Translations under genes and position numbers: made by a program
Part shown: piece after piece, positions 1 through 64,000 of the stretch
Layout of the letters: each line of letters starts with the position of its first letter
Numbering within the stretch: the stretch's first letter is position 1
Notes under the pieces: generated by a model
The model's database searches: none
Told to the model about the DNA's origin: nothing
What the model saw: only the letters and a program-made list of their open reading frames with translations
Source: Patescibacteria group bacterium
GTDB taxonomy: Bacteria; Patescibacteriota; Dojkabacteria; J137
Assembly: GCA_016861265.1 (NCBI GenBank)
Contig: BOLA01000001.1
Coordinates: 671,118-735,117 of the forward strand
Direction of reading: 5' to 3'
Length of the DNA: 64,000 nt

Positions 1-1
1 G

Positions 2-673
2 GAAATTACAAACTCTGATATTGACGAGGCTGTTTCCAAGGTTGTACTTGGTCCTGCTAAAAAATCAAAGAAGAGAACTGAAAAGGAACTTAAGCTGGTT
101 GCGTACCATGAAGCAGGGCATGCCGTGGTTGCTAAGTACACTCCAAACTCAACTCCTGTAGATAGAATTTCTATTGTTTCAAGAGGTATGTCTGGTGGCG
201 TAACAATGTTCTTACCAGAAACTGATGAGTACATAATTTCTAAAGGTAAGTTAATTGCAGACATTACTGTTTCCTTAGGAGGTAGAGCAGCAGAAGAAAT
301 TGCTCTAGACGATGTGTCCACCGGAGCATCGAACGACATAGAGAAAGCAACTGCAGTAGCTAGAAGAATGGTGCAAAGATTTGGTATGAGTGATAAATTG
401 GGCTTAGTCCAATACGGAGATTTTGAAGAAAACGACTATTTAGGCTATGCGTACTCTACAAGTAAAGAATATTCCGAGAAGACTGCAGAGGAGATAGACA
501 CAGAGGTAAGAGGATTGATAGATGAAGCATATAAAAAGGCTAAGCAAATTTTAGCTGACCATCGAGATAAGTTGGATCAGGTTGCTAATATGTTGCTAGA
601 TAAAGAAGTTATGTCTAAAGATGAGTTTGAGGATTTATTTAATGAAGTAAATAAAGATGGCAGTGTATCTTGA
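2..673 (+). CDS. ftsH: ATP-dependent zinc metalloprotease FtsH, C-terminal part. The gene starts upstream of the window.
   Basis: The frame is open from base 2. The translation contains the HEAGHA zinc-binding motif and the C-terminal M41 peptidase region (LVAYHEAGHAVV...). The gene ends in a TGA stop at 671-673. Confidence 0.9.
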   Translation, partial: EITNSDIDEAVSKVVLGPAKKSKKRTEKELKLVAYHEAGHAVVAKYTPNSTPVDRISIVSRGMSGGVTMFLPETDEYIISKGKLIADITVSLGGRAAEEIALDDVSTGASNDIEKATAVARRMVQRFGMSDKLGLVQYGDFEENDYLGYAYSTSKEYSEKTAEEIDTEVRGLIDEAYKKAKQILADHRDKLDQVANMLLDKEVMSKDEFEDLFNEVNKDGSVS

Positions 674-1229
674 ACTATATAGATTAACGCTAGACTTTTT
701 ATATAAGATTTCTGGGCCAATGATAGCAATTGCTATCATTGGCTTAATTTTTAAATATAGGAAAGAATTAGCTAACTTTATATCTAAGAATATATCCAAG
801 ATTAGTGGTAAGGTTGCGGGGCAAGATTTTGAAATTGATTTCAATAAGCTGAAAGAAAGTCAAAGTGAACCCGTGAAGATTGATTCAGCGAAGAATATGT
901 CTAAAGAAAACTCGGAAGTGGAACAACTAAAGAAGCAGTTGGAATTTGAGAAGATTTATTCAATTATATTTGGTAGTCAAATAGAATTACTTAAACGATT
1001 AAGAGCTAATAAGAAAGATTTCGCTACCGAATTATTATTCTTTTATACTGTTACAAGGTCTGAATTTAATATTTATGAAAGCTGGTCCTTTGAGGAGTTT
1101 ATTCAGATTCTAGTGCAAAATAACTTGGTTAATATACATTCAAATGGAGCGGAGATAAAGATAACAGAAAAAGGCTTAGACTTTTTAAGATATATAGAAG
1201 AAAATAATTACAACGATAGACTATTTTAA
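657..1229 (+). CDS. Hypothetical membrane-anchored protein with one N-terminal TM helix. An alternative start lies at 720.
   Basis: 190-aa ORF with a hydrophobic MIAIAIIGLIF segment and a charged C-terminal domain. I recognise no family. Confidence 0.45.
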   Translation: MAVYLELYRLTLDFLYKISGPMIAIAIIGLIFKYRKELANFISKNISKISGKVAGQDFEIDFNKLKESQSEPVKIDSAKNMSKENSEVEQLKKQLEFEKIYSIIFGSQIELLKRLRANKKDFATELLFFYTVTRSEFNIYESWSFEEFIQILVQNNLVNIHSNGAEIKITEKGLDFLRYIEENNYNDRLF

Positions 1230-1230
1230 T

Positions 1231-3843
1231 ATGCAAGAAAAAAATACTTTTTTAATAATCGATTCTCATGCGCTAATACATAGGGCGTTTCACGCATTCC
1301 CTCCTGATTTAAAGAATGCAAAAGGTCAACCTACAAATGCAGTCTATGGTTTCGCGGGTCTATTGCTTGATGTTTTAACAAAGTTTCAGCCAACAAGGGT
1401 TGTTGCGGTTTTTGATTCGCATGGACCAACAGTTAGGAGTACGGAGTACACTCAGTACAAAGCTAATAGAGCAGCAACCGATGATCTACTGGTAACCCAA
1501 TTTCCAATGGTATATGAGCTAATTCAAATGTTTGATATTCCAATGGTAATACAAGATGGAATAGAGGCAGATGACTTAATAGGAACTCTCGACGATAAAT
1601 ATTCCAATGATGTAATGCAGACTGTGATAGTGACCGGAGATAGAGACTTGTTGCAGCTTGTTGACCAGGATACCTTTGTGTACTTAGCTGGGTCTAAATT
1701 TTCGGAATCTAAACTCTATAATACTAATGAGATGGTATTTGAGCGAATGGGTGTAGAGCCAAAACACGTAACAGATTTAAAAGGTTTGAGTGGTGATGCA
1801 TCGGATAATATCCCAGGGGTTGCGGGTATAGGTGCAAAGGGTGCTGCCGATTTAATCAATCAATTCGGAACAATCGAAGAAATTTACACTAAACTAGACC
1901 AAGTCCCAAAGAGATATCAGCAAAAGCTAATAGATGGCCACGAAGATGCAATGCTATCTAAAAGATTGGCTACAATTTTTAAGGATATTCCTATTAGCTT
2001 TAACTACGAGCATACCGACTTTTCAAGGGTTAATAAAACAAAGATATCGAGTTTCTTTGCGGAAATGCAGTTTAAATCTCTAGTTCCAAAGCTAGAAAGA
2101 TTCTTTAAGTTATTTGATGTATCAACGGAAAATGCTGGTGAGATAGACTTATTTTCGGAGCCGCTTCAATTAAAAGAAAGTCACGCAGATTTAAAAGCAC
2201 AGGAGTGGAGTAAAGATGTAGAGCTTTCCCAAGAAATTTATATATTACCTAATATTAAAGACTTTGATAAAAGTCCAATACACTGGCAGTTCGAGAGTAT
2301 ATGTATTCTTAGCAACGATGTTTTATATAAAGTGGTAGAAGGTAACATTAACGAATTCTGGATTCTTAATAACAACAAGGATTTTATTACCTTCGATAAA
2401 AAGGCAATGTATCATTGCTTCTTTAACTCTAAGATTGAATTCAGTAAATTAAATATAATTGACATAGGAATTACAGCGTATGTTTTAGCCGAAGGGCAAG
2501 CTAAGTATGAATTGTTAAGTCTATTCAATTGGGCACAAATCTACAGTGAAAATACCACGGAGTCAAAACTTACAGCACTAAGTAAATTAAATGCTTATAT
2601 TAAGAGTAGATCCGAGGATTTAGAGGTGAAAGAAAAATTAATTAAATTAGAAGATACTGTCTTGTTACCAACAATGTTAATGGAACAGAATGGTATCACC
2701 ACAGATATGCCTACTTTAAAAAACTTTGAAGAAATCTTAACAGAAAAGCTGAATGAGTTTAAGGCAAATATTTATTTAAGTGCAGGGCATGAATTTAATA
2801 TTGGATCCCCAAAGCAGGTATCGGAAGTTCTGTTCAAGGAAAAAGCCTTGCCTGTACATAGAAAGACAAAGGGAGGGTCTTTAAGCACGAACGAGTCGGC
2901 CCTAAAAAGTTTGTTGGGAGTAGATCCTATAATTGAAAATCTACTTGCCTACAGGGAAGTAGATAAATTATTGAGTACCTATATTCGATCCTTGCCTGAA
3001 TATGTGGATAACGATGGGCGAATTCATTCTGTGTTTGATCAATTCGGGGCAGTTAGCGGAAGATATTCGTCAAAAAATCCAAACCTCCAAAATATCCCCT
3101 TTACAGAGGTCTTCGGTGTAAATATTAGAAATGCCTTTGTTGCTTCGGAAGGTTATAAGTTTATTACATTCGACTATTCACAGCAGGAGCTAAGAGTGTT
3201 GGCTGCTTTATCAAAAGAAGAGGTTATGGTCGATAGTTTTAATAATGGTGTTGATATTCATAAGATTACTGCTGCGGAATTATTCGAGGTTCCAATTGAG
3301 GAAGTTGACTCGAGGCAGAGGCAAGTTGGTAAAACCGTTAATTTCTCGGTTATCTATGGAATTTCTGCTTTCGGATTGTCCGAAAGGCTTGGTTTGAATC
3401 GAGCAACAGCCGATGCCTTCATTAAAAAATACTTTGATAAGTACTCTAAGGTTAGGGATTTTATGGCAAACACTATAAATTCTGCTAAGGAAACAGGATA
3501 CAGCGAAACTATACTCGGCAGAAGGAGGGTTAATAACATGATTAAGTCAAGTAATCGGGCACTAAAGAATGCAGCCGAAAGAGAGTTGTTTAATTTTGTA
3601 ATCCAGGGAAGTGCAGCGGATATTATGAAAAGTTCAATGGTTGCATTTCCCGATATTCTTAAAAAATATAATGCCAGAATTCTTCTGCAGATTCATGACG
3701 AGTTTTTGTTTGAATTCCCTGAGGATAGTGATAATGAGTCAGAGTTTGAGATGGAGATCTCTAATGCAATGTCGCATGCACTAGACTTGGGTGTAGAGTA
3801 TAAAGTTGAAGTAAGTAAAGGTACGGTCTGGGGGCAAATTTAA
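1231..3843 (+). CDS. polA: DNA polymerase I (5'-3' exonuclease domain plus family A polymerase domain)
   Basis: 870 aa. The N-terminal FEN-like region (LIIDSHALIHRAFHA, GVAGIGAKGA) and the C-terminal pol A motifs (DYSQQELRVLA, QIHDEF) are present. The central 3'-5' exonuclease region looks degenerate. Confidence 0.9.
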   Translation: MQEKNTFLIIDSHALIHRAFHAFPPDLKNAKGQPTNAVYGFAGLLLDVLTKFQPTRVVAVFDSHGPTVRSTEYTQYKANRAATDDLLVTQFPMVYELIQMFDIPMVIQDGIEADDLIGTLDDKYSNDVMQTVIVTGDRDLLQLVDQDTFVYLAGSKFSESKLYNTNEMVFERMGVEPKHVTDLKGLSGDASDNIPGVAGIGAKGAADLINQFGTIEEIYTKLDQVPKRYQQKLIDGHEDAMLSKRLATIFKDIPISFNYEHTDFSRVNKTKISSFFAEMQFKSLVPKLERFFKLFDVSTENAGEIDLFSEPLQLKESHADLKAQEWSKDVELSQEIYILPNIKDFDKSPIHWQFESICILSNDVLYKVVEGNINEFWILNNNKDFITFDKKAMYHCFFNSKIEFSKLNIIDIGITAYVLAEGQAKYELLSLFNWAQIYSENTTESKLTALSKLNAYIKSRSEDLEVKEKLIKLEDTVLLPTMLMEQNGITTDMPTLKNFEEILTEKLNEFKANIYLSAGHEFNIGSPKQVSEVLFKEKALPVHRKTKGGSLSTNESALKSLLGVDPIIENLLAYREVDKLLSTYIRSLPEYVDNDGRIHSVFDQFGAVSGRYSSKNPNLQNIPFTEVFGVNIRNAFVASEGYKFITFDYSQQELRVLAALSKEEVMVDSFNNGVDIHKITAAELFEVPIEEVDSRQRQVGKTVNFSVIYGISAFGLSERLGLNRATADAFIKKYFDKYSKVRDFMANTINSAKETGYSETILGRRRVNNMIKSSNRALKNAAERELFNFVIQGSAADIMKSSMVAFPDILKKYNARILLQIHDEFLFEFPEDSDNESEFEMEISNAMSHALDLGVEYKVEVSKGTVWGQI

Positions 3844-3885
3844 GTATTGTGTTGTGTTTGTCTACATATTAATATTATGTAGGTA

Positions 3886-4461
3886 ATGACCGAATTTATG
3901 AAAAACATAGTTAAAACCTTCTTTATATTAATTGCTTTTTTTTCCGTAATTGGAATTGTATTTCTAGGTATTTATTATATTAAGAAGAATACTGCCTTAT
4001 TTACAAAATTGTTTAATGAGATAGTCGATGATTCTGCAGATGGAGAACTTAGTCAATCTGAAATAGAGGAGATATCTGATAGAGCAGTGGCAATAATAAA
4101 GAATATAGGTGACGATGTTGACTCTGATTTTGCTAGCTTGAAAAGCAAGGCGGTAGATGGTGCAGATAGAATAAGAGGTAAGATAGAGGTGTTTTCGAAG
4201 CATGATTCAGGTGCTAAGGTAAAAAAATATAGTAATTCCCCAGTTAGAAGAAAAAAGACGACAAGTGGCAGTTTGAACTCTCGACAAGAAGATATTCTGG
4301 ATTTTGTTAGATCAAATTCTAATGCAAAAATGTCTGATGTAAGTAAATTGTTCGCTCAGGTTACTCCAAGAACGCTAAGGCGAGACCTGGAAAAGCTAGA
4401 GCAGTTGGGGTTCTTAAAGCAAGAGGGTAAGACCCGCGACGCAGTTTATAAAATTATATAA
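3886..4461 (+). CDS. Membrane-anchored protein with a C-terminal DeoR-type winged-helix HTH
   Basis: There is an N-terminal TM helix (FFILIAFFSVIGIVFLGIYYI) and an acidic linker. The C-terminus (SRQEDILDFVRSNSNAKMSDVSKLFAQVTPRTLRRDLEKLEQLGFL) resembles the DeoR N-terminal HTH. Confidence 0.5.
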   Translation: MTEFMKNIVKTFFILIAFFSVIGIVFLGIYYIKKNTALFTKLFNEIVDDSADGELSQSEIEEISDRAVAIIKNIGDDVDSDFASLKSKAVDGADRIRGKIEVFSKHDSGAKVKKYSNSPVRRKKTTSGSLNSRQEDILDFVRSNSNAKMSDVSKLFAQVTPRTLRRDLEKLEQLGFLKQEGKTRDAVYKII

Positions 4462-4478
4462 ATTTACTTCAAAAACAC

Positions 4479-4507
4479 TTGCAAATGTAGTTTTGAAAGT
4501 GTACAAT
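4479..4507 (+). promoter_or_regulatory. Sigma70-like promoter of the rRNA operon (TTGCAA, 17-nt spacer, TACAAT)
   Basis: TTGCAA sits at 4479-4484 and TACAAT at 4502-4507, with a 17-nt spacer, about 300 nt upstream of the 16S start. Confidence 0.5.
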
Positions 4508-4807
4508 CTCAATACAAATTTAATCGGTACTAATCTTAATACAAGCGATTAAGAAGGCTGATTACCTCAAAGGTTTTCTTTATAAATTTAAAAATCTTAA
4601 GCAAAGATTAATTTTCTTTGCTCTTTGTATTTTTGGAGGTTGCACTTTGAATACTTAAAAGTGACAAGGTTTCTTTAATATTTCTTTGTAGTCAAGATCT
4701 AAACAATCATTTTTGATTTTATCCTAACTTTCGCAAGAAAGAAGGATTTCATAAATCCAATGTTTAAGTAATTAAACGGAGGTCTCTTCAATCGTCAAAG
4801 AAGAGTT

Positions 4808-6319
4808 TTTATGGAGAGTTTGATCCTGGCTCAGGGTTAACGCTAGCGATGTGCCTAAGGTATGCAAGTCGAACGGTGAAATTTTGGTAGCAATACTGAA
4901 ATTTCGCAGTGGCAAACGGCTGAGTAACGCGTGGGAATCTCCCCCTAAGTCTGATATAGCTCACCGAAAGGTGGGGTAATCTCAGATAGTCTCGCGAGAG
5001 TAAAGATTTTTCGCTTAGGGATGAGCCCGCGTCCTATCAGGTTGTTGGTGAGGTAATGGCTCACCAAGCCTATGACGGGTAGCTGGTCTGAGAGGATGGC
5101 CAGCCAGACTGGGACTGCGATACGGCCCAGACTCCTACGGGAGGCAGCAACTAGGAATTATGCACAATGGCCGAAAGGCTGATGCTGCGACATCGCGTGG
5201 AGGATGAAGGTCTTAGGATCGTAAACTCCTTTTATCTACGAACAAGTTCTGAGTGTAGTAGATGAATAAGTGCCTGCCAACCACGTGCCAGAAGCATCGG
5301 TAATACGTGGGACACAAGCGTTACCCGGATTCACTGGGCGTAAAGAGATGCGTAGGCGTCTAGAAAAGTTCTGTGTTAAATCTCAAGGCTCACCCTTGAA
5401 ACTGCATAGAAAACTCTCTGGATTGAGTCATGTAGAGAAGAAGGGAATTCCTGGTGGAGCGGTTAAATGCGTTGATATCAGGAGGAACACCAATGGCGAA
5501 AGCACTTCTTTGGACATGTACTGACGCTAAGGCTCGAAAGTGTGGGGAGCAAAACGGATTAGATACCCGTGTAGTCCACACCGTAAACGATCCCTATTAG
5601 ATGTTCGAATTCTTGCTGAAATTTCTCTTCGGAGAAGGATAAGCATTATTTGAGTGTCGCAGCTAACGCGTTAAATAGGGCGCCTGTGAAGTACGACCGC
5701 AAGGTTAAAACACAAAGGAATTGACGGGGACCCGCACAAGCAGTGGAGTGCCTGGTTTAATTCGATGATCAGCGAAGAACCTCACCTGGGCTTGAACTGT
5801 AGCTGCAAACCCTATGAAAATAGGGCTCTTTCGAAGGTGCTATAGAGGTGATGCATGGCTGTTGTCAGCTCGTGTCGTGAGATGTCGGGTTAAGTCCCAC
5901 AACGAGCGCAACCCCTTTCAGATGTTACAATTACTTCTGATACTGCCCCGCCCAAACGGGGAGGAAGGAGGGGATGACATCCAGTCATCATGTCCCTTAT
6001 GTCCAGGGCTACACAGACACTACAATGGCGATATACAATGGGCTGCCAAACCGCGAGGTGGAGCTAATCCCATCAAAGATCGTCTCAGTTCAGATTGCAG
6101 GCTGCAACTCGCCTGTATGAAGTTGGAATTGCTAGTAATCGGACATCAGCATGGTCCGGTGAATACGTTCTCGGGTCTTGTACACACCGCCCGTCAGGGC
6201 ATGGGAGTTGCTCATACTCGAAGTCTACGTTTATCGTGGCCGAAAGTTATGGGTGGCGACTGGGCTTAAGTCGTAACAAGGTAGCCGTAGGGGAATCTGC
6301 GGCTGGATTACCTCCTTTC
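4808..6319 (+). rRNA. rrs: 16S ribosomal RNA
   Basis: The 5' end reads GAGTTTGATCCTGGCTCAG and the 3' end reads GTCGTAACAAGGTAGCCGTAGGGGAATCTGCGGCTGGATTACCTCCTTT. The length is about 1.51 kb and internal conserved blocks are present. Confidence 0.95.
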
Positions 6320-6468
6320 TAAGGAGTTAATCAACCAACTTTAACTAAGTTAAAGATTGTTTGATTCTTACCCATGATTTTGATACTCAAGGAAATTTAG
6401 AACCTTGTCACTTTTTTGTATTCAAAGATTTTTAAAAATTACCAGTAAGTTGCTGGTATGTTGAACAC

Positions 6469-6545
6469 AGGCCAATAGCTCAGCTGGTTAGAGCGCACCT
6501 CTGATAAGGGTGAGGTCCATGGTTCGAGTCCATGTTGGCCTACCA
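6469..6545 (+). tRNA. tRNA-Ile (GAT) in the 16S-23S spacer
   Basis: Cloverleaf with anticodon loop CTGATAA. The acceptor stem is AGGCCAA/TTGGCCT and a CCA end is encoded. Confidence 0.9.
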
Positions 6546-6625
6546 TTAATCAGAATACTAAATAGTAATTAGAAATTTATTTTGCTAAAATTTATAGCTT
6601 TAAATTGCTAATATTGTTTATTGTC

Positions 6626-6703
6626 GGGGCCTTAGCATAGCTGGTTTATTGCGCCTCATTTGCAATGAGGAGGTCAAGGGTTCGAATCCCTTAGGCTCCA
6701 CCA
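6626..6703 (+). tRNA. tRNA-Ala (TGC) in the 16S-23S spacer
   Basis: The sequence reads GGGGCCTTAGC...ATTTGCAAT... with a TTCGAATCC T-loop and an encoded CCA. Confidence 0.9.
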
Positions 6704-6802
6704 TTTTTGTTGTTTAATTAAAGTCAAAAGACGTAAATTAGCCAACAAAGTTTGGTTAAAACTTTGTTCATTAAAAACTGAATAGAAAGATATAATACAG
6801 AT

Positions 6803-9867
<3,065 letters not shown>

Positions 9868-10033
9868 TCTTTCAGCTTTCAGTTGTCAGTTAAGAGTGAT
9901 CTTTCTGATTACTTGAGACTGTAGACTGGAAACTCAATTATATCTTTTCTATTCAGTTTTTTTTGAACAAAGTTCAAAATTAACAATTTAAACTACGTCG
10001 TCATTAGACAAAAGTGCTTAATAAAAGCTTTTT

Positions 10034-10153
10034 TGTCCGGTGACGGTATCGCTTTGGACCCACCTGATCCCATTCCGAACTCAGAAGTGAAACATAGTTG
10101 AGCCGAAGGTACTTACGGGATACCCTGTCGGGAGAATAGGTAGTTGCCGGTAT
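10034..10153 (+). rRNA. rrf: 5S ribosomal RNA
   Basis: CCGAACTCAGAAGTGAAAC, GGGAGAATAGGTAGTTGCCGG and the terminal helix TGTCCGG/CCGGTAT are present. Confidence 0.9.
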
Positions 10154-10155
10154 TA

Positions 10156-10190
10156 AAAAGAGCTTCAAGAAATTGGAGCTTTTTTTACGC
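10156..10190 (+). terminator. Rho-independent terminator of the rRNA operon
   Basis: The hairpin AGCTTCAAGAAATTGGAGCT is followed by TTTTTTT. Confidence 0.6.
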
Positions 10191-10199
10191 CTAGTTGAA

Positions 10200-10520
10200 T
10201 CAGTTTAATCTGCAATAAACAAAGGTTGCATAGTAAATCTCGGGAGCAAGAATCACTAAAAGAAGTATGGCTACTATGGTAGTAAAAGATAAGAATATAT
10301 TTGAATAGCTAGATTTCTTCGATTTAATAAGGTAAATATTAACAACTGTAGTAATCAAAACTATTATTGTGAGTAATAGAAGAATATAAAGATTATTCTT
10401 CATAATAGGGCCTTTTGTTTCCATGGTAGTAATACATCCCGTTCTAGGGATTGGTAGTATATATAATATCACCGTTAATATTGTCCCAATTAGGTTTATT
10501 AAAGCCAATTTCTTTTTCAT
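10200..10520 (-). CDS. Small hypothetical membrane protein (about 3 TM helices)
   Basis: 106-aa ORF rich in hydrophobic helices. I recognise no family. Confidence 0.4.
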   Translation of the reverse strand: MKKKLALINLIGTILTVILYILPIPRTGCITTMETKGPIMKNNLYILLLLTIIVLITTVVNIYLIKSKKSSYSNIFLSFTTIVAILLLVILAPEIYYATFVYCRLN

Positions 10521-10953
10521 ATTATTAAGTATACGTTTTTTTGGGGGAGTCTACCATTGACTAAATCCTCCAAATATTATATTTTCTTAAAGAATAATTT
10601 TATTCATACCACTCAAGCGTGAGTGGGTTCTGCTTTACGAACTAATAAGTAAAAGCAGTCCTTTACTTGTTAAATATGAAAGGAGGTAATCTATGCTGTG
10701 CAGGTTTTCTGCGACTATCTCAATTGAAGGCAATAGATTTTCTCCAAATCAGAATTGCTGATATTCCCTACTGTAGTCTTCAATTGTAAGGGAATAGGTA
10801 TGTTGTCATATAATAGGAGATTTAAGCCCAGCTTTAAGCTGGGCTTTTTAATTATGCCAAATAAAGCTTTTATATTAATATATAATAAGACAGGAATTTA
10901 ATAAGCAGGGTATAATAGGAGTTCGTGTCAGTATTAATCTGATAGAATATTAA

Positions 10954-11655
10954 TTGATTTTATTAATTATGCCGCAAAAACCCGATTTTCAATTTAATTT
11001 TGAACACCTATCAAAGCGAAAGCAAGAAGCAGAACTACGCTTGCAACAATTAAATCTTCACGAGGTTCCAATTCAAGATACTAAAGATGTTCCTGCATTA
11101 TTAGCTCAGCCAGACCTTTCTTCTCTAATTATTCAGACAAGATTAAGGGAAATATTAAGGTGCTACAATTACTCCGAAGATGAAATAACCACACAATTAG
11201 CCAATCCGGAGTTCGCGTTTAAAATTGCTATTAGCCTAATTACTCAAGATTACTTCCTGTATGCTTTTTTTAAAGGCAACGGAGAGGTAAATTATGACTT
11301 AATGTTCTTAGGAGATAAAAATGAATTTAACCCAGAAGACTATGTCTTTGATTTAGAAGCAAACTATTTAGACTTTAATCAGATAAACCCATTTAATAAG
11401 CCTCAGGTTGAAATTGCGGACACTTCAGGTATTCCTAAATATATAATTGGACCAGAAGGTGAGACCTCAAAAATCTACCCAACAAAGAAAATAGACGACA
11501 TTCTTCCCGGTACAATAGGTTACGACATATTAATTCTTCAAGGTAGAGTAAACATAACCTCAAATGGAGATATAAATATATATAAACCTCAAATTACGAT
11601 GATTGGCAGGCCTTTAAAAGGGGATCCAGTTAGTGTATTTGTAAAACGAAACTAA
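10954..11655 (+). CDS. Hypothetical protein
   Basis: 233-aa ORF with typical local codon usage. No recognisable motif. Confidence 0.45.
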   Translation: MILLIMPQKPDFQFNFEHLSKRKQEAELRLQQLNLHEVPIQDTKDVPALLAQPDLSSLIIQTRLREILRCYNYSEDEITTQLANPEFAFKIAISLITQDYFLYAFFKGNGEVNYDLMFLGDKNEFNPEDYVFDLEANYLDFNQINPFNKPQVEIADTSGIPKYIIGPEGETSKIYPTKKIDDILPGTIGYDILILQGRVNITSNGDINIYKPQITMIGRPLKGDPVSVFVKRN

Positions 11656-11733
11656 GCTCTACTAAAATTAAGTATCAGAATGCTATAATCACTTGCACAC
11701 AAATAAATCGGTAGGTTTATGTGAGGTGGACAA

Positions 11734-12156
11734 ATGGAAAAGGCATGGTTTAGAGACAACCCTGCATTGTTGCGTAGGGTTGTTGCAGCAATCGGTGCTT
11801 TGCCTTCTAGTATTAGCGAACCGGACTTCTATCTACAGGAGTTTCAGTCGATAACACGGGGCGAAGTGGTCGCAGTTACTATTCTCAGGGGGTATGCCTA
11901 CGCTGCGGATGAGGAGATGGTCGAAAAGGCATTCCTGATCGATCCGCACACTGGGTCCCCAAAGGGCGAGCTTGATTTCTGGCTCAAGACCGAAAGCGGT
12001 AAGGTAAGACCGGGGAGGGAAGATCCCCCGGCATATACCGTGGTCAGGGATGCAACTCGCGCTGTTTTGTTCACCGTGAGCTTCCGTTATAGGAAGGTCA
12101 CATATGCACTGTGCAAGGACAAGACCTACATTCTCAACATTGAGTGTGTGCAGTAG
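11734..12156 (+). CDS. Hypothetical protein encoded in a GC-rich island. Probably horizontally acquired, and a structured RNA is not excluded.
   Basis: 140-aa ORF preceded by a GAGGTGG Shine-Dalgarno site (11723-11729) and an extended -10 element TGCTATAAT (11681-11689). The ORF is about 55-60% GC, against about 32% in the flanks. Confidence 0.4.
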   Translation: MEKAWFRDNPALLRRVVAAIGALPSSISEPDFYLQEFQSITRGEVVAVTILRGYAYAADEEMVEKAFLIDPHTGSPKGELDFWLKTESGKVRPGREDPPAYTVVRDATRAVLFTVSFRYRKVTYALCKDKTYILNIECVQ

Positions 12157-12324
12157 GTCTTTACTCGACGTGCGATATGGGAAGGTTAACCTTCCCATAT
12201 TAGTTATTAAAGACAATACTAATAGGTGTTATGGACAAACTCGCCAGGATTAGATATAATCCTTCTTGCTTAAGGTTAGTCTTACCCATTCGGTAAAATC
12301 CAAAACTAAAAATAAGCAAAAACT

Positions 12325-13536
12325 ATGGCAAATACAGCCAAAAACAAACAAGCATCAGAGCTTTTAGATGCAGTTGTCCCCCCAAAAACTTATAAGAAAG
12401 GAAACATTATTGAAGGTACCGTTATTGATGTTAAAGACGGCCAAATTCTTGTAGATGTTGGCGCTAGAGCCGAAGGTGTAATTTCTGGAAGAGAAATGAA
12501 GCTTGAAGGCAAGAGAGTTAACAAAAAAGTTGGTGACGTAATTCTAGTTTATGTAGTTAATCCTGAAAATGAGGAAGGTCAAATTGAACTTTCCATTAGA
12601 AGAACTGGCTCAGAACTAAAATGGCACGAACTTGAATTAGCTAAGAAAAACGAAACTCCAATCGAAGTAAAGGTTATTGAAGCCAATACCGGAGGTGTTA
12701 TTGTTGAAATTAGCGAGACTATGAGAGGATTTGTACCTAGTTCTCAACTTAATAATAAAAGAATCTATGCTCCAAACTTATACTCTTCAAAAGAAGACTC
12801 TACAAAGGTTCTTCAGACTAAGTTAGCTGAGATGATCGGCGAAACTTTGAAGGTGAAAGTAATGGAAATAGATAAGGAGAAGAATAAAGTTATCCTTTCT
12901 GAAAAATCCGTATATTCCGAAACTGACATGAAGTTAAGAACACAAACATTAACTTCTTTGAAAGTTGGAGATGTATTGGAAGGTGCTGTTACAGGTATCG
13001 CTCCATTCGGATTATTCATTAATGCTCAGGGTCTTGAAGGATTAGTTCACTTGTCCGAAATTTCTTGGGATAAGGTAATTTCACCTGCAGACTTCTACCA
13101 TGTAGGAGATATTGTTAAGGTTCAAGTTATCGGATTACAGGACAATGGAAAGAGAGTAGCTTACTCCATTAAGAGACTACAAGAGGATCCATGGAAGAGC
13201 ATTGTACAAAAGTACAAAGTGGGTCAAATCGTAGAAGGTGAAGTTAAATCTATTGCTGACTACGGTGCATTTATTAAAATTGAAGACGGACTTAACGGCT
13301 TAGTTCATATTTCTGAACTATCAAGCAAATTAGTTAAGAATCCTTCTCAAGTAGTAAATGTTGGGGACAAAATCAAGGTAATGATAATCTCTATCTCAAA
13401 CGACGATAGACATTTAGGATTATCTTTAAAAAGAGCTCAAAAAACTGATGCAGCTACAGATGATGCATCTTCTAGAGAGTTAGAGGAATTAGACAAACTA
13501 ATTTCCGAGACTACTCCGGCAGAGAAAGCTGAGTAA
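12325..13536 (+). CDS. rpsA: 30S ribosomal protein S1 (short form with four S1 domains)
   Basis: Four repeated S1/OB domains (GxV...G.FV...GL.GL.H.SE...) in 403 aa. Confidence 0.85.
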   Translation: MANTAKNKQASELLDAVVPPKTYKKGNIIEGTVIDVKDGQILVDVGARAEGVISGREMKLEGKRVNKKVGDVILVYVVNPENEEGQIELSIRRTGSELKWHELELAKKNETPIEVKVIEANTGGVIVEISETMRGFVPSSQLNNKRIYAPNLYSSKEDSTKVLQTKLAEMIGETLKVKVMEIDKEKNKVILSEKSVYSETDMKLRTQTLTSLKVGDVLEGAVTGIAPFGLFINAQGLEGLVHLSEISWDKVISPADFYHVGDIVKVQVIGLQDNGKRVAYSIKRLQEDPWKSIVQKYKVGQIVEGEVKSIADYGAFIKIEDGLNGLVHISELSSKLVKNPSQVVNVGDKIKVMIISISNDDRHLGLSLKRAQKTDAATDDASSRELEELDKLISETTPAEKAE

Positions 13537-13558
13537 TTAGCTATTTGTAGATTGTTGG

Positions 13559-13583
13559 CCCTCGAGAAATCGAGGGTTTTTTT
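13559..13583 (+). terminator. Rho-independent terminator after rpsA
   Basis: CCCTCGAGAAATCGAGGG followed by TTTTTTT. Confidence 0.7.
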
Positions 13584-13689
13584 ATCTCTCAGAAAATAGT
13601 CATTGTACGTAAGGCTTATAGAAAAGTATACCTCCAAAAATTAAAATTAGCATGCTATACTTGTAACTGCTAAATGTTAAAATTTTCTA

Positions 13690-16212
13690 ATGGAAGATGA
13701 AGATATTAAAGGAATAAATAGACTTACTACCAATGCAAGAAGGGTAATTGAACAGGCTTATACAAATGCAGGAAGATACAAGTATAACGAATTCAAGGCT
13801 ATTCATCTTTTTTATACATTACTTCAGGATAAAGGGGGTATTGTATTCGAAATTTTGAACAAGCTTGGTGTAGACATAGAGTCCAGTGCAAGCAGAATTC
13901 TCAAGGAATTTGAGGAAAACGAGGCCCTACACATAGGAGAAGGGGTTCAAACGATTTTCGGAAAAGAAATTAAGGATGTTATAAATGAAAGTTTTATTGT
14001 TGCATTCAATTTGAACCATTTGTACATAGGAACTGAACACCTATTGTTGGGAATGTTTAATTTAAAAGATGTTCCCTTTATTGAAGAGCTTAAAAGCTTA
14101 GGCTTAAACGCAGAAGCAATTCGAAGAACTCTAGTTTCAGTGGGTAATTATAATGCACTAACTTCTGTGCTTAAAAATTCTGAAATGAATAATATAAATG
14201 AGTTTGGGCCTGAGTTCGGTCAAGGCGCCAAATCTGCTTTACCATACTTTACAAGGAATATGAACGAAGTTGCCGAGGAAGGTGGTTATCCTAATATTTC
14301 AGGAAGAGACCAGGAAATTCAAAGACTTATTCATATACTTGCAAGAAAAACAAAAAATAACCCAATACTAGTAGGAGATGCAGGAGTTGGTAAAACGGCT
14401 ATCGTAGAAGGTTTTGTGAACGCTATCGTAAAAAAGAAAGTACCGGCGTCATTCTTGAATGCAAAAGTGTTGAGTCTGGATATTGGCGCAGTATTGTCTG
14501 GAGCAAAGCTTAGAGGAGATGTTGAGGAAAGAATTTCGGCAGTAATTAACGAAGCAATGAATGATGAAAATACAATCATATTTATTGATGAAATTCATAA
14601 TATAGTAGGAGCAGGTAGTGCGGGCGGTAAGGACACCATGGACATTGCAAATATGTTAAAACCTTATCTAACAAACTCTACATTAAGTATTATTGGTGCA
14701 ACTACTCAAGATGAATACAGTAAATATTTTGAAACCGATTCTGCACTAACCAGAAGATTCCAGCCAATAACAGTTGACGAGTTAAGTATTGATAGTGCTA
14801 AACAAGTAATTTCAAAAGTGACTCCAGATCTAGAGAAATATCATAATGTAAAGATCACCGAAGAAGCTATAAATTCAGCTGTAGATTTATCGAATAAGTT
14901 TATTAGAGATAGGTATCTTCCCGACAAAGCCATAGACGTACTAGACGAAGCAGCAGCTAGCGTAAAAGTGGGCCGGGAAAAGGCATTAGAGCCCCAAATT
15001 AACGAGCTTAGTGATAAGTTGATTGATTACCAAAATAAAAAGAATGAGGCGTTAAAAAAACAGGATTTTAAAAGTGCAGCTAACTACAGGGAAAAGGAAG
15101 AGGGAATTGTTGAAGAGATTCAGGAAGTTATTAGTGGTAAAAAGAAAGTGGGTATTAAATATTCCAAGGTTGTATCTACAGATTTAATTAAAGAAATCAT
15201 AGTGGAATGGACAAAGATTCCAATTGTGGCGGCAGATATTTCCGATAAAAAGTTAAAGGATTTAGCCGATAATTTAAGAAAAAGGATAGTAGGAGAGGAT
15301 AGAGTTATTGATAACGTTGCGCAGGCCGTGCAAAGGTCTCATTTGGGTTTGAATGGGGGCAATAGGCCATTAGCAAGTTTTATGTTCCTGGGTCCTACGG
15401 GAGTAGGAAAAACTGAGTTAGCTAAGACTTTAGCGAAGGAGCTATTCGGTTCAGAAAATCTTCTGCACCAGATTAATATGAGTGAGTACATGGAAATGCA
15501 TAGTGTTTCAAAACTAATAGGTTCGCCTCCTGGATATGTAGGTTACCAGGAAGGTGGTCAGTTAACTACATTCGTAAAAAGAAAACCATATTCTGTTGTA
15601 CTTTTTGACGAAATTGAAAAGGCTCATCTAGATGTATTAAATATTCTGCTTCAAATTTTAGAGGAAGGAGAGCTTACTGATGGAAAGGGCAACAAGGTTA
15701 GTTTTAAGAACACAATTATAATTCTTACATCTAATATCGGCGCTGACGATATTTCAGAAGACTCAAAGCTTGGATTTGATATCGAAGTCGAGGATATTAA
15801 AAAGGACGAAATGGAAGAAGCCTATGATGACATGAGAAATAGGGTAATGGAAGAATTAAGAGAGACTCTAAGGCCAGAATTGCTAAATAGAATAGATTTA
15901 ATAGACATATTTAGAGGTCTAAATAAAGATGATTGCCTAAAGATTTCTAAGCTTACAATAGATGAATTTACGAAAAGATTAATTCCTTTAGGAATACTAT
16001 TTGAAGCGACAGAAGATGTTGTTAAGAAAATTAATGATGAAGGATACAGCAAGGAATACGGGGCAAGAAATATTAGAAGAAAAGTTCAAGAGCTACTAGA
16101 AAATGGGTTGGCAGAATTTTTATTAAAACAAAAACTATCTAAGAAAAGAAAAGATCTAGTAAAGATTGTAGCCTCTGTAAAGGGCGATAAGATTGTATTT
16201 ACTAGTAATTAA
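13690..16212 (+). CDS. clpC: ATP-dependent Clp protease ATP-binding subunit, ClpC-like class I AAA+ chaperone
   Basis: N-terminal Clp_N repeats and two AAA+ modules (GDAGVGKTAIVEG; GPTGVGKTELAK). The middle domain is short with a UVR-like motif, which points to ClpC rather than ClpB. Confidence 0.85.
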   Translation: MEDEDIKGINRLTTNARRVIEQAYTNAGRYKYNEFKAIHLFYTLLQDKGGIVFEILNKLGVDIESSASRILKEFEENEALHIGEGVQTIFGKEIKDVINESFIVAFNLNHLYIGTEHLLLGMFNLKDVPFIEELKSLGLNAEAIRRTLVSVGNYNALTSVLKNSEMNNINEFGPEFGQGAKSALPYFTRNMNEVAEEGGYPNISGRDQEIQRLIHILARKTKNNPILVGDAGVGKTAIVEGFVNAIVKKKVPASFLNAKVLSLDIGAVLSGAKLRGDVEERISAVINEAMNDENTIIFIDEIHNIVGAGSAGGKDTMDIANMLKPYLTNSTLSIIGATTQDEYSKYFETDSALTRRFQPITVDELSIDSAKQVISKVTPDLEKYHNVKITEEAINSAVDLSNKFIRDRYLPDKAIDVLDEAAASVKVGREKALEPQINELSDKLIDYQNKKNEALKKQDFKSAANYREKEEGIVEEIQEVISGKKKVGIKYSKVVSTDLIKEIIVEWTKIPIVAADISDKKLKDLADNLRKRIVGEDRVIDNVAQAVQRSHLGLNGGNRPLASFMFLGPTGVGKTELAKTLAKELFGSENLLHQINMSEYMEMHSVSKLIGSPPGYVGYQEGGQLTTFVKRKPYSVVLFDEIEKAHLDVLNILLQILEEGELTDGKGNKVSFKNTIIILTSNIGADDISEDSKLGFDIEVEDIKKDEMEEAYDDMRNRVMEELRETLRPELLNRIDLIDIFRGLNKDDCLKISKLTIDEFTKRLIPLGILFEATEDVVKKINDEGYSKEYGARNIRRKVQELLENGLAEFLLKQKLSKKRKDLVKIVASVKGDKIVFTSN

Positions 16213-16237
16213 CCTCTTTGTCGAAGCTTGTCTTCCG

Positions 16238-16268
16238 GCCCTCTTCTTTTGAAGAGGGCTTATTTTTA
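16238..16268 (+). terminator. Rho-independent terminator after clpC
   Basis: GCCCTCTTC TTTT GAAGAGGGC followed by TTATTTTTAT. Confidence 0.75.
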
Positions 16269-16335
16269 TACTAAATCTAGCTGCGGACGTACCTATAGGA
16301 TCTGATGTGTAAAGTTTAGGAAAATACTATAGGTG

Positions 16336-16363
16336 TTGACAAAATATAGTTATAGGGTATAAT
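16336..16363 (+). promoter_or_regulatory. Near-consensus sigma70 promoter (TTGACA, 16-nt spacer, TATAAT) in the rho leader
   Basis: TTGACA at 16336-16341 and TATAAT at 16358-16363. Confidence 0.55.
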
Positions 16364-16393
16364 AATATTGTCTTTAATAAATGTTTCGTTGAA

Positions 16394-16478
16394 GCCTAAT
16401 CCCAGAGTCTGGTTCGCGTACATCATTCTAAGAAATTAGGGTGAACTTACTGGACTCTAGGATTAGGCTTTTTATTTC
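16394..16478 (+). promoter_or_regulatory. Long leader hairpin plus U-tract. Candidate rho attenuator or small RNA.
   Basis: A 16-bp inverted repeat, GCCTAATCCCAGAGTC (16394-16409) and GACTCTAGGATTAGGC (16454-16469), is followed by TTTTTATTT. It lies between the promoter and the rho start. Confidence 0.45.
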
Positions 16479-16614
16479 CTCAAAATTTGAATTTCCCTTA
16501 AAGTTGTTATATCATTGAGAGAATTCAATAGAACAAATTTCATTATTCTTGAAAGTTTTAAAATCCCATCCACAAAATTTCGTTTTATTAAAGTTTAATT
16601 TTAATTAAATAACT

Positions 16615-17907
16615 ATGGCTACTGCAAAAAAAGACTCAATAGCGAAGTCTACAAGTATAAAAGAGCTAGAAGATTTGAGTTTAGCTGAACTAAGAAAAAT
16701 CGCTTCTGAACTAGACATTAAAGATTCCCAAGATTACAAAAAAAACGATTTAATATTAGCAATTCTTGCCGAACAAACTAAGCGAGGCGGTAATATTTTC
16801 GCAGAAGGATTCCTTGAGATTGTGAAAGATACTCACGGTGTACTAAGGTCTGCAACAATGCTTCCTGCCGATAGCGATGTTTATGTATCAGGTTCTCAGA
16901 TTAAGAGATTTAACCTAAGACAGGGAGATTTTATATCTGGTCAGGCTCGAGCACCTAAAGAAGGTGAAAGATATCTTAGCTTACTAAAAATAGAAGCTAT
17001 TAACGGAACTAGCCCAGAAAAGGCTATCTCGAGACCATCATTTCAAAAACTTACCCCAATTTATCCAGATAAACAGATTACGTTAGCTACTGAACAGCAT
17101 ATTTTATCTACTAGAGTAATTGACTTAATTAGTCCAATTGGTAAAGGTCAAAGAGGTATGATTGTTGCTCCTCCCAAAGCAGGTAAAACCTGGTTAATGA
17201 AAGATATTGCAAATGGTATTGCCGTAAATCACCCAGAAATTCATTTGATGGTTGTATTAGTAGGCGAGAGACCAGAGGAAGTTACTGATATGCAAAGATT
17301 TGTAAAAGGCGAAGTTATTGCTGCAAACTTTGACGAACCACCAGAATTTCATACAAAAATAGCGGAAATGGCTGTAGAAAGAGCGAAAAGATTAGTGGAA
17401 TACGGTCAAGATGTTGTAATTTTAATGGATAGTATTACTAGATTGGCAAGAGCATACAATATTGTAGCCCCACCATCGGGAAGAACTTTATCAGGTGGTT
17501 TTGACCCTGTGGCTATCTTCCCACCAAAGAAATTCTTCGGTGCTGCTAGAAACATGGAAAATGGAGGCTCCCTAACTATTATTGCTACAGCATTAGTAGA
17601 TACAGGTTCAAAAATGGATGATGTTATCTTTGAAGAGTTTAAAGGTACAGGTAACATGGAAGTTAAATTAGATAGAAGGCTAACTGAAAGAAGAATATTC
17701 CCTGCAATCGATGTGACTGCCTCTTATACAAGAAACGAAGATAAACTATTGGCTCCAGAAGTCTTAGCTCAAACATGGAGAGTAGTTAGGATGTTAGACA
17801 CAATTAAGTCAGAAACTAACGCTAGTCCTACAGATGTGCTTCTTGAAAGGCTAAAAAAGACTAAAAACAACGATGAGTTCTTGGCAACTTTGCATGAGAG
17901 CATGTAA
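16615..17907 (+). CDS. rho: Transcription termination factor Rho
   Basis: The Rho N-terminal domain, an OB/CSD RNA-binding domain and the RecA-like ATPase (GQRGMIVAPPKAGKT) are present. Confidence 0.9.
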   Translation: MATAKKDSIAKSTSIKELEDLSLAELRKIASELDIKDSQDYKKNDLILAILAEQTKRGGNIFAEGFLEIVKDTHGVLRSATMLPADSDVYVSGSQIKRFNLRQGDFISGQARAPKEGERYLSLLKIEAINGTSPEKAISRPSFQKLTPIYPDKQITLATEQHILSTRVIDLISPIGKGQRGMIVAPPKAGKTWLMKDIANGIAVNHPEIHLMVVLVGERPEEVTDMQRFVKGEVIAANFDEPPEFHTKIAEMAVERAKRLVEYGQDVVILMDSITRLARAYNIVAPPSGRTLSGGFDPVAIFPPKKFFGAARNMENGGSLTIIATALVDTGSKMDDVIFEEFKGTGNMEVKLDRRLTERRIFPAIDVTASYTRNEDKLLAPEVLAQTWRVVRMLDTIKSETNASPTDVLLERLKKTKNNDEFLATLHESM

Positions 17908-17935
17908 GAATTCCCCCTCTAAACTGTGATAAAAT

Positions 17936-17963
17936 AGAATGTCGAATTAAATTTCGACATTCT
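17936..17963. terminator. Perfect palindromic hairpin after rho
   Basis: AGAATGTCGAAATT AAA TTTCGACATTCT. Confidence 0.4.
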
Positions 17964-17996
17964 AAAACAGTTGTATAGTTATTTTTATCACAAAAC

Positions 17997-19199
17997 TTGA
18001 AACTACCTAAAAGAAAAACTTCTGAATCAATACAATCAAAAAAGAAAGTGGGTAGTCCATTAAAAAGAATTAAATCAATTAAATGGATTCCTGTTAATAT
18101 TGCAGATCTTGTTATTAAAATCTTTAACTCAATAAAGAATGCATTTGTATACAGATCCTATTGGGGTAGGAGTAATACATATAAACAAGCCGTTCATATT
18201 GCAATATTTGTAATTACAATAGTTGTTGCTTTCTCCGGGGTTTCTTATAGAATATTCGGTTTAAACGAGTCTAGTCAGAGTTTAAGTAGTAATTACCTAG
18301 GCAACGCAGGTAATGTAGATCTTCTCCAACAAGGAGGTAGTGTACAGAGTTTAATTGCTTCAATCTCATCTACCCCTTTTAAAATTAACTACTATCAAGT
18401 TCAGTCAGGAGACAGCCTACAAAGTATAGCCGAAAAATTTGGAGTTTCTAAGGAAACAATAAAATGGTCAAATGTAGACAAGTATGGTAATTATGACTCC
18501 TATACAAATGAAACAGTAAATATAGGAGACGAATTAAAGATTCCAGAAATAACAGGTGTATTATATGAAGTTAGAGAGGGTGATACTCTCGATTCAATCC
18601 TAAATAAGACAAGTGGTGACCGATTCACTACAATTGAGGTTAATCAAATTCAATCCGATAACTCAATTGTTGGTAGACAAACAATTCTAGTTCCTGATGG
18701 ACGTCTTGCAGCTCCCCAGCCTCCTTTGCCGGTATATAATGTCTTCTACAGACCTAGACCAGCAGCAGGTGACTGTACAAGTGGCACAGGTACACCAATT
18801 AATGGGATTACATTATCCAACCCTCTTTGTAGTAAAGACTGTGAAGGATATACAATATCTCAATACTATTCAGGTCCGTATCCGCTCCATGATGGTATCG
18901 ATTTATCTAAAGGCGGTGGTTGTACGGAGAGTGCATTGTGTGATGGTATAATTACTTTTGCTGGTGATGCAGGGTTTAATAATGGGGGGTATGTTGTTAA
19001 AATAGATTGCGGAAACGGAGTTGTTGCTTCATATTTTCACGGAGATGGTAATATATGGGTATCTGCTGGAGATAAAGTTACAAAAGGTCAACCAGTACAG
19101 TACATGGGATGTACGGGTTGGTGTACTGGAACTCATCTACATTTAATAATTAAGGTAAATGGGGTAACTGTTGACCCAGGTCCTTATGTTCCTTTATAA
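17997..19199 (+). CDS. LysM-domain M23 family metallopeptidase with an N-terminal TM anchor
   Basis: Two LysM repeats (YQVQSGDSLQSIAEKFGVS; YEVREGDTLDSI) and a C-terminal M23 domain (HDGIDL...HLHL). Confidence 0.8.
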   Translation: MKLPKRKTSESIQSKKKVGSPLKRIKSIKWIPVNIADLVIKIFNSIKNAFVYRSYWGRSNTYKQAVHIAIFVITIVVAFSGVSYRIFGLNESSQSLSSNYLGNAGNVDLLQQGGSVQSLIASISSTPFKINYYQVQSGDSLQSIAEKFGVSKETIKWSNVDKYGNYDSYTNETVNIGDELKIPEITGVLYEVREGDTLDSILNKTSGDRFTTIEVNQIQSDNSIVGRQTILVPDGRLAAPQPPLPVYNVFYRPRPAAGDCTSGTGTPINGITLSNPLCSKDCEGYTISQYYSGPYPLHDGIDLSKGGGCTESALCDGIITFAGDAGFNNGGYVVKIDCGNGVVASYFHGDGNIWVSAGDKVTKGQPVQYMGCTGWCTGTHLHLIIKVNGVTVDPGPYVPL

Positions 19200-19214
19200 G
19201 TATAATCTCTTCAC

Positions 19215-19287
19215 GTCCTTGTAGCTCAATGGATAGAGCAGTCCCGTCCTAAGGGAAAGGTTGGAGGTTCGACTCCTCCCAAGGATA
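19215..19287 (+). tRNA. tRNA-Arg (CCT)
   Basis: Cloverleaf with a GGTTCGACTCC T-arm and anticodon loop GTCCTAA. No CCA is encoded. Confidence 0.8.
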
Positions 19288-19302
19288 TTTTTTGTATTAA
19301 AA

Positions 19303-19323
19303 AAGGCTCCTTTCGGAGCCTTT
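19303..19323. terminator. Bidirectional terminator hairpin between the tRNA-Arg/M23 unit and ndk
   Basis: AAAGGCTCC TTTC GGAGCCTTT flanked by A-run and T-run. Confidence 0.65.
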
Positions 19324-19336
19324 AATTTGGTTAAAT

Positions 19337-19939
19337 TTAATCCACAATTGCATCCCAGTCTTTACTGTAAAGGATTTTCTCAATTGCTAAATCATAGTTA
19401 CAGAACTCACTTTCGTCGAACCACACTTTAATTTCTCTTTCTGCTTCGCTTACAGAAGAAGAAGCATGAACTAAGTTTCTAGCAGCTCTATCGGTTTCGT
19501 CTGCAACAATATATGAATCGATTGTAAAATCAGCTCTTATTGTTCCTACATCAGCCTTAAGAGGGCTTCCGTGACCTACTACTTTTCGAACATGTTCAAT
19601 TGCATGAGCAGCCTCAATTACAAGAGCAATTGTAGGACCTGCCATAAGCATTCCAACCAATTTTCTTTGAGTTGATTCTGCGTATTCAATGTTTGTTTTT
19701 TCTATTGGTAGACCTTTTTCCTGTCGAACGGCAATTGTTCTATCTCCGCTAGCAATCTTTTCCTCTTCCGACCACTTATAGTGTTCCATGGCCATAGTTT
19801 TATCTGCCTGCTTCATTTTCATTGCAATCACTTTTAGTCCTTTTCTTTCAAATCTAGTTAGAATTTCTCCTACTAGACCCCTTTGTACTGCATCCGGCTT
19901 TAGTAGAACTAGTGTTCTTTCGTGTAATCCTGTTCTCAT
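19337..19939 (-). CDS. ndk: Nucleoside diphosphate kinase with internal insertions and a C-terminal extension
   Basis: Contains RTLVLLKPDAVQRGLVGEI, RFE.KGL and NLVHASSSVSEAEREIKVWF. It is 200 aa against the usual ~140. Confidence 0.8.
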   Translation of the reverse strand: MRTGLHERTLVLLKPDAVQRGLVGEILTRFERKGLKVIAMKMKQADKTMAMEHYKWSEEEKIASGDRTIAVRQEKGLPIEKTNIEYAESTQRKLVGMLMAGPTIALVIEAAHAIEHVRKVVGHGSPLKADVGTIRADFTIDSYIVADETDRAARNLVHASSSVSEAEREIKVWFDESEFCNYDLAIEKILYSKDWDAIVD

Positions 19940-20019
19940 AAATTAGTAATTTATTAATATGTAAGGCTATAATATTGTTAATTGGATTATATTCCACTTA
20001 ATTTAAAAAGCCAACATAA

Positions 20020-21040
20020 ATGATTAACAATATACTTACACCTAAACGAATTGCCATTGATTTCGGCACTGCAAATTGTGTAATTATAATGGACGGTAAG
20101 GGTATTATTTTACAGGAACCGACTGTTGTAGCAATTTCACCTAAAGAAAAGAAAGTACTAGCGATTGGAGAGGATGCAAAGATAATGTTAGGGTAAAGTC
20201 CCTGAAGGGGTTGAGGCCAAAAGGCCACTTAAAAATGGTGGGATTTCTAATTATAGATTGGCCGAAGCCTTGTTAAGGCGTTTCTTTAAGAAAACAATGG
20301 GCAGGATTATGATAGTTAAACCCGAAGTAATTGTATCAGCCCCAGCTGGACTAACTTCAGTCGAGGAGCGAGCCCTAACACAAGCTCTAGCCTCCGTAGG
20401 AGCTGGAAAAATTTATATATTACCTGAACCTGTAGCAGCAGCAATTGGTGCAGGAATGCCAATTAATCTCCCAACAGGCAACTTAATTGTTAATCTAGGT
20501 GGTGGAACAGCGGAGGTAGCAGTGTTATCACTGAATGGAGTAGTTGCATACGAGTCTTATAGAGGAGCCGGTGATGCATTAAACGAGGCCATTACTAATT
20601 ATTTAAAAAGAAAGCATAATTTAATAATTGGTGAGAATACTGCTGAAGATATTAAAATACAATTTGCCTCTGCCTTAGAAGTCAAGAATCCAGTCCAAAT
20701 TGAAGTCAAGGGTAAGAATTCGAAGAATGGTCAACCCTCTGTTGTTTATATAAACTCAAATGAATTGGTTGAACCTACTAGAGAAGTACTTAACAATATT
20801 GCTAATACAGTAAAGAGAGTATTAACAAAGACACCACCAGAACTTATGGCCGATATAATAGACAACGGCATGATACTAAGCGGTGGAACATCTATGCTTA
20901 AAGGTATAGATGAGTTCTTAACAAAGGCAGTTGGAATACCTGCTAGTGTAGTTGATGAACCTTTAACTTGTGTTGCCAGAGGACTGGATATTGCACTGCA
21001 TAATTTAAATAGTTATAAGAGGAGTATTAAAATAACATAA
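20020..21040 (+). pseudogene. mreB: mreB paralog disrupted by a +1 frameshift near 20189-20197
   Basis: The N-terminal 58 aa (MINNILTPKRIAIDFGTANCVII...AIGEDAKIMLG) end at TAA 20194-20196. The actin-like continuation (GKVPEGVEAKRPLKNGGISNY...) reads in the +1 frame from 20192 and runs through ORF 20258-21040. Confidence 0.75.
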
Positions 21041-21041
21041 T

Positions 21042-22109
21042 ATGAAAGATCAGACTTTTAAAGAGATTCTACAGGAGTTAGGCAATATAGAAGTAACTCC
21101 ACTTTTAACGCCTATTCCTACGAATTTATCTGAAGAAATGGATAAATTTTTTAAAACACCCGGTTACAATCCTCAATTCAAGTACAGTAGACGCGACTTA
21201 TCTATGCAACGTAAACAAATAGATGAGTCTTTTGAGAAAATAGATTCTTCTTTACTAGAAGAAACTGAGAAGAAGTACCTTCTTGATGTTGCTTTCTTTA
21301 TTGAGTGCTTAATTGATCTGAACGAGTCACTAGGTAAGGAGAATTTATTCTGGGAGAATATACAGAGAGTCTATAATTGGGACTTAAATACTACTCCGGA
21401 CTTTAACAATTTAATATTAAGAAAAGAAGTTTCTGAGAATATCTACAATGCGATTACAATAAAGCAGAAACTAGAAGAAGCCCTAAATTCTCGTAACCTA
21501 GCGTGGAAAGTGGAGATTGTAGGGAAGGATAGGAGTGATGTGAGAGTGAGTATTGATAAACGGGTAGTTAATGTAGGAGAGCAAGCAGTATCAAATCCAA
21601 TCAAGCTCAAAAAAACAATTGTTCACGAGATTGATAGTCACATAATAAGATATGAAAATGCCCTAAAAACTGGCATTTCTATAATAGTTAGGGGTAATCT
21701 GCCTGGAAAAATATTAGCCGAAGAAGGTTTTGCAGTATTTAATGAGTATAAAAATGGGGTATTAACAACAGAAGACCTAGATAGGTATAAAATGAGATTC
21801 GAATTATGTAGAGAAGGCGGTAGTTTTAGGGAAATTTATACTAAATGTATTGATGTATATAAATTAAGCTCTACAAAGGCCTTTGAGACAACTCTACGAG
21901 TAAAACGAGGCTATGGGGATACTAATTATCCATATATACATAAAAAGGATTCATCTTATCTAAAAGGTTTAGAGCTAATTATTCAATCAGTTAAAGAAGT
22001 TGAGGACTATAAACATTTGTTCTGGGGTAGAGTACCTTCGGAAAATGAATATATTTTTAGTAAGCTGAGACTGGAAGACATAGATTTTACCTACCCCAGT
22101 TGGCTTTAA
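21042..22109 (+). CDS. Hypothetical HExxH protein, possibly DUF1704/QEGLA-motif family
   Basis: Contains HEIDSH (HExxH) and a downstream AEEGFAV motif resembling QEGLA. The family assignment is from memory only. Confidence 0.4.
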   Translation: MKDQTFKEILQELGNIEVTPLLTPIPTNLSEEMDKFFKTPGYNPQFKYSRRDLSMQRKQIDESFEKIDSSLLEETEKKYLLDVAFFIECLIDLNESLGKENLFWENIQRVYNWDLNTTPDFNNLILRKEVSENIYNAITIKQKLEEALNSRNLAWKVEIVGKDRSDVRVSIDKRVVNVGEQAVSNPIKLKKTIVHEIDSHIIRYENALKTGISIIVRGNLPGKILAEEGFAVFNEYKNGVLTTEDLDRYKMRFELCREGGSFREIYTKCIDVYKLSSTKAFETTLRVKRGYGDTNYPYIHKKDSSYLKGLELIIQSVKEVEDYKHLFWGRVPSENEYIFSKLRLEDIDFTYPSWL

Positions 22110-22915
22110 CGATATTCTAATAGAGAGTTAAAAGGCGTAATCTGGGTTTCTTCGATTATGTTCTTGGTAAGGTTGCCGTCTTGATCGTAGCCAAAAGTCA
22201 CTACTTTATTAAATTTATTGAAGAAAATTAAGGCTCTTTTATAGTAGGTATTATTGTAATCCATAGGATATGCTTTAAATCCATAGTATTCCTTGAATTC
22301 CATTAACCCAAGTCCCAATCTAATTCCATAAAGATTCTCATCTGTACCCCTTACAATCGTTTTTGCTTTCATCTCTAAAGCGAATTCATCTATACACATT
22401 TCCAGCAGTGCAGATAAGCTGGAATCCTTAATTTTTATATATTCATGGGCTCTATAGTCACACGATATTTCTTCCCGAAATCTATCAATACCAATAATTG
22501 CACCAGCAATTATTTTTCTCTCGGAATTCTTAATAAAAATTGATCCAAATTTATTAGTCTCTTTGGTCTTTTCAAACCATTTCATATCAATCTTAGGAAT
22601 ACCTAATTCCTTTTTCTCAATATTTTTATTGTATAATTCAAGCCATTCTGTGAATTCATTTTGATTTATGTTCTGGCTAAATTCAAAACTGTATAATAAT
22701 TCATTGTCAGCGTGCTTACGTGCTTTCAGTATCTTTTTCCTGGTCCCCTCAGACAGATATTCGAGAGGTTCATTAAATATGACTTCTTTCTTCCATTTTA
22801 TATTTCTTGGTCCGGGATAAGCTGTAGTTATATTATTTCTTACTGCGAAATCCCAGGGTAGATAGGCGTATGCCGGCTTATTATCGATGTAGAACAATTC
22901 TAATCTTTCGAACAT
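22106..22915 (-). CDS. FemAB-like/GNAT-fold acyltransferase-like protein. Last gene of the accessory operon.
   Basis: 269 aa. Fold-level resemblance to FemAB/BioF2-like acyl-CoA N-acyltransferases. Low-specificity call. Confidence 0.3.
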   Translation of the reverse strand: MFERLELFYIDNKPAYAYLPWDFAVRNNITTAYPGPRNIKWKKEVIFNEPLEYLSEGTRKKILKARKHADNELLYSFEFSQNINQNEFTEWLELYNKNIEKKELGIPKIDMKWFEKTKETNKFGSIFIKNSERKIIAGAIIGIDRFREEISCDYRAHEYIKIKDSSLSALLEMCIDEFALEMKAKTIVRGTDENLYGIRLGLGLMEFKEYYGFKAYPMDYNNTYYKRALIFFNKFNKVVTFGYDQDGNLTKNIIEETQITPFNSLLEYR

Positions 22916-22924
22916 AGATGTTTT

Positions 22925-23983
22925 TTAGCTAAGTAGTGAGGAGTAAAGCTTAAGATAATTTGCAGCCATAATGTCTCTTGTAAAATTTTCTGAAACCCAG
23001 GCTCTGCAGTTTTCAGGTTTTATAGAGTTTAATTCAGACAATTTAGCGGACATTTCTTCTTCGTTCATAGCTAAAAGACCAGAGAATCCATTTTTGATAG
23101 TTTCTCTAGTTAAACTATTATCTAGGGCAATCACAGGAGTTCCAGATGCCATTGCTTCTACGGGAACAAGTCCGAAAGGCTCTTTATTCCCGTCCAGTAT
23201 AGGGAATAAAACTGCCTTAGCCTTTGCGTAGTAATTTAATAATTCAAAGTGATCTATATTAGCGTGGTGTTCAACTAGCGGATTGTCTAAAAGAGGAGTA
23301 ACTTCTTCCTTGAAAAATTTTTCACTATCTTTATTCCCTTCCGAAGGTTTCCCAACAACGACTATCTTATATCCGTTATTTATTGCAACCCTCATTGCAA
23401 TATCAGCACCTTTTTTACGATCAAGCCTACCTACAAACAATAAAAAATCTTCTTTCTCTGCTTGAAAAGGAATAAGGTCGAGTTCAACCCCATTATATAT
23501 TGTTGTAACATTCTGAATTTTATCTAACAATGGAATTTTCTGTGTATTGGAGACTGTTACAAAATGGATATTTGGCGAATTAAATTTTTCAATCTGCTCA
23601 ATGAGCTCTTCGGTTATCGGGTTGTGAAGTGTTATTACAACTTTCTTATTCAATAGACTACCGATTGGAAGGGCGAATTCCACGTTATGCGTTTGAAATA
23701 TATCTGCCCAGTCTTTCTCCTGTTTAAAAGCATTAGCTAGATGATTAACAATAAACTTACCTCTTTTTGAACCAATCGCATTGTTGAATGGTGCATAGTT
23801 ATTTAACTCAATAGGGTAATAATACTTTAGCTCACCTGAAATTATAGAGTTTTTACATGCGTAGACCTTAAGCTCAGGATTTAATTTATATAGCGACTCG
23901 TTTAAATTGTAGAAAACTCTTTCCGGACCGCTTCTGCCATGGGGAATGTTAAACAAAATTGTGGCAATATGGCAAATATTCAT
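22925..23983 (-). CDS. Glycosyltransferase family 4 (GT-B)
   Basis: C-terminal E-x7-E signature EPFGLVPVEAMASGTPVIA. Confidence 0.8.
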   Translation of the reverse strand: MNICHIATILFNIPHGRSGPERVFYNLNESLYKLNPELKVYACKNSIISGELKYYYPIELNNYAPFNNAIGSKRGKFIVNHLANAFKQEKDWADIFQTHNVEFALPIGSLLNKKVVITLHNPITEELIEQIEKFNSPNIHFVTVSNTQKIPLLDKIQNVTTIYNGVELDLIPFQAEKEDFLLFVGRLDRKKGADIAMRVAINNGYKIVVVGKPSEGNKDSEKFFKEEVTPLLDNPLVEHHANIDHFELLNYYAKAKAVLFPILDGNKEPFGLVPVEAMASGTPVIALDNSLTRETIKNGFSGLLAMNEEEMSAKLSELNSIKPENCRAWVSENFTRDIMAANYLKLYSSLLS

Positions 23984-23985
23984 AT

Positions 23986-24924
23986 TTAAGGATTTCTAAT
24001 ATTCCTAAGGATCTCAAATTCAGTCGCTAGGTATTCAAATAAATTATATTTTTTAATGGACTCTATTACAGTATCTCTTATTTTTACTTTCTCCTGTGTA
24101 TCTACAGATGGATTCTGTAGCAATTTAAAGTAATAGTAAATATAGCCATAAAAGAGGTTAGTTTTACTTAATTTATTTACATTTAACTTCTTCTCTTCGA
24201 GTAATTTCTTTTTTGAATATAAATAGGCTCTATAACTTTCCGCTCTTGCCTTGTCCTTTCCTTGTAAGGAATTACTATTCACAAGACTTTCGTGACCCCT
24301 CCTAAAGTAACCCAATGGTTCAGAAATATAATCAAATCTGAAGTTGTTCATGCTAATTCGCAAAATTAAATCATGGTCTTCTGATAGCCTCATTGTTTCA
24401 TCAAAATATCCGACTTCATCAAAAATGGATTTCTTCATTAGTATAGACGTTATTGGTGGGTATCCGCCATTTTCGAATAATTCGGGAAAAAAATAATCCT
24501 TACGAAGTGTTTTTCCATAGATATTGTTTACATTTGAAATATCCCCTTCAAATCTATAGATTGGGTGGTAGGTTATATCTGTATCGTTTCTTTCGATTTG
24601 TCTTATCTGTAGTTCAAGCTTATTCTCCATCCATAAATCGTCGGAGTCTATAAATGCAATTAATTCCCCTTTCGCCTGCTTGATTGCTGCATTTCTTACT
24701 TTCCCAACATAACCACCACTATTTTCTGCTAGAAATACTGGTTTTATTCTAGAATCGTTTGCTGCATATTTTATTATTATGTCCTTAGATGAATCCGTAC
24801 TTCCATCATCAATAATAATATGCTCATAATCTGTGAAAGTTTGTTTCTGAACACTTTCTATTGTTTCTTGGATTACATTCTCTCTATTAAAAACAGGAGT
24901 TATGATTGATATTCTAGGTTGCAT
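23986..24924 (-). CDS. Glycosyltransferase family 2 (GT-A)
   Basis: N-terminal SIITPVFN...IIDDGSTD and a DSDD motif. Confidence 0.8.
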   Translation of the reverse strand: MQPRISIITPVFNRENVIQETIESVQKQTFTDYEHIIIDDGSTDSSKDIIIKYAANDSRIKPVFLAENSGGYVGKVRNAAIKQAKGELIAFIDSDDLWMENKLELQIRQIERNDTDITYHPIYRFEGDISNVNNIYGKTLRKDYFFPELFENGGYPPITSILMKKSIFDEVGYFDETMRLSEDHDLILRISMNNFRFDYISEPLGYFRRGHESLVNSNSLQGKDKARAESYRAYLYSKKKLLEEKKLNVNKLSKTNLFYGYIYYYFKLLQNPSVDTQEKVKIRDTVIESIKKYNLFEYLATEFEILRNIRNP

Positions 24925-24925
24925 T

Positions 24926-25708
24926 TTATTTATTTAACTTATTAAAGGGGCAGACCTCGATTAGAGGGTGTAAATCAATCTTATGATTATAATTATATAT
25001 TTGCGAATGTAAATCTTCAAGCTTTGTATCTTCAGTGATAACCATAGGCTTTACTAAAGGTCGATTCACAGACAAAAAATAATCTTCGAATTTAAATCCG
25101 TTACCGATAACCTTATCGGAAAATTCTACCCAGTAGGCTGGAATATTATAAGCATCGGAGGCAATAATACCATGTAAGGAACTTGAGAATATGATTTCGC
25201 AAGAATTAATCTCATCAATGAATTTAAATTTATCTTGTGTTATGTCTATTACCAATACATCTGGATTATTCTCTAAATTTTTGACAAATGCATTCTCTTT
25301 ATCTACATAGTGAGGAATTACTCCAATCTTATATTTCTTTTCGCTAATAACGGGTTTATATATTAAAGGGAAAAGAAGAGCAGGGTCACCATATATTTCA
25401 GGACATTCAATCCCTTGGTTTAACAACGATTTCCTTGTAAGTGGCCCCCTAACTGCTAATATTTTTGGTGAGGTAGAAATAGTGCTCTTTTCTGTAATAA
25501 AGCCGCTTCCCCAAACGACCGAATTATTCTTGGCTCTATCTAATATACTTCCAACAACATAATAAACTGGCCCTAAATATGACTCTAAATCATTTATGTG
25601 AGTTGGAATCTCTCCCGAAAAAAACTCTATTAATGTTGGATTTATTGCATCTCCCCAATTATTAACTACCTCTGGATTTTTGGATCTAAACCAATAAGCT
25701 ACTAACAT
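24926..25708 (-). CDS. Polysaccharide pyruvyl transferase-like protein
   Basis: N-terminal NNWGDAINPTL resembles the N(F/W)GD motif of the PS_pyruv_trans family. Confidence 0.45.
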   Translation of the reverse strand: MLVAYWFRSKNPEVVNNWGDAINPTLIEFFSGEIPTHINDLESYLGPVYYVVGSILDRAKNNSVVWGSGFITEKSTISTSPKILAVRGPLTRKSLLNQGIECPEIYGDPALLFPLIYKPVISEKKYKIGVIPHYVDKENAFVKNLENNPDVLVIDITQDKFKFIDEINSCEIIFSSSLHGIIASDAYNIPAYWVEFSDKVIGNGFKFEDYFLSVNRPLVKPMVITEDTKLEDLHSQIYNYNHKIDLHPLIEVCPFNKLNK

Positions 25709-25709
25709 A

Positions 25710-26636
25710 TTAATTTATAAGATAATTAGATAAATTTGTAAGGTAGGCCTCTAGTAAATCTAGACTCTCTTCACTAAAGACATCTAGCCCTGGCTTAGTA
25801 TTTGCCTCAACCAAAAGATATTTCTGAGAATGCCTATCGTACATAAAATCAAGTGAGAATATCTTCTTTTCGAATGCCTCGAGTCTTTGTATTATTTTTT
25901 TACATAATTCCAATAGATCTGGAATATTTTCTAATTTTATAAATTCAATGCTTGCACCTCTATGGAAGTTAGTATAGAGTGACCCTTCAGCAGCAATTCT
26001 TGATAATGCATATTGTGGACTTTCTCCGAGGAATACAACCCTGAAATCCTTTATTTCATTGTCTTGTTTTGCGTCAATAAAATCTTGTACAATTGAGTTG
26101 TGCTGTAAATAGATCTCTTTATCGTTTGTTATTTGGACCTGTTTTCCACCCGAACCTCTAATATTTTTAATGACTAGCGTCTTTCCATCCTCGTTTTTAA
26201 TGGTCTCTCCTGCTAATGCTAAGCGAGAGTAGGGAAGAAAGTCTTTAAATATCACAGCCTGATTTAATTTATTATCTATAAGGTTATCGAAATATGTATT
26301 ATTCACTAGTGGAATGATTTTTTCTATTTCAAGCTTCTTTTCGTGAATTTCGATTAAAAGATCACCTGTTATTTTATTAAAATTTCCACACTTATCATAA
26401 ATTACGTTAGGTTTTATTTCATTTTCTACCTTTTGCCACGAATTATTTACAAACTGCCACCCCTTAGTAAACTTGCCTTCCTTAAACCAATTAATGTTGC
26501 TTCTATAGAGTCTAATATCCAATTTCTTACATACTTTTCCCCAAGTTGAATAACCTAAATTCTGACTAGGAGTAAAATCTGGCTTCTCTAGGTTCCAATC
26601 CTCTTCGTTGTTTAGTATTAGTATCGATTTATTCAT
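25710..26636 (-). CDS. ATP-grasp fold enzyme, sugar-transfer-associated/YheCD-like (paralog 1)
   Basis: Contains GSGGKQVQI, FRVVFLG...SRIA and LLVEANTKPG. It is clearly paralogous to the adjacent gene. Confidence 0.6.
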   Translation of the reverse strand: MNKSILILNNEEDWNLEKPDFTPSQNLGYSTWGKVCKKLDIRLYRSNINWFKEGKFTKGWQFVNNSWQKVENEIKPNVIYDKCGNFNKITGDLLIEIHEKKLEIEKIIPLVNNTYFDNLIDNKLNQAVIFKDFLPYSRLALAGETIKNEDGKTLVIKNIRGSGGKQVQITNDKEIYLQHNSIVQDFIDAKQDNEIKDFRVVFLGESPQYALSRIAAEGSLYTNFHRGASIEFIKLENIPDLLELCKKIIQRLEAFEKKIFSLDFMYDRHSQKYLLVEANTKPGLDVFSEESLDLLEAYLTNLSNYLIN

Positions 26637-27556
26637 TAGTTTAGTAAATAATCAGTTAATTTTGAGTAGAAAAGTTCCATTATTTCAATATTATCTACAA
26701 ATACTCCAACTCCAGGTGTGCTATTAAATTCCATTAGGTATGGCTTATTTGATTGAGTCTCTACAATAAAATCTAGTGAATATATTAGTTTAGGAAATAC
26801 TGAAAGAGGTTGGGATATTTCTTTAGCCTTCTCAACAAGAAACGGTATAGTATTCATATCTACAATCTCAGAATGGGCTCCTTTGTTAGTATTTGTAAAG
26901 CTGGAGTCCTTTTCTGCTATTCTACTTGCAGCGTATACCAATTCACTTCCTATAAAAACTAATCTGTAGTCCCTCAGTTCGTCGTTTGCTCTTGCATCAA
27001 TAAATTCTTGAATAATACTATTTTCACTTATTATAATATTTCTATCTTCACTTATCTGAACCTGATTCCCACCCGATCCATAAGGCAACTTTATTACCAG
27101 TTTACTATTATTGTTTACCGAAGTATTAGCGGGTACAAATTTACTATTAGGTAAGTATTTATTAAATAATACTAATTGGTTAATCTTGTTGTCTAAAAAT
27201 AAAGACGCTTCTGGAGGGTTAATAAATTTGTATTTTGAAGCCACTAGTATTTTTTTATTATACAAGTCAGACTCAAGGTGACCGTTTGTTTTATCGTAAA
27301 TTCTTGCCTTGTCATAGACTACATCAGGATTAAAGTTATTACTGATCTTTTCCCAAGCTTTTGTATTGGGATTATATTCCCAATACTTTGCAAAACTTTC
27401 ACCGTTAAACCAGTTTATTTCGCTCCTTACAAGCTTTATATCTCTTGATGCGCATAAATCTCCCCAATAAGAGTAAGATCTTCTGAATCTTTCCTTATGT
27501 TCAGGCTGATCTAAATGCCAATCATCTCCAGTGTAGAGTATCAAAATGGATTTCAT
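26636..27556 (-). CDS. ATP-grasp fold enzyme (paralog 2)
   Basis: Contains GSGGNQVQI, YRLVFIG...SRIA and LMEFNSTPG. It overlaps its neighbours by 1-4 nt. Confidence 0.6.
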   Translation of the reverse strand: MKSILILYTGDDWHLDQPEHKERFRRSYSYWGDLCASRDIKLVRSEINWFNGESFAKYWEYNPNTKAWEKISNNFNPDVVYDKARIYDKTNGHLESDLYNKKILVASKYKFINPPEASLFLDNKINQLVLFNKYLPNSKFVPANTSVNNNSKLVIKLPYGSGGNQVQISEDRNIIISENSIIQEFIDARANDELRDYRLVFIGSELVYAASRIAEKDSSFTNTNKGAHSEIVDMNTIPFLVEKAKEISQPLSVFPKLIYSLDFIVETQSNKPYLMEFNSTPGVGVFVDNIEIMELFYSKLTDYLLN

Positions 27557-29034
27557 ACTTGTATTTTTGAAGGGTCAATTAGAAACTTTCCAAGGGTGTT
27601 ATTGCCCAATAGTATTTTATAGCTTAGATGTTTTCTGTCAAATATTGTAAAGTTCGTAATAATTTCTTGTCCCTCTATAATTATCTTTATATTTACATAT
27701 AGTCTTAAGCTTGTCCCATGGCTTGATCTTATGTATTTTATATTTGTAAGATAATCAAATTTCAATTTAAGTTTAGTGAATATATCTTGAGCTACGACCT
27801 GGGCTTCATCTTCAGTTGTAAGCTTGCTAGAGGCTTCACTATAAAGTATCTTAAATTCTTCTATTATATCCCCGAATCCTAACGATACTGCGAGGGATTC
27901 ATCAATGGATGATAGGTCTGCACCAGTATCCACCTTTGCTTTTATATTGAACGAAGTTTGCAGATCAAGGCTATATACCTCTATGTTTGTTGTTAATCCA
28001 ATAACTTGTTTTCCTGATAGGCTCTCAATTTCCTCTTCTATTTCTCCACCGAACAGGTCTTTTGCAAGTCTTACGGCTCTTTCAGTAGTTTTCACTTTAA
28101 TTCCGGAAGCCTTTTTTAATCTCCATCTCAGACCATCATCATTTGCAAGTTGAATTGAAAGTCCTGGTCTTGCATTCATTTCAACAATTACGGGTCCTTT
28201 TTCTTCATCTATTAAGAAATCAACTGCCCCGAACCCAAGTCCGGTTACTTTGCTTGCTTCACAGGCGTACCTCAATATTTTGTCCCAATAAGGAATTTTT
28301 ATACCAGATAAAGGTAAATTGGTATTTGGGACATAATCGATTGCGGTGGATTTCCCAATTATTGAGGATGTGGTTTTTCCAACTGCCATGTCAATTCCTG
28401 CTGCTATTGCTCCTAAATCAAGGTTTGCTTTCCCATCAGATTCTTTTGTCGGTAGCCTAATATAACTCATTACAGGAATAGAGTTGAATATTAGGACTCT
28501 AATGTCTGGTGCACCTTTATAACTGTAATACTTAAAACCTTTATGTGGTCTAACTCTTTCTTCAATCAAGGCCCTGTCGGGTTCATTAAATAGAGAATAT
28601 CTACCATCTAGAATATCCTGTATTAAGGACTTTAAGTCGTCTTCAGTGTATCTTCTATTGCCAGAGGCAATCCATTTACCCTCCTTATTTCTATTATATA
28701 CAATGGTTACACCACCGCCTCTCACTCCTTTTACAGGCTTTATTACAAATGACTTGGGTAGAGTAGAGAAATCAAATTCATTTAGCTGGTTTCGGTTCTT
28801 AATTACCTTTACAAGTGTAGGAACAGGGATTCCAGCCCTGGCTAGAATTCTTTTGGATATAGTTTTATCATCCGCAATCTTAATGGCACCTCTTTTATTA
28901 TATGGACGAATGTAATTTAGATATCTCTCATTCCTTCCCAAAACTAATTTTCTATTTTCAATTATCTTGCTTAGGCTGATCATTTGTAGTCTTATTATCC
29001 CCAAATAAAATGCTTCGGAATCTCCAGTACTCAT
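27553..29034 (-). CDS. RimK-like ATP-grasp ligase fused to a C-terminal retropepsin-like (DTGA) protease domain
   Basis: N-terminal ATP-grasp (VIKPVKGVRGGGV; VDFLIDEEKGPVIVEMNARPGLS). C-terminal AKVDTGADLSSID aspartic-protease signature of the RimK-associated protease family. An alternative start at 28983 is possible. Confidence 0.65.
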   Translation of the reverse strand: MSTGDSEAFYLGIIRLQMISLSKIIENRKLVLGRNERYLNYIRPYNKRGAIKIADDKTISKRILARAGIPVPTLVKVIKNRNQLNEFDFSTLPKSFVIKPVKGVRGGGVTIVYNRNKEGKWIASGNRRYTEDDLKSLIQDILDGRYSLFNEPDRALIEERVRPHKGFKYYSYKGAPDIRVLIFNSIPVMSYIRLPTKESDGKANLDLGAIAAGIDMAVGKTTSSIIGKSTAIDYVPNTNLPLSGIKIPYWDKILRYACEASKVTGLGFGAVDFLIDEEKGPVIVEMNARPGLSIQLANDDGLRWRLKKASGIKVKTTERAVRLAKDLFGGEIEEEIESLSGKQVIGLTTNIEVYSLDLQTSFNIKAKVDTGADLSSIDESLAVSLGFGDIIEEFKILYSEASSKLTTEDEAQVVAQDIFTKLKLKFDYLTNIKYIRSSHGTSLRLYVNIKIIIEGQEIITNFTIFDRKHLSYKILLGNNTLGKFLIDPSKIQV

Positions 29035-29689
29035 TTAACCTTAGTCCGGTAAATCTGCCAAGGTAAACATTGACAATTATTAGTATTGGAATGATCAATA
29101 AATTAGTTTCTACGAAGCTCTGTAGCCTTGTAATTGATATGAAAATGTAACAAAACAATGCAGTGATGAAAGTATCTATTGCAGTATTAAATCCGTAGCT
29201 TGTTCCCTTTCTAGCAAAGGCTGAGACAAAGGGTTCGACTAATATAGCTAAGATTATTAATGTAAATTTATTTAAGAACACTGGTCCATTAAATCCTACA
29301 ATTCCTGCTACAACAATACAGGCAAAAAGCGAGATTACTACGCCAAGTGTAACTAATGTTAGTTTAGGTATGTAGTTCATCCTAAGATATTTTAGGACTC
29401 TATATACTAACCAGCTAGTGATTAGTGTTATGGTGTAGAGTAATACTCCATATTTCACTGCCTTCCATATATCTTGTTCTCCAGCGTTATTGCCAAATTC
29501 ATATAAAAGGAAGGTGATGATTACCGGGGTAAAGATTCCGAGGCTTTTTATTCCAATAACATATCTGGCGATTCCAATTATCGTTGTAACCACAGGAAGA
29601 AGTATCAATATTACAAATACCTCTTTATATAGTGCAACTTCTGTTGCTGGGATTCCTCTTTGTATTAATAAATTCCAAATTATATCCAT
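28958..29689 (-). CDS. Standalone seven-transmembrane protein, the type associated with RimK-like ATP-grasp systems
   Basis: 243 aa with seven predicted hydrophobic helices. First gene of the operon, overlapping the next gene. Confidence 0.55.
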   Translation of the reverse strand: MDIIWNLLIQRGIPATEVALYKEVFVILILLPVVTTIIGIARYVIGIKSLGIFTPVIITFLLYEFGNNAGEQDIWKAVKYGVLLYTITLITSWLVYRVLKYLRMNYIPKLTLVTLGVVISLFACIVVAGIVGFNGPVFLNKFTLIILAILVEPFVSAFARKGTSYGFNTAIDTFITALFCYIFISITRLQSFVETNLLIIPILIIVNVYLGRFTGLRLNEYWRFRSILFGDNKTTNDQPKQDN

Positions 29690-29706
29690 ATGTTTAGTAT
29701 TAAAAA

Positions 29707-29742
29707 AGCAGGTTGTTTACACTTAATATAAACTAACCTGCT
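29707..29742 (-). terminator. Rho-independent terminator after rplL (minus strand)
   Basis: Imperfect 13-bp inverted repeat AGCAGGTTGTTTA/TAAACTAACCTGCT followed by a T-run on the minus strand. Confidence 0.55.
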
Positions 29743-29770
29743 CGTATTTACAAAATAATTATCAGAGTAA

Positions 29771-30166
29771 TTATTTAACTTCAACTTTAGCACCTTCTGC
29801 CTCTAGTTGTTTCTTGATATCTTCAGCTTCTTCCTTCTTAGCACCTTCCTTGATTGGTTTAGCGCCAGCTGCAACACTGTCAACTAAGTCTTTAGCTTCT
29901 TTTAAGCCTAGGCCTGTGATGTTCTTTACAACTTTGATTACACCGATCTTGTTAGCACCTGCGTCAGTTAGAATTACGTCAAACTCAGTTTTTTCTTCTG
30001 CTGCTTCTGCTGGAGCTCCACCTGCCATTGGCATAGCCATAGCCATAGGTGCGCTAGCTTTAACATCAAAAGTTTCTTCTAGAGCTTTCTTTAATTCAAA
30101 AGCTTCAACAACTGTTAACTCTTTAATAGAGTCTACAATTTTCTGTACTTTTTCGCTTGTAGCCAT
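29771..30166 (-). CDS. rplL: 50S ribosomal protein L7/L12
   Basis: [31 protein letters not shown]... with an Ala/Met-rich hinge and C-terminal KEAKDLV. Confidence 0.9.
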
Positions 30167-30294
30167 TGTATGTTTAAATAAAATATAAAAATTTGTTAAT
30201 ATAACTAACTCCAATAATTTTCTAGGACTAATTTCCTTTTAAGGATTTCGCCTTTATTGAATTTTTAGTTAAAACTAAACCAAAATAAAATTAA

Positions 30295-30828
30295 TTATTC
30301 TTTAAATGCTTGATCTAGGATAGTTGCAAAAGACCTTGTTGGATCTTCTAAAACATTAACTACTCCGGACATTGCATTGTCAAGAATTCCTAATATCATT
30401 GAAATACTACCATTAAAGTCTGGCATGTCAGCTAATTCAGACACCTGTTCTTTAGTTAAAAGAACGCCGTCCATGATTCCTGACACTATTTCTATCTTTG
30501 TACTACCATCTTTAGATGTAGTTGCATCAATAAATTTCTTTAATGATTTGCTAGGATTAACAATATCTTCACTTAAGAATAGAGCAGCGTGTTCGCCATT
30601 CTCTAACTCCTTAACTTCAGGATATTGAGCTTCAGCAAGAGCTAATTTAAATATTGTATTTTTTACAATATTAAAGTTTGCGTCAAAATCAAATATGTTC
30701 ATTCTGAAGTCATTAGCTTCGTTAGGTGTAAGTTTTGAAGGCTTAACTATAATAATAGCTTTTGCCTTTTTTACATCTTTTACATATTTGTCTTTTAAAG
30801 CCAACTTTTCTTTTTTGGTCTTGGCCAT
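30295..30828 (-). CDS. rplJ: 50S ribosomal protein L10
   Basis: L10 family sequence, positioned between rplA and rplL. Confidence 0.85.
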   Translation of the reverse strand: MAKTKKEKLALKDKYVKDVKKAKAIIIVKPSKLTPNEANDFRMNIFDFDANFNIVKNTIFKLALAEAQYPEVKELENGEHAALFLSEDIVNPSKSLKKFIDATTSKDGSTKIEIVSGIMDGVLLTKEQVSELADMPDFNGSISMILGILDNAMSGVVNVLEDPTRSFATILDQAFKE

Positions 30829-30973
30829 TTTACAAAATATAATATAAATATTACTAGGTAATAAAAAAGCACCACGAGGGCGCTATAAATTTGATGTTAA
30901 TCAAACTACAGTGCGTCTCGGTGGGATTTATGTAAATCTCTTTACTACCTACTGTCTTAAACGTTGTTAATTT

Positions 30974-31648
30974 TTAAATGTTATTGATTATATCATTAAC
31001 ATCCAACTTTAGGCCAGCTCCCATAGTAGGGGAAACTGTAACTCTTTTGAATGGGTTAGATGATAATTTCTTAGCTTCTGAATGAACAGCTTTTAGTAGA
31101 GCCATTATGTTCTCATTTATACTATCTGCTGGCATATCAACTTTAGCAACTTTTAATCTGATAGCTCCTTGTTCAGGAATTGATTTGAAATTCAATCTAC
31201 CAGCTTTAAAGCTTTGTACAGCTTTCGCAATATCCATTGTAACTGTTCCGTTCTTTGGGTTTGGCATTAATCCTTTTGGTCCTAGAACTTTAGCTGCTTT
31301 AGCTATCTGACCCATCATAGCTGGGGTGGCGATAATAACGTCGAATGTGGCTTCTCCCGATATAATAGCATCAACTACTTTTACACCTGCCATATCAGCT
31401 CCTGCATCCAATGCTGCCTTCTCACTTTTTTCATCGCAGACTACTGCTACTTTTTTTGTGTCTCCCATAGAGTGAGGTAGAGTAACGCTTCCTCTTACTA
31501 TTTCTTTTTTTTGCTTTTCTTTTAAGTTTAAAACGATATCAATATCTACTGATCCTGCAAACTTACTTGTACTTACTTCAGGAAGTAATTTAGCAGCCTC
31601 TTCAACTGTATATGTTCTGTTTGTATTTATTTCTATATTTTTCTTCAT
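30974..31648 (-). CDS. rplA: 50S ribosomal protein L1
   Basis: L1 signature GPKGLMPNPK... Confidence 0.9.
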   Translation of the reverse strand: MKKNIEINTNRTYTVEEAAKLLPEVSTSKFAGSVDIDIVLNLKEKQKKEIVRGSVTLPHSMGDTKKVAVVCDEKSEKAALDAGADMAGVKVVDAIISGEATFDVIIATPAMMGQIAKAAKVLGPKGLMPNPKNGTVTMDIAKAVQSFKAGRLNFKSIPEQGAIRLKVAKVDMPADSINENIMALLKAVHSEAKKLSSNPFKRVTVSPTMGAGLKLDVNDIINNI

Positions 31649-31669
31649 ATTCTTAATTATTTTTTTAAC

Positions 31670-32095
31670 TTAATCGATAACTTCAGCACCTAAGCTCTTA
31701 GCTACACCTTCAACAATTCTCAATGCAGATGCTGGTTTTTTAGTGTTTAAGTCAGGCATTTTTCTCTCTGCAATTTCTTTTAGGTCTGCTTTTTTAATCT
31801 TTGCTACTTTTGCTTTGTTTGGAGTAGCTGATCCTTTTGCAATCTTAAATTTAGACTTAATCATACCGGCAACCGTTGGTTGTTTGTATGCAATTTTGTA
31901 GGATCTGTCTTTAAATACAGTTACAATAATCGGAATTACATCGTTGCCCATGCTAGCTGTTTTTGCGTTAAATTCAGTGCAGAATGGACCAATTGGGATT
32001 CCATTTTGACCTAATATTGGTCCGATTGGAGGTGCTGGATTTGCCTTTCCTGCCTGGATTTCTAATTTTATTACACTTACTATTTCTTTTGCCAT
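31670..32095 (-). CDS. rplK: 50S ribosomal protein L11
   Basis: AGKANPAPPIGPILGQ... Confidence 0.9.
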   Translation of the reverse strand: MAKEIVSVIKLEIQAGKANPAPPIGPILGQNGIPIGPFCTEFNAKTASMGNDVIPIIVTVFKDRSYKIAYKQPTVAGMIKSKFKIAKGSATPNKAKVAKIKKADLKEIAERKMPDLNTKKPASALRIVEGVAKSLGAEVID

Positions 32096-32117
32096 ATTCT
32101 TGAATTAAATAATGTTA

Positions 32118-32702
32118 TTAAATTTTTGATACTTGTAAAAAGTCTAATTGAACAGGAACATCTTGACCGAACATTGAAAGTAGAACGGTAACTTGTCCCT
32201 TTGCTTCGTTTATTTCTCTAACAGTTCCAACTATATCTTTGAATGGTCCTTCTACAACTTTTACTGCTTCACCTAATTGGAATTTATTATCAAATACCGG
32301 TGATTGTTTTACTTTAGTGAAAGCTAAGATTCCTTCGACTTCCTTTGAATTTAGTGGAGTAGGGGTCTTTGATTTTGCAGTTGTTCCTACAAAACCTGTA
32401 ACGCCTTCTGTGTTTCTAACTAAATAGAAAGTTTCTTCATCAGGAGACATTCTTACTAAAATGTATCCAGGGAATATTCGTTCTTCGATTGTTTGCTTCT
32501 TTCCTCTTTTTATTACAATTTTTTCCTGTGTAGGTACAACAACATCAGTTACTTTTTCTTCGTAGTTATTTGCCTTAATTCTTTGCTTAATCAATTCAGC
32601 AGTTTTATTCTCTTTACCTGAAGAGCTGGCAACTATGTACCACCTTAGGTTGTCTGCTGGTTTAATACTTTCTGGTTGTGTTTGTGTGTTATTTTCTTCC
32701 AT
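32118..32702 (-). CDS. nusG: Transcription antitermination factor NusG
   Basis: NGN domain (WYIV...) and a C-terminal KOW domain (GEAVKVVEGPFKDIVGTV). Confidence 0.85.
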   Translation of the reverse strand: MEENNTQTQPESIKPADNLRWYIVASSSGKENKTAELIKQRIKANNYEEKVTDVVVPTQEKIVIKRGKKQTIEERIFPGYILVRMSPDEETFYLVRNTEGVTGFVGTTAKSKTPTPLNSKEVEGILAFTKVKQSPVFDNKFQLGEAVKVVEGPFKDIVGTVREINEAKGQVTVLLSMFGQDVPVQLDFLQVSKI

Positions 32703-32923
32703 TAAACAGGTACAATTAAACTTCTAATTAATAATAATAGTCTGTCGATTAGTAAAATACCAATTGATCCAAATATTAAAAAAAGCATTAAGAATATTGT
32801 GTATCTTAAAACATCCCTGCCTTTTATCCATTTTACATAGTTTAGTTCTGTAAAAGTACTTTTTACAAATTTAACTAAGCTTTTTGGAAGGCCTAATATT
32901 TTATTTAAAACTTTTTTCAACAT
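32702..32923 (-). CDS. secE: Preprotein translocase subunit SecE
   Basis: 73-aa single-TM protein immediately upstream of nusG with the conserved SecE layout. Confidence 0.75.
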   Translation of the reverse strand: MLKKVLNKILGLPKSLVKFVKSTFTELNYVKWIKGRDVLRYTIFLMLFLIFGSIGILLIDRLLLLIRSLIVPV

Positions 32924-32940
32924 TTTGTATCTTTAATAAA

Positions 32941-33012
32941 CACGAGCGCTCAGGCTCGAACTGAGAGTTCCGGTTTTGGAGACCGGTGGTTTACCAATTA
33001 ACCGACGCTCGC
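32941..33012 (-). tRNA. tRNA-Trp (CCA)
   Basis: The minus-strand sequence reads GCGAGCGTCGGTTAATTGGTAAACCACCGGTCTCCAAAACCGG...GTTCGAGCC... with anticodon CCA. Its position upstream of secE is canonical. Confidence 0.85.
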
Positions 33013-33064
33013 AACTATTGGATTACCGGATTTTACTCCAATAACTCTCGCCCCACAACTCTGG

Positions 33065-33247
33065 TTACTTAACCTTCTTAGTTAATTTAAAATCAACGTG
33101 CTTTTTAAGCTTTTTGCTAAACTTTTTAACTGGCTTATCAGCTAGTTTCTCGTATGCTTCCTTGCCTAATCTGATAGTATAGTGTTCTCCTGTTTCGCTA
33201 TTGTAAAATCTATATACATTTTGCTTTTTCTTTTTTGCGCCAGCCAT
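33065..33247 (-). CDS. rpmG: 50S ribosomal protein L33
   Basis: 60-aa basic protein. C-terminal KKFSKKLKKHVDFK matches the L33 pattern. Synteny with tRNA-Trp-secE-nusG supports the call. Confidence 0.6.
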   Translation of the reverse strand: MAGAKKKKQNVYRFYNSETGEHYTIRLGKEAYEKLADKPVKKFSKKLKKHVDFKLTKKVK

Positions 33248-33325
33248 AGATAAGTCCCTAATTAATGTAAATTCTCAATTGTTAGCACCTATAAGCTAAC
33301 AACAAAGCTCGGTAATTATAAACCG

Positions 33326-34192
33326 TCACCCGCTTTTATTCAATATTATATACGAATTTTTGCTATTTTCTGTGTCAATTTCTGTAATTTCCTTTTTCAG
33401 GTTTATTTTTATATCTCCATCAACATTTGTCTGTAAAAAGTCTATTTCTAGTCGTTTCAGATATTCTAAGACCTGAGAGTTAGGGTGTCCATAAGAATTC
33501 TTTCCTACAGATATAATAGCAATAGTAGGGTTAACTTTAGTAAGAAAATCAAAAGTTGAGGAATTCTTGCTTCCGTGATGACTTATTTTAAGTATATCAA
33601 TATTAGAAATATTGAATTTAGATTGTAATAGATTCTCATATTTTGACCCCAGATCGCCTGCCAGAAAGAATTTTGTATTCTTATTCGTAATTAATAATGC
33701 CGTAGAGGTATCGTTGCTGTTTATTGTATTTAAATTGATTTCAAGGGATGGCCAAAGGACGTCAAAAAGAAAGTCTCCGAATACGAAATCATTATTTTCT
33801 CTAAGTTCAAAGATTTCTACTTGTACACTTTTTAATGTGCTTAGTAGTTCACTGGCTTTCTCAGTTTGCGCAAGGAATATCTTCTCTGTTCCGATATTTT
33901 TAACTATGTTATACAGTTCCCCGCTGTGATCTTTGTCGGGATGGGTAATTAATATAAAGGATAAGGGTTTATAGGTATATTTTCTAATCTCTTCGATTAC
34001 TTTGCTGGATTTCCCAGTATCAATAAGACCACAGTTTGAATTGCTTGAGCATATTAAGCTTGCATCTCCTTGTCCAATGTTTAGGAATATAATCTGGTTC
34101 TCCGTTTTTAGTAAGACCCTATTAATTAGGAATGGTGCAATGCCTATAATTAGTCCGAAGAGTACATAGTTAATTGAATTTCTGATATTCAT
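33326..34192 (-). CDS. comEC: ComEC/Rec2 C-terminal metallo-beta-lactamase domain. Split from the upstream ORF.
   Basis: IIFLNIGQGDASLI...ILITHPDKDHSGEL. It overlaps the upstream competence-domain ORF by 23 nt in a different frame. Confidence 0.7.
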   Translation of the reverse strand: MNIRNSINYVLFGLIIGIAPFLINRVLLKTENQIIFLNIGQGDASLICSSNSNCGLIDTGKSSKVIEEIRKYTYKPLSFILITHPDKDHSGELYNIVKNIGTEKIFLAQTEKASELLSTLKSVQVEIFELRENNDFVFGDFLFDVLWPSLEINLNTINSNDTSTALLITNKNTKFFLAGDLGSKYENLLQSKFNISNIDILKISHHGSKNSSTFDFLTKVNPTIAIISVGKNSYGHPNSQVLEYLKRLEIDFLQTNVDGDIKINLKKEITEIDTENSKNSYIILNKSG

Positions 34193-35132
34193 AAGATTTC
34201 AATCTGATTTGTGATTTGAAGATTAGAGCTAATATAGCTAAAAATATAATTATTTGTAACTGTGAGTTGTATAAAGATTCCAACTCTTTAAAATATTTAA
34301 AAATAAAATCTACCATTAGTGTGATCATATTTACCAATAGGTCAAAGCTAATCGAAAAGAAGCTAAGAATAAAATGCAAGAAAGTAAATACAAAGATAAG
34401 GGGGTAGAGTATAGAAAATAATAAATTAGCTAAAAAATCTGGTGACTGTGAATTGAAGATAGTTGTTGTGATCAAAAATATAAGTAATATTCGCTTAAGT
34501 TCACTATTAAAAAGGGTACTGAGTGGTTTTTGTCCAAGTAGGTGATAGAAAATTGCAAAGCCTTGACTTAATAAGAAGCTATTCGTAAAAAGAAGTTCAG
34601 GTCTTAGTATAAGTGTCACCAAGACTGTTATGACTACTGTACGATGGAATTTTATGGGTCTACCCACTAGCTTAGAGTAATTATTAATGGAGGAGTTGGT
34701 ATATGCTCTCAAGGCCGGTGCATTGTTAAAGCCAATCAAAAAAAAGTAAAGAGTAAATATAATTAGGCTTAGAAATACTAGAATTCTTTTATTAATAATA
34801 TAGTTAAACTTGTCGAGTAAGGACTGTATTAAAGAAAAATTGGCTCCGGATATACTTATTGCGTGGAGTAAGTTAAATCTTTTAAAGCTGGTATAAATAT
34901 CCTTGGGTAAATTTTGATTAGTAATTCCAATTAGTATAGAAGCTATAAATAGTGATTGGTTGTCTTTAAATGTTTTATCTATAAAACTGTAAAAAGTTAG
35001 ATATAAAATCTGCTGAATGTCTGACAGTATTGATTTTACTTCTTGGGAGTGTATCGTTAATCTGAGTAACACTAATATAACAAGTAGACTTACTAGATTC
35101 TTTAAGTTTAGACGAATAAGAAGATCTCTCAC
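34170..35132 (-). CDS. comEC: ComEC/Rec2 membrane 'Competence' domain (N-terminal part of a split or frameshifted comEC)
   Basis: Polytopic membrane protein with the competence-domain pattern (LHAISISGANFSLI). Confidence 0.65.
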   Translation of the reverse strand: MRDLLIRLNLKNLVSLLVILVLLRLTIHSQEVKSILSDIQQILYLTFYSFIDKTFKDNQSLFIASILIGITNQNLPKDIYTSFKRFNLLHAISISGANFSLIQSLLDKFNYIINKRILVFLSLIIFTLYFFLIGFNNAPALRAYTNSSINNYSKLVGRPIKFHRTVVITVLVTLILRPELLFTNSFLLSQGFAIFYHLLGQKPLSTLFNSELKRILLIFLITTTIFNSQSPDFLANLLFSILYPLIFVFTFLHFILSFFSISFDLLVNMITLMVDFIFKYFKELESLYNSQLQIIIFLAILALIFKSQIRLKSYEYQKFN

Positions 35133-35314
35133 TGAATATAAATTAATTTAGGGAGGGTATCTATGAAAACTAACTGATCAGTTTCTTCTTCTAGAATTAG
35201 AAATAGAAGAAATATAGAAAGAATAATTAGGAGTAGAAATGTTAACTTTTGAGACTTCATAATATTTGATATTTCTATCAAATATTATGCTAATGATTTT
35301 ACAACCTTCTTACA

Positions 35315-36052
35315 TTAGTTTTCTGTGATCTCTACTGACTGAATAACAATATCGACGGTTGGTAGATAGCTGCTGTTATCTACTACAGAAATATTGTTAA
35401 TTCTATCTAAGGTCTCGAATCCCGATTTTACTTCACCGATTACAGTATAGAAGCCATTCAGATCAGCAAGTCTAGAATCAGTGTTCTCTCCGGTTACAAT
35501 AAAAAATTGTGAGCTATTGGTATTTGCTCCATCATTAGCCATTGCTATACTATATTTGGATAAATTTTTTGAGATTACACTAGTATTTGATTGGTAACCT
35601 TGTCCCACAAGTGCAGCTCTTTTTTCTTCCGTTAGATTCAAGTAATCCCAATTCACTTCATCAGCAGTTAAGTAAGTTGTCTTACCTTTCCCATATGAAG
35701 ATGTGTCTGCAGTAAGTGTATTTCTATCGCCTCCTTGAATTAATAAGTCTTTTACAATTCTATGGAATTTGGTGCCCTTATAATACTCTTTATTAGAAAG
35801 ATACACAAAGTTATTAACATTCTCAGGGGCGCATTTGGCACATAGCTCAATAGTAATGTCTCCCTGATTTGTAGTTATTTTAGCTATGTAAGGTTTGTCT
35901 ACACTAATAGTTAATGCTGGCTTTGCTAGGTTTGCAGGAATATCAATAGGTTTATTTCTCTGTGCCATGAACTGGGTTCCTAGCACAATTAGTATTCCGA
36001 ACATTATTATAATCCCTACAAGATAAATCCCTGTACTTCTATTATTATCCAT
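35315..36052 (-). CDS. Peptidyl-prolyl cis-trans isomerase, cyclophilin type, membrane-anchored
   Basis: GTKFHRIVKDLLIQGGD cyclophilin signature and an N-terminal TM helix. Confidence 0.8.
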   Translation of the reverse strand: MDNNRSTGIYLVGIIIMFGILIVLGTQFMAQRNKPIDIPANLAKPALTISVDKPYIAKITTNQGDITIELCAKCAPENVNNFVYLSNKEYYKGTKFHRIVKDLLIQGGDRNTLTADTSSYGKGKTTYLTADEVNWDYLNLTEEKRAALVGQGYQSNTSVISKNLSKYSIAMANDGANTNSSQFFIVTGENTDSRLADLNGFYTVIGEVKSGFETLDRINNISVVDNSSYLPTVDIVIQSVEITEN

Positions 36053-36764
36053 TTGATTTTATTTCTTTGTAATTTTCTCTTAAATAATTATACATAACAA
36101 TAGCAGATGCTACGCTCATGTTTAGTGAGTTTACTTTCCCGAATTGAGGTATTTCTAATAAACCATCGCACTTTTCAATTACAGGTGCCGATAGTCCCTT
36201 ATCTTCGGATCCGATTATAAATAGTGAAGTCAATGGAGTAGTGGTTTCGAATATATTGCTTCCACCCCTTTCAATCCCAAAAACAAAGTATCCGTTGTCC
36301 TTGAAGGTCTTTATTGTATTGAATATAGGGTTTCTGATTATTGGAATATTGAATACTGCGCCTGTAGATATCTTAGCTATGATTGGAGTGATCTTGATAT
36401 CCGATGGAATAATTACGCCTGCAAAGCCAGCACACTCAGCAGTTCTTATAATTGCACCTACATTATGTTCGTAAGTTGCATCTGAAATATATATAAATGC
36501 ATTCTTTGCACTTGGTAGTATATCTCTTAGTGAATTCTCACGAAACGTAACTTTTAAGGCAACACCTTGGGTCTCTTCAGAGTTGGCTAACTTCTTTAAT
36601 TCTTTGCTGCTAAGGGTTCTTATTGCTATATCCTGCTTTTGTGCAAGGGATTTTATAGTCTCAATCTTGGAGTCCAAGTGTATATCTGATTGCAAAAATA
36701 ATTCCTCGCAGTTATGCGAGGAATTTAGTGCTTCAATTATAGTATTTCTACCATAAATAATCAT
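36045..36764 (-). CDS. rlmB: SpoU/TrmH-family RNA 2'-O-methyltransferase (RlmB-like)
   Basis: N-terminal substrate-binding domain and C-terminal SPOUT motifs (IIGSEDKGLS; SLNMSVASAIVMY). Confidence 0.75.
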   Translation of the reverse strand: MIIYGRNTIIEALNSSHNCEELFLQSDIHLDSKIETIKSLAQKQDIAIRTLSSKELKKLANSEETQGVALKVTFRENSLRDILPSAKNAFIYISDATYEHNVGAIIRTAECAGFAGVIIPSDIKITPIIAKISTGAVFNIPIIRNPIFNTIKTFKDNGYFVFGIERGGSNIFETTTPLTSLFIIGSEDKGLSAPVIEKCDGLLEIPQFGKVNSLNMSVASAIVMYNYLRENYKEIKSNG

Positions 36765-36782
36765 ATTTATAGGTGTGTTGAA

Positions 36783-37031
36783 TTAATGACTATGATTATG
36801 TTCAACTTCAGCCATCTTTCGTAGTCTCTTATATGCTTTCATTGAGATCTTTACTCTTTTTGTCTGACCGTTTACTTCTAATTTTACTTTTCTTAGGTTT
36901 GGCTTCCATGTTCTCTTAGTGTTAGGCGCCTTAAATCTCCAAGTTCCTCCTCCTCCGGATGAACCTCTTCTGTGTTTATGACTTCCACCAAAAGCTGTTT
37001 TCTTACCTGTTATTTCACAAACTCTTGACAT
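36783..37031 (-). CDS. rpmB: 50S ribosomal protein L28, with a Gly-rich insertion and a His-rich tail
   Basis: MSRVCEITGKK...KPNLRKVKL resembles L28. Confidence 0.7.
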   Translation of the reverse strand: MSRVCEITGKKTAFGGSHKHRRGSSGGGGTWRFKAPNTKRTWKPNLRKVKLEVNGQTKRVKISMKAYKRLRKMAEVEHNHSH

Positions 37032-37239
37032 TGGATAATTACTAATATATTAATATTTCTTAATCGCTTTGGAATTTTAATCGATTTTAGGCTTTTTTAC
37101 AATCTAAAATGAATAATTTCATATTATTAATCTTTATTTTATATAAGTAATAGAGTATATTCATTTTACTAAAAGTGCGACTAATTTTTATTCGTAGACA
37201 GTAAGAATTGTTTCGGATATAATTACCAAGCCTTTAAGG

Positions 37240-37311
37240 GCCACTCTAGCTCAGTGGTAGAGCAGCTGTTTTGTAAACAGCGGGTCGTGGGTTCGAGTCC
37301 CTCGAGTGGCT
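37240..37311 (+). tRNA. tRNA-Thr (TGT)
   Basis: Acceptor GCCACTC/GAGTGGC and anticodon loop TTTGTAA. Confidence 0.85.
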
Positions 37312-37325
37312 GTTATTCTTTAAAA

Positions 37326-37409
37326 CCGGAGATGGCGGAGCGGTCAATCGCACCTGACTGTAAATCAGGCGTCCTAAGGACTTCGGAGGTTCAAATCCTT
37401 CTCTCCGGA
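37326..37409 (+). tRNA. tRNA-Tyr (GTA) with a long variable arm
   Basis: Acceptor CCGGAGA/TCTCCGG, anticodon loop CTGTAAA and a long extra arm. Confidence 0.85.
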
Positions 37410-37428
37410 TTTTTTCAACACTTCATGG

Positions 37429-37501
37429 GCCGTTATAGCTCAGTTGGTAGAGCACACCCATGGTAAGGGTGGGGTCTGCAGTTCAAGTCTGCATAACGGC
37501 T
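37429..37501 (+). tRNA. tRNA-Thr (GGT)
   Basis: Acceptor GCCGTTA/TAACGGC and anticodon loop ATGGTAA. Confidence 0.85.
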
Positions 37502-37555
37502 ATCTCTATCATCTGCTATCATATATATAATTGTTAAGTTTTCATTATTATATAA

Positions 37556-38611
37556 ATGACATTTTTTGATAATCTGCTGGCTAAATTTTCAAATGATATT
37601 GCAATAGATTTAGGTACTGCAAATATTAGGGTTCAGGTTAAAGGTAAAAAAGATATCATTAAAGAACCATCGATTATTGCTATAAATACTGCTAACGGAA
37701 AAGTACTCTCAGTAGGTTCTCATGCCAGAAGTATGATCGGTAGAACGCCTTCTAATGTAAAAGCAATTCAGCCATTAAAAAACGGCGTAATTTCTGATTT
37801 TAATGCAACAGAAGCACTAATTAAGCACTTTATTACAAGAATAAACAAAGACTCTGGGATTTTAGCTAAGATAATTAGACCTAGGGTAGTGATTGGTGTG
37901 CCAACTTCTGTAACAGAAGTTGAGATTAATTCCGTAATTGATTCAGCAAGGTCCGCTGGTGCACGGAGAGTTTACATAGTTGAGGAGCCCATGGCTGCTG
38001 CAATTGGTGCAGATCTGAAAATAGATACGGCTAGTGGTAGTATGATTGTTGATATTGGCGGGGGGACTGCAGACATCGCTCTTATTTCTTTGGGAGGGAT
38101 AATTAAAGATAATACAATTAAAGTTGCAGGTGATGAAATGGATAATGCAATAATTGACTACGTCAAAAATAAATATAACCTTTTAATTGGGATAAAACTT
38201 GCCGAGGATATTAAGATAAACTATGCTTCGGCAATTTCAAAAAATCCAGAGACAAAGATTGAATTAAGTGGTCAAGATCTTATAAGTGGTCTACCTAAAT
38301 CTACAAAGATTTCAAGACCCGAAGTAACAGAAGCGTTAATGCCAGTTCTCGAAAAAATTATTAGTGGTATACGCGAAGCATTAGAGTCAGTTCCTCCTGA
38401 AATATTATCTGATTTACTTAAAAGCGGAATTTATTTATCGGGTGGGGGAGCATTGATTGAGGATATAGATAAGTTATTTTCAGCTAAGCTAAAAGTTCCT
38501 TTCAAAATAGCAACCAATCCATCTTTGTGTGTTACCAACGGAATATCAAAGATGATGGAAAGGGTAGACTTACTAGAAAGACATCAGATTAAAGATCTAA
38601 TTCTTAAATAA
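37556..38611 (+). CDS. mreB: Rod shape-determining actin homolog MreB (intact copy)
   Basis: Contains IAIDLGTANIRV, RVYIVEEPMAAAIGA and DIGGGTADIA. Confidence 0.9.
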   Translation: MTFFDNLLAKFSNDIAIDLGTANIRVQVKGKKDIIKEPSIIAINTANGKVLSVGSHARSMIGRTPSNVKAIQPLKNGVISDFNATEALIKHFITRINKDSGILAKIIRPRVVIGVPTSVTEVEINSVIDSARSAGARRVYIVEEPMAAAIGADLKIDTASGSMIVDIGGGTADIALISLGGIIKDNTIKVAGDEMDNAIIDYVKNKYNLLIGIKLAEDIKINYASAISKNPETKIELSGQDLISGLPKSTKISRPEVTEALMPVLEKIISGIREALESVPPEILSDLLKSGIYLSGGGALIEDIDKLFSAKLKVPFKIATNPSLCVTNGISKMMERVDLLERHQIKDLILK

Positions 38612-40443
38612 TGAGTAGAATAGATATTTTCAAAATTGATCTTCAGACAAACCAATACGAAAAAGGAAATAGGTTAACTTTGCCACTGGTTTATATTTGT
38701 CTCATTTTTATAACTTTCTTTGCAATCGGATTAAGAGGGGCAGATTTGCAGATAAACGCTAGTTCAGATTTATATAAGAATTCCTATAATTTATCTTCCA
38801 CTAAAGAATTTATTCCTGCACAACGAGGCTTGTTTCTCGATAGAAATAAGGACTTATTAGTTAATAACTATAATGACTATTCCCTTTATTTGTATAAAAA
38901 GGAATATTCTGTCAAAGATTATGAGATTATAAAAGATAATTTGAAGACTATTTTAGATGATGAAGAGATTAGTTTCTATCTTAGTAGATTAGATAATAGT
39001 GAATACGATATAAAGTTAAAAGAAAATGTTAGCTATGTTGAACTAAATTCTATTATGTCTAGGGATGAATCTAAACTCTATTTCTATTCAGTAAATACCC
39101 AGAAGCGAAAATATTTATATCCTGAAGAGTTTTCTCATGTAATTGGATACACTGGCAAAACTGAGGCTGCAAATATTAAGGACGGATATTCACAATTTGA
39201 CTCAATTGGAAAATATAAGCTTGAATTACAATTTGAGCAGCAACTTAAAGGAGTAAAGGGAGCTACATACAGTATTGATGGCAGTAAGAATACTATTCCC
39301 TCAGAGGCAGGTAACAATATTCAGCTTACCATAGATAAAGACTGGCAAGTTGCGCTTTATAAAATTATTAAACAATACTCAAATCAATACAACTCGGCCG
39401 GAGGTGCCGGAGTTATAGTTGACGATTCTAACGGAGACGTAATTGCTTTAGTAAGTTATCCAGGAATTGACACTAATCTGTTTATATCTGGAATTACTGA
39501 AAGCAAATATTCTGAGTATTCAACAGATAGGAAGCTGCCACTAATTGATAAAGCAATAGCTCTGCAGATCGCTCCTGGCTCAACTTTTAAGCTAATTACT
39601 TCGTATGCTTTATTAGAGAATAATATTGTGGATGAAAACACTACATATTTTTCAAATAGGTGTCTAGAAGAGGAGAATTTCGATTTCTGTGAGTATCAAA
39701 AATACTTCTACGGCCAAATGAATGTTGTAAGGGCACTATACAAATCAAGTAATTTATTTTTCTGCGTTAATTCACTTAAACTTGAAGATCAAGGGAATTT
39801 AGCTAAACTTTTTGAAGCCGAAAGTACATTTGGACTAGGGCAGAAGACTGGAATTGATTTAGCAGGAGAACTACCCGGTAATATAGATACTCCAGAATAT
39901 AAAAAGAGTAATTTTAATCTAGAATGGTACTCAGGTGATACTTGTAATGCAGTCATAGGGCAAGGGTCAAATACTGTTACACCAATTCAAATGGCTCTTG
40001 TCGCCCAAGCAATAGCCAATAAAGGTACTGTATATAAGCCAAATCTAATAGAGAAAATAACAGATTCCTTCGGGAATACTATTGAAATGCCAGAAAAGAA
40101 AGTATTAAGAACTATACCTATGTCCGATGTGACAGTTAGCTTGATTAATGAAGGTATGAGTATGGTAGCAAATTATTGGGACGGAACATTGTATCCCTTC
40201 CTAGGTGGCCTTCCTGGTAATATAAGGGCCAAGACTGGTACAGCTGAGGCTAGTGAGTTCTTAGCAGATGGCTCTATTAATAACACTACACACGGTTGGA
40301 TTGTCGGTTCATTTGATTATGGAGGTAAGACCTACTCTTTTTCAAGTGTTCTAAACTTAGGTGGAGGTGGCTTCTATGTTGGGCAAATAACAAGGGACTT
40401 TATTAATTGTCTATATTCAAACTTCCCAGAGTCATGTAAGTAA
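38611..40443 (+). CDS. mrdA: Penicillin-binding protein 2 (class B transpeptidase)
   Basis: N-terminal TM helix and the transpeptidase motifs STFK, SSN and KTGTA. Confidence 0.85.
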   Translation: MSRIDIFKIDLQTNQYEKGNRLTLPLVYICLIFITFFAIGLRGADLQINASSDLYKNSYNLSSTKEFIPAQRGLFLDRNKDLLVNNYNDYSLYLYKKEYSVKDYEIIKDNLKTILDDEEISFYLSRLDNSEYDIKLKENVSYVELNSIMSRDESKLYFYSVNTQKRKYLYPEEFSHVIGYTGKTEAANIKDGYSQFDSIGKYKLELQFEQQLKGVKGATYSIDGSKNTIPSEAGNNIQLTIDKDWQVALYKIIKQYSNQYNSAGGAGVIVDDSNGDVIALVSYPGIDTNLFISGITESKYSEYSTDRKLPLIDKAIALQIAPGSTFKLITSYALLENNIVDENTTYFSNRCLEEENFDFCEYQKYFYGQMNVVRALYKSSNLFFCVNSLKLEDQGNLAKLFEAESTFGLGQKTGIDLAGELPGNIDTPEYKKSNFNLEWYSGDTCNAVIGQGSNTVTPIQMALVAQAIANKGTVYKPNLIEKITDSFGNTIEMPEKKVLRTIPMSDVTVSLINEGMSMVANYWDGTLYPFLGGLPGNIRAKTGTAEASEFLADGSINNTTHGWIVGSFDYGGKTYSFSSVLNLGGGGFYVGQITRDFINCLYSNFPESCK

Positions 40444-40477
40444 GAGTTTTGTAAAAGTAGTTTCCTAAACTATTTAA

Positions 40478-41506
40478 ATGAACGAATTAAAAAACCTCGC
40501 ATTAAGTCTTTGTCTGCAAAACAAAAATAGCTATAAATATATAGAAGGCTTTGCTGAAAGTATGTTTGAGTCCACGCCCGCATATGACAAACTACGCAAA
40601 TCCTTAGGCAAAGCTTTGAAATTAGCTAACATAGATGTGCCTAGCTTTGAAAAAGATTTACAAAAACGTAACGTAAAGTTTACAACGATATTCGACTTAA
40701 ATTATCCTCCTCTGTTAAAGCAGTGTGAGGATGCTCCGCTGGTTATTTTTTATGTGGGAAATAAAGAATTGCTCTTGCACACTGGATTAGTATCAGTTGT
40801 CGGGACTAGAACAATGACTGCCCAAGGACGAAGTATTATTGAAGAACTGATTCCGAATCTAAAGACTTCTGTAGTAGTAAGTGGAATGGCATTTGGTGTA
40901 GATGCCTATTCTCATAGTATAGCTATAGATAATAATATTAATACAATAGCAGTATTGCCAGACTCTTGTGATAAACCTACTCCTTTTGGGAACATCAATC
41001 TTTATAGGCGAATATTGGACTCGGGAAATCTTATTCTCTCTGACCATCCTCCAGGAAAAAAATCTCATCCGGGGCTTTACCCTAAGAGGAATAGAATAAT
41101 CGCAGGTTTATCTAGGAAAACAATAGTAATTGAGGCGGGATTAAAGAGTGGGGCGTTAATAACTGCCGATATAGCGTTTAGTTATAATAGAGAGGTATTT
41201 GCATTCCCGGGAGGAGCTGGGCAATATACATTTAAAGGCTGCAATTACTTAATAAAAAATAATATAGCCCAGTTAATTGAAAATTCTGATGATTTTCTGG
41301 GAATACTGAGTAATGGGGGCATAGATCAGAAGTTGACAGGAGTGGAAAGAAATATCTATTATGCTATACTCCGTGAACCCAAAACACTTAGTGAATTATC
41401 GGAATTGTTAGGTCTTAGGATTAGTGAGTTAGGTGCAATTTGTACAAAGTTACAAATAAATGGTATTTTAAATACTGATAACCAAAATAAATTTTATGTA
41501 AGTTAG
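40478..41506 (+). CDS. dprA: DNA processing protein DprA/Smf
   Basis: Rossmann-like DprA core (VSVVGTR...SGMAFGVD...GGAG). Confidence 0.8.
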   Translation: MNELKNLALSLCLQNKNSYKYIEGFAESMFESTPAYDKLRKSLGKALKLANIDVPSFEKDLQKRNVKFTTIFDLNYPPLLKQCEDAPLVIFYVGNKELLLHTGLVSVVGTRTMTAQGRSIIEELIPNLKTSVVVSGMAFGVDAYSHSIAIDNNINTIAVLPDSCDKPTPFGNINLYRRILDSGNLILSDHPPGKKSHPGLYPKRNRIIAGLSRKTIVIEAGLKSGALITADIAFSYNREVFAFPGGAGQYTFKGCNYLIKNNIAQLIENSDDFLGILSNGGIDQKLTGVERNIYYAILREPKTLSELSELLGLRISELGAICTKLQINGILNTDNQNKFYVS

Positions 41507-41512
41507 CTATTT

Positions 41513-43717
41513 ATGGAACTTGTAATAGTAGAGTCACCGTCAAAAGCAAAGACAATAGGTAAATACCTGGGTAAAGGCTATATTGTTAAGGCTTCTAAGG
41601 GCCACGTTGTGGACCTTCCTAAGTCTGGTCTAGCTATAGATGTAGAAAATAACTTTAAACCAGAGTATGTAATTACCAATCCTAAGTCCTTATCGGAGAT
41701 AAAAAAGAGTATGAAAGATGCTGATAAACTTATACTTGCTGTCGACTTGGATCGGGAGGGAGAAGCTATTGGTTGGCATCTTGCGAAAGAGCTTAAATTA
41801 ATTGACGAGAAGGGTAATCCAAAGGGTAAGAAGAAGATTGAAAGAATAGTCTTTCATGAAATTACAAAGGACGCAATACAAGATGCTATTAAAAATCCAA
41901 GAAATATTGATTTAAACTTGGTGAATGCTCAACAAGGCAGGAGATTGTTAGACAGGCTAGTAGGATATAAGCTATCTCCCTTATTATGGAAGAAAATTTC
42001 ATTTGGCTTATCTGCAGGTAGGGTTCAGTCGGTAGCATTAAGGCTTGTAGTTGAAAAAGAAGAGGAACGAAATAAGTTTAAATCTGAGGAATATTGGACT
42101 ATAGATGCAGGTCTTAATCAAAAAAATAGTAACAAAAAAGTAAGCATAAATTATATTGAATCTGCTGCAAAAGAGGATTCCGCCGAAAAAAAGAATAAAT
42201 CAGTTATAGATTCAATTAAATTTAACTTAGCTAAAATAGATGGCAAAAACCCTAAAATACCTAACAAGAAGGATTCTGAAGAAGTTGTTAATTTTGTTAA
42301 GGATAAGAAATGGATTATAACTAAAATAGAGAAGACTGAAAGTAAAAGAAATCCTAAAGCCCCTTTTATAACAAGTACACTTCAACAGGCTGGGGTAAAC
42401 AGTCTAGGATTTAGTGCAAAAAGAACTATGTCTGCTGCACAAAAGCTTTACGAAGCGGGTTTAATAACCTACATGAGAACAGACTCTACTGTAATGTCTA
42501 ACTTAGCTATTGACCAAGCAAGGGCATTTATAAAAAAAGAATATGGGAATGAGTACGTGCCTGTAAAGCCTAATGTCTATCAATCTAGCAATAAGTCAGC
42601 TCAGGAGGCTCACGAATGTATCAGGCCTACTGATTTTTCTAAGTTAGCGAGTCATTTAAAATTAGATGGAGATCAGGAAAGAGTATATACGCTCATTCGA
42701 GCAAGAGCTCTCAGTTCTCAGATGACTCCTGCAAGACTACTAAATACAACAATTCATATTGAACTAGGTAAGTACTTATTTACTGCTAATGGAAAAATAG
42801 TTCAGTTTCCAGGCTACTTAAGAGCATCAAAAGAAAAATCGGAAGATACAATTCTTCCGGAAGTAAAGCAGGGAGAAGAGTTATTTGCTGAAGTTATAAA
42901 TTCAATTCAGCACTTTACAGAGCCTCCTGCACGATACTCAGAAGCTACGTTAATTAAAAAAATGGAAGAACTAGGTATAGGTAGGCCTTCTACATATGCT
43001 TCAATTATTTCAACTATCTTAGCTAGAAAATATGTTGAGGCTGAAGGTAGATACCTAAAGCCTACTGACATGGGAAATGTTGTAAATAAACTTCTAGTCA
43101 ACTATTTCTCTAATGTTGTAGATTATGGATTTACAGCAGAGATGGAAAACAACCTGGATAGAATTGCAGAAGGAAAAATGGACTGGGTAAAAATGCTTAA
43201 AGACTTTTACTTTCCATTCGAAAAAGAAATAGAATTACAAGACAAAAAAATTGATAGAAGTGAGTTTAAGCAACTCGGGACTTCAGACGAAAAATGTCCA
43301 AAGTGTGGGAATCCAATGGTTATTAAATTAAGTAGGTACGGCAAGTTTTTAAGCTGTAGTAAATTTCCTGAATGTGATGGAATGAAGAGTCTAGACTCTG
43401 AAGGCGGAACAGAAGCCTTAACGCTAGATGAAGAAAAGTACGAAAAGGGTCCCGTCACAGAAGATGGAAGAGAGTTTATTTTGAAAAATAGTCGTTATGG
43501 TAAGTTCTGGGCTCACCCGGATTATCCTAAGGTAAAGGAAGCTAAGTCTCTAATTCTAAAAGAAAAATGTCCTTTGTGTAAGCACGGGCTTGTGGAAAGA
43601 AAGGGTAAATGGGGTAAGACTTTTATTGGTTGTTCAGATTATCCGAAGTGTAAGTATATTAAAAATGTAAAAGAAAGTAAGACTGAGGAAGAAACTTCTG
43701 AGCAGAATGTAAATTGA
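41513..43717 (+). CDS. topA: DNA topoisomerase I with C-terminal C4 zinc ribbons
   Basis: TOPRIM (LVIVESPSKAKTI), the topo IA core and three Cys4 ribbons. TGA stop. Confidence 0.9.
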   Translation: MELVIVESPSKAKTIGKYLGKGYIVKASKGHVVDLPKSGLAIDVENNFKPEYVITNPKSLSEIKKSMKDADKLILAVDLDREGEAIGWHLAKELKLIDEKGNPKGKKKIERIVFHEITKDAIQDAIKNPRNIDLNLVNAQQGRRLLDRLVGYKLSPLLWKKISFGLSAGRVQSVALRLVVEKEEERNKFKSEEYWTIDAGLNQKNSNKKVSINYIESAAKEDSAEKKNKSVIDSIKFNLAKIDGKNPKIPNKKDSEEVVNFVKDKKWIITKIEKTESKRNPKAPFITSTLQQAGVNSLGFSAKRTMSAAQKLYEAGLITYMRTDSTVMSNLAIDQARAFIKKEYGNEYVPVKPNVYQSSNKSAQEAHECIRPTDFSKLASHLKLDGDQERVYTLIRARALSSQMTPARLLNTTIHIELGKYLFTANGKIVQFPGYLRASKEKSEDTILPEVKQGEELFAEVINSIQHFTEPPARYSEATLIKKMEELGIGRPSTYASIISTILARKYVEAEGRYLKPTDMGNVVNKLLVNYFSNVVDYGFTAEMENNLDRIAEGKMDWVKMLKDFYFPFEKEIELQDKKIDRSEFKQLGTSDEKCPKCGNPMVIKLSRYGKFLSCSKFPECDGMKSLDSEGGTEALTLDEEKYEKGPVTEDGREFILKNSRYGKFWAHPDYPKVKEAKSLILKEKCPLCKHGLVERKGKWGKTFIGCSDYPKCKYIKNVKESKTEEETSEQNVN

Positions 43718-43863
43718 TTAGCGTAAAAGATATTAGAAAGTTATTAAATTTAATGGCTTTATACTAGATTATGGTATAATTTAGCCAAATCCAACACGTA
43801 GATTATTTTCCTTGGGATTACCCTAAATCTACGGAAGTTTATTTAATTTAAAGGAATACAAAA

Positions 43864-44904
43864 ATGGAAGAGAATAAGAATGCTCAGGCACAAGAGTCTA
43901 AAACTAGTGCAACTTTATCTATCCCTTCAGCTAAAGAATTACTTGAAGTAGGAATTCAATTTGGACATGAGTCTCAAAGATGGAATCCTAAGATGTCTAA
44001 GTATATTTACTCGGCTAAAAATAGAATTCATATTATTGATATTCACCAGACTGAGGAAAAGTTAAAAGAGGCTGTTAATTTCTTAACAGATGCTGCCTCA
44101 AGAGGTAATGTAATGTTTGTGGGAACTAAAAAACAGGCTGCAGATATTATAAAAGAAGAAGCAATAAGAAGTGGCTCATACTTTATTTCAAGTAGATGGG
44201 CAGGTGGAATTTTAACTAACTTTAATGTAGTTAAGAAAAGTCTAAATAAATTAGAGTCCCTAGAAAAATCTTTTTCAGAAGGAGTTCAAGACAGAACAAA
44301 ATACGAAGTATCTGTAATGAAAAAAGAGTGGGAGAGATTGAATAGACTTTATGAAGGAATTAAAACTTTGAATACAAAACCAACTGCAATTGTAATTGTT
44401 GATACAAGATTTGAAAAAGCTGCAGTAAGAGAAGCAAGAAAACTAAATATTCCTGTGGTCGCTTTAATAGATACAAACTGTGATCCAGATACAGCTGATT
44501 ATATTATTCCTGGAAATGATGATGCTATAGGATCTATTAAATTAGTACTTAAGACCCTAGCCGACGCTGTTCTAAAAGGGAATAAAGGAAATGGTATTAA
44601 ACATAACTTGGTTGATTATAATAAGGTTGAAATTAAAATTACAAAGACAGAAGATGTTAAGGAAAATAAAGAATTAATTGAGGAAGCACAGGGAAATGAA
44701 CCGAAAGTGAATGCACCTGTTAGAGAGGAAAAACGAACAGGAAGAAAATCTAAAGTAAAGGGCATGTTGGAAATCGCAAAAGAAAAAGCAACAAAAACAG
44801 GCGTAAAAAAAGAGTCTACAAAAAAAGTAGAAAAGAAAGAAGACAAAAAAATAGCTAAAACTGCAAAAAAGCCTGCAGCAAAAAAGGCAACAAAAACTAA
44901 ATAA
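43864..44904 (+). CDS. rpsB: 30S ribosomal protein S2 with a Lys-rich C-terminal extension
   Basis: Contains LLEVGIQFGHESQRWNPKM. Confidence 0.9.
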   Translation: MEENKNAQAQESKTSATLSIPSAKELLEVGIQFGHESQRWNPKMSKYIYSAKNRIHIIDIHQTEEKLKEAVNFLTDAASRGNVMFVGTKKQAADIIKEEAIRSGSYFISSRWAGGILTNFNVVKKSLNKLESLEKSFSEGVQDRTKYEVSVMKKEWERLNRLYEGIKTLNTKPTAIVIVDTRFEKAAVREARKLNIPVVALIDTNCDPDTADYIIPGNDDAIGSIKLVLKTLADAVLKGNKGNGIKHNLVDYNKVEIKITKTEDVKENKELIEEAQGNEPKVNAPVREEKRTGRKSKVKGMLEIAKEKATKTGVKKESTKKVEKKEDKKIAKTAKKPAAKKATKTK

Positions 44905-44921
44905 TTTATTAAGGTAAATTT

Positions 44922-45554
44922 ATGGTAACAATAGATCAGATTAAAGAGTTAAGAACTATAACTGGAGCCGGAGTAGGGGCAGTTAGAGAAGCTCTTGAGA
45001 CAACAAATGGTGATGTAGCAGAAGCAATTAAATTCCTTAGAGCTAAGGGATTGGCTAAGGCCGGTAAGAGAAAAGGAAAAGTTGCAGAACATGGTATCTT
45101 GGGGACTTATATTCACTCAAACAAAAAATTTGTAGTAGTAGTAGAGGTTGCTTGTGAGACTGACTTTGCTGCTAAGAGTGAAGATATGAATAAATTTGCT
45201 AACGATTTGGCAGTTCATATCGCAGCTGTTAATCCTAAATATATTTCTGTTAGCTCAATTGACAAAGAAACTTTGGCTAATGAACTTTCAGCAGCTGAAT
45301 CTGGCCTGGATAACAAACCAGATGAAATAAGAAAAACGATAATTAATGGAAAACTGGAAAAATTCTACCAGGAGGTAGTATTATTAAAGCAGACATTATT
45401 TACTGATGAATCTAAAACAGTAGAAGATTATCAAAACGAAATGGTAGCTAAGATAGGCGAAAAAATAGAAATTACACAATTTTATAAATTTCAAGTTGGC
45501 GAACCAGTAGTTTCAAATACTGCTGCTCCCGAAGAAGAAGTAACAGAAGAATAA
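44922..45554 (+). CDS. tsf: Elongation factor Ts
   Basis: Contains IKELRTITGAGVGAVREALE... Short form. Confidence 0.85.
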   Translation: MVTIDQIKELRTITGAGVGAVREALETTNGDVAEAIKFLRAKGLAKAGKRKGKVAEHGILGTYIHSNKKFVVVVEVACETDFAAKSEDMNKFANDLAVHIAAVNPKYISVSSIDKETLANELSAAESGLDNKPDEIRKTIINGKLEKFYQEVVLLKQTLFTDESKTVEDYQNEMVAKIGEKIEITQFYKFQVGEPVVSNTAAPEEEVTEE

Positions 45555-45556
45555 TT

Positions 45557-46105
45557 ATGTTGTTTGACCAAGACGAATACAAATTAGAGCTAGAAGAAAT
45601 CTTAGAGAGATTCAAATTAGAATTATCTAAGATTAGATCAGGCAAGGCTAGTATTTCGGTCTTTCAGAAAATTCAAGTTGAATCCTATGGAACTTTTATG
45701 GGACTTACTGCTGTAGCTAAGGTTATAGTAGACGGTCCCATGTCTGTTAAGTTAGAAGTGTGGGATAAATCTAATGTAACATCAGTAATAGAGGCATTAG
45801 AAAAGGTTGATTTGGGTGCGAGAATATCTCAAGAAGGTAACATCATTAGGATTAACTTTATTCCATTAACTGAAGAAGATAGGAAAGAAAAAGCTGATAA
45901 AATTATACCTAAGTTACTAAATGAATTTTTAACTAGGGCTAGAGAAATAAGAAGAGATTATAATGACAAAGTTAAATCTTTAGATAAAGTATCTGAAGAT
46001 GATCAAGAAAGAAGTTACGAAAAAATTCAGGAGATCTTAAAAGAATATGAAGGAGAGTTTGAATCCGCAGCTAAGAATAAAAAACTTGAATTATTGACTT
46101 TGTAA
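45557..46105 (+). CDS. frr: Ribosome recycling factor
   Basis: RRF family sequence, directly after tsf with no pyrH in between. Confidence 0.8.
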   Translation: MLFDQDEYKLELEEILERFKLELSKIRSGKASISVFQKIQVESYGTFMGLTAVAKVIVDGPMSVKLEVWDKSNVTSVIEALEKVDLGARISQEGNIIRINFIPLTEEDRKEKADKIIPKLLNEFLTRAREIRRDYNDKVKSLDKVSEDDQERSYEKIQEILKEYEGEFESAAKNKKLELLTL

Positions 46106-46106
46106 T

Positions 46107-47276
46107 ATGACTTTCATCCTCACAATTCTAATATTTGCATTAATAATTACAATATTAGTATCCATTCATGAATTTGGCCATTTTGCAGCTGCTAAATTAT
46201 CAGGAGTTGCGGTTCAAGAATTTGCTATAGGATTTGGTCCAACTATATTCAAGAAGCACTTCAGAGGTACAGATTATAAATTCAATATTTTTCCGTTAGG
46301 AGGATATGTTCAGCTAGAAGGTGAAACTGATGCATCTAATCCCCATGCATTCAGGAATACAAAGTTAAGAATTAAGGCATTTGTTTTAATGGCAGGCATA
46401 GTAATGAACTTAATATTAGCTATATTTTTGCTTCAGATTTATTTGGGTAATAATGGCTATCGGTTTGCTATACCTAAATTGGTAGATTATCAATTTACTA
46501 ATACTCAATTTCAGCAGTCATTTTATCCATTGATAGTTTCTTTTGTTGATCCTGAAGGTCCTTCTGTAGGTAAGTTCCAAGAAAACGAAGCTATAATCGC
46601 AGCCAATGGAATAGAGTTCAGCAGTATGAATGAATTCCTTCAAATTTTAAAGGATAATCAGAATAAGGAAATTGAATTTCAATTCATTGACTTTCAAAGT
46701 TTTGAGATATCAAAAAGAAACGTAACGTTGGGCAGCGCAGATGAGAATGGATCAATATTGAAGGTAGGTTTAGTTCCATATGATTCACAATCTGGCAAAA
46801 AAACTTATTTCTTGAAATATAATGAAGGATTAGGAGCAGGTTCCTCGATGACTTACGATGCATTCATATATCAATTTAAAGCACTGGGAGGTATCTTTTC
46901 AAATGCATTTTCAACAGGAAATTATCAGGAGGTATCGAATAGTGTGGGAGGGCTACCTGCAATAGGCAATCAAGTTGGCCAATTAGTTGAGTTTCAGGCA
47001 TATGATGTTTTAATACCATTAACAGCACTATTTAGTGTGAATTTAGCTATGTTCAATATATTGCCATTCCCAGCACTTGATGGGGGTCAGCTACTTTTTG
47101 CAGTTATTGAGAAGTTGAGAAGAAAAAAGTTTAGTGATCAATTTCTAAATAGGATTAATTTTGCAGGTTTTGTTCTATTAATGAGTTTAGGCCTTCTGGT
47201 TACTTTGAAAGATATAATTCAATTGAATTGGATAGGCAGCATTGTAGAGGGTGTTAAAAACATACTAGGAAGGTAA
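46107..47276 (+). CDS. rseP: Site-2 protease RseP-like (M50 zinc metalloprotease with a PDZ domain)
   Basis: HEFGHF zinc site, a PDZ region and NILPFPALDGG. Confidence 0.85.
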   Translation: MTFILTILIFALIITILVSIHEFGHFAAAKLSGVAVQEFAIGFGPTIFKKHFRGTDYKFNIFPLGGYVQLEGETDASNPHAFRNTKLRIKAFVLMAGIVMNLILAIFLLQIYLGNNGYRFAIPKLVDYQFTNTQFQQSFYPLIVSFVDPEGPSVGKFQENEAIIAANGIEFSSMNEFLQILKDNQNKEIEFQFIDFQSFEISKRNVTLGSADENGSILKVGLVPYDSQSGKKTYFLKYNEGLGAGSSMTYDAFIYQFKALGGIFSNAFSTGNYQEVSNSVGGLPAIGNQVGQLVEFQAYDVLIPLTALFSVNLAMFNILPFPALDGGQLLFAVIEKLRRKKFSDQFLNRINFAGFVLLMSLGLLVTLKDIIQLNWIGSIVEGVKNILGR

Positions 47277-47353
47277 AATTTTGTAAATCCTACATAATTT
47301 TGTTAAAATTCCAGAGCTAATAATTTTGAAACTTTAGGGGAGGTAATTTTTAT

Positions 47354-47557
47354 ATGTCAGTTGTTGTACACGATGAGATGTCTTTAGACTTAGCTTTAAG
47401 ACTTTTATGGAGAGAAGCTACTAGAGAAGGAGTTATGGAGAAGTTAGAGGAAAAGAGATATTTTATTCCAAAAACTTTTACTAAACACCAAAAAACAAAA
47501 GTTTGGGCCAAAACAAAGAAGAGAAGAAGACAGGCAAGAAGAAAGCAAAAAATATAA
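47354..47557 (+). CDS. rpsU: 30S ribosomal protein S21
   Basis: Small basic protein; LDLALRLLWREATREGVMEKLEEKRYFIPKT fits S21. Confidence 0.65.
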   Translation: MSVVVHDEMSLDLALRLLWREATREGVMEKLEEKRYFIPKTFTKHQKTKVWAKTKKRRRQARRKQKI

Positions 47558-47579
47558 AAATAATTAATGAATTTTTTAA

Positions 47580-47603
47580 CCCGCCAACTGGCGGGTTTTT
47601 TTA
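47580..47603 (+). terminator. Rho-independent terminator after rpsU
   Basis: CCCGCCAACTGGCGGG followed by TTTTTTT. Confidence 0.75.
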
Positions 47604-47652
47604 TTGATTTAATTACGGGCGTAGAAATTTATTTATATAGTATACTTATTTT

Positions 47653-49152
47653 ATGGCAGAAGTTTTATATAGAAAATACCGACCTACAAGTTTTGCCCAA
47701 ATTGAGGGTCAAGAATCCGTAGTACAGATACTAAAGGAATCCATTTTACAAGGTAAAGTTTCTCATGCCTATCTGTTTTGTGGGCCAAGGGGTTGTGGGA
47801 AGACTACAATAGCTAGAATTATGGCAAAAGCAGTTAATTGCGAAAATTTCGCTAAATTAGGCGATATTTGTAATAAGTGTGATGCTTGTACCGCAATAAA
47901 TAACGGAAGTATGGACATTATGGAGATGGATGCGGCAAGTAATAGAGGTATAGAAGAAATAAGAGTTGTTAGAGATACTGTAAACTTTGTTCCTAACTTT
48001 CTTGCAAAGAAAGTTTATATAATTGATGAGGCGCATATGTTAACAAAGGAGGCCTTTAATGCATTATTGAAAACTTTAGAAGAGCCGCCAGAACACGTTG
48101 TATTTGTATTGGCCACAACTGAGTCTCATAAACTTCCTGTAACAATCCTATCTAGGGTTACGAGATTTGATTTCAAATTAGGCAGTGAAAACGAGATTTT
48201 AAACAAGCTAGGCCGTATAGTAGCTTCGGAAGGATATTCAATTAGTTTAGATAGCTTAAGACTCATTTTTGAGTACTCTGGGGGAAGCTTTCGAGACTCT
48301 GAGAGTTTACTTTCTAAAGTTATTTTGACTTCCTCTTCAAAAGAGATTTCAGACGATCTAGTAAATAAGGCATTAGGTGTTGCTGATATCAAAAACATTG
48401 AAGGTTTTATTGAGGGATTTAAAAATAGAGACGTAAATAGATTAACCACTATAATTACTGAAATTTCAGAAAGTAATGATAATGTTCCAATATTTCTAGA
48501 ACAATTAATTCAGTCCGTGAACAATAAATTGATAGAACAAGCAAAAAGGGGTGCTCTTGAATATGAATACATAAGTATTGCTAACTTAGCTATAAAGATA
48601 AGGTCAGAAATACGGGACTTCTCTGACAAATCAACAATAGTGAATTTAGCATTACTCAGCTATTTTAATAGAGAGCAAATGTCCGCTACTATTTCGGGTC
48701 CACCTAAGCTTGAGAAACAGGTTTCAATAAAAAAGGAAGATGATGTTTCATTAGTAGAAGAAAGTAAAGCAGAAAAGAAAGAGGTTGTAGATATTAAGGA
48801 TAAATCTTTTACCGAAGCAGTGGCAATAAGAGCTCAGAGTAGTCTTCCTAGACTAAAGGGAATGATGAATACCGCTAAGATTGAAATTATTGGGGATGAA
48901 ATAAAGGTGAGTAGTCCGTATAAATTTAACCTTGCCTATATGTCAAAGAAAGAGGCACGAGATATTTTTCTTGAAGTTGCGAGGGAACTCTACGGAAAAA
49001 ATCTTGGTATAAGTTTTTCTATAGATGCAGATATTCAAATCCCAGCTAAAAATGAGGCTGAAAAAGTGGAAAATGATGATAAAATAATCGAGCCAAAGAA
49101 GAAAGTTGATAAAACAATCGATAATTCTAATTTGGTAGAAGAAATATTTTAA
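47653..49152 (+). CDS. dnaX: DNA polymerase III subunit gamma/tau
   Basis: GPRGCGKTT, a Cys4 zinc module (CNKCDAC) and a clamp-loader AAA+ domain. Confidence 0.9.
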   Translation: MAEVLYRKYRPTSFAQIEGQESVVQILKESILQGKVSHAYLFCGPRGCGKTTIARIMAKAVNCENFAKLGDICNKCDACTAINNGSMDIMEMDAASNRGIEEIRVVRDTVNFVPNFLAKKVYIIDEAHMLTKEAFNALLKTLEEPPEHVVFVLATTESHKLPVTILSRVTRFDFKLGSENEILNKLGRIVASEGYSISLDSLRLIFEYSGGSFRDSESLLSKVILTSSSKEISDDLVNKALGVADIKNIEGFIEGFKNRDVNRLTTIITEISESNDNVPIFLEQLIQSVNNKLIEQAKRGALEYEYISIANLAIKIRSEIRDFSDKSTIVNLALLSYFNREQMSATISGPPKLEKQVSIKKEDDVSLVEESKAEKKEVVDIKDKSFTEAVAIRAQSSLPRLKGMMNTAKIEIIGDEIKVSSPYKFNLAYMSKKEARDIFLEVARELYGKNLGISFSIDADIQIPAKNEAEKVENDDKIIEPKKKVDKTIDNSNLVEEIF

Positions 49153-49168
49153 ATTTTTTAATAATTAT

Positions 49169-49483
49169 ATGGGTGTATTAGATTTACCAAAGTTAGCTTT
49201 AAAGGCTAGAAAAATGCAAAGTCAGATGCAGGCAACAAAGTCTGTAGGTAAGAGCGGAACAATTGCTCTTATTATTAATGGTGTTTATTCAATTGTAGAA
49301 GTTGAGCCTGATTATGAGGAGCTTAAGAAAAGATTCCCAACCATCCCAGAGGATGTACTAAGAAAATTGGTAACAACTATAGCAAACGATACAAAAAAAG
49401 CTGTAGATGATGCTAAGAATCAGTTGCAAAAAGAGATGGCTGCTAATACTAGTCTAGATGATTTAAGAGGAATGTTGAATTAA
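49169..49483 (+). CDS. ybaB: Nucleoid-associated protein YbaB/EbfC
   Basis: ~100-aa protein between dnaX and recR (canonical synteny) with the YbaB fold pattern. Confidence 0.8.
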   Translation: MGVLDLPKLALKARKMQSQMQATKSVGKSGTIALIINGVYSIVEVEPDYEELKKRFPTIPEDVLRKLVTTIANDTKKAVDDAKNQLQKEMAANTSLDDLRGMLN

Positions 49484-50088
49484 TGGCGAGTCTTCCTAAG
49501 GAAATAAATGATTTAACAGATGCATTCAGTAGTTTGCCGAATGTTGGTCCAAAGCTATCTGCTAGAATAGCAATATATTTATCTGTGAGTGCGAAAGATT
49601 TAGCTAAAAAGTTAAGTGAGTCTTTAGAGTCTGTAATCAATAACATTTCAAAATGTAACATATGCGGCAATGTGACTAATAAGGACATTTGTTCCGTATG
49701 CGAGGATGATAAGCGTGATAAATCAATAATCTTAGTGGTAGAAGATTCATTAGATTTAATAAATATCGAAAGCACAAGAGAGTATAGAGGCGTCTATCAT
49801 GTACTAGGAGGAGTAATTTCACCTATTAATGGTATTGGTCCTGACGACATTAATATAACCTCGCTAGTCAAGAGAGTCGAAGATGAGGCTATAAAAGAGG
49901 TAATTCTTGGCCTAAACCCTAATTTGGAGGGTGATTCTACGGCACTGTACATTAAAGATCAGTTAGAAACCGCACGACCGGATCTACAGATAACCAGGCT
50001 AGCTAAGGGAATTCCTGTAGGTGGAGATCTTGAGTATTTGTCTGGACAGACAATTATAGATTCTATGAAAAGTAGAATAAATTTTTAA
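49483..50088 (+). CDS. recR: Recombination protein RecR
   Basis: C4 zinc finger (CNICGN...CSVC) and a Toprim domain. Confidence 0.9.
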   Translation: MASLPKEINDLTDAFSSLPNVGPKLSARIAIYLSVSAKDLAKKLSESLESVINNISKCNICGNVTNKDICSVCEDDKRDKSIILVVEDSLDLINIESTREYRGVYHVLGGVISPINGIGPDDINITSLVKRVEDEAIKEVILGLNPNLEGDSTALYIKDQLETARPDLQITRLAKGIPVGGDLEYLSGQTIIDSMKSRINF

Positions 50089-50179
50089 TAGGTATTTAAA
50101 CTCTTAATCACTTGTTGTATAATCTACAGACTGTTTCAGATAAGGAATCAGGCAATTATTTATATAAACGCGTAAAAAT

Positions 50180-50467
50180 ATGAAGTACGAATTGGCACTT
50201 GTTATAAAGCCACTTAGCACAGAAGATGTTAAGGAGAAGGTTCTTCCAAAAGTAGAATCTACAGTAAAGGAATTAGGTGGAACAATAAAGTTAACAAATC
50301 CTTTGGGAAAAAGAATGTTAGCTTACCCAGTAAATAAATTTAAAGAAGGATTTTACTACTTCTACGATGTAGAAATGTCTTCAGGCAAAACTACAGAATT
50401 CAGAAAATCACTCAGAATGAATTCAGATGTATTAAGATCTTTATTGATTAAGAAAGAAGAAGTTTAA
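50180..50467 (+). CDS. rpsF: 30S ribosomal protein S6
   Basis: MKYELALVIKP... at the head of the rpsF-ssb-rpsR cluster. Confidence 0.85.
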   Translation: MKYELALVIKPLSTEDVKEKVLPKVESTVKELGGTIKLTNPLGKRMLAYPVNKFKEGFYYFYDVEMSSGKTTEFRKSLRMNSDVLRSLLIKKEEV

Positions 50468-50491
50468 ATATTAATTTATTAGCTAAAGAAT

Positions 50492-50983
50492 ATGTCTAAA
50501 GCAAGATCATTAAATAAGGTAATGCTAATAGGAAATCTAACAAGAAATCCTGTAATTAGAGAAACTTCAAATGGTGTAACAGTTTGTTCTTTTGGGATTG
50601 CTACAAATACGAGTTGGAAAGATAAATCGGGTAGTGTAAAGGAAAAGGCTGAGTATCATAACTTAATTGCTTTCAATAAATTAGCTGAAATTTGTGCAAT
50701 GGTTCTTACAATTGGAATGTTAGTTTATGTTGAAGGTGAGTTAAGGACTAGAGTGACAGAAGGAAATGATGGAAAGAAAATCTATAGAACTGAGATCAAA
50801 TTAAATGACATGATTTTAATTGATAGCAAGGGTAAGAAAGGTGTAGGAGTTGATGCAGCAAAAGAAGCTGGGAAATCCCTACCACCAAGAGAAGTGTCCG
50901 AGGAAGACTTGGCTGGAGATCATAGATCTTCAACAGTGGATGCCGATTCAGATGATGAGTTCAAGAGTGAAGATTTATTTTAA
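50492..50983 (+). CDS. ssb: Single-stranded DNA-binding protein
   Basis: OB fold (NKVMLIGNLTRNP) and an acidic C-terminal tail DDEFKSEDLF. Confidence 0.9.
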   Translation: MSKARSLNKVMLIGNLTRNPVIRETSNGVTVCSFGIATNTSWKDKSGSVKEKAEYHNLIAFNKLAEICAMVLTIGMLVYVEGELRTRVTEGNDGKKIYRTEIKLNDMILIDSKGKKGVGVDAAKEAGKSLPPREVSEEDLAGDHRSSTVDADSDDEFKSEDLF

Positions 50984-51002
50984 TTTCAATATTATTTAAG
51001 GT

Positions 51003-51248
51003 ATGGCTTTCAAAAAGAAAAAACAAAAGAGAGTAATAAAGCAAGCTAAATTGTCTGATCCATTTAATAATGATCCTTCAAGAATTGATTATAAAGATAT
51101 TCAGACTTTAAAGAAGTTTATTACAACAAGAGGAAGAATTCTTCCTCCAGAAAAGACTGGAGTATCACCAAAATGCCAGAGAAAATTATCTGTTTCTATT
51201 AAAAGGGCAAGATATTTGGCATTAATTCCTTTCGCTCAATACGTATAA
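51003..51248 (+). CDS. rpsR: 30S ribosomal protein S18
   Basis: Contains [21 protein letters not shown]. Confidence 0.9.
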
Positions 51249-51272
51249 GTACTGATAAGATTGTACTATCTA

Positions 51273-51299
51273 AAGCCTCGAAAATTTCGAGGCTTTTTT
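51273..51299 (+). terminator. Rho-independent terminator after rpsR
   Basis: AAGCCTCGAAAATTTCGAGGCTT followed by TTTT. Confidence 0.75.
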
Positions 51300-51335
51300 A
51301 TTGTCTTTAAAAAATTTTACTCTATAATTGAAAGG

Positions 51336-52580
51336 ATGAATCAAACAAATAACGGAATAAAAATCAGTAGGGCAGCTACACCATATTTAATAGTATTTGC
51401 ATTGGTGTTTGGTATAGGAATTGGTGCAGTAGTTACATCGGCATTTAAATCTCCTTTTGTTGCAGCGGTAACAAATAGCTCTGTGAATAACAGTACTTCT
51501 AGTGTTACTAATCTAGATACTGACTTCTTTAATAGTGTAACTAAAGTTATACAAGATAATTATATTGGTGATGTTCCTAATACACAAGAATTAACATATG
51601 GTGCTGTTAAAGGGTTCCTTGATTCTCTGGGTAATCAGTATAATTCATTCCTAACCCCTGAAGAGGCTAAAAAATACTTAGATTCCAGGAGTCCAAATAT
51701 AGAGGGGATAGGCGTTACTTTAAGATATGATGGAGAAAATACCGTTGTAGAAACAGTACTCCCAAATTATCCGGCAGCAAAGGCAGGAATTAAGACTGGT
51801 GATGTAATTATTGAGGTGGATGGTGAACAAGTTACAGGGGAAATGCCGACTGTAGTAGCAACCAAGGTTAGGGGTGATGCAGGTTCAGAAGTAAAGGTTA
51901 AAGTTTATAGAGCCGAAAATAATGAAGGACAACTAGACTTTACTGTTAAAAGAGAGAAGATTGAAATCGATAATATTTCTTATAAAGACTTAGGCAATGG
52001 AATATATAGAATAAGCATTACGCAATTCCTAGATACAACGGCTGAAGAATTCAACAAAAAATGGGATAGTATTGTATTAGAAATTAGCTCAAAAGGTGAT
52101 GTTAAGGGAATTGTAATGGATTTAAGAAGTAATCCTGGAGGATATGTCTATTCAGTAAGGCATGTTCTAGAAGAGTTCTTACAGGATGGTAAGATTTTAA
52201 TGTCCGAAGAAATAAAGAATAAACCAAAGAGTGATTACAAAGATTCTAGAGTCGGGAAATTTGAGCAAGTACCACTCGTTGTTCTAGTAAACGAAGGTAG
52301 TGCATCCGCTTCAGAAATATTTGCTACTTCAATTCAGGATAACCAAAGAGGAAAAGTTGTAGGTAAAAAAACAGTAGGAAAAGGAGTAGAGCAGCAAGTT
52401 ATGACTTTAGATGATGGTAGTATGCTGATTTTAGTATTTCAAAAGTGGCTAACACCATCAGGAAGAAATGTTACACCAGAGAATTCTGTGACACCTGATT
52501 TTGAAATTGATTATACTCAGGAGAATGCTAAAGCAGGAATAGACCCTCAACTAGATAAGGCTAAGGACTTATTAAAGTAA
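51336..52580 (+). CDS. ctpA: Carboxyl-terminal processing protease (S41 family, with PDZ domain)
   Basis: PDZ domain (GIKTGDVIIEVDG) and the S41 catalytic region (VLVNEGSASASEI...KTVGKG). The start is placed at Met 51336, downstream of the rpsR terminator. Confidence 0.8.
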   Translation: MNQTNNGIKISRAATPYLIVFALVFGIGIGAVVTSAFKSPFVAAVTNSSVNNSTSSVTNLDTDFFNSVTKVIQDNYIGDVPNTQELTYGAVKGFLDSLGNQYNSFLTPEEAKKYLDSRSPNIEGIGVTLRYDGENTVVETVLPNYPAAKAGIKTGDVIIEVDGEQVTGEMPTVVATKVRGDAGSEVKVKVYRAENNEGQLDFTVKREKIEIDNISYKDLGNGIYRISITQFLDTTAEEFNKKWDSIVLEISSKGDVKGIVMDLRSNPGGYVYSVRHVLEEFLQDGKILMSEEIKNKPKSDYKDSRVGKFEQVPLVVLVNEGSASASEIFATSIQDNQRGKVVGKKTVGKGVEQQVMTLDDGSMLILVFQKWLTPSGRNVTPENSVTPDFEIDYTQENAKAGIDPQLDKAKDLLK

Positions 52581-53669
52581 TTAGTCCTCAACTTCATTTT
52601 CTGATAAAGTTTCCCCTGATCGAATAACTTTATTTGTAGTTTCTAATATCTCGCTTAGGTCACCTTCAAAAACAACTTGGTTTATATTAAACCATGATTT
52701 TCCTATTCGGTGGTCGGTTATTCTTCCTTGAGGAAAATTATATGTTCTTATCTTAGAAGACCTTTTCCCCCCCATTATAGACTCATTTCTCAGGGTATTA
52801 AGTTCGCTAGTTACTTTTTCTTGTTCAATTTCATTGAGTCTTGATGCAAGTACCATCATAGCCATTTCTTTGTTTGTGTGTTGAGACTTGCTGGTCTGGC
52901 AGGTGACTGTAATCTTTGTCGGAATATGTGTTATTCTCACGGCCGAATCTGTAGTATTAACTGACTGGCCACCGGGTCCACTAGACCGATATACATCTAT
53001 TCTTAGATCTGATTGTTTTATCTCAATAGAATCTATGTCTATTTTCGGCATCACTACAACAGATGCTGTTGAAGTATGCACCCTTCCAAGTGTTTCTGTT
53101 TTTGGAACTCTTTGAACTCTATGTACACCTGATTCGAATCTGAATAATCCAAAAGTATTAGGCTTATCAACTAGAAAAGTTGCCCCACTAATTCCCCCTT
53201 CGGTATTGTAGTCAATAGAAAAGATTTCAATTTTTATATTATTACTTGCACAGTATTTCTGATACATACCCATTAAGTCCTCAGCAAACAAAGCTGCTTC
53301 GACCCCTCCGACACCCGGCCTTATTTCAAATATTGATCTCTTATCGTCATCTTTTAGGGGCTCAATTAATAGGGATTCCAATTTGGTATAGATGTCATCT
53401 AAGTTTAAATTAATAGATTCGATCTCTGCTTCTGCTAAGTCTTGGAGTGATTCGTCCGAAAGCATTGAATGCGTATCTTCTAAAGAACTTAGGTAGTAAG
53501 TCGCTTGCTGAAAGAGTTTTTTTATTTCTGCATTTTGATTATATCTCTTTAGGGTTTCAATATATTCTGGAGAAGAAAAATTATGATTAGAATTACTATC
53601 AAATTCATTTATAGAATTCTGGATAGAGTCAATATCGATTTTTTTTAGAAGGTTTTGTATTTTATGCAT
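52581..53669 (-). CDS. prfA: Peptide chain release factor 1
   Basis: PKT tripeptide (RF1-type PxT) and GGQ motif (SSGPGGQSVNTTDSAVRITHIPT). Confidence 0.85.
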   Translation of the reverse strand: MHKIQNLLKKIDIDSIQNSINEFDSNSNHNFSSPEYIETLKRYNQNAEIKKLFQQATYYLSSLEDTHSMLSDESLQDLAEAEIESINLNLDDIYTKLESLLIEPLKDDDKRSIFEIRPGVGGVEAALFAEDLMGMYQKYCASNNIKIEIFSIDYNTEGGISGATFLVDKPNTFGLFRFESGVHRVQRVPKTETLGRVHTSTASVVVMPKIDIDSIEIKQSDLRIDVYRSSGPGGQSVNTTDSAVRITHIPTKITVTCQTSKSQHTNKEMAMMVLASRLNEIEQEKVTSELNTLRNESIMGGKRSSKIRTYNFPQGRITDHRIGKSWFNINQVVFEGDLSEILETTNKVIRSGETLSENEVED

Positions 53670-53722
53670 AAAAAATCCCTTATAAAGAATATAAGGGATT
53701 AAAAATTATAAGTAAATGATGC

Positions 53723-54034
53723 TTATTTAATTTGAGCAAGCATGTCTTTTAATGTAACTGCACCTGCAGAAGAAACTGATTTTTTCTTCTCGATTCTTTT
53801 CTGCTTTTTAGATACTAGAGTACCTACTGGCTTAGCTGCATTCAATTTTTTATTAAACTTGTCTACAAGGTTATCAGTGTCAACTAACATCTGCTTTCCA
53901 GTGTAATAAGGATGGCAATTAGCGCAAAGTTCAACCTTTACACCATTTATTGTAGATCCTAATTTGTATTCTGTTTTGCAGGTGTTGCAGATTATTACTG
54001 TCTCCTGGTATTCTGGATGTGTATTCTTTCTCAT
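53723..54034 (-). CDS. rpmE: 50S ribosomal protein L31 with a C-terminal extension
   Basis: MRKNTHPEYQ...CNTC...CANCHPYYTGKQ. Confidence 0.85.
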   Translation of the reverse strand: MRKNTHPEYQETVIICNTCKTEYKLGSTINGVKVELCANCHPYYTGKQMLVDTDNLVDKFNKKLNAAKPVGTLVSKKQKRIEKKKSVSSAGAVTLKDMLAQIK

Positions 54035-54124
54035 AGCCTATATAAATTCAGAAATTTAGTGCTAAAATTATACCTGTTAAACCTTATTAAGTAAAGTTAA
54101 TTTTATACCCGTTATTTTAAGTTT

Positions 54125-54634
54125 ATGACTATCAAAAAGCTTGCAGACAAAGAGATTTCCCTAGACACTCAATCAACCACAGTTAAAGTAAGTTATGTAG
54201 ACTCATTTAAAGTTACTGTAGGAGAAAGCATAATTGATAAGCCAGGTGAGTATGAAATTGGAGGTATTTCCGTAATGGCCTTGGAAGTTCCAAATCCTGA
54301 TTATGTGGTAGTAAACGATTTTGTTGCTATACATTCAGAGGGAATTGACATTGGATTCTTGTTTGGAGAAAAAGGTTCAAATAAAGAATTTTTAAAAGAT
54401 ATAGCTAATATAGACATACTAGTGGTAAGTCCTGATTTAAATGTTGAGAACGTGAAAAGAGTTATAACCCTTTTTGAGCCACAATACTTGGTTATACTAA
54501 ACAGTAAAAATATTGAAGACGTGAAGAAGTCGTATAATTACCCTAACTATTCGGAAGAAAAAACATTGAAGGTTAAAGACAGCGACTTTCCTAGAGGAGA
54601 GAATATTGTAGTAAGACCAGTAATTCTAAAATAA
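54125..54634 (+). CDS. Hypothetical protein
   Basis: 169-aa ORF. No confident family. Confidence 0.4.
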   Translation: MTIKKLADKEISLDTQSTTVKVSYVDSFKVTVGESIIDKPGEYEIGGISVMALEVPNPDYVVVNDFVAIHSEGIDIGFLFGEKGSNKEFLKDIANIDILVVSPDLNVENVKRVITLFEPQYLVILNSKNIEDVKKSYNYPNYSEEKTLKVKDSDFPRGENIVVRPVILK

Positions 54635-54644
54635 AATTAAGTTA

Positions 54645-55976
54645 ATGAGTCTTAAGTTACCGCCAAATAATGTAGAAGCTGAAAAAGCAGTAATTGGTTC
54701 TATCCTTATTGATAATGATACCTTCAATAAGGTTGGGGACCTTATAAGGGCTGAGTTTTTTTATGACCCTAAGCACCAAGTAATATTTGCCAATATTGTT
54801 AATCTATACAATTCAAGTAAGCCTATTGATTATCTAACTCTTTCAACCGAGCTTAAGAAAAATAAAAAATTGAAAGAAGCAGGTGGGGTAGAGTATTTAA
54901 ATGAGATTCTTAACTTTGTTCCGACTTCGGCGAATGTATTAGAGTATGCCAACATAGTAAAGGAGAATGCTGTAAGAAGGCAGTTAATTACATACTCCGG
55001 TAAATTTGATGAGTTGGCCAGAAAGGAAGATGAACCACTCGAAAGTGTACTTAATACATTAGAAAAAGACGTCTTCTCCCTTTCTCAGGACAGTACAAAA
55101 AGTGATTTTGCTGGTGCGTCTGAACTTATTGTTCAGCAAATGGCAAAAGCAGATGAATACGCTAAAAACCCAGGAGCACTAAGGGGATTGCCAACGGGGT
55201 TAAAAGATCTAGATAAGCACTTAGGAGGCCTTCATAAATCTGATTTAATTATACTCGCTGCTAGACCTTCCGTAGGTAAGTCTGCATTTAGTTTCGATAT
55301 AGCTAGACATATTGCAGTAAGAGACGGTAAAACGGTAGCCCTATTCTCACTTGAAATGCCTGCTGTACAGGTTATCGAAAGAGTTATGGCTGCACAGGTA
55401 CATATGGATTTGTGGGACATTAGAATGGGGAATGTAAAAGATTGGGATAAATATAGTAAAGGTGTAGGTGAAATATCAAATGCCAAATTGTTTGTTGATG
55501 ATACTGCAGGGATTAATATAATGCAGTTAAGGAGTAAGATAAGAAGATTGAAACTTGAACATGGTTTAGATTTTGTAGTAATCGACTATTTGCAGCTAAT
55601 GCAAGGTAGTGGTTCAAGGACTTCTCTGGATAATAGAGCGCAGGAAGTCGGAGAAATATCTAGATCTCTTAAAATATTGGCGAGAGAATTAAAGATTCCA
55701 ATTATGGCATTATCTCAGTTAAACAGATCTGTAGAAACGAGAGGCGGTGTACCTCAATTATCGGATCTTAGGGAGTCTGGTTCTATTGAGCAAGATGCTG
55801 ACTTGGTTATATTTTTAAGTAGAGATATGACTGCCACTGAAGATATGGACGCTGCAGAGGCTAATCCAAAGATTGATGTAAGCGTAACTATTGCAAAACA
55901 TAGAAATGGACCTATCGGAACGGTGAAGGTAAGATTTGTCTCTAGGCAGACTAGATTTGAGGACTGGACTGATTAA
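54645..55976 (+). CDS. dnaB: Replicative DNA helicase DnaB
   Basis: N-terminal DnaB domain and a RecA-like domain with Walker A (ARPSVGKSAF). No intein. Confidence 0.9.
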   Translation: MSLKLPPNNVEAEKAVIGSILIDNDTFNKVGDLIRAEFFYDPKHQVIFANIVNLYNSSKPIDYLTLSTELKKNKKLKEAGGVEYLNEILNFVPTSANVLEYANIVKENAVRRQLITYSGKFDELARKEDEPLESVLNTLEKDVFSLSQDSTKSDFAGASELIVQQMAKADEYAKNPGALRGLPTGLKDLDKHLGGLHKSDLIILAARPSVGKSAFSFDIARHIAVRDGKTVALFSLEMPAVQVIERVMAAQVHMDLWDIRMGNVKDWDKYSKGVGEISNAKLFVDDTAGINIMQLRSKIRRLKLEHGLDFVVIDYLQLMQGSGSRTSLDNRAQEVGEISRSLKILARELKIPIMALSQLNRSVETRGGVPQLSDLRESGSIEQDADLVIFLSRDMTATEDMDAAEANPKIDVSVTIAKHRNGPIGTVKVRFVSRQTRFEDWTD

Positions 55977-56120
55977 AAAGCTTCATAAATTTGTTATAAT
56001 TCTATTTAATGCTAATGGGTTCGAGAGAGTTTCGATTTATGGCATATGTGAGGTTAACTGTGGATTTATTCAAATTTCGATATATACCAAGGTATATACT
56101 GTTATAATCACTTAGTTTAC

Positions 56121-56204
56121 GCCGAGATGGTGGAATTGGTAGACACGTCAGACTCAAAATCTGGTGCTGGCAACAGTGTGAGGGTTCGAGTCCCTCTCTC
56201 GGTA
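56121..56204 (+). tRNA. tRNA-Leu (CAA)
   Basis: Acceptor GCCGAGA/TCTCGGT (G1-U72), anticodon loop CTCAAAA and a long variable arm. Confidence 0.8.
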
Positions 56205-56229
56205 TTTTATTTAACTTAGTTAAACTATT

Positions 56230-56895
56230 ATGATTGATTTAATAGCAAAGCTGATTTCAGGAGATGGCCTAACTAGCGTATTAGTTGGTGTTGCAGTATA
56301 TCTAGCATCTTTATGGGTTCTATTCAGTTTCTGGGTATATCTTGATGCTAAGAAGAGGTATGGAAAAACATACATAGCAGCTTTGTTCTTTGTAGTAGTT
56401 TTAATATTCAGCTTCCCCGCATTAGTATTCTATTTGATTACCAGACCTGAGGATGAGAATGACTATATAATTTTTCCCTCCGAAAATGTAAGTAACAAAG
56501 GTGTGAATGTTCCTATTGTTAATTTTATAGGTAAGGATGGAAAGGTAAATCTAAGTTTTGAATTAAAAATAAATAACCCTGAATTTTTAAATAATTCTGA
56601 CATGGCTGTAAACATCGATTGGAAATCTCAGAAGCCTGAATTTGTTCACGAAGTGAAGCCAGTAGATGTTGTAATCGAGAATCCAAAATCAGAAGAAAAA
56701 AGTAATAAAAAGGATAAAAAAAATAAGAATAGTAAAAAAAATGAACAGCAGGCAAAACCCGAGGTTAAGTCTGTTGTAATGACTAATAAGCAGAAAGCAT
56801 TTGGTGCGATTAAGAATGTTCAGAAGAGAGTATCTGGACTAAAGCCTCGATTTAGTCTTCCTTCGAAGAAGGCATCATCAAAAACAACAAAATAA
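56230..56895 (+). CDS. Hypothetical membrane protein with a Lys-rich C-terminal tail
   Basis: Two N-terminal TM helices followed by a low-complexity basic tail. Confidence 0.45.
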   Translation: MIDLIAKLISGDGLTSVLVGVAVYLASLWVLFSFWVYLDAKKRYGKTYIAALFFVVVLIFSFPALVFYLITRPEDENDYIIFPSENVSNKGVNVPIVNFIGKDGKVNLSFELKINNPEFLNNSDMAVNIDWKSQKPEFVHEVKPVDVVIENPKSEEKSNKKDKKNKNSKKNEQQAKPEVKSVVMTNKQKAFGAIKNVQKRVSGLKPRFSLPSKKASSKTTK

Positions 56896-56947
56896 ACTTT
56901 GTTAGTAATTATATGTATAATATCCTTAATAAGGATATATTTGCACC

Positions 56948-58249
56948 ATGAATCGAAATTCAATTCTTTTTAAAATTAAAAATACCAAAATCTATAACTC
57001 ACTATTTTTAGTTTTAAGGAATTTAAGAACTAAACGAGGAGTTCAAAATTACAAAAAAAATTTTTCATTTAAATTTAATAAAAGTAGCATACTTCTATAT
57101 CTTCTAATATTAGCGCTTCTAGGGGCTATATTATTTAATATATCAAAATACTCACAACTAAGCTTTTCCCCTTATTTAGATGCATCTGAACTTGAAACTA
57201 GACCATTAATTCTAGAGGACTCTAAGGAAATTAATACATTATTTATTGGTTTCGATGACACACAGAATTCCTATAAGTTTATAAATATGATAGCTATAAT
57301 TTCTTTGGATTATCAGACTGCCTCAATAAAAACCTATACACTTAATCCTAATTATATAGTTAATATAAACGGTAATAAAGTTACTCTTAGGGCTGCATTT
57401 AATGTTTTAACAAGTCAAAGTAGTGAAAAGATGAATGATGTTCAAAAGCTAATTGAGAATTTATCGGCAATTAGAATAGACAGGTATATAGCTTTCAACT
57501 ACTCCGAGTTGCCCAATCTACTTGCGCTAACAGACTTATCAGTGGAGTCGGATGAAAGTTACAAACTTGGAGATAACTTTATTACGGAAGGTGAAGTTAT
57601 AAGAGGGGATAAATTGAACGCTTTTGTTACATTTGATAACAATCCAGATGATAAGGCTTTAAAAAGGCAGTCAATGTTTTTAAAGGAATTCCTTGAAAAC
57701 TTGCGCGATAAATTTGCACTTTATAAGTACTTTTTAAATTCTAAAGAATTTAGTCAAGTTATACATACTAACCTTAACAAAGATGAATTTATTAGATTCA
57801 TAATAAATATTTCTAGTACGGATACTACTATCCTTAATGACTTTGCTTCAGAGAAATTAACATTAAAAGACTTATCCAAATTAAATAGAGAAGAAGGGAT
57901 AGAGCATAGTGCCATGCTTTTAGATGAGGATGTTTCTCAATTATTTAGGAATATCTCAATAATTAAAGAACAGGCAAAACTAGAAATATTCAATGCAACT
58001 GAAACTTCTGGTGTTGCTTATAATTTAAAACGTAAATTTGAGAATTCGGGTATTACGGTAATAAAGACAGGTAACTACCCCGATATTGTGTCGGAAAATA
58101 TTTTATATATACCAAAAAATAATCCGGATTATTTTTTGAATACTATAAGATTTATAAGATCCATTTTAAGAGACAATGTTAAGGTGGTCTATGGTGATTA
58201 TAAATTTAATTATTCAGGAGATATGATTTTAGTTATTGGAAAAATTTAA
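56948..58249 (+). CDS. LytR-CpsA-Psr (LCP) family protein with a LytR_C-like C-terminal domain
   Basis: TM anchor; LFIGFDDT...ISLD...; C-terminal LEIFNATETSGVAYNLK. Confidence 0.65.
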   Translation: MNRNSILFKIKNTKIYNSLFLVLRNLRTKRGVQNYKKNFSFKFNKSSILLYLLILALLGAILFNISKYSQLSFSPYLDASELETRPLILEDSKEINTLFIGFDDTQNSYKFINMIAIISLDYQTASIKTYTLNPNYIVNINGNKVTLRAAFNVLTSQSSEKMNDVQKLIENLSAIRIDRYIAFNYSELPNLLALTDLSVESDESYKLGDNFITEGEVIRGDKLNAFVTFDNNPDDKALKRQSMFLKEFLENLRDKFALYKYFLNSKEFSQVIHTNLNKDEFIRFIINISSTDTTILNDFASEKLTLKDLSKLNREEGIEHSAMLLDEDVSQLFRNISIIKEQAKLEIFNATETSGVAYNLKRKFENSGITVIKTGNYPDIVSENILYIPKNNPDYFLNTIRFIRSILRDNVKVVYGDYKFNYSGDMILVIGKI

Positions 58250-58979
58250 TTCTATGTCAGGACATTCAAAATGGAAAACAATTAAACATGCAAAAGGTGT
58301 TCAAGATGCAAAGCGCGGTGCAATCTTTTCTAGATTATCTAAGGATATTATTATTGCCACTCAATTAGGCGGCGGTTCTGATATTAAGTTCAATACTTAT
58401 CTAAGAGTCGCAGTGGAGAAGGCAAAAACGGCAAATATGACCACTGAGAAAATTGATAAGGCAATTGCAAAGGGTATGGGGAAGGCTGATGGGGATTCGC
58501 TACTCGAAAAAACATACGAAGTTAATGGCTTTGGTGGGGTTGTTATATTGATTGATTGCGAGACTGATAATTCTAATAGGACTGTAGGCGAATTAAAGAA
58601 TATAGTGAATAAAATAGGTGCAAAATTAGTTCCAGAAGGATCTTTATCTTGGAATTTTGAAGAGTTAGGAAAGATTGTAATCGAAAAGAAAGATAACATA
58701 GACGAAACTTTATTAAATATAATCTCGCTAGAAGGAGTAGTTGATGTTGAAAATGAAGAAAGCATAATTACAATTTATACAAATAGAGAAGATTTAAAAT
58801 CCGTACTAGAATTAATAAAAGGAAATATCAGCGATTATAACTTTGTTGAGGCAAATTTAGTTAAGGTTGCTAAGGATAAGTTAGATGTTTCAGAAGAAAT
58901 TTATAAGAAGAACGAGGAACTGATTGATGAAATAAAAAATCATTCCGATGTGGTATACGTATGGGATAATATTAATTAA
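58236..58979 (+). CDS. yebC: YebC/PmpR family DNA-binding regulator
   Basis: Contains SGHSKWKTIKHAKG. An alternative start at 58254 avoids overlap with the upstream gene. Confidence 0.85.
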   Translation: MEKFNSMSGHSKWKTIKHAKGVQDAKRGAIFSRLSKDIIIATQLGGGSDIKFNTYLRVAVEKAKTANMTTEKIDKAIAKGMGKADGDSLLEKTYEVNGFGGVVILIDCETDNSNRTVGELKNIVNKIGAKLVPEGSLSWNFEELGKIVIEKKDNIDETLLNIISLEGVVDVENEESIITIYTNREDLKSVLELIKGNISDYNFVEANLVKVAKDKLDVSEEIYKKNEELIDEIKNHSDVVYVWDNIN

Positions 58980-58993
58980 TTAATATTATTTGT

Positions 58994-59488
58994 ATGAGAG
59001 TTTTAGGAATTGATGTGGGTTTTGCAATTACTGGTTGGTCTATTTTAGACAAAGACCCTTCTTATAAAAATGGGATGAGACTGGTTGAATATGGTGCGAT
59101 CCTAACAACTCCAGATGAACAATTCGAGCAGAGGCTTCTTATACTTCATACAGATTTAGATAAAATTATAAAAGAATTTAAACCAGAGCATATCGCAATT
59201 GAAAGTCTTTTCTACTTTAAGAATCAAAAAACTGTAATGACTGTTGCTCAAGCAAGAGGTGTTATACTATTAACAGCACAGCTAAATGGTTTAGAAATAT
59301 TTAATTATACGCCTTTGCAAGTTAAGACAAGCGTTACTGGTTACGGTAGGGCTGAAAAGGCCCAGATACAGAAGATGGTGAAAATGATTTTTGGATTAAA
59401 AGAAGCTCCTAAGCCTGATGATGTTGCGGATGCTGTGGCAATTGCATATTGTCATTCAAATACATACAGACTCTCTAAGAAAATATGA
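58994..59488 (+). CDS. ruvC: Holliday junction resolvase RuvC
   Basis: Contains MRVLGIDVG. Confidence 0.85.
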   Translation: MRVLGIDVGFAITGWSILDKDPSYKNGMRLVEYGAILTTPDEQFEQRLLILHTDLDKIIKEFKPEHIAIESLFYFKNQKTVMTVAQARGVILLTAQLNGLEIFNYTPLQVKTSVTGYGRAEKAQIQKMVKMIFGLKEAPKPDDVADAVAIAYCHSNTYRLSKKI

Positions 59489-60087
59489 TAGGTTACTTAA
59501 AAGGAAAAGTAATTTATATTGATAAGTCGGATATAATATTACTTACAAATAATTCTGTGGGATATAAAATTAGTATTCCGACTAATATAAAATATTTAAT
59601 TGATCAGGATGCAAGTCTATATATTTACACCTCTGTCAAAGAAAATGAAATGTCCTTATGGGGTTTTACAGATAAAAAAGATTTAGACCTATTCGAATAT
59701 TTAATTTCAGTTTCGGGTGTAGGTACAAAAACTGCAATGTCTTTGATTGATGTAAAGGGGTTCGACTTAATAGTTCAATCGATCGTATCTGGAAGTTATG
59801 AAGAATTAAAGGTAAGTGGAGTTGGACCAAAAACTGCTCAAAAGATTGTAATAGAATTAAAGTCTAAGTTAGCTAAACTCACAGAGGGGCTGAACCTAAA
59901 AGCAAATCAGAATTTGAATGATAACAAAAAGATAAACTTATTCCTTGAAGATGCTATAGAAGCACTAACTTCTTTGGGGTATAGAGAGCAGGATATTAGA
60001 AATGCTTATAATAAACTTGATGATCTACAGATGGAGGGAGCTTCTGATTCGCCTAGTTTAGTAAAACTACTACTTAAAGTAATATAA
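59485..60087 (+). CDS. ruvA: Holliday junction branch migration protein RuvA
   Basis: MIGYLKGKV... and HhH motifs (VSGVGTKTA; VSGVGPKTA). Confidence 0.85.
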   Translation: MIGYLKGKVIYIDKSDIILLTNNSVGYKISIPTNIKYLIDQDASLYIYTSVKENEMSLWGFTDKKDLDLFEYLISVSGVGTKTAMSLIDVKGFDLIVQSIVSGSYEELKVSGVGPKTAQKIVIELKSKLAKLTEGLNLKANQNLNDNKKINLFLEDAIEALTSLGYREQDIRNAYNKLDDLQMEGASDSPSLVKLLLKVI

Positions 60088-61097
60088 TGACTGATTTTAC
60101 AGACCCAACTTCGAAAAATGAATCCGAGGAAGTATTAGAAACTTCTTTAAGACCCAGTAATCTAAATGAGATTATTGGTCGTGATCTTGAGAAAAGAAAT
60201 ATTCAGATCATGATCGACTCGGCAAAAAAAAGAAAAAAGGCTTTGGATCACGTTCTCTTTCACGGTCCTCCAGGGCTAGGAAAGACGTCTTTCGCCCATG
60301 TAATAGCAAAAGAAATGGGAGTTCCGATCCATATTACAAATGGCTCGGTTTTAGATAAAGCAGGAGACTTGGCTGCAATTCTTACATCTTTGGAAGATAA
60401 CTCAATTCTATTTATAGATGAAATTCATAGATTAAGACTTCAGATAGAAGAGATTCTTTACCCGGCAATGGAAGATAGCGTTTTAGACATTGTAATTGGT
60501 AAAGGCCCAAATGCCAGGACTCTTAGGCTGGATTTACCTAAATTTACAATTATAGGAGCAACTACTAAATTATCAATGATTAGTGGACCATTAAGGGATA
60601 GATTTGGTATGTCGTTTAGGTTGGATTTTTATACTGACGAGGAATTGAAACATTTAGTTATGCAAAAGGCACGTATGTTAAATATTATTATTGATGACGA
60701 AGCCGCAATGGAGATAGCTAAAAGATCGAGAATGACTGCAAGAATAGCTATAAGAATTTTGAAAAGAGTTCGCGATATGTCAATTGTTGAAAACAAGGAG
60801 TACATAGATATGGAATCTGCGCAAAAGGCGTTAGCACTTCTTGAAATAGATGATAATGGATTAGATATCTTAGATAGAAATATTATTAAGGTCATAATAG
60901 AACACTTCAGTAATAGACCCGTTGGACTGAGTACCTTGGCCGCATCGCTATCTGAAGAGCCCGAGACTATAGAAACTGTTTATGAGCCATTTCTTATAAA
61001 AAAAGGTTTACTAAAAAGAACGCCAAAGGGTAGAGTGGTTACAGATAATGGTCTAAGAAGCTACGGCGGAAATCATTTATTAGATATAGTAGAGTAA
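60087..61097 (+). CDS. ruvB: Holliday junction ATP-dependent helicase RuvB
   Basis: Contains LFHGPPGLGKTS. Confidence 0.9.
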   Translation: MTDFTDPTSKNESEEVLETSLRPSNLNEIIGRDLEKRNIQIMIDSAKKRKKALDHVLFHGPPGLGKTSFAHVIAKEMGVPIHITNGSVLDKAGDLAAILTSLEDNSILFIDEIHRLRLQIEEILYPAMEDSVLDIVIGKGPNARTLRLDLPKFTIIGATTKLSMISGPLRDRFGMSFRLDFYTDEELKHLVMQKARMLNIIIDDEAAMEIAKRSRMTARIAIRILKRVRDMSIVENKEYIDMESAQKALALLEIDDNGLDILDRNIIKVIIEHFSNRPVGLSTLAASLSEEPETIETVYEPFLIKKGLLKRTPKGRVVTDNGLRSYGGNHLLDIVE

Positions 61098-61122
61098 TGA
61101 TGAATAATTTATAATAAGTACT

Positions 61123-62286
61123 ATGAAGAAATTAAAAAAGTTTGATACAAGACAGAGGGCAGTACTTTCGGGAATTATATTAGGTATAATTTTTTTCCTA
61201 ATACTGAGTCCAATATCTTCTTGGGTAGGAGAGTTCATTTTCCCTCCTTCTTCATTATCGAATGTTACTATTGTGCAAAAAGCTAGAGAAATTGATTTGA
61301 ATTGGGATAGAGCTCAAGAGAAAGACGTTGTTGGCTATTATATTATGCTTAATGGGCAGAGGATTAATGATGAAAAACTAGGTAATAGAGATGTGGATAA
61401 CTATGCGATTTACGACCTTGAGCAAGGAAAGGATTATATAGTTGGGGTAGGCAGTATAGATAGTTCTGGTAATATGTCTAACTTAGCTCAAACCTCTGTC
61501 ACTACAAAAGACAGGAACTCCACATATATTCTTAACGTCGAATCTCCCGGCAGCGAGAACTCTAGAAGAATAGCAATATTAGCTATATTTATGGCTGCTA
61601 TCACATTCTTACTAACAAATTGGGTATTGTTCTTTAAAGTTAATGGTAAGAGGCTTTTGACAATATCTAGCTATCCGAGTATTGCTTTGGCCCCTATAAG
61701 TATCTTAAGTTATTCCCTGGTTTTAACAATAGATAATACAATTTATAAGACTATCTTCGCAATAATTGCCTCAGTGGGATATATATTTGTTAGCTATCTT
61801 TTAGTGCTTACAGCGAATATATTACATGGCTCAAAAGTGCACGGGCAGTTGCCACTGGAGCAGGCAGCAAAGGCTTCTCAGTTTATTGTAGGCCTTATTT
61901 CAACTTATCTTATACTTATCTTTACTTTTAGTTCCAACTCAAACCTAGTAGTCAAATTTGCCTTGGTGTTGGGGTTTGTATTTTATTTTACATATTCATC
62001 CTTATCTACAATTAAGGAGCTAGAAGAGGCAAATATAGCACTAAGAACAGGTTCGGTAGTTCTGACTATGTTAGTAGCAATGTTAGCTATATCTGTGTGG
62101 CCAATAGAGAGTATCTATTCAATCCTAGTAATAGCAATTATCTACTATATTATTTTTAACGTAGCCTTAGAAGTTCGCGGAAAGGTTGGCCGATCACTCT
62201 GGATAGAGTATGGGGTATTGGTAGGTTTGATTACACTCCTACTCGTTACAAACAGTGTGTGGGGGATTAACGGAACAATAATTTAA
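61123..62286 (+). CDS. Hypothetical polytopic membrane protein with an N-terminal Fn3-like extracytoplasmic domain
   Basis: TM anchor, a ~100-aa beta-rich domain, then a C-terminal multi-helix membrane region. Confidence 0.45.
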   Translation: MKKLKKFDTRQRAVLSGIILGIIFFLILSPISSWVGEFIFPPSSLSNVTIVQKAREIDLNWDRAQEKDVVGYYIMLNGQRINDEKLGNRDVDNYAIYDLEQGKDYIVGVGSIDSSGNMSNLAQTSVTTKDRNSTYILNVESPGSENSRRIAILAIFMAAITFLLTNWVLFFKVNGKRLLTISSYPSIALAPISILSYSLVLTIDNTIYKTIFAIIASVGYIFVSYLLVLTANILHGSKVHGQLPLEQAAKASQFIVGLISTYLILIFTFSSNSNLVVKFALVLGFVFYFTYSSLSTIKELEEANIALRTGSVVLTMLVAMLAISVWPIESIYSILVIAIIYYIIFNVALEVRGKVGRSLWIEYGVLVGLITLLLVTNSVWGINGTII

Positions 62287-62940
62287 TTCCTATAGTCAAC
62301 AGGTCTAGGTACACATAAAATCATGTTTTAGGGGAATTTGTAAATAATCACCACTTAAGTGTAAAAGTCTAGATTTTGAGTTCTTTAACATATTTCAAGC
62401 TCAGCTACATGTTACTAAATATAAGGGATATTATACTCAGTAAGATTGCACTGCTCAAGAAGAGTGGTTATTACTACTCTAGCCTAATCTGTATGTACTT
62501 TTAAAAGCTTGTCCAAGAAATTAATTTAGTGAAAATATTAATTATTTTTACATTTCCCTAATTTCTTTAGAATTAAAAATGTTTTTATTATCACTTTTGG
62601 CTGTTTCGTATATGCTAGGGATTTTTTATATGAAATCCTCTACTTACTTTAAATCTGACAAATTTTGACACCTACCAATGTAGGCTTTTAAATATGACAT
62701 GCCTTAAATCGCATTTAAACTCGATTTTTCTATAAGCTTTTGTTACTAAAGGAATAGAGAGCTTATAGAGATTAATTGTTTAAATCTAGGGGCTTTTAAG
62801 AGATGAAACAGAAAATCCAGTGAAAACTTATAGTAAGTTCACTAAGTTTTTTTATCAAAATCAAATATGAGAATAAATTCTTATGAAGATTATTAAATAT
62901 AATTTACTGAGTATAATTTTTCTTGGAAATATACAAAAAA

Positions 62941-62970
62941 TCCCGGCAATTGCCGGGATTCAATTTTTTA
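62941..62970. terminator. Bidirectional terminator hairpin between the convergent membrane-protein gene and gyrA
   Basis: TCCCGGCAATTGCCGGGA flanked by an A-run and a T-run. Confidence 0.65.
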
Positions 62971-62977
62971 TTATTTA

Positions 62978-64000
62978 TTAAACAATAGTTGCTGCAGTCA
63001 CCTTGTCGCCATCTTTAACCCTCATTAATGTGACACCAGATGTTTGTCTATTCCTAGATGGTAATTCATTTGTCGGTATCCTTACAGCTTGACCCTTGGA
63101 ACTTAAAATTAGCAACTCCTTTTGTGGATGATCTAATATTCTAGCTACAACAAGATTTCCAGTCTTCTTATTTACTTTCGCAGCAAATATTCCAGAACCA
63201 CCACGATTTTGAATTGTAAATTGTTCTAAATTAGTAACTTTACCAAAGCCATTTTCAGATATGGTTAACATTAGATCTTCCTTTTTTCTAACTACATCCA
63301 TAGATATAACTTCGTCTGACTCCTTAAGTTTAATACCTCTAACGCCCTGTGAGGCTCTTCCTGTCTCCCTTACATCGGCTTCTTTAAAGTGAATTGACTT
63401 TGCTTCCTTTGTTACTAAAATAACTTCACTTTCACCGGTTGTTGGTTTGACCCAAATAAGATCATCACCTTCTGTTAAGGCAATTGCTATTAAACCATTG
63501 GATCTAATATTATCGAATTCTTTTAGTTCTGTTTTCTTTACAGTACCTTTCTTAGTAGCCATGAATAGATATTTGTATTCTTTTCCATGATTTTCTCGTT
63601 TTTCTTCACCTTCTTGTTGTATTTCCTCATCAAGAATATTTCCATGAGCATTTCTTGTTAGAACTGAAGTAATCAATTCGCCCTGGGAAATGTTAGCTAA
63701 GTTTACCAATGGAATTCCTTTTGCAGTTCTTGATGCTTCTGGAATGTCGAATACCTTTAATGAGTAAACTTTTCCAAGATTGCTGAAGAACAAGATCTCA
63801 TCGTGAGTAGAGCAACTAAATACATGTCTAATTGAGTCTTCATCTTTAGTTGTTTGGGCTTTTACACCTACTCCACCTCGTTTTTGAGCCTTGTAAGTAT
63901 CGTCTTTTACTCTTTTTATATAACCTTGCGTACTTATTGTTACAAAGGTCTGTTCTTCAGTAATTAGATCTTCTTCGCTAAATTCATCAACATCACCCTT
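62978..64000 (-). CDS. gyrA: DNA gyrase subunit A, C-terminal beta-pinwheel domain. The gene continues beyond the window end.
   Basis: The frame stays open to base 64000. Repeated blade motifs are present, and the GyrA-box-like AQKRGGVGV sits near the window edge. Confidence 0.7.
   Translation of the reverse strand, partial: KGDVDEFSEEDLITEEQTFVTISTQGYIKRVKDDTYKAQKRGGVGVKAQTTKDEDSIRHVFSCSTHDEILFFSNLGKVYSLKVFDIPEASRTAKGIPLVNLANISQGELITSVLTRNAHGNILDEEIQQEGEEKRENHGKEYKYLFMATKKGTVKKTELKEFDNIRSNGLIAIALTEGDDLIWVKPTTGESEVILVTKEAKSIHFKEADVRETGRASQGVRGIKLKESDEVISMDVVRKKEDLMLTISENGFGKVTNLEQFTIQNRGGSGIFAAKVNKKTGNLVVARILDHPQKELLILSSKGQAVRIPTNELPSRNRQTSGVTLMRVKDGDKVTAATIV

Follow-up and report, generated by a model that had tools for sequence, protein, structure and literature searches.

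Directly upstream of rpsA, an AT-rich genome of Candidatus Dojkabacteria, very small bacteria that have not been cultured, carries a short island whose GC content stands well above that of its flanks. This raises the questions of whether the island is a protein-coding gene or a structured RNA, where it came from, and what holds its composition in such a host. An earlier note on this DNA had described a GC-rich ORF with its own expression signals and a terminal palindrome, and had suggested recent horizontal acquisition, with a structured RNA as an alternative. Here, the window is the whole stretch of DNA that was analysed, 64 kb in length.

Composition and layout of the island

The GC content increases from 0.32-0.35 in the flanks to 0.47-0.56 over positions 11700-12199 (200-nt windows). 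The rise described in the earlier note is therefore real, and its figure of 55-60% slightly overstates a peak of 0.56. At 300-nt resolution, no other part of the 64-kb window reaches a GC content of at least 0.47, rRNA and tRNA genes aside. The features considered here are the following:

11681-11689, plus strand: putative extended -10 element TGCTATAAT, read from the sequence and found at the same relative position in homologous cassettes
11696-11733, plus strand: predicted 5' UTR, including the Shine-Dalgarno site GAGGTGG (11723-11729), 4 nt ahead of the ATG
11734-12156, plus strand: coding sequence of 140 amino acids (15.9 kDa), from the ORF scan and homologues at the same locus
11833-12216, minus strand: antisense ORF of 127 amino acids, a by-product of sense codon usage and not a gene
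12175-12200, plus strand: perfect 26-nt palindrome with a stem of 11-13 bp, taken as the intrinsic-terminator hairpin of the cassette
12232-12324, plus strand: predicted rpsA promoter TGGACA-17-TATAAT (12232-12260; promoter scan, 11/12 matches) and conserved rpsA leader

The -10 element and the Shine-Dalgarno site, the ORF that fills the island, the exact palindrome and the long antisense ORF all read as the earlier note had described them. The ORF has a GC content of 51.5% (0.54, 0.43 and 0.58 at the first, second and third codon positions) in a host genome of 35% GC, whose genes have a GC content of 34-37% and a GC3 of 0.28-0.34. Codons of the CGN type account for between 4/11 and 9/9 of the arginine codons in the island alleles, and CGT and CGC together for 2/160 in host genes; among lysine codons, the island favours AAG over AAA. 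Both the codon usage and the composition of the island are thus foreign to its host.

The antisense frame stays open because its stop codons correspond to TTA, CTA and TCA in the sense frame, which are nearly absent here. The two frames share one codon register in all the alleles checked (the window, L001 and L003), and a consensus scan of the minus strand inside 11700-12200 found no promoter-like sites. On contig L028, the gene caller picked the antisense ORF over the sense ORF.

The island encodes a protein under purifying selection

Homologous ORFs of 136-142 amino acids, 29-65% identical in protein sequence, were found in three other lineages of Candidatus Dojkabacteria. The nucleotide identity between alleles is just 54-66%, yet the reading frame and the amino acid motifs are kept: W5, D8, R15, AFL, GxPxGE, VxDxxRxV and KDKxY are common to four divergent alleles in one frame. 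In all 10 allele pairs, identity by codon position follows the order 2>1>3, and dN/dS is 0.24 between L003 and L020 and 0.20 between the window and L026. The ORF is a genuine coding gene that is subject to purifying selection and evolves very fast at the amino acid level.

Expression signals and boundaries

From its predicted signals, the cassette is a single-gene transcription unit, with an extended -10 element, a Shine-Dalgarno site, a 140-codon ORF and a hairpin terminator. Transcription would start near 11696, and no -35 match was found for this promoter. Since the count of TGNTATAAT in the window equals chance (6 found, 6.0 expected), it is positional conservation by itself that argues for promoter function: the elements at the equivalent place are TGCTATAAT in L001, TGTTATAAT in both L003 and L020, and TTGTCA-17-TATAAT in L018. 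At the other end, perfect stems of at least 10 bp occur at 13 places in the window, mostly gene ends, versus about one in shuffled sequences, so the palindrome is non-random, although of the terminator type that is common in this genome. The hairpin at 12175-12200 was not among the sites reported by the consensus terminator scan. In L001, L003, L020 and L018 the stop codon is likewise followed by GC hairpins, which differ in sequence; at the sequence level, all alleles have both a -10 element and a hairpin.

The right edge of the variable slot is the rpsA promoter and leader, as similarity to L001, L003, L004 and L018 restarts only at the rpsA -10 element and leader. The sequence of L028 diverges 5-6 nt past the hairpin, where another cassette is inserted.

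Distribution and age of the cassette

The surrounding genes are the rrn operon, rpsA, clpB, rho, ndk, mreB, polA and ftsH. In four lineages (the window, L001, L003/L020 and L018/L019) the cassette immediately precedes the rpsA promoter, and an identical (100%) or near-identical form is present in L025-L029, L031 and L033-L035. It is absent only from L004 and from more distant genomes. L004 represents the empty site: there, the rpsA promoter comes straight after the terminator of an ncRNA-like element, and in L003 and L018 the cassette sits between the element and the promoter. L002 had been considered as another empty site and was discarded, as a 100-N gap makes it uninformative. The upstream neighbour varies with the allele (orf233, a GH5 cellulase or the ncRNA-like element), and no small partner ORF common to the alleles is adjacent.

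The lineages that carry the cassette are close to saturated at synonymous sites genome-wide. Between the window and L003, dS is 2.6 for clpB, 1.26 for rho and 2.9 for M23, values that are imprecise at such saturation, and the island itself shows a dN of 0.75 with a dN/dS of about 0.19. GC3 remains at 0.53-0.62 in all alleles, in comparison with 0.28 in host genes. Because GC-rich orthologues share the same slot across near-saturated lineages (L001, L003/L020 and L018), the gene was already in their common ancestor or has long circulated within the clade. The foreign character proposed in the earlier note is thus borne out by composition and codon usage, and its "recent" is not; AT-rich orthologues at the locus, which would have spoken against a foreign origin, did not appear, those found being GC-rich. 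The cassette shares an atypical composition and codon usage with recently acquired genomic islands and differs from them in being present at the same locus in close relatives. With the lowest dS estimate (rho), slow amelioration from a donor of very high GC3 (~95%) is excluded only borderline.

Exchange between strains is suggested at closer range. Relative to the window, L027 and L031 carry 17 differences, all within 11673-11895, and are 99.5-99.8% identical to it over rpsA-clpB. Allele replacement or hypermutation, considered for the 41% identity of the island beside a 99%-identical S1, was dropped once clpB, rho and M23 had marked rpsA as the outlier and the genomes as nearly saturated at synonymous sites. 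Two pairs give the island a lower dS than its neighbouring genes, and one pair a higher dS; since mosaic recombination confounds this comparison, it is no test of synonymous constraint. We also rejected a target of a diversity-generating retroelement (no template repeat; comparing the island to the whole window with blastn-short gave one 17-nt match at chance level) and an integron gene cassette, given the gene's own promoter, a palindrome that is perfect and lacks the mismatches of an imperfect attC, and the absence of an integrase among the neighbouring genes scanned.

A narrow protein family with a predicted beta-rich fold

The product is a soluble protein with a pI of 6.6 and no transmembrane segment, and family members have a GRAVY of about -0.2 and a maximum 19-residue hydropathy of at most 1.44. 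Two AF2 models agree (pLDDT 77 and 81, pTM 0.73 and 0.75) and predict a long-stranded antiparallel beta-sheet preceded by a helix at the N-terminus. The family comprises 4 clusters in 5.8e9 proteins (word-indexed search with the single sequence and a profile) and 3 representatives in 1.84e9 (exhaustive HMMER search). Two further candidates, P0005 and P0006, were discarded as artefacts, being repeat proteins with matches in 5 stretches.

Beyond the family itself, no protein match was found in Pfam (E<=1), PHROG, NCBIfam or the PDB sequence profile search, and PADLOC gave only a chance match of 10.7 bits, in keeping with the earlier statement that no known family is recognisable. No homologue was obtained from a profile scan of IMG/VR and JGI metagenome contigs, from tblastn against phage and plasmid records, or from searches for other copies within the window and L004-L009, and a JGI scan with a 20-nt rpsA-leader pattern recovered no further loci. 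Exactly the same protein is encoded on 4 contigs, which come from at least 3 samples. The family is therefore confined to one narrow clade of Candidatus Dojkabacteria (CPR/Patescibacteria).

In this respect the gene resembles the lineage-specific ORFans of genomic-island hot spots, with which it also shares fast evolution, weak-to-moderate purifying selection (dN/dS about 0.2) and a strain-variable, recombining neighbourhood. In bacteria, orphan genes and recent arrivals typically have a higher AT content than the genome that carries them. The island and three unrelated neighbours described below differ from such ORFans in being much GC-richer and enriched in mRNA structure.

Folding of the mRNA

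The mRNAs of the alleles have predicted minimum free energies (MFE) of -0.35 to -0.40 kcal/mol/nt, which puts them level with the rRNA of the same genome. Every allele is predicted to fold far more stably than its synonymous-codon shuffles (z between -3.1 and -3.6; 200 shuffles), and shuffling within 35-codon blocks gave z-scores of -2.3 to -4.4; the mean for 26 host genes is -0.12 (sd 1.0, minimum -2.5). As no base pairs are conserved between alleles, the selected trait, if there is one, is generic foldedness.

Changes polarised between L003 and L020 comprise 11 S>W and 5 W>S (n=16), where host mutation bias alone expects about 2.6:1. As direct support for GC selection this falls short, the ratio being close to that of mutation bias alone. 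Occlusion of the ribosome binding site was dropped as a distinctive trait, its unpaired probability of 0.25-0.43 across alleles (0.25 in the window) being within the host range (0.48 +/- 0.16).

Origin of the cassette

We consider it rather probable that the island is an accessory gene cassette resembling a phage moron, with selection acting on its highly structured mRNA. A foreign cassette of this type would have entered the ancestor of the clade from an unsampled donor with a GC content of roughly 50-55%, and would afterwards have been passed on by descent and moved between strains through homologous recombination, flanks included. Selection on the transcript for compact folding may help to hold the GC-rich sequence against the AT mutation pressure of the host, and such folding may give a long-lived mRNA, one that is slowly or conditionally translated, or both. 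Given that no partner gene is conserved, the protein presumably acts alone. Its role would be accessory and most probably conflict-related (interaction with a phage, a competitor or the host), as suggested by the strain-variable neighbourhood and by at least three unrelated cassettes of like design in sister strains.

Phage morons are independent transcription units of the type found in HK97 and HK022 (PMC3594210). The cassette resembles them in consisting of one gene between a promoter and a terminator of its own (predicted in our case), in a GC content unlike that of the surrounding genes (51.5% vs 34-37%), in its insertion between parts that are adjacent in a relative (L004), and in the presence or absence of similarly designed cassettes between close strains. 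It differs from morons in its location, a bacterial housekeeping region (rrn operon - rpsA - clpB) and not a phage or prophage, in being about 17 points GC-richer than its host and maintained as such across near-saturated lineages, and in the excess of mRNA folding over synonymous shuffles. Neither the gene nor orf233 has a PHROG match.

The GC-rich orphan cassettes of similar layout found nearby in sister strains, at least three and unrelated to the island, include:

L001:2128-2679: cassette C2, folding z -2.8, promoter-like element upstream
L001:7324 onwards: cassette C3, folding z -3.0, promoter-like element upstream
L028:1883-2377, minus strand: cassette C4, folding z -2.05, promoter-like element upstream and terminator-like hairpin

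The AT-rich accessory genes beside C2-C4 have z-scores of +0.5 to +1.0. Our literature searches turned up no earlier account of GC-rich orphan cassettes, either from Dojkabacteria or from other CPR bacteria. One could propose an undescribed class of unrelated single-gene orphan cassettes of ~50-55% GC that occupy intergenic slots of an AT-rich CPR genome and whose transcripts are selected for rRNA-like compactness, a proposal we regard as improbable. Members of such a class could work as proteins while depending on exceptionally structured, long-lived RNA. Alternatively, they could derive, as DNA copies, from the genes of a GC-rich replicon that accompanies Dojkabacteria and is RNA-based or otherwise unsampled.

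The same cassettes bear on the best of the competing explanations, according to which foreign DNA is still arriving: an unsampled mobile pool of ~50-55% GC (a virus, a plasmid or the partner of the episymbiont) would repeatedly drop or swap genes upstream of rpsA, GC-richness would be the ameliorating signature of the donor, and the folding excess would be inherited from it or a side effect. The foreign composition and codon usage fit this account, as does the fact that four unrelated orphan cassettes have near-equal GC (50-52%) and GC3 (0.53-0.58). Among strains whose S1 is 100% identical, some carry C4 and others lack it, all of the sequence ahead of the rpsA -10 element varies between strains, an XRE/ImmA pair occurs in the same region of L025, and the S>W to W>S ratio given above fits neutral decay. 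However, no donor or homologue was found in 15 billion proteins, IMG/VR, or phage or plasmid records, and scanning of the neighbouring genes revealed no integrase, repeats or att-like sites flanking the cassette. Moreover, the island alleles group like their upstream flanks (L018 with L003 in both cases), the divergence of the island is proportionate to that of the fast-evolving resident gene M23, and four alleles and three cassettes keep a folding excess that random decay should erode. We therefore hold continued arrival from a mobile pool to be a serious contender, though clearly the less likely one.

Regulation by end-pairing, RNA gene and toxin alternatives

A moron-like cassette with a structured mRNA could be viewed instead as a stable mRNA of the hok type, gated by end-pairing, long-lived and translationally quiet until processed or refolded, with a product that is harmful or needed only under stress. 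The pairing of 5' and 3' ends is an established principle in hok and other type I toxin mRNAs (PMC9841398, PMC1635323, PMC11228461), and the island shares with these a stand-alone cassette and a compact mRNA that is predicted to be very stably folded. Each of the four alleles has an MFE fold that pairs the Shine-Dalgarno/start region with a distal 3' segment. The partner of this region lies at or just past the stop codon in three of the four, L001, L003 and L018, and the paired sequences vary by allele (AAAGGUUU/AAACCUUU, GGGAGA/UCUCCC, GAGAUC/GAUCUC); a post hoc duplex test against shuffled 3' segments gave p = 0.13, 0.054 and 0.006, respectively, for these three. In the predicted fold of the window allele the site pairs instead with +332..+341 of the ORF, and a duplex between the 5' and 3' UTRs is absent (p = 0.64); overall, the pairing is statistically weak. 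The product, a soluble 16-kDa protein, also differs from the hydrophobic peptides of ~50 amino acids encoded by hok-type mRNAs, no antisense RNA promoter was found inside the island by the consensus scan, and accessibility of the ribosome binding site is not unusual for the host. Gating of the hok type is accordingly a doubtful reading, which we rate as quite unlikely.

That the island is a structured non-coding or dual-function RNA gene, with an ORF incidental to GC-rich sequence, has a natural appeal, since GC-rich islands of AT-rich genomes usually are RNA genes. Such RNAs (rRNA, tRNA, RNase P RNA, tmRNA and large Rfam ncRNAs) likewise form GC-rich islands with their own promoter and terminator, both predicted here, and the folding energy per nucleotide of the genome's rRNA equals that of the island; the plus strand folds at z = -5.4 relative to dinucleotide shuffles, and long ORFs are open on both strands. 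Nevertheless, Rfam at gathering scores matched only rRNA and tRNA across the whole window, matches at E<=10 within 11500-12400 were at chance level (<= 15 bits), and ARAGORN found no tmRNA. In a codon-based alignment of 5 alleles, zero MFE pairs are common to the subfamilies, with an alifold energy of -31 kcal/mol in comparison with about -155 for single sequences. The island thus differs from structured RNAs in having no Rfam match, no structure conserved between alleles, and the coding pattern of substitution described above (frame and motifs kept at low nucleotide identity, dN/dS of about 0.2, conservation in the order 2>1>3). The reading as a pure ncRNA, the alternative raised in the earlier note, is largely refuted, and an RNA gene of any kind seems very improbable.

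Least credible is a RelE/ParE-like toxin of a toxin-antitoxin module, a faint likeness suggested by the earlier note that agrees with the small size, the strain-variable location and the beta-rich C-terminal half of the AF2 model, but the protein is longer (136-142 amino acids) and of another predicted topology, it has no match in Pfam, NCBIfam, PADLOC or the PDB sequence profile, Foldseek against PDB gave nothing with a probability above 0.2 for either model, and no adjacent antitoxin partner is common to alleles whose upstream neighbours differ.

Implications

Two common shortcuts, that atypical composition means recent transfer and that a GC-rich spot in an AT-rich genome means an RNA gene, both fail here because the island is a protein gene that keeps a host-foreign, GC-rich sequence across near-saturated lineages. 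The choice of the antisense ORF by a gene caller on one contig points to an annotation hazard, and the family is a candidate for a new protein fold. If selection on the transcript is true, the cassette would be a clear natural case of selection at the mRNA level overriding genomic mutation bias, and it would be found in CPR bacteria, whose RNA metabolism is almost unknown.

Composition and boundaries of the island

With 35% GC, the window is an AT-rich piece of a bacterial chromosome. Between its rRNA operon and rpsA, the GC content rises from 0.32-0.35 to 0.47-0.56 over approximately 11700-12199 (200-nt windows). At 300-nt resolution this island is the sole stretch in the 64 kb, besides rRNA and tRNA, with a GC content of at least 0.47.

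Features of the island and its surroundings (window coordinates)
4808-10152: rRNA operon
11681-11689: predicted promoter element TGCTATAAT
11723-11729: Shine-Dalgarno site GAGGTGG
11734-12156 (+): 140-codon ORF, filling the GC-rich stretch
12175-12200: perfect 26-nt palindrome
12325-13536: rpsA

The GC profile and the ORF bear out the single-ORF, GC-rich island described in the earlier note, and TGCTATAAT, GAGGTGG and the palindrome agree with it exactly in sequence and position. The ORF has a GC content of 51.5% (GC1/2/3 = 0.54/0.43/0.58), against 34-37% GC and a GC3 of 0.28-0.34 in host genes. The TGNTATAAT motif by itself proves nothing, since it occurs at chance frequency in the window (6 times, 6.0 expected). 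Perfect hairpins of at least 10 bp are non-random (13 places in the window versus about one in shuffles) and lie mostly at gene ends, so the palindrome is a terminator-type hairpin of a kind normal for this genome; it is missing from the output of a consensus terminator scan.

Two further observations were made in the window. A 17-nt exact inverted match joins 11827-11843, within the island ORF, to 151-167 on the opposite strand, in the 3' part of an ftsH-like ORF (E 0.002, 64-kb search), and is probably due to chance. The 23S rRNA match (6812-9860) spans 3049 nt versus a 2925-position model, with about 120 extra nt; rRNA genes of CPR bacteria are known to carry insertions.

The island locus in related genomes

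Scanning species-representative genomes with the S1 protein, we found relatives (L-numbered genomes and contigs) that are MAGs labelled Candidatus Dojkabacteria, Saccharibacteria or Berkelbacteria, all of them CPR. Their S1 identity to the window is 99% for L001 and L002, 97% for L003, 92% for L004 and 63-73% for L005-L009. L001 and L003 also carry a GC-rich block immediately upstream of rpsA, and by blastn neither block is similar to the window island. The ORFs of 142 aa (L001) and 137 aa (L003) align full-length with the window ORF at 41% and 36% identity, respectively, and W5, D8, R15, AFL, GxPxGE, VxDxxRxV and KDKxY are common to the three proteins. A fourth allele, P0004 (136 aa), is located on two short contigs, likewise just upstream of rpsA, and L020 holds a close variant of the L003 allele. 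A profile search of all six-frame ORFs of the window and L001-L020 found no further copy. L002 is uninformative on the island, having a run of N at the site. In L004 the site is empty, the terminator of an upstream conserved element being followed directly by the rpsA promoter.

That element measures about 290 nt and belongs to the variable region that follows the 5S rRNA gene (window 10556-10850 (+), L003:5060-5362, L004:5628-5902, L018:1-150); its identity between genomes is 79-87%. It is equipped with a sigma70-like promoter of its own (TTGACT-17-TATTTT) and with an intrinsic terminator (10824-10846), and within it AAGGAGGT precedes a conserved 22-codon ORF (MLCRFSATISIEGNRFSPNQNC). An RNAalifold consensus of only 3 sequences gave 10 pairs with compensatory changes, and Rfam had no family match; the element is a candidate for a new gene, either for an ncRNA or for a small protein.

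The island encodes an orphan protein

The earlier note offered a structured ncRNA as an alternative to a coding sequence. Rfam gave no match to the island, either at gathering scores or at E<=10, and the substitution pattern is that of a coding sequence, with dN/dS of 0.24 for L003/L020 (11 non-synonymous, 14 synonymous changes) and 0.20 for window/L026, and codon-position identity in the order 2>1>3 in 10/10 allele pairs. AF2 models of the window protein (pLDDT 77, pTM 0.73) and P0004 (pLDDT 81, pTM 0.75), each from an alignment of only four sequences, agree in topology, with a helix at the N-terminus and then long antiparallel strands; the proteins are predicted to be soluble (~16 kDa, pI 6.6-6.7), without a TM segment. 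In a codon-based alignment of the alleles, zero MFE base pairs are common between subfamilies, and the consensus fold is weak (-31 kcal/mol versus about -155 for single sequences). On all these grounds, the island codes for a protein and is not an ncRNA of conserved structure.

The long antisense ORF behind the ncRNA reading is present (127-146 aa in the window, L001 and L003). It lies in codon register with the sense frame, and antisense stops would need sense TTA, CTA or TCA codons, almost unused in island alleles, so the antisense ORFs are a by-product. On L028:1419-1784 (minus strand; window 11833-12216) a gene caller passed over the conserved sense ORF of 140 aa and annotated a 121-aa antisense ORF; GC-rich genes lacking these codons are open to such misannotation.

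No match to the island protein was found in Pfam, PHROGs, PADLOC, NCBIfam or a PDB profile search, and no homologue in IMG/VR, JGI contigs, phage records or plasmid records. The family amounts to 4 clusters among 5.8e9 proteins; an exhaustive HMMER search of 1.84e9 proteins returned 3 representatives and two extra matches rejected as repeat-protein artefacts. The suspected RelE/ParE likeness found no support in these searches, nor in Foldseek against PDB (two models) and BFVD, where no match exceeded probability 0.2, nor in a partner gene: none was found, and what lies upstream depends on the allele (orf233 for the window, a GH5 cellulase for L001, an ncRNA-like element for both L003 and L018). 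The protein is a new orphan family.

In the same window, just downstream of mreB, a 355-aa ORF (21042-22109 (+)) matches Pfam MATCAP (microtubule-associated tyrosine carboxypeptidase, PF08014; E 2e-22), an unexpected family name in a CPR bacterium.

Age and history of the island

Divergence between the window and L003
rpsA: dS 0.44, dN 0.024
rho: dS 1.26, dN 0.029
clpB: dS 2.6, dN 0.089
M23 peptidase: dS 2.9, dN 0.40
Island: dS saturated, dN 0.75 (omega ~0.19)

Replacement of the allele, suggested by 41% identity beside a 99%-identical S1, was rejected because it is rpsA, not the island, that deviates in dS. The island thus behaves as a very fast-evolving resident gene. In the sequence upstream of it, as in the island itself, L018 clusters with L003. 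Neither the divergence of the island nor the homologues at the same slot in relatives support the recent horizontal acquisition previously proposed.

The rpsA synonymous divergence itself is far below that of its neighbours (dS 0.44 versus 1.3-2.9), and the rpsA leader (window 12261-12324), TGCTTAAGGTTAGTCTTACC...GGTAAAATCC, is a nearly invariant hairpin. Suggested explanations are a strong constraint on codons and leader, possibly with S1 autoregulation, or else a tract of recombination.

Recombination is frequent in the clade. The dS between L003 and L020 is a mosaic along the genome (0.055 to 1.8), and L027 and L031 have 17 differences, all at 11673-11895 (upstream sequence plus the first part of the ORF), with rpsA-clpB 99.5-99.8% identical. 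The simplest history is a single gain after the L004 split, followed by inheritance and exchange inside the clade.

An M23/LysM peptidase gene (L003:11608-12777 versus L020:7229-8434; window 17997-19199) has dS 1.8 and dN 0.36, against neighbours at dS 0.05-0.48, as if the allele of this surface or cell-wall enzyme had been swapped, an instance of mosaic recombination in the clade.

Persistence of composition and mRNA folding

All island alleles have a GC content of 50-55% and a GC3 of 0.53-0.62. CGN makes up 4/11 to 9/9 of their Arg codons, while CGT and CGC account for 2/160 in host genes (seven genes, e.g. window 12325-16212); AAG is favoured over AAA and TTA is nearly absent. The compositional contrast reported earlier stands, and the codon usage is foreign too; a reading as recent acquisition is not supported. 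By our own calculation, assuming a host equilibrium GC3 of ~0.28 and, in each lineage, >1 synonymous substitution per site, the GC3 of a neutral relic should have fallen to ~0.35-0.45 even from a very GC-rich start, lower than observed. In a weak direct test, polarised L003/L020 changes (11 S>W versus 5 W>S) are compatible with a neutral 2.6:1 at n = 16; persistence of the GC-rich sequence by selection is therefore likely.

The CDS of the island alleles fold at -0.35 to -0.40 kcal/mol/nt, at least as tightly as 423-nt pieces of the organism's own rRNA and about twice as tightly as host genes. Relative to 200 synonymous-codon shuffles, with protein and codon usage held fixed, the alleles gave z of -3.1 to -3.6 (-2.3 to -4.4 with 35-codon block shuffles), versus a mean of -0.12 (sd 1.0, minimum -2.5) for 26 host genes; the four alleles are nearly independent observations, since synonymous sites are near saturation. 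The MFE folds pair the SD/start region with a far segment on the 3' side; in L001, L003 and L018 this segment is at or just past the stop codon, the paired sequences differing per allele. Given 5'-3' duplex tests at p = 0.64, 0.13, 0.054 and 0.006, and a predicted RBS accessibility of 0.25-0.43, inside the host range (0.48 +/- 0.16), end-pairing of the island mRNA is put forward as a hypothesis.

A class of GC-rich cassettes

Sister strains hold further unrelated cassettes of ~50-52% GC, each with a promoter-like element upstream.

Other GC-rich cassettes
C2: L001:2128-2679; 183 aa; z -2.8; two clusters only among 5.8e9 proteins
C3: L001:7324-7765, cut by the contig end; z -3.0; between rpsA and clpB
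C4: L028:1883-2377, minus strand; 164 aa; z -2.05; terminator-like hairpin too

Pfam has no match for any of them, nor are they related to the island protein or to one another, C3 having been compared in a mis-set frame. C4 is inserted 5-6 nt past the island hairpin; the S1 of its strain and that of the window are 100% identical, and C4 is present or absent between strains of identical S1. AT-rich accessory genes of the same hot spot gave z of +0.5 to +1.0. The GC-rich cassettes are a class and not a one-off.

L025, whose island is 100% identical to that of the window, has two more genes in this region, at 1205-2033 and upstream of its homologue of orf233: first one for an XRE-family HTH protein, then one for an ImmA/IrrE-type M78 peptidase. 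The window lacks this pair. Such pairs are typical of mobile-element regulators.

Phage morons are defined by their own promoter and terminator and deviant GC (PMC3594210). The island, a single-gene cassette with deviant GC and a predicted promoter and terminator of its own, resembles them, but it sits in a CPR chromosome and not in a phage. We infer a foreign origin from an unsampled source and, from context alone, would guess at an accessory, conflict-related role. Taken by itself, the island gene is an ordinary orphan; what is unusual, and testable, is that the compositional island lasts and that it is combined with a folding excess that recurs in unrelated cassettes.

Follow-up and report, generated by a model that had tools for sequence, protein, structure and literature searches.

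The question raised by this Dojkabacteria locus is whether its eight closely spaced genes form one pathway, in which a surface glycan is built and then decorated with amino acids, as the first-pass annotation proposed, or whether a conserved core is followed by exchangeable neighbours. The window, i.e. the whole stretch of DNA analysed, comprises 64,000 nucleotides of contig BOLA01000001.1. Re-inspection of open reading frames confirmed the run of eight minus-strand genes at 22106-29689 (Table 1). With a probability somewhat above even, the locus combines two parts, a membrane-located core following the ligase-protease logic of the Rlo and Rim systems, represented by g1 and g2, and a variable accessory cassette.

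Table 1. Features of the locus, in window coordinates
Feature	Position	Strand	Length	Profile matches and remarks
g1	28958-29689	-	243 aa	PF14402 (7TM_transglut), 63 bits (cut-off 25)
g2	27553-28983	-	476 aa	Likely start 28983; first ATG gives 27553-29034
g3	26636-27556	-	306 aa	PF08443, 38 bits
g4	25710-26636	-	308 aa	PF08443, 46 bits; PF14398, 43 bits; PF02955, 28 bits
g5	24926-25708	-	260 aa	PF04230 (PS_pyruv_trans), 51 bits, profile positions 78-277 of 280; short form
g6	23986-24924	-	312 aa	PF00535 (GT2), 122 bits
g7	22925-23983	-	352 aa	PF00534 (GT4, GT-B), 86 bits
g8	22106-22915	-	269 aa	Fem-like tandem-GNAT; Pfam score below cut-off, structural match
MATCAP/DUF1704/QEGLA-type gene	21042-22109	+		PF08014, 80 bits; TIGR02421, 91.5 bits (cut-off 338)
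Terminator-like hairpin + U-run	29700..29743	-		Between rplL and g1

A spacing of 0-4 nt, initially described for the whole run, is found at five of the seven junctions, namely as overlaps of g2/g3 (4 nt) and g3/g4 (1 nt) and as gaps of g4/g5 (1 nt), g5/g6 (1 nt) and g6/g7 (2 nt), but g1 and g2 overlap by 26 nt, and g7 and g8 are separated by 9 nt. The 26-nt overlap is identical among close Dojkabacteria relatives. In all Dojkabacteria examined, rplJ-rplL directly precedes the locus; the hairpin between rplL and g1 (minimum free energy -20.8 kcal/mol, z -3.85) has a counterpart with a U-run in five relatives, in two of which the sequence differs, and it sets the locus apart from the rplKAJL operon. 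Loci of the Moranbacteria type are placed after yebC-ruvC instead of ribosomal genes. A co-directional gene for class A PBP is located 3' of the locus in about 44 loci, and in Dojkabacteria the locus is followed by mreB, encoded on the opposite strand, and an M23 peptidase gene.

The domain calls of the first-pass annotation hold for all eight genes in profile searches, that of g8 being below the cut-off and backed by structure; its link to the RimK/7TM/protease theme was also correct, the respective modules being carried by g1 and g2. Membrane segments are present within the locus in g1 alone, which has about seven hydrophobic segments and no transglutaminase domain. Its match to the RloB model NF052267 is confined to profile positions 312-506 of 508, and g1 is a standalone 7-TM protein of the RloB C-terminal-domain type.

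Gene callers settled on the g2 start corresponding to 28983 both in five relatives and in a second, independent assembly of this organism. The protein comprises an ATP-grasp ligase domain (residues ~20-310; PF14397, ATPgrasp_ST, 213 bits), a Glu-rich disordered linker with the sequence GGEIEEEIE, and a retropepsin domain (residues ~325-470) with the motif DTGA, matching PF05618 (35.5 bits, cut-off 27) and the RimB/RloA models. The score against TIGR02291, the family to which RloC presumably belongs, is 264 bits, under the equivalog cut-off of 314. Residues K82, D255, E268 and N270, as well as D352-T-G-A, show no variation across 18 homologs. In the AlphaFold model (pLDDT 81.7) linker residues 313-323 are disordered; the best Foldseek matches of the ligase domain are RimK, cyanophycin synthetase and ArgX/LysX, and a profile built from the C-terminal domain matches PDB entries 9g58, 9g59 and 2pma. 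Judged by these matches, g2 is an RloC-type ATP-grasp fused to an RloA/RimB-type retropepsin. RimK orthology of the ligase was ruled out by the score against TIGR00768 (58.7 bits, cut-off 143).

The core was followed through 85 related loci of Dojkabacteria, Moranbacteria and Parcubacteria, members of the candidate phyla radiation (CPR), bacteria with small genomes. The gene order g1 then g2 was found in 83 of them, the remaining two being located at contig ends; g1 and g2 are a conserved core found throughout CPR.

By analogy, this core appears to be a CPR version of the logic of RloABC of Pseudomonas aeruginosa and of RimBK. The three protein modules of the RloABC operon (Lormand et al. 2025, PMC12239564) recur here in adjacent, co-directional genes, namely an RloB-type 7TM domain, a cytoplasmic RloC/TIGR02291-type ATP-grasp and an RloA/RimB-type retropepsin (PF05618). 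RloA cuts runs of at least eight Glu in vitro, and the loss of the RloA proteases is suppressed by the loss of RloB or RloC; K46, D48, R114 and R137 of RloA are the catalytic Asp and the polyglutamate-contacting residues (PMC12239564), and the aligned Asp and Lys/Arg positions of g2 are invariant. Unlike RloB, of about 508 residues, g1 lacks the periplasmic inactive transglutaminase domain, and the protease of g2 is fused to the ligase C-terminus, has a helical insert of ~45 residues absent from RloA and carries no signal peptide, so that it is predicted to be cytoplasmic, in contrast to secreted RloA. The hosts also differ, since 96% of RloB matches belong to Proteobacteria (PMC12239564), while the present host belongs to CPR. 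A further difference is the variable cassette of additional ligases, carboxypeptidase and sugar enzymes that comes after the core. Similarity to RimK-RimB consists in the combination of an ATP-grasp glutamate ligase with a cytoplasmic retropepsin trimming its polyglutamate product: RimB trims RimK products, and a proteolytically active single-chain RimBK hybrid exists (Little et al. 2025, PMC11957791), but with the protease at the N-terminus and not, as in g2, at the C-terminus. RimK has no membrane partner, and its substrate S6 is not implicated for g2.

The accessory part begins with g3 and g4, paralogous as initially suggested (234 bits) and assigned by profile and alignment as putative accessory RimK/GshB-like ATP-grasp ligases of subfamily B, which also takes in 32 ATP-grasp genes of Moranbacteria-type loci. 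The catalytic Lys, Asp and E-x-N are retained in the alignment of all three ATP-grasps, g2, g3 and g4. These are not housekeeping enzymes: Ddl, CPSase, PurD/K and GshB were rejected for each, the scores being far below the curated cut-offs.

Sugar metabolism is represented by g5, g6 and g7, all predicted to be soluble, with no TM segment in g6 and g7. The best NCBIfam match of g6, TuaG, is far under its cut-off, and g7 has weak best matches to MshA, GlcNAc-phosphatidylglycerol synthase and BshA. Genes of GT4 are also located 3' of subfamily-B ATP-grasps in loci L026, L032, L043 and L052. Product g8 is a predicted Fem-like tandem-GNAT protein of a very small family, a candidate aminoacyl-transferase. 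Its top structural match takes in Sbb17, which aminoacylates an amino-sugar compound, and fusions of ATP-grasp with g8-like proteins exist; sequence similarity to FemX/FemA, MprF/L-PGS and Sbb17-type aminoacyl-tRNA-dependent peptide synthases is marginal, and the coiled-coil arm of FemA is absent.

On the opposite strand, a MATCAP gene, overlooked in the first-pass annotation, overlaps the stop of g8 with its own stop by 4 nt; mreB ends 1 nt before it. The HExxxH and E-G-x-A motifs of its product are invariant in 14 homologs. The pairing of an ATP-grasp C-terminal ligase with an HExxxH metallocarboxypeptidase resembles the eukaryotic TTL/MATCAP cycle and the TIGR02421 'QEGLA' family, but no tubulin is involved, the equivalog cut-off is far from reached, and in Dojkabacteria the gene comes always 3' of mreB and not after the ligases. 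The same convergent place is occupied in L086, L088 and L092, and in seven Moranbacteria-type loci the gene lies inside the cassette, co-directional with it. Its product is probably an accessory 'eraser'; the link to the system is uncertain because L107 contains mreB-MATCAP without an adjacent ATP-grasp operon.

The slot between core and mreB was surveyed in 76 CPR loci. One to three accessory ATP-grasps of three subfamilies were found in 64 of them, and any sugar enzyme 3' of the core in only 15, being absent from 61; in five Dojkabacteria the core is alone and the slot is empty. Other slot genes encode Mur-ligase-like proteins (nine loci), MATCAP-like proteins (seven), YdjC (six), GT4 (six) and GT2 (three). 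Gene order as a unit is thus kept only in part: L086, whose g2 is 84% identical, has g1-g7, including g5, in the same order, but lacks g8, while L088 (g2 73% identical) contains no g3, g4, g5 or g7, and two g8-like genes are found where ATP-grasps would be, i.e. Fem-like genes stand in place of ATP-grasps. L092 contains three ATP-grasps and MATCAP with zero sugar genes. Genes g3-g8 are a lineage-specific filling of this variable slot.

Against this pattern, a single glycan pathway, in which GT2, GT4 and pyruvylation would build, the ATP-grasps and the Fem-like protein decorate, and 7TM/retropepsin export or process, is unlikely for the locus type. Tight packing together with the g1-g7 order of L086 makes one integrated pathway possible in this sub-lineage. 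Sugar enzymes tend to occur where MATCAP (p=0.003) or subfamily-B ATP-grasps (p=0.015) are also present, the amino-sugar substrate of Sbb17 and the Pfam name of PF14397, which itself mirrors sugar-transfer contexts, point the same way, and in independent Moranbacteria-type loci GT4, YdjC deacetylase, GT2 and GT8-like genes lie between ATP-grasp and MATCAP genes, for which reason a glycan acceptor is possible. The claimed ligation of amino acids onto a glycan thus retains the co-occurrence in its favour, but most loci surveyed have no sugar enzyme, as in L092, or a bare core; flippase, polymerase and priming transferase were not found among the operon genes, and homologs of g5 in other metagenome contigs have no adjoining ATP-grasp or 7TM genes. 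The teichuronopeptide analogy is not supported: the likeness to TupA-type decoration is conceptual, an ATP-grasp amidoligase beside glycosyltransferases, polysaccharide export and polymerisation genes are absent here, and g2-g4 all score under the TupA-family cut-off (g2, 20 bits against 25). Host attachment, raised as a possible role in the first-pass annotation, is unsupported. Editing of acidic protein C-terminal tails, with residues added by ATP-grasps and removed by retropepsin and MATCAP, and with sugar genes as unrelated neighbours, has precedents in RimK on S6 and tubulin-tyrosine ligase on tubulin. The nearest structures, RimK and LysX/ArgX, are protein or carrier C-terminal ligases, Pfam and NCBI names make the MATCAP family tyrosine carboxypeptidases, in L066 a tandem ATP-grasp that neighbours MATCAP scores 52 bits against the TTL family, and rplJ-rplL are close. 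This reading is quite unlikely, as the conserved hairpin intervenes, ribosomal genes do not precede Moranbacteria-type loci, the obligatory 7-TM partner suggests the membrane, and no poly-acidic tail protein was found nearby: in the window, mildly acidic ends are confined to EF-Ts and a release factor.

Peptidoglycan peptides are diversified by ATP-grasp ligases (D-Asp ligase of enterococci), Fem transferases and Mur-ligase-like MurT, the enzyme classes of the cassettes. The core and cassettes could accordingly add or trim side-chain or terminal amino acids of precursors or stem peptides at the membrane. The Mur-ligase-like genes, the neighbouring PBP, mreB and M23 peptidase genes, the phenotypes of Pseudomonas rlo mutants (hypo-osmotic death, shape defects, ampicillin sensitivity) and the control of Vibrio orthologs by the cell-wall stress regulator VxrAB are consistent with this. 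It is nevertheless improbable: the synteny is lineage-specific and formed with housekeeping genes, and may therefore be inherited, not functional, mreB runs in the opposite direction, no enzyme of the retropepsin/MATCAP type is known to act on peptidoglycan, and nothing in wall peptides is known to correspond to the polyglutamate for which RloA is specific. A system making small peptides or poly-amino acids in free form as osmolyte or storage compounds (poly-glutamate, N-acetylglutaminylglutamine-type), with chain length set by the protease and 7TM as exporter or sensor, is highly improbable. RimK makes free poly-alpha-glutamate, stimulated by RimB, some cassettes contain L-amino-acid-ligase-type ATP-grasps or fusions of GNAT with ATP-grasp, the phenotype of Rlo is an osmotic one, and in Photobacterium low salinity strongly induces a QEGLA protein together with the gene of the neighbouring locus tag, whose annotation is GshB; but glycosyltransferases and the Fem-like enzyme are left unexplained, and a transport role of the 7TM domain has no support.

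In the preferred reading, a conserved core with an optional cassette, the cytoplasmic RloC-type ligase g2 would be tethered at the membrane by contact with g1 and would attach acidic amino acids, with glutamate as the most likely one, through alpha linkages either to a carboxylate acceptor or to a growing chain; the acceptor may be a protein, glycan, lipid or peptidoglycan precursor. We know of no RloC-type enzyme with an established substrate, nor of biochemistry for CPR members. The C-terminal retropepsin, as a dimer, would cleave glutamate-rich chains, by which chain length would be set or the product recycled. Further residues may be attached by g3, g4 and g8, and a C-terminal residue stripped by the MATCAP-like metallocarboxypeptidase, while g5, GT2 and GT4 could make or modify a sugar-containing acceptor or produce a separate glycan. 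Extra ligases, carboxypeptidase and sugar enzymes would thus be optional accessories to an acidic-peptide ligase with a built-in protease. That its architecture with glycosyltransferases is not a described system was recognised in the first-pass annotation; a CPR locus of RloABC/RimBK logic with fused ligase-protease and cassette is an undescribed composite.

Eight minus-strand ORFs follow one another within 22106–29689 of the window, tightly packed as the first-pass annotation had described, with five of the seven junctions within its 0–4 nt; the gene calls in L090, a second, independently made assembly of this organism, are identical. These genes comprise a conserved two-gene core, represented by a 7TM protein (g1) and an ATP-grasp ligase/retropepsin fusion (g2), and a lineage-specific cassette (g3–g8). 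The convergent gene of a MATCAP/DUF1704 protein, overlooked in the first-pass annotation, is the ninth gene of the locus. From g1 to g8, neighboring ORFs overlap by 26, 4 and 1 nt and are then separated by gaps of 1, 1, 2 and 9 nt. The start of g2 is most likely located at 28983 (476 aa) rather than at the first ATG, 29034, since homologs in relatives are called at 472–482 aa and the 26-nt overlap of g1 and g2 is also present in the related loci L001, L003, L086/L087 and L088.

Features of the locus and of its surroundings in the window
Feature	Position	Strand	Matches and remarks
16S–tRNA–tRNA–23S–5S operon	4808–10152	+	complete; 12 kb from the locus
mreB-like gene	20020–21040	+	interrupted near 20193 by a frameshift of one base
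MATCAP/DUF1704 gene	21042–22109	+	convergent with g8 (4-nt stop overlap); 1 nt after the mreB-like gene
g8, Fem-like		−	FemAB_like 20.5 bits, below the cut-off of 27; no NCBIfam match
g7, GT4		−	PF00534 86 bits, above the gathering cut-off
g6, GT2		−	PF00535 122 bits, above the gathering cut-off
g5, predicted pyruvyl transferase		−	PS_pyruv_trans (PF04230) 51.2 bits, cut-off 25.3
g3 and g4, ATP-grasps		−	RimK/GshB/YheCD-like, 38 and 46 bits
g2, ligase/retropepsin fusion	27553–28983	−	ligase domain: ATPgrasp_ST (PF14397) 213 bits, cut-off 31.4; C-terminus: PF05618 35.5 bits, RimB/RloA3 retropepsin-like models
Acidic linker of g2	28024–28050	−	residues ~312–320
g1, 7TM protein	28958–29689	−	7TM_transglut (PF14402) 63 bits; 243 aa
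Terminator-like hairpin with U-run	29700–29743	−	3' of rplL, before g1
EF-Ts	44913–45551	+	C-terminal APEEEVTEE
Class-1 release factor	52584–53705	−	C-terminal ENEVED

By profile score, the nearest family to the ligase domain of g2 is clearly RloC/TIGR02291 (‘alpha-L-glutamate ligase-like’; 264 bits, positions 9–291 of 317), with g2 below the equivalog threshold (curated cut-off 314.2). The RimK model TIGR00768 (cut-off 143.4) gave 58.7, 30 and 36.6 bits for g2, g3 and g4, which places none of them within RimK. Housekeeping ATP-grasps, namely, Ddl, CPSase, PurD/K, GshB and cyanophycin synthetase, were rejected because of NCBIfam scores far below the cut-offs, which removes an objection foreseen in the first-pass annotation. 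The ATP-binding lysine and the Asp/Glu-x-Asn Mg-binding residues are invariant in g2 (K82, D255, E268 and N270), g3, g4 and three accessory ATP-grasps of other loci. These ATP-grasp contexts were reportedly first described by Iyer et al. in 2009. Structure prediction, proposed earlier for the fusion protein, gave an AlphaFold model (pLDDT 81.7) with two domains and a disordered, conserved Glu-rich linker between them; the structures nearest to the ligase domain were RimK, cyanophycin synthetase and ArgX/LysX.

The retropepsin motif D-T-G-A is invariant in 18 homologs. A profile of the C-terminal domain matches PDB entries 9g58, 9g59 and 2pma, and was needed to reach them, as direct phmmer searches against PDB with g2 or its C-terminal domain gave marginal RimK matches or none. 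In the alignment of the C-terminal domain, nine sequences of the candidate phyla radiation (CPR) show no variation at positions K29, D31, R106 and R129, which align to K26, D28, R94 and R117 of chain 9g58. With an inferred offset of 20 from this chain to the published numbering, they are the counterparts of RloA residues K46, D48, R114 and R137, that is, the catalytic Asp and the basic residues binding polyglutamate. The acidic linker GGEIEEEIE joins the ligase and protease domains and is disordered in the model; its residues G312, G313, I315, E316 and E320 are invariant across 18 homologs, and a glutamate-directed protease might use it as a pseudo-substrate or for self-cleavage.

The Rlo operon of P. 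aeruginosa, named in 2025, encodes the secreted retropepsin RloA, the inactive-transglutaminase/7TM protein RloB and an ATP-grasp, RloC, which is cytoplasmic (PMC12239564). RloA cuts glutamate runs of at least eight residues, and in a triple protease mutant, the defects in shape, in biofilm and under hypo-osmotic conditions are suppressed if RloB or RloC is lost; in Pseudomonas, the system has effects on osmotic survival and shape as well as on biofilm and tolerance of antibiotics, and 96% of RloB matches are proteobacterial (PMC12239564). Polyglutamate made by RimK is trimmed by RimB, and a RimB–RimK hybrid with an N-terminal protease is active (PMC11957791). The core of the locus is a new architectural variant of this Rlo/Rim theme. 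The order of domains in g2 is the reverse of that in the hybrid, with the protease C-terminal. RloA is a separate secreted protein with an N-terminal signal peptide, whereas the retropepsin of g2, in which no hydrophobic segment was found, is C-terminally fused to the ligase and therefore predicted to be cytoplasmic. The membrane partner is cut down to the 7TM domain: g1, the only locus protein with transmembrane segments, matches NF052267 (RloB) at profile positions 312–506 of 508 only and lacks the transglutaminase part. The RimK/7TM/protease theme recognized in the first-pass annotation is upheld in the form of an RloB-type 7TM part, a ligase nearest to the RloC type and a fused retropepsin domain matching RimB/RloA models.

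A search with g2 gave 2702 matches at E ≤ 0.001, the best 120 of which are all ~470–510 aa. At least 554 loci were found in the scan of GTDB species representatives; the best 80 of these all cover the retropepsin domain and belong to Dojkabacteria, Moranbacteria and Parcubacteria-type MAGs. A g1 homolog lies directly ahead of g2 in 83 of 85 loci, the other two being contig ends. Accessory ATP-grasps, one to three in number, are present in 64 of 76 loci, where the median distance from g2 is 12 nt, and form three subfamilies, with g3 and g4 in subfamily B. Other cassette genes encode Mur-ligase-like proteins (9 loci), co-directional MATCAP-like proteins (7), YdjC-type deacetylases (6), GT4 (6) and GT2 (3), and, in some loci, small GNATs, an ATP-grasp of the L-amino-acid-ligase type or a tandem ATP-grasp matching the tubulin-tyrosine-ligase family. 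The locus is flanked in Dojkabacteria by rplKAJL on one side and mreB, ndk, an M23 peptidase gene and rho on the other, and in Moranbacteria-type genomes by yebC-ruvC and a class A PBP gene. From this shared synteny and the sources given for homologs, the organism of the window is itself judged to be a Candidatus Dojkabacteria (WS6, CPR). Many loci in the range L026–L085, whose records are labelled ‘uncultured Bdellovibrionales’, ‘Gammaproteobacteria’, ‘Micavibrio’ or ‘Saccharibacteria’, have the synteny of Moranbacteria MAGs (yebC-ruvC/PBP1A/dnaN-dnaA) or that of Dojkabacteria (rplJL), and the taxonomy given in the records of these MAGs seems unreliable.

Conservation of the gene order, another expectation of the first-pass annotation, holds for g1–g7, which are present in this order with the convergent MATCAP gene in L086 (g2 identity 84%), but g8 is absent there. 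L088 (73%) contains g1, g2, a g8 paralog (29% to g8), a GT2 gene, a g8 ortholog (47%) and the convergent MATCAP gene; L092 contains three ATP-grasp genes and the convergent MATCAP gene, but no sugar gene; in five Dojkabacteria (L013, L019, L020, L022 and L023), the interval between g2 and mreB, the variable slot, is empty. Between close relatives, ATP-grasps and Fem-like enzymes replace one another. Subfamily-B ATP-grasps co-occur with MATCAP (p = 0.009), YdjC (p = 0.02) and any sugar enzyme (p = 0.015), and MATCAP with sugar enzymes (p = 0.003), all by Fisher tests whose p-values are rough because species were treated as independent. Subfamily C never co-occurs with sugar enzymes.

The earlier domain calls for g1–g7 are supported by Pfam and NCBIfam, while g8 does not reach family-level FemABX matches (PF04339 or PF02388) and shares with aminoacyl-tRNA-dependent transferases the tandem-GNAT fold. 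The family of g8 is tiny (four representatives below 1e-30 in 1.84 billion). Among its remote relatives, fusions with ATP-grasps were found: in P0144 (795 aa) and P0155 (554 aa), an N-terminal ATP-grasp domain precedes the g8-like part, and both kinds of predicted peptide-bond-forming enzyme are linked in one polypeptide. The match of g5 covers profile positions 78–277 of 280 only, with no NCBIfam match, and no ATP-grasp or 7TM gene was found alongside its homologs elsewhere; g5 and g8 behave independently. No specific NCBIfam equivalog was reached by g6 or g7.

The MATCAP protein scores 80 bits with PF08014 (cut-off 27) and carries HExxxH and (Q/E)EG(L/F)A motifs, with H195, E196, H200, E228, G229 and A231 invariant in 14 homologs, which places it in the MATCAP/TIGR02421 group; at 91.5 bits against 338.65 for TIGR02421 ‘QEGLA’, it is not an equivalog. 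A general pairing of MATCAP with ligases outside the cassettes could not be shown, since neither of the distant homologs P0325 and P0298 has an adjacent ATP-grasp gene. Low salinity induced a ‘QEGLA motif protein’ (RS17025) ~27-fold in Photobacterium damselae; RS17020, the gene with the adjacent locus tag, annotated as glutathione synthase GshB, is also listed as induced, and RimK was induced 52-fold in the same experiment (PMC10308900), a response reminiscent of the osmotic effects of Rlo.

Five relatives (L001, L003, L005, L088 and L092) likewise have a strong terminator-like hairpin and U-run after rplL; its sequence is divergent in L005 and L092, and thus transcription of the Rlo-like locus is probably more than a simple continuation of rplKAJL. 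A ribosomal target, suggested by such co-transcription, is weakened by this hairpin and by the location of the Moranbacteria loci away from ribosomal genes. Consensus promoter sites were no more frequent than in shuffled sequence. The GC content of the locus (0.32–0.36) matches that of the remainder of the window, and the locus is syntenic in relatives, so a recent horizontal island is unsupported; a rise to 0.42–0.44 is due to the rRNA operon. An anti-phage or conflict system, considered because of a weak GT4-conflict match, was rejected, as none of the nine locus proteins matched a PADLOC defence-system model.

Most likely, the core adds acidic residues in an ATP-dependent reaction and trims the product with its own endoprotease. 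Two unrelated folds are represented among the further peptide-bond-forming enzymes that the cassette would bring; it also encodes a probable ‘eraser’ of C-terminal residues and, in this and a minority of other lineages, sugar enzymes. The repeated embedding of sugar enzymes in cassettes, the obligatory 7TM partner, the envelope-related phenotypes of Rlo and the wall genes close by in two lineages would favor an envelope or sugar-containing acceptor. The peptide-decorated glycan proposed in the first-pass annotation is supported in part and retains from this the sugar enzymes inside some cassettes, but a dedicated pathway fits poorly with a core that lacks sugar genes in most loci and with the absence of export and polymerisation functions. 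The teichuronopeptide-type likeness was not borne out: with the TupA-like profile PF14305, g2 gave 20 bits (cut-off 25), and g3 and g4 had no match. A search for a poly-acidic run or tail as a nearby substrate gave no lead among the window ORFs, in which the only acidic C-termini, both mild, are those of EF-Ts and the class-1 release factor.

It is possible, though rather unlikely, that an ancient CPR-wide core attaches short acidic peptides to an envelope precursor close to the membrane, such as a lipid-linked sugar or peptidoglycan precursor, and trims them there, and that the hypervariable cassette, with enzymes of the ATP-grasp, Fem-like, Mur-ligase-like, deacetylase, glycosyltransferase and MATCAP types as diversifiers, varies the peptide-glycan in each lineage. 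If true, this would provide the first biochemical handle on the function of the Rlo system in any bacterium, and on the surface diversity of episymbiotic bacteria. The recently named Rlo system, reported as essentially proteobacterial, is extended here into the CPR, of which at least 80 species-level genomes contain a stripped-down form, with a 7TM-only partner and a single polypeptide for ligase and protease. Time and again, this form is accompanied by sugar-modifying enzymes, by a carboxypeptidase of the MATCAP type and by additional enzymes that form peptide bonds, and in two lineages it adjoins cell-wall genes. The comparative pattern narrows the options for the substrate of Rlo, small, soluble, fused enzymes are now on offer for biochemistry, and the locus points to variable envelope modification in these bacteria.

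Several observations concern the mreB neighborhood and MATCAP. The mreB-like gene of the window has a stop at ~20195, after which reading continues in another frame, and is intact in L090 (339 aa); either the strain carries a mutation of its own or the assembly is in error here. In L107 (5460–9152), from another MAG with a similar mreB/PEGA neighborhood, mreB is followed by genes for a WecG-type glycosyltransferase and a MATCAP protein, with a Y1 transposase and giant proteins next and no adjacent ATP-grasp operon; the link of MATCAP with mreB may be as close as that with the ligases. In the Moranbacteria-type loci L066 (11420–15389), L049, L030, L052, L054, L047 and L046, ATP-grasp genes are followed by a MATCAP-like gene in the same orientation. 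The tandem ATP-grasp beside it in L066 matches the tubulin-tyrosine-ligase family (52 bits), and, judged by these matches, the two enzyme families running the tubulin tyrosination cycle are paired here in a prokaryote. A protein of ~480–520 aa, with a PEGA-domain match where scanned, recurs in Dojkabacteria just past the variable slot, beside mreB but encoded on the opposite strand (L005, L011, L013, L017, L018, L020, L024, L092 and L107).

What the first reader, a model, noticed from the sequence alone, without database searches (positions are those of the whole stretch)
27553..29034. RimK-like ATP-grasp ligase fused to a retropepsin-like DTGA protease domain
The N-terminal ~330 aa carry ATP-grasp motifs (VIKPVKGVRGGGV; EMNARPGLS). 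The C-terminal ~130 aa contain AKVDTGADLSSID, the aspartic-protease signature of the RimK-associated protease family. Fusing a peptide-bond-forming enzyme to a peptide-bond-cleaving domain in one polypeptide suggests a build-and-trim cycle, for example a poly-amino-acid tail added and processed on a partner such as the adjacent 7TM protein.
Basis: partly seen in the sequence, partly recalled or inferred. Interest (0 to 1): 0.65.

Follow-up and report, generated by a model that had tools for sequence, protein, structure and literature searches.

The report
Ligase–protease fusion of Rlo type
This gene from a tiny uncultured (CPR/Dojkabacteria) bacterium joins a peptide-building ATP-grasp ligase to a retrovirus-like aspartic protease, and always sits beside a 7-helix membrane protein; it is a compact, fused version of the recently described bacterial Rlo/Rim polyglutamate "build and trim" systems, not a new kind of system.

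Summary
The ORF is real, but the annotated start is probably M18 (27553..28983, 476 aa). Residues 1-311 are an RloC-type ATP-grasp ligase (PF14397, 5e-63; 38% identical to a Legionella RloC). Residues 326-476 model as a retropepsin whose best structural matches are Pseudomonas RloA and RloA2, then Ddi1 and HIV protease. DTGA is invariant in 120 protein homologues and intact in 78 of 80 genome loci. The three RloA residues that hold polyglutamate (K46, R114, R137) are conserved as K350, R427 and R450.

The upstream overlapping gene matches only the 7TM half of RloB and lacks the inactive transglutaminase domain. This 7TM + fusion pair recurs in 78 of 80 loci from Dojkabacteria, Moranbacteria and other Patescibacteria.

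The locus is therefore a two-gene form of RloABC (mBio 2025). It is related to, but in reverse domain order from, the RimBK hybrid (JBC 2025).

The likely mechanism is inferred, not shown: polymerisation of acidic residues, probably alpha-Glu, with trimming by the dimeric protease on the cytoplasmic face of the 7TM partner.

Verdict: new variant of a known kind, moderate interest.

The parts
28958..29689 (-). 7TM membrane protein (243 aa), the RloB-like 7TM module without the inactive transglutaminase ectodomain. It ends in a conserved cytoplasmic motif, GLRLNEYWRFR.
   Evidence: PF14402 7TM_transglut at 3.1e-17. NF052267 RloB matches only model positions 312-506 of 508. 22% identical to residues 309-500 of Legionella RloB, including the terminal motif. 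Seven hydrophobic segments. Lies immediately upstream of the fusion gene in 78/80 loci. Motif conservation is shown.
27553..28983 (-). Fusion gene as publicly annotated (476 aa plus stop).
28051..28983 (-). RloC-type ATP-grasp amidoligase domain (aa 1-311), with no transmembrane segment or signal peptide.
   Evidence: PF14397 at 5.1e-63 and TIGR02291 at 1.5e-78. 38% identical over aa 14-311 to the RloC of a canonical Legionella rloABC operon. Foldseek top hits are ArgX/LysX and RimK. ATP/Mg motif residues K82, G86/G89/G91, D255, E268, N270 and R272 are invariant. Maximum 19-residue hydropathy is 1.07, so no TM segment.
28009..28050 (-). Conserved acidic linker GGEIEEEIESLSGK (aa 312-325). It begins exactly where stand-alone RloC ends.
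   Evidence: G312, G313 and I315 are invariant; E314, E316, E317 and E320 are at least 90% conserved in 60 sequences. The motif FGGE[IV]EEE is kept in Moranbacteria. RloC homology ends at F311. Coordinates checked.
27556..28008 (-). RimB/RloA-type retropepsin-like aspartic endopeptidase domain (aa 326-476). It carries a two-helix hairpin (aa about 362-406) between the DTGA strand and the flap-like hairpin.
   Evidence: PF05618 above its gathering score. The family profile hits 9g58, 9g59 and 2pma over the whole domain. AF2 pLDDT is 93.4. Foldseek ranks RloA, RloA2 and Lpg0085 first, then Ddi1 and HIV-1 protease.
27919..27930 (-). Catalytic D-T-G-A codons (D352-A355 of the 476-aa protein, D369-A372 of the 493-aa ORF).
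   Evidence: Translation. Invariant in 121/121 sequences. Intact in 78/80 genome loci.
26636..27556 (-). Accessory RimK-like ATP-grasp ligase (306 aa). Its start overlaps the stop of the fusion gene.
   Evidence: PF08443 at 1.5e-9; the best NCBIfam hits are all alpha-L-glutamate ligases (MptN, RimK family, CofF) but below their cut-offs. A homologue lies directly downstream of the fusion gene in roughly 30 of 80 loci (my count from the table).
25710..26636 (-). Second accessory RimK/YheCD-like ATP-grasp ligase (308 aa).
   Evidence: PF08443 at 5.3e-12 and PF14398 at 4.5e-11. Context.
22106..25708 (-). Variable tail of the same co-directional gene string: polysaccharide pyruvyl transferase (24926-25708), GT2 (23986-24924), GT4 (22925-23983) and a weak FemAB-like protein (22106-22915).
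   Evidence: Pfam. Not conserved in most relatives, so membership of the system is uncertain.
21042..22109 (+). MATCAP/DUF1704-like metallocarboxypeptidase (TIGR02421 'QEGLA' family, with HEIDSH and AEEGFA motifs). It follows mreB and converges on the ligase string. A possible third member, doing C-terminal trimming.
   Evidence: PF08014 at 2.1e-22 and TIGR02421 at 6e-26, below cut-off. The same mreB-MATCAP layout converging on a 7TM-fusion-ligase string occurs in L088. One metagenomic protein, P0125, fuses ATPgrasp_ST + retropepsin + MATCAP, but it is a singleton.

Best explanation
The gene encodes a cytoplasmic two-domain enzyme. An RloC-type ATP-grasp amidoligase is joined, through a conserved acidic linker, to a RimB/RloA-type retropepsin-like aspartic endopeptidase. 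It is translationally coupled to an RloB-like 7TM membrane protein that lacks the extracytoplasmic inactive-transglutaminase domain. Together the two genes are the Patescibacteria (CPR) form of the Rlo system.

Shown here:
- domain identities, fold and intact catalytic motifs;
- conservation of the three basic residues that hold polyglutamate in RloA;
- obligate pairing with the 7TM gene across CPR lineages.

Inferred:
- The ligase domain adds acidic residues, most likely alpha-linked L-glutamate, to a growing chain or to an unidentified acceptor.
- The protease domain, active only as a homodimer formed when the enzyme oligomerises, cuts runs of glutamate. This limits or recycles the product and, as RimB does for RimK, may stimulate the ligase.
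- The 7TM protein tethers, gates or exports at the membrane through its conserved cytoplasmic C-terminal motif.
- Extra RimK-like ligases, and perhaps the MATCAP-like carboxypeptidase, diversify or finish the product.

The confidence of 0.6 is a blend: about 0.9 for the domain identities and the Rlo-type assignment, and about 0.5 for the polyglutamate build-and-trim mechanism.
For: - Domain HMMs.
- 38% identity to the RloC of a canonical rloA-rloB-rloC operon, and 7TM homology to the C-terminal half of RloB.
- High-confidence AF2 models.
- Foldseek top hits for the C-terminal domain are RloA (9g58), RloA2 (9g59) and Lpg0085 (2pma), then Ddi1 and HIV protease.
- DTGA is invariant in 121/121 sequences and intact in 78/80 loci.
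- K350, R427 and R450 align with RloA K46, R114 and R137 with identical 23-residue R-R spacing. Mutating RloA R114 or R137 had the strongest effect on polyE cleavage and abolished complementation (PMC12239564).
- RimB cleaves polyE and stimulates RimK, and an active RimB-RimK hybrid exists (PMC11957791).
- Loss of rloB or rloC suppresses loss of the RloA proteases in P. aeruginosa, so the ligase and membrane protein make what the protease removes.
- The 7TM gene is adjacent in 78/80 loci.
- There is no signal peptide, TM segment or cysteine in the protease domain, which fits a cytoplasmic location like RimB.
Against: - No biochemical data exist for any CPR member. The amino acid used by RloC-type ligases has not been determined, even in Pseudomonas.
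- In Proteobacteria the RloA protease is secreted, and another fusion, P0268, places the protease on the outer side of the 7TM. The compartment in which trimming occurs is therefore not conserved, which weakens a simple transfer of mechanism.
- The protein scores below the equivalog cut-offs of TIGR02291, RimB and RloA.
- The region that forms strands and a disordered flap in RloA is a helical hairpin here, so specificity may differ.
- Two loci have a degenerate active site (DTGN, DPSI), so the domain may also have a non-catalytic role.
- Pfam names the ligase family 'sugar-transfer associated', and glycosyltransferases lie downstream.
Confidence: 0.6

Rival explanations
1. The ligase modifies a sugar or cell-envelope polymer, for example amidating an amino-sugar or uronic acid, rather than building polyglutamate. 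The protease domain then processes a different, unknown peptide.
For: The best Pfam family is 'Sugar-transfer associated ATP-grasp'. Downstream in the same orientation lie a pyruvyl transferase, GT2 and GT4. GT4 or YdjC deacetylase genes follow the module in several relatives, and YdjC is fused to it in P0149. Rlo and RloB mutants have envelope phenotypes (PMC12239564; PMC12096838).
Against: The glycosyl genes are absent from most loci, including the closest Dojkabacteria. The constant core is only 7TM + fusion. The protease keeps the polyE-binding K/R/R triad. The closest specific ligase family is the RloC/alpha-L-glutamate-ligase-like one.
Confidence: 0.2
2. The 7TM protein itself is the acceptor: a tail is built on it and trimmed from it.
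For: The two genes are invariably adjacent and overlap. The 7TM protein has a conserved cytoplasmic C-terminal motif shared with RloB. In Dojkabacteria the tails after the motif are often acidic.
Against: The residues after the motif are short, variable and basic in Moranbacteria, unlike the conserved Glu-Glu end of the RimK substrate S6. There is no terminal Glu in this window (...PKQDN). The conserved motif looks more like a docking site than an acceptor.
Confidence: 0.12
3. Polyprotein-style autoprocessing: the protease cuts the conserved Glu-rich linker and releases itself from the ligase, as retroviral proteases do.
For: There is a retropepsin precedent. The linker GGEIEEEIE is almost invariant across phyla and sits exactly at the domain junction.
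Against: RimB needs at least 6 contiguous Glu (5 in one special case) and RloA at least 8. The linker has at most 3 in a row. The RimBK hybrid was purified and was active on polyglutamylated RpsF.
Confidence: 0.08
4. The protease domain is mainly a non-catalytic polyanion-binding or ligase-activating module.
For: RimB stimulates RimK by direct binding. Two loci keep the domain with a ruined active site: L013 has DTGN with R427T, and L014 has DPSI with R427E.
Against: DTGA and the K/R/R triad are intact in 78/80 loci and 121/121 proteins. That is strong purifying selection on the catalytic residues.
Confidence: 0.07

Closest known systems
RloABC operon of Pseudomonas and other Gammaproteobacteria (Lormand et al., mBio 2025, PMC12239564)
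   Same: All three functional modules are present: an RloC-type ATP-grasp (38% identity to a Legionella orthologue), the RloB-type 7TM domain with the same C-terminal motif, and an RloA-type retropepsin with DTGA and the K46/R114/R137 equivalents.
   Different: There are two genes instead of three. The protease is fused to the C-terminus of the ligase and so is cytoplasmic, with no signal peptide and none of the cysteines that form the RloA disulfide. The 7TM protein lacks the periplasmic inactive transglutaminase domain. Gene order is B-(C::A) rather than A-B-C. A helical hairpin replaces part of the RloA flap region. The host is Patescibacteria, whereas 96% of RloB sequence hits come from Proteobacteria.
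RimBK hybrid and the RimB/RimK pair (Little et al., JBC 2025, PMC11957791)
   Same: A retropepsin-like polyE endopeptidase is physically joined to an ATP-grasp ligase in one cytoplasmic polypeptide, giving the same build-and-trim logic.
   Different: The domain order is reversed: RimBK has the protease at the N-terminus. The ligase here is not RimK proper (58.7 bits against a cut-off of 143.4). A 7TM partner is present. The window's S6 ends in ...KKEEV and has no Glu-Glu terminus. RimBK occurs mainly in Flavobacteriales and Rhodobacterales.
Eukaryotic tubulin tail enzymes (TTL/TTLL ATP-grasp ligases with the MATCAP carboxypeptidase)
   Same: An ATP-grasp ligase that adds amino acids occurs together with a MATCAP-family peptidase (window 21042..22109). 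One metagenomic protein fuses all of them.
   Different: This is an analogy only. No substrate is known, the link rests on neighbourhood in a few Dojkabacteria and on a singleton fusion, and the endopeptidase here is a retropepsin.

Membership tests
RloC-type ATP-grasp (Pfam PF14397 ATPgrasp_ST; NCBIfam TIGR02291) | Match to PF14397 above the gathering score | tested here: met
   213.3 bits against 31.4, residues 39-308 of the 493-aa ORF.
RloC-type ATP-grasp (Pfam PF14397 ATPgrasp_ST; NCBIfam TIGR02291) | Score above the TIGR02291 equivalog cut-off | tested here: not met
   264 bits against a cut-off of 314.2. It is by far the best family (next best 58.7 bits), so this is a divergent relative, not a strict equivalog.
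RloC-type ATP-grasp (Pfam PF14397 ATPgrasp_ST; NCBIfam TIGR02291) | ATP-grasp fold and conserved ATP/Mg-binding residues | tested here: met
   Foldseek hits to ArgX, RimK and Ddl at E about 1e-10. K82, the Gly-rich loop, D255, E268, N270 and R272 are invariant.
RloC-type ATP-grasp (Pfam PF14397 ATPgrasp_ST; NCBIfam TIGR02291) | alpha-L-glutamate (or other) ligase activity | not testable with these tools
   Needs an enzyme assay. The substrate is undetermined even for Pseudomonas RloC.
RimB/RloA retropepsin-like peptidases (PF05618) | HMM match above the gathering score | tested here: met
   35.5 bits against 27, but only the C-terminal half aligns for the single sequence. The family profile aligns over the whole domain to 9g58, 9g59 and 2pma.
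RimB/RloA retropepsin-like peptidases (PF05618) | Retropepsin fold | tested here: met
   AF2 pLDDT 93.4. Foldseek probability 1.00 to RloA, RloA2, Lpg0085, Ddi1 and HIV-1 protease; TM-score 0.55-0.67 normalised to the target.
RimB/RloA retropepsin-like peptidases (PF05618) | Catalytic D-T-G-A conserved in orthologues | tested here: met
   121/121 proteins and 78/80 genome loci.
RimB/RloA retropepsin-like peptidases (PF05618) | Basic residues that coordinate polyglutamate (RloA K46, R114, R137) | tested here: met
   K350, R427 and R450 are invariant in the 60-sequence alignment and align to the RloA positions.
RimB/RloA retropepsin-like peptidases (PF05618) | Homodimer with the active site at the interface | not testable with these tools
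RimB/RloA retropepsin-like peptidases (PF05618) | NCBIfam equivalog cut-offs for RimB, RloA2 and RloA3 | tested here: not met
   29.9, 15.6 and 24.4 bits against cut-offs of 200, 250 and 210.
RloA sensu stricto (secreted Rlo peptidase) | N-terminal signal peptide and the conserved cysteine pair forming a disulfide | tested here: not met
   The domain is internal, fused after a cytoplasmic ligase. No hydrophobic segment is present. There is no cysteine in residues 330-493 (sequence; criterion).
RloB (inactive transglutaminase fused to 7TM) | 7TM_transglut domain | tested here: met
   PF14402 at 63.3 bits against 25. Aligns to Legionella RloB residues 309-500.
RloB (inactive transglutaminase fused to 7TM) | N-terminal periplasmic inactive transglutaminase domain | tested here: not met
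   The protein is only 243 aa, and the match covers only model positions 312-506 of 508. Most CPR orthologues are 202-256 aa.
RimBK hybrid | Protease domain N-terminal to a RimK-family ligase | tested here: not met
   The order here is ligase then protease. RimK family model: 58.7 bits against 143.4.
RimBK hybrid | Ribosomal protein S6 with a Glu-Glu C-terminus as target | tested here: not met
   The window's RpsF (50180..50467) ends in ...LLIKKEEV.

The most novel reading that the evidence does not exclude
Three enzymes could form a prokaryotic counterpart of the tubulin tail 'code': the ligase(s), the retropepsin endopeptidase and the neighbouring MATCAP-like carboxypeptidase. They would write, shorten and erase amino-acid tails on a cytoskeletal or envelope-building protein at the membrane. 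MreB would be one candidate, because its gene is followed by the MATCAP-like gene and abuts this locus in several Dojkabacteria, and because Pseudomonas rlo mutants have cell-shape defects. The evidence does not exclude this reading, but the only support is gene neighbourhood, one singleton triple fusion and a published phenotype in another phylum.
Probability: 0.06. Interest if true: 0.85.

Novelty: new variant of a known kind. Interest (0 to 1): 0.45.

Why it matters
How the Rlo system works is an open question. In Pseudomonas it controls osmotic tolerance, biofilm formation, antibiotic sensitivity and cell shape. Neither the product of the RloC ligase nor the natural substrate of the RloA protease is known.

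This fusion acts as a natural 'Rosetta stone'. It ties the ligase and the protease to the same substrate. It also shows that a working version needs only the 7TM half of RloB, and that the protease can act on the cytoplasmic side.

The pair is retained in hundreds of genome-reduced Patescibacteria, here in a 1.1-Mb genome. That suggests an important role and offers a compact two-protein system for biochemical reconstitution.

Tried and rejected
- **Apparent triple fusions.** My script reported 7TM-ligase-protease fusions in L032 and L064. These were an ORF-extension bug; the ORF listing shows separate genes.
- **Single-sequence PDB search.** phmmer of the C-terminal domain found nothing. Only the family profile did.
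- **Full-length fold search.** The result was dominated by ATP-grasp hits, so a separate model of the C-terminal domain was needed.
- **A recollection that was not confirmed.** I recalled that TIGR02421 (QEGLA/MATCAP) genes neighbour TIGR02291 ligases in Proteobacteria. The one Vibrio locus examined instead has the MATCAP domain fused to an N-formylglutamate amidohydrolase domain, with no ligase nearby.
- **Promoter and terminator scan.** Counts were at chance level.
- **S6 as target.** Rejected because its C-terminus is not Glu-Glu.
- **Linker as cleavage site.** Judged unlikely from the published length requirements.
- **Literature search.** Nothing was found on this architecture in CPR.
Full report
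**1. Observation**

DTGA lies at nt 27919-27930.

All 120 closest database proteins lack the first 17 residues. The identical public protein, on a 1.11-Mb Dojkabacteria contig, is 476 aa and begins at M18. Gene callers in relatives also start 26 nt inside the upstream gene. I therefore treat 27553..28983 as the gene; the DNA around the two ATGs is not decisive. Residue numbers below refer to the 476-aa protein.

The window also carries an rRNA operon. Its best protein matches are named Candidatus Dojkabacteria.

**2. Anatomy**

*Ligase, aa 1-311.* Pfam ATPgrasp_ST scores 5.1e-63 and NCBIfam TIGR02291 ('alpha-L-glutamate ligase-like') scores 1.5e-78. The latter is the best family by 200 bits but falls below its equivalog cut-off. 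The full-length AF2 model has pLDDT 89.1, and its Foldseek hits are ArgX/LysX, RimK, cyanophycin synthetase and Ddl. The ATP/Mg residues are invariant. There is no hydrophobic segment.

*Linker, aa 312-325, GGEIEEEIESLSGK.* It starts exactly where a stand-alone RloC ends. It is almost invariant from Dojkabacteria to Moranbacteria. The full-length model has low confidence around it (pLDDT 59-70).

*Protease, aa 326-476.* PF05618 scores above its gathering score. The family profile aligns over the full domain to PDB 9g58, 9g59 and 2pma. The domain model has pLDDT 93.4. Foldseek ranks P. fluorescens RloA, P. aeruginosa RloA2 and Legionella Lpg0085 first, followed by Ddi1 and HIV-1 protease.

D352, G354 and A355 are invariant, and T353 is present in 120 of 121 sequences. 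K350, R427 and R450 align with RloA K46, R114 and R137. These are polyglutamate ligands in RloA. Mutating R114 or R137 reduced polyE cleavage most and abolished complementation.

Two features differ from RloA. A two-helix hairpin (aa about 362-406) replaces the strand and flap segment. The cysteine pair typical of secreted RloA is absent.

**3. Surroundings**

The overlapping upstream gene (28958..29689, 243 aa) is a 7TM protein. It matches only the C-terminal 7TM half of RloB and shares the cytoplasmic end motif GLRLxEYxRFR.

Downstream on the same strand lie two RimK-like ATP-grasp ligases, a pyruvyl transferase, GT2, GT4 and a weak FemAB-like protein. Converging from the other strand are mreB and a MATCAP/TIGR02421-like metallopeptidase.

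**4. Relatives**

A scan of one genome per species returned at least 568 relatives. The best 80 all match through the protease domain. By record title they come from Dojkabacteria, Moranbacteria and other Patescibacteria; some bins carry doubtful automatic labels.

The 7TM gene is immediately upstream in 78 of 80 loci; the two exceptions lie at contig ends. In Dojkabacteria the pair follows rplJ-rplL and is followed by mreB. An extra RimK-like ligase lies downstream in roughly 30 of 80 loci, by my count from the table.

The stretch between the fusion gene and mreB is a variable island. Depending on the lineage it carries a Mur ligase, a GNAT-ATP-grasp protein, a GARS_A-type ligase, GT4 or YdjC.

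DTGA is intact in 78 of 80 loci. L013 (DTGN, R427T) and L014 (DPSI, R427E) are degenerate.

A library-wide search with the protease domain found only 378 representatives at E-value 0.001 or better. Besides the ligase-protease form they include:
- the fusion with an added second ATP-grasp domain;
- the fusion with added MATCAP, YdjC or an unknown domain;
- the RimBK order, with the protease first;
- a signal-anchored protease fused to the outer end of a 7TM domain (P0268);
- tandem retropepsins.

**5. Comparison with known systems**

A Legionella plasmid carries a canonical rloA-rloB-rloC operon. The window protein is 38% identical to its RloC.

In P. aeruginosa, RloA proteases are secreted dimers that cut runs of at least 8 Glu. 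Deleting rloB or rloC suppresses the defects of the triple protease mutant.

RimB is the cytoplasmic homologue. It cuts runs of at least 6 Glu and stimulates polyglutamate synthesis by RimK. An active RimB-RimK hybrid with the protease at the N-terminus has been characterised.

The window locus has the Rlo parts list, but in two genes, in a different order, without any extracytoplasmic part, and with the protease on the ligase. Strict membership tests fail for RloA (signal peptide, disulfide), RloB (transglutaminase domain), RimBK (order, RimK-type ligase, S6 Glu-Glu end) and all the NCBIfam equivalog cut-offs. It works like these systems, but it is a distinct variant.

**6. Mechanism**

Identity, fold, catalytic integrity, the conserved polyanion ligands and the obligate 7TM partnership are shown. 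The rest is inferred by analogy:
- ATP-dependent addition of Glu by the ligase;
- cleavage of Glu runs by a dimeric protease domain, which limits or recycles the chains and possibly activates the ligase;
- docking to, or export through, the 7TM protein.

The main uncertainty is the compartment. Proteobacterial RloA and the P0268-type fusion act outside the membrane, whereas the CPR fusion must act inside.

The conserved acidic linker remains unexplained. It is too short in contiguous Glu to be a good cleavage site. It could instead be a pseudo-substrate or an interface.

**7. Verdict**

The fusion is widespread in public CPR genomes and carries only generic automatic names, such as 'sugar-transfer associated ATP-grasp domain-containing protein', 'alpha-L-glutamate ligase-like protein' and 'ATP-dependent zinc protease'. 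I found no paper describing it.

It is a new variant of a known kind. Its interest is moderate, mainly as a minimal model and a Rosetta-stone clue for the unresolved Rlo mechanism.

Noticed in passing
window 21042..22109 (+); L088 7001-8167; L089 7001-8152: A MATCAP/DUF1704-like (TIGR02421 'QEGLA') metallopeptidase gene directly follows mreB and converges on the ligase gene string. The same mreB-MATCAP pairing occurs in two other Dojkabacteria contigs, and in L088 it again faces a 7TM-fusion-ligase string. One metagenomic protein (P0125, 916 aa, a singleton) fuses ATPgrasp_ST + retropepsin + MATCAP.
   Followed up: partly
window 20020..20196 and 20258..21040 (+): mreB is split into a 58-aa N-terminal ORF and a 260-aa ORF in a different frame; relatives have a single gene of 334-351 aa. 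This is a frameshift, a pseudogene or a sequencing error.
   Followed up: partly
L013 and L014 (fusion genes at 6001-7392 and 649-2043): Two related genomes keep the protease domain but have a degenerate active site: DTGN with R427T in L013, and DPSI with R427E in L014. This hints at a non-catalytic role for the domain in that lineage.
   Followed up: partly
P0268 (378 aa, metagenomic): A signal-anchored retropepsin domain is fused to the N-terminal (outer) end of a 7TM_transglut domain, where RloB has its inactive transglutaminase. This is the opposite compartment from the CPR ligase-protease fusion.
   Followed up: partly
P0190, P0212, P0215, P0248, P0259: Proteins of 221-303 aa carry two DTGA motifs 109-139 residues apart. 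P0212 has two PF05618 matches. These may be single-chain, pepsin-like pseudo-dimers of the bacterial retropepsin.
   Followed up: no
window 28009..28050 (-): The interdomain linker GGEIEEEIESLSGK is almost invariant across CPR phyla, which is unusual for a linker. Its function is unknown.
   Followed up: partly
L081, L083, L084, L088 (between the fusion gene and mreB): This interval is a variable island of different amide-bond-forming enzymes: RimK-like, a 499-aa GNAT-ATP-grasp protein, a Mur ligase and a GARS_A-type ATP-grasp protein. YdjC and GT4 genes occur in Moranbacteria loci, and YdjC is fused to the module in P0149.
   Followed up: partly
window 44922..45554 (+) and 50180..50467 (+): EF-Ts ends in ...AAPEEEVTEE, a Glu-Glu terminus, whereas ribosomal protein S6 ends in ...KKEEV. 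Among the window's ORFs of at least 80 aa, only the EF-Ts ORF ends in Glu-Glu, and none has a run of four or more Glu.
   Followed up: no
L087 4056-6047 (Vibrio sp. HDW18 plasmid): The protein annotated 'QEGLA motif protein' is a 663-aa fusion of an N-formylglutamate amidohydrolase-like domain with the MATCAP domain. Both parts relate to glutamate and amide hydrolysis.
   Followed up: no
window 4808..10152 (+): A complete rRNA operon: 16S, two tRNAs, 23S and 5S. The 23S match spans 3049 nt against a 2925-position model, so it probably carries a small insertion.
   Followed up: no
H3, CP007061.1 106116-107009 (Halobacterium sp. DL1 plasmid): An unannotated archaeal stretch encodes an RloC-like ligase 35% identical to residues 14-309 of the fusion protein.
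   Followed up: no
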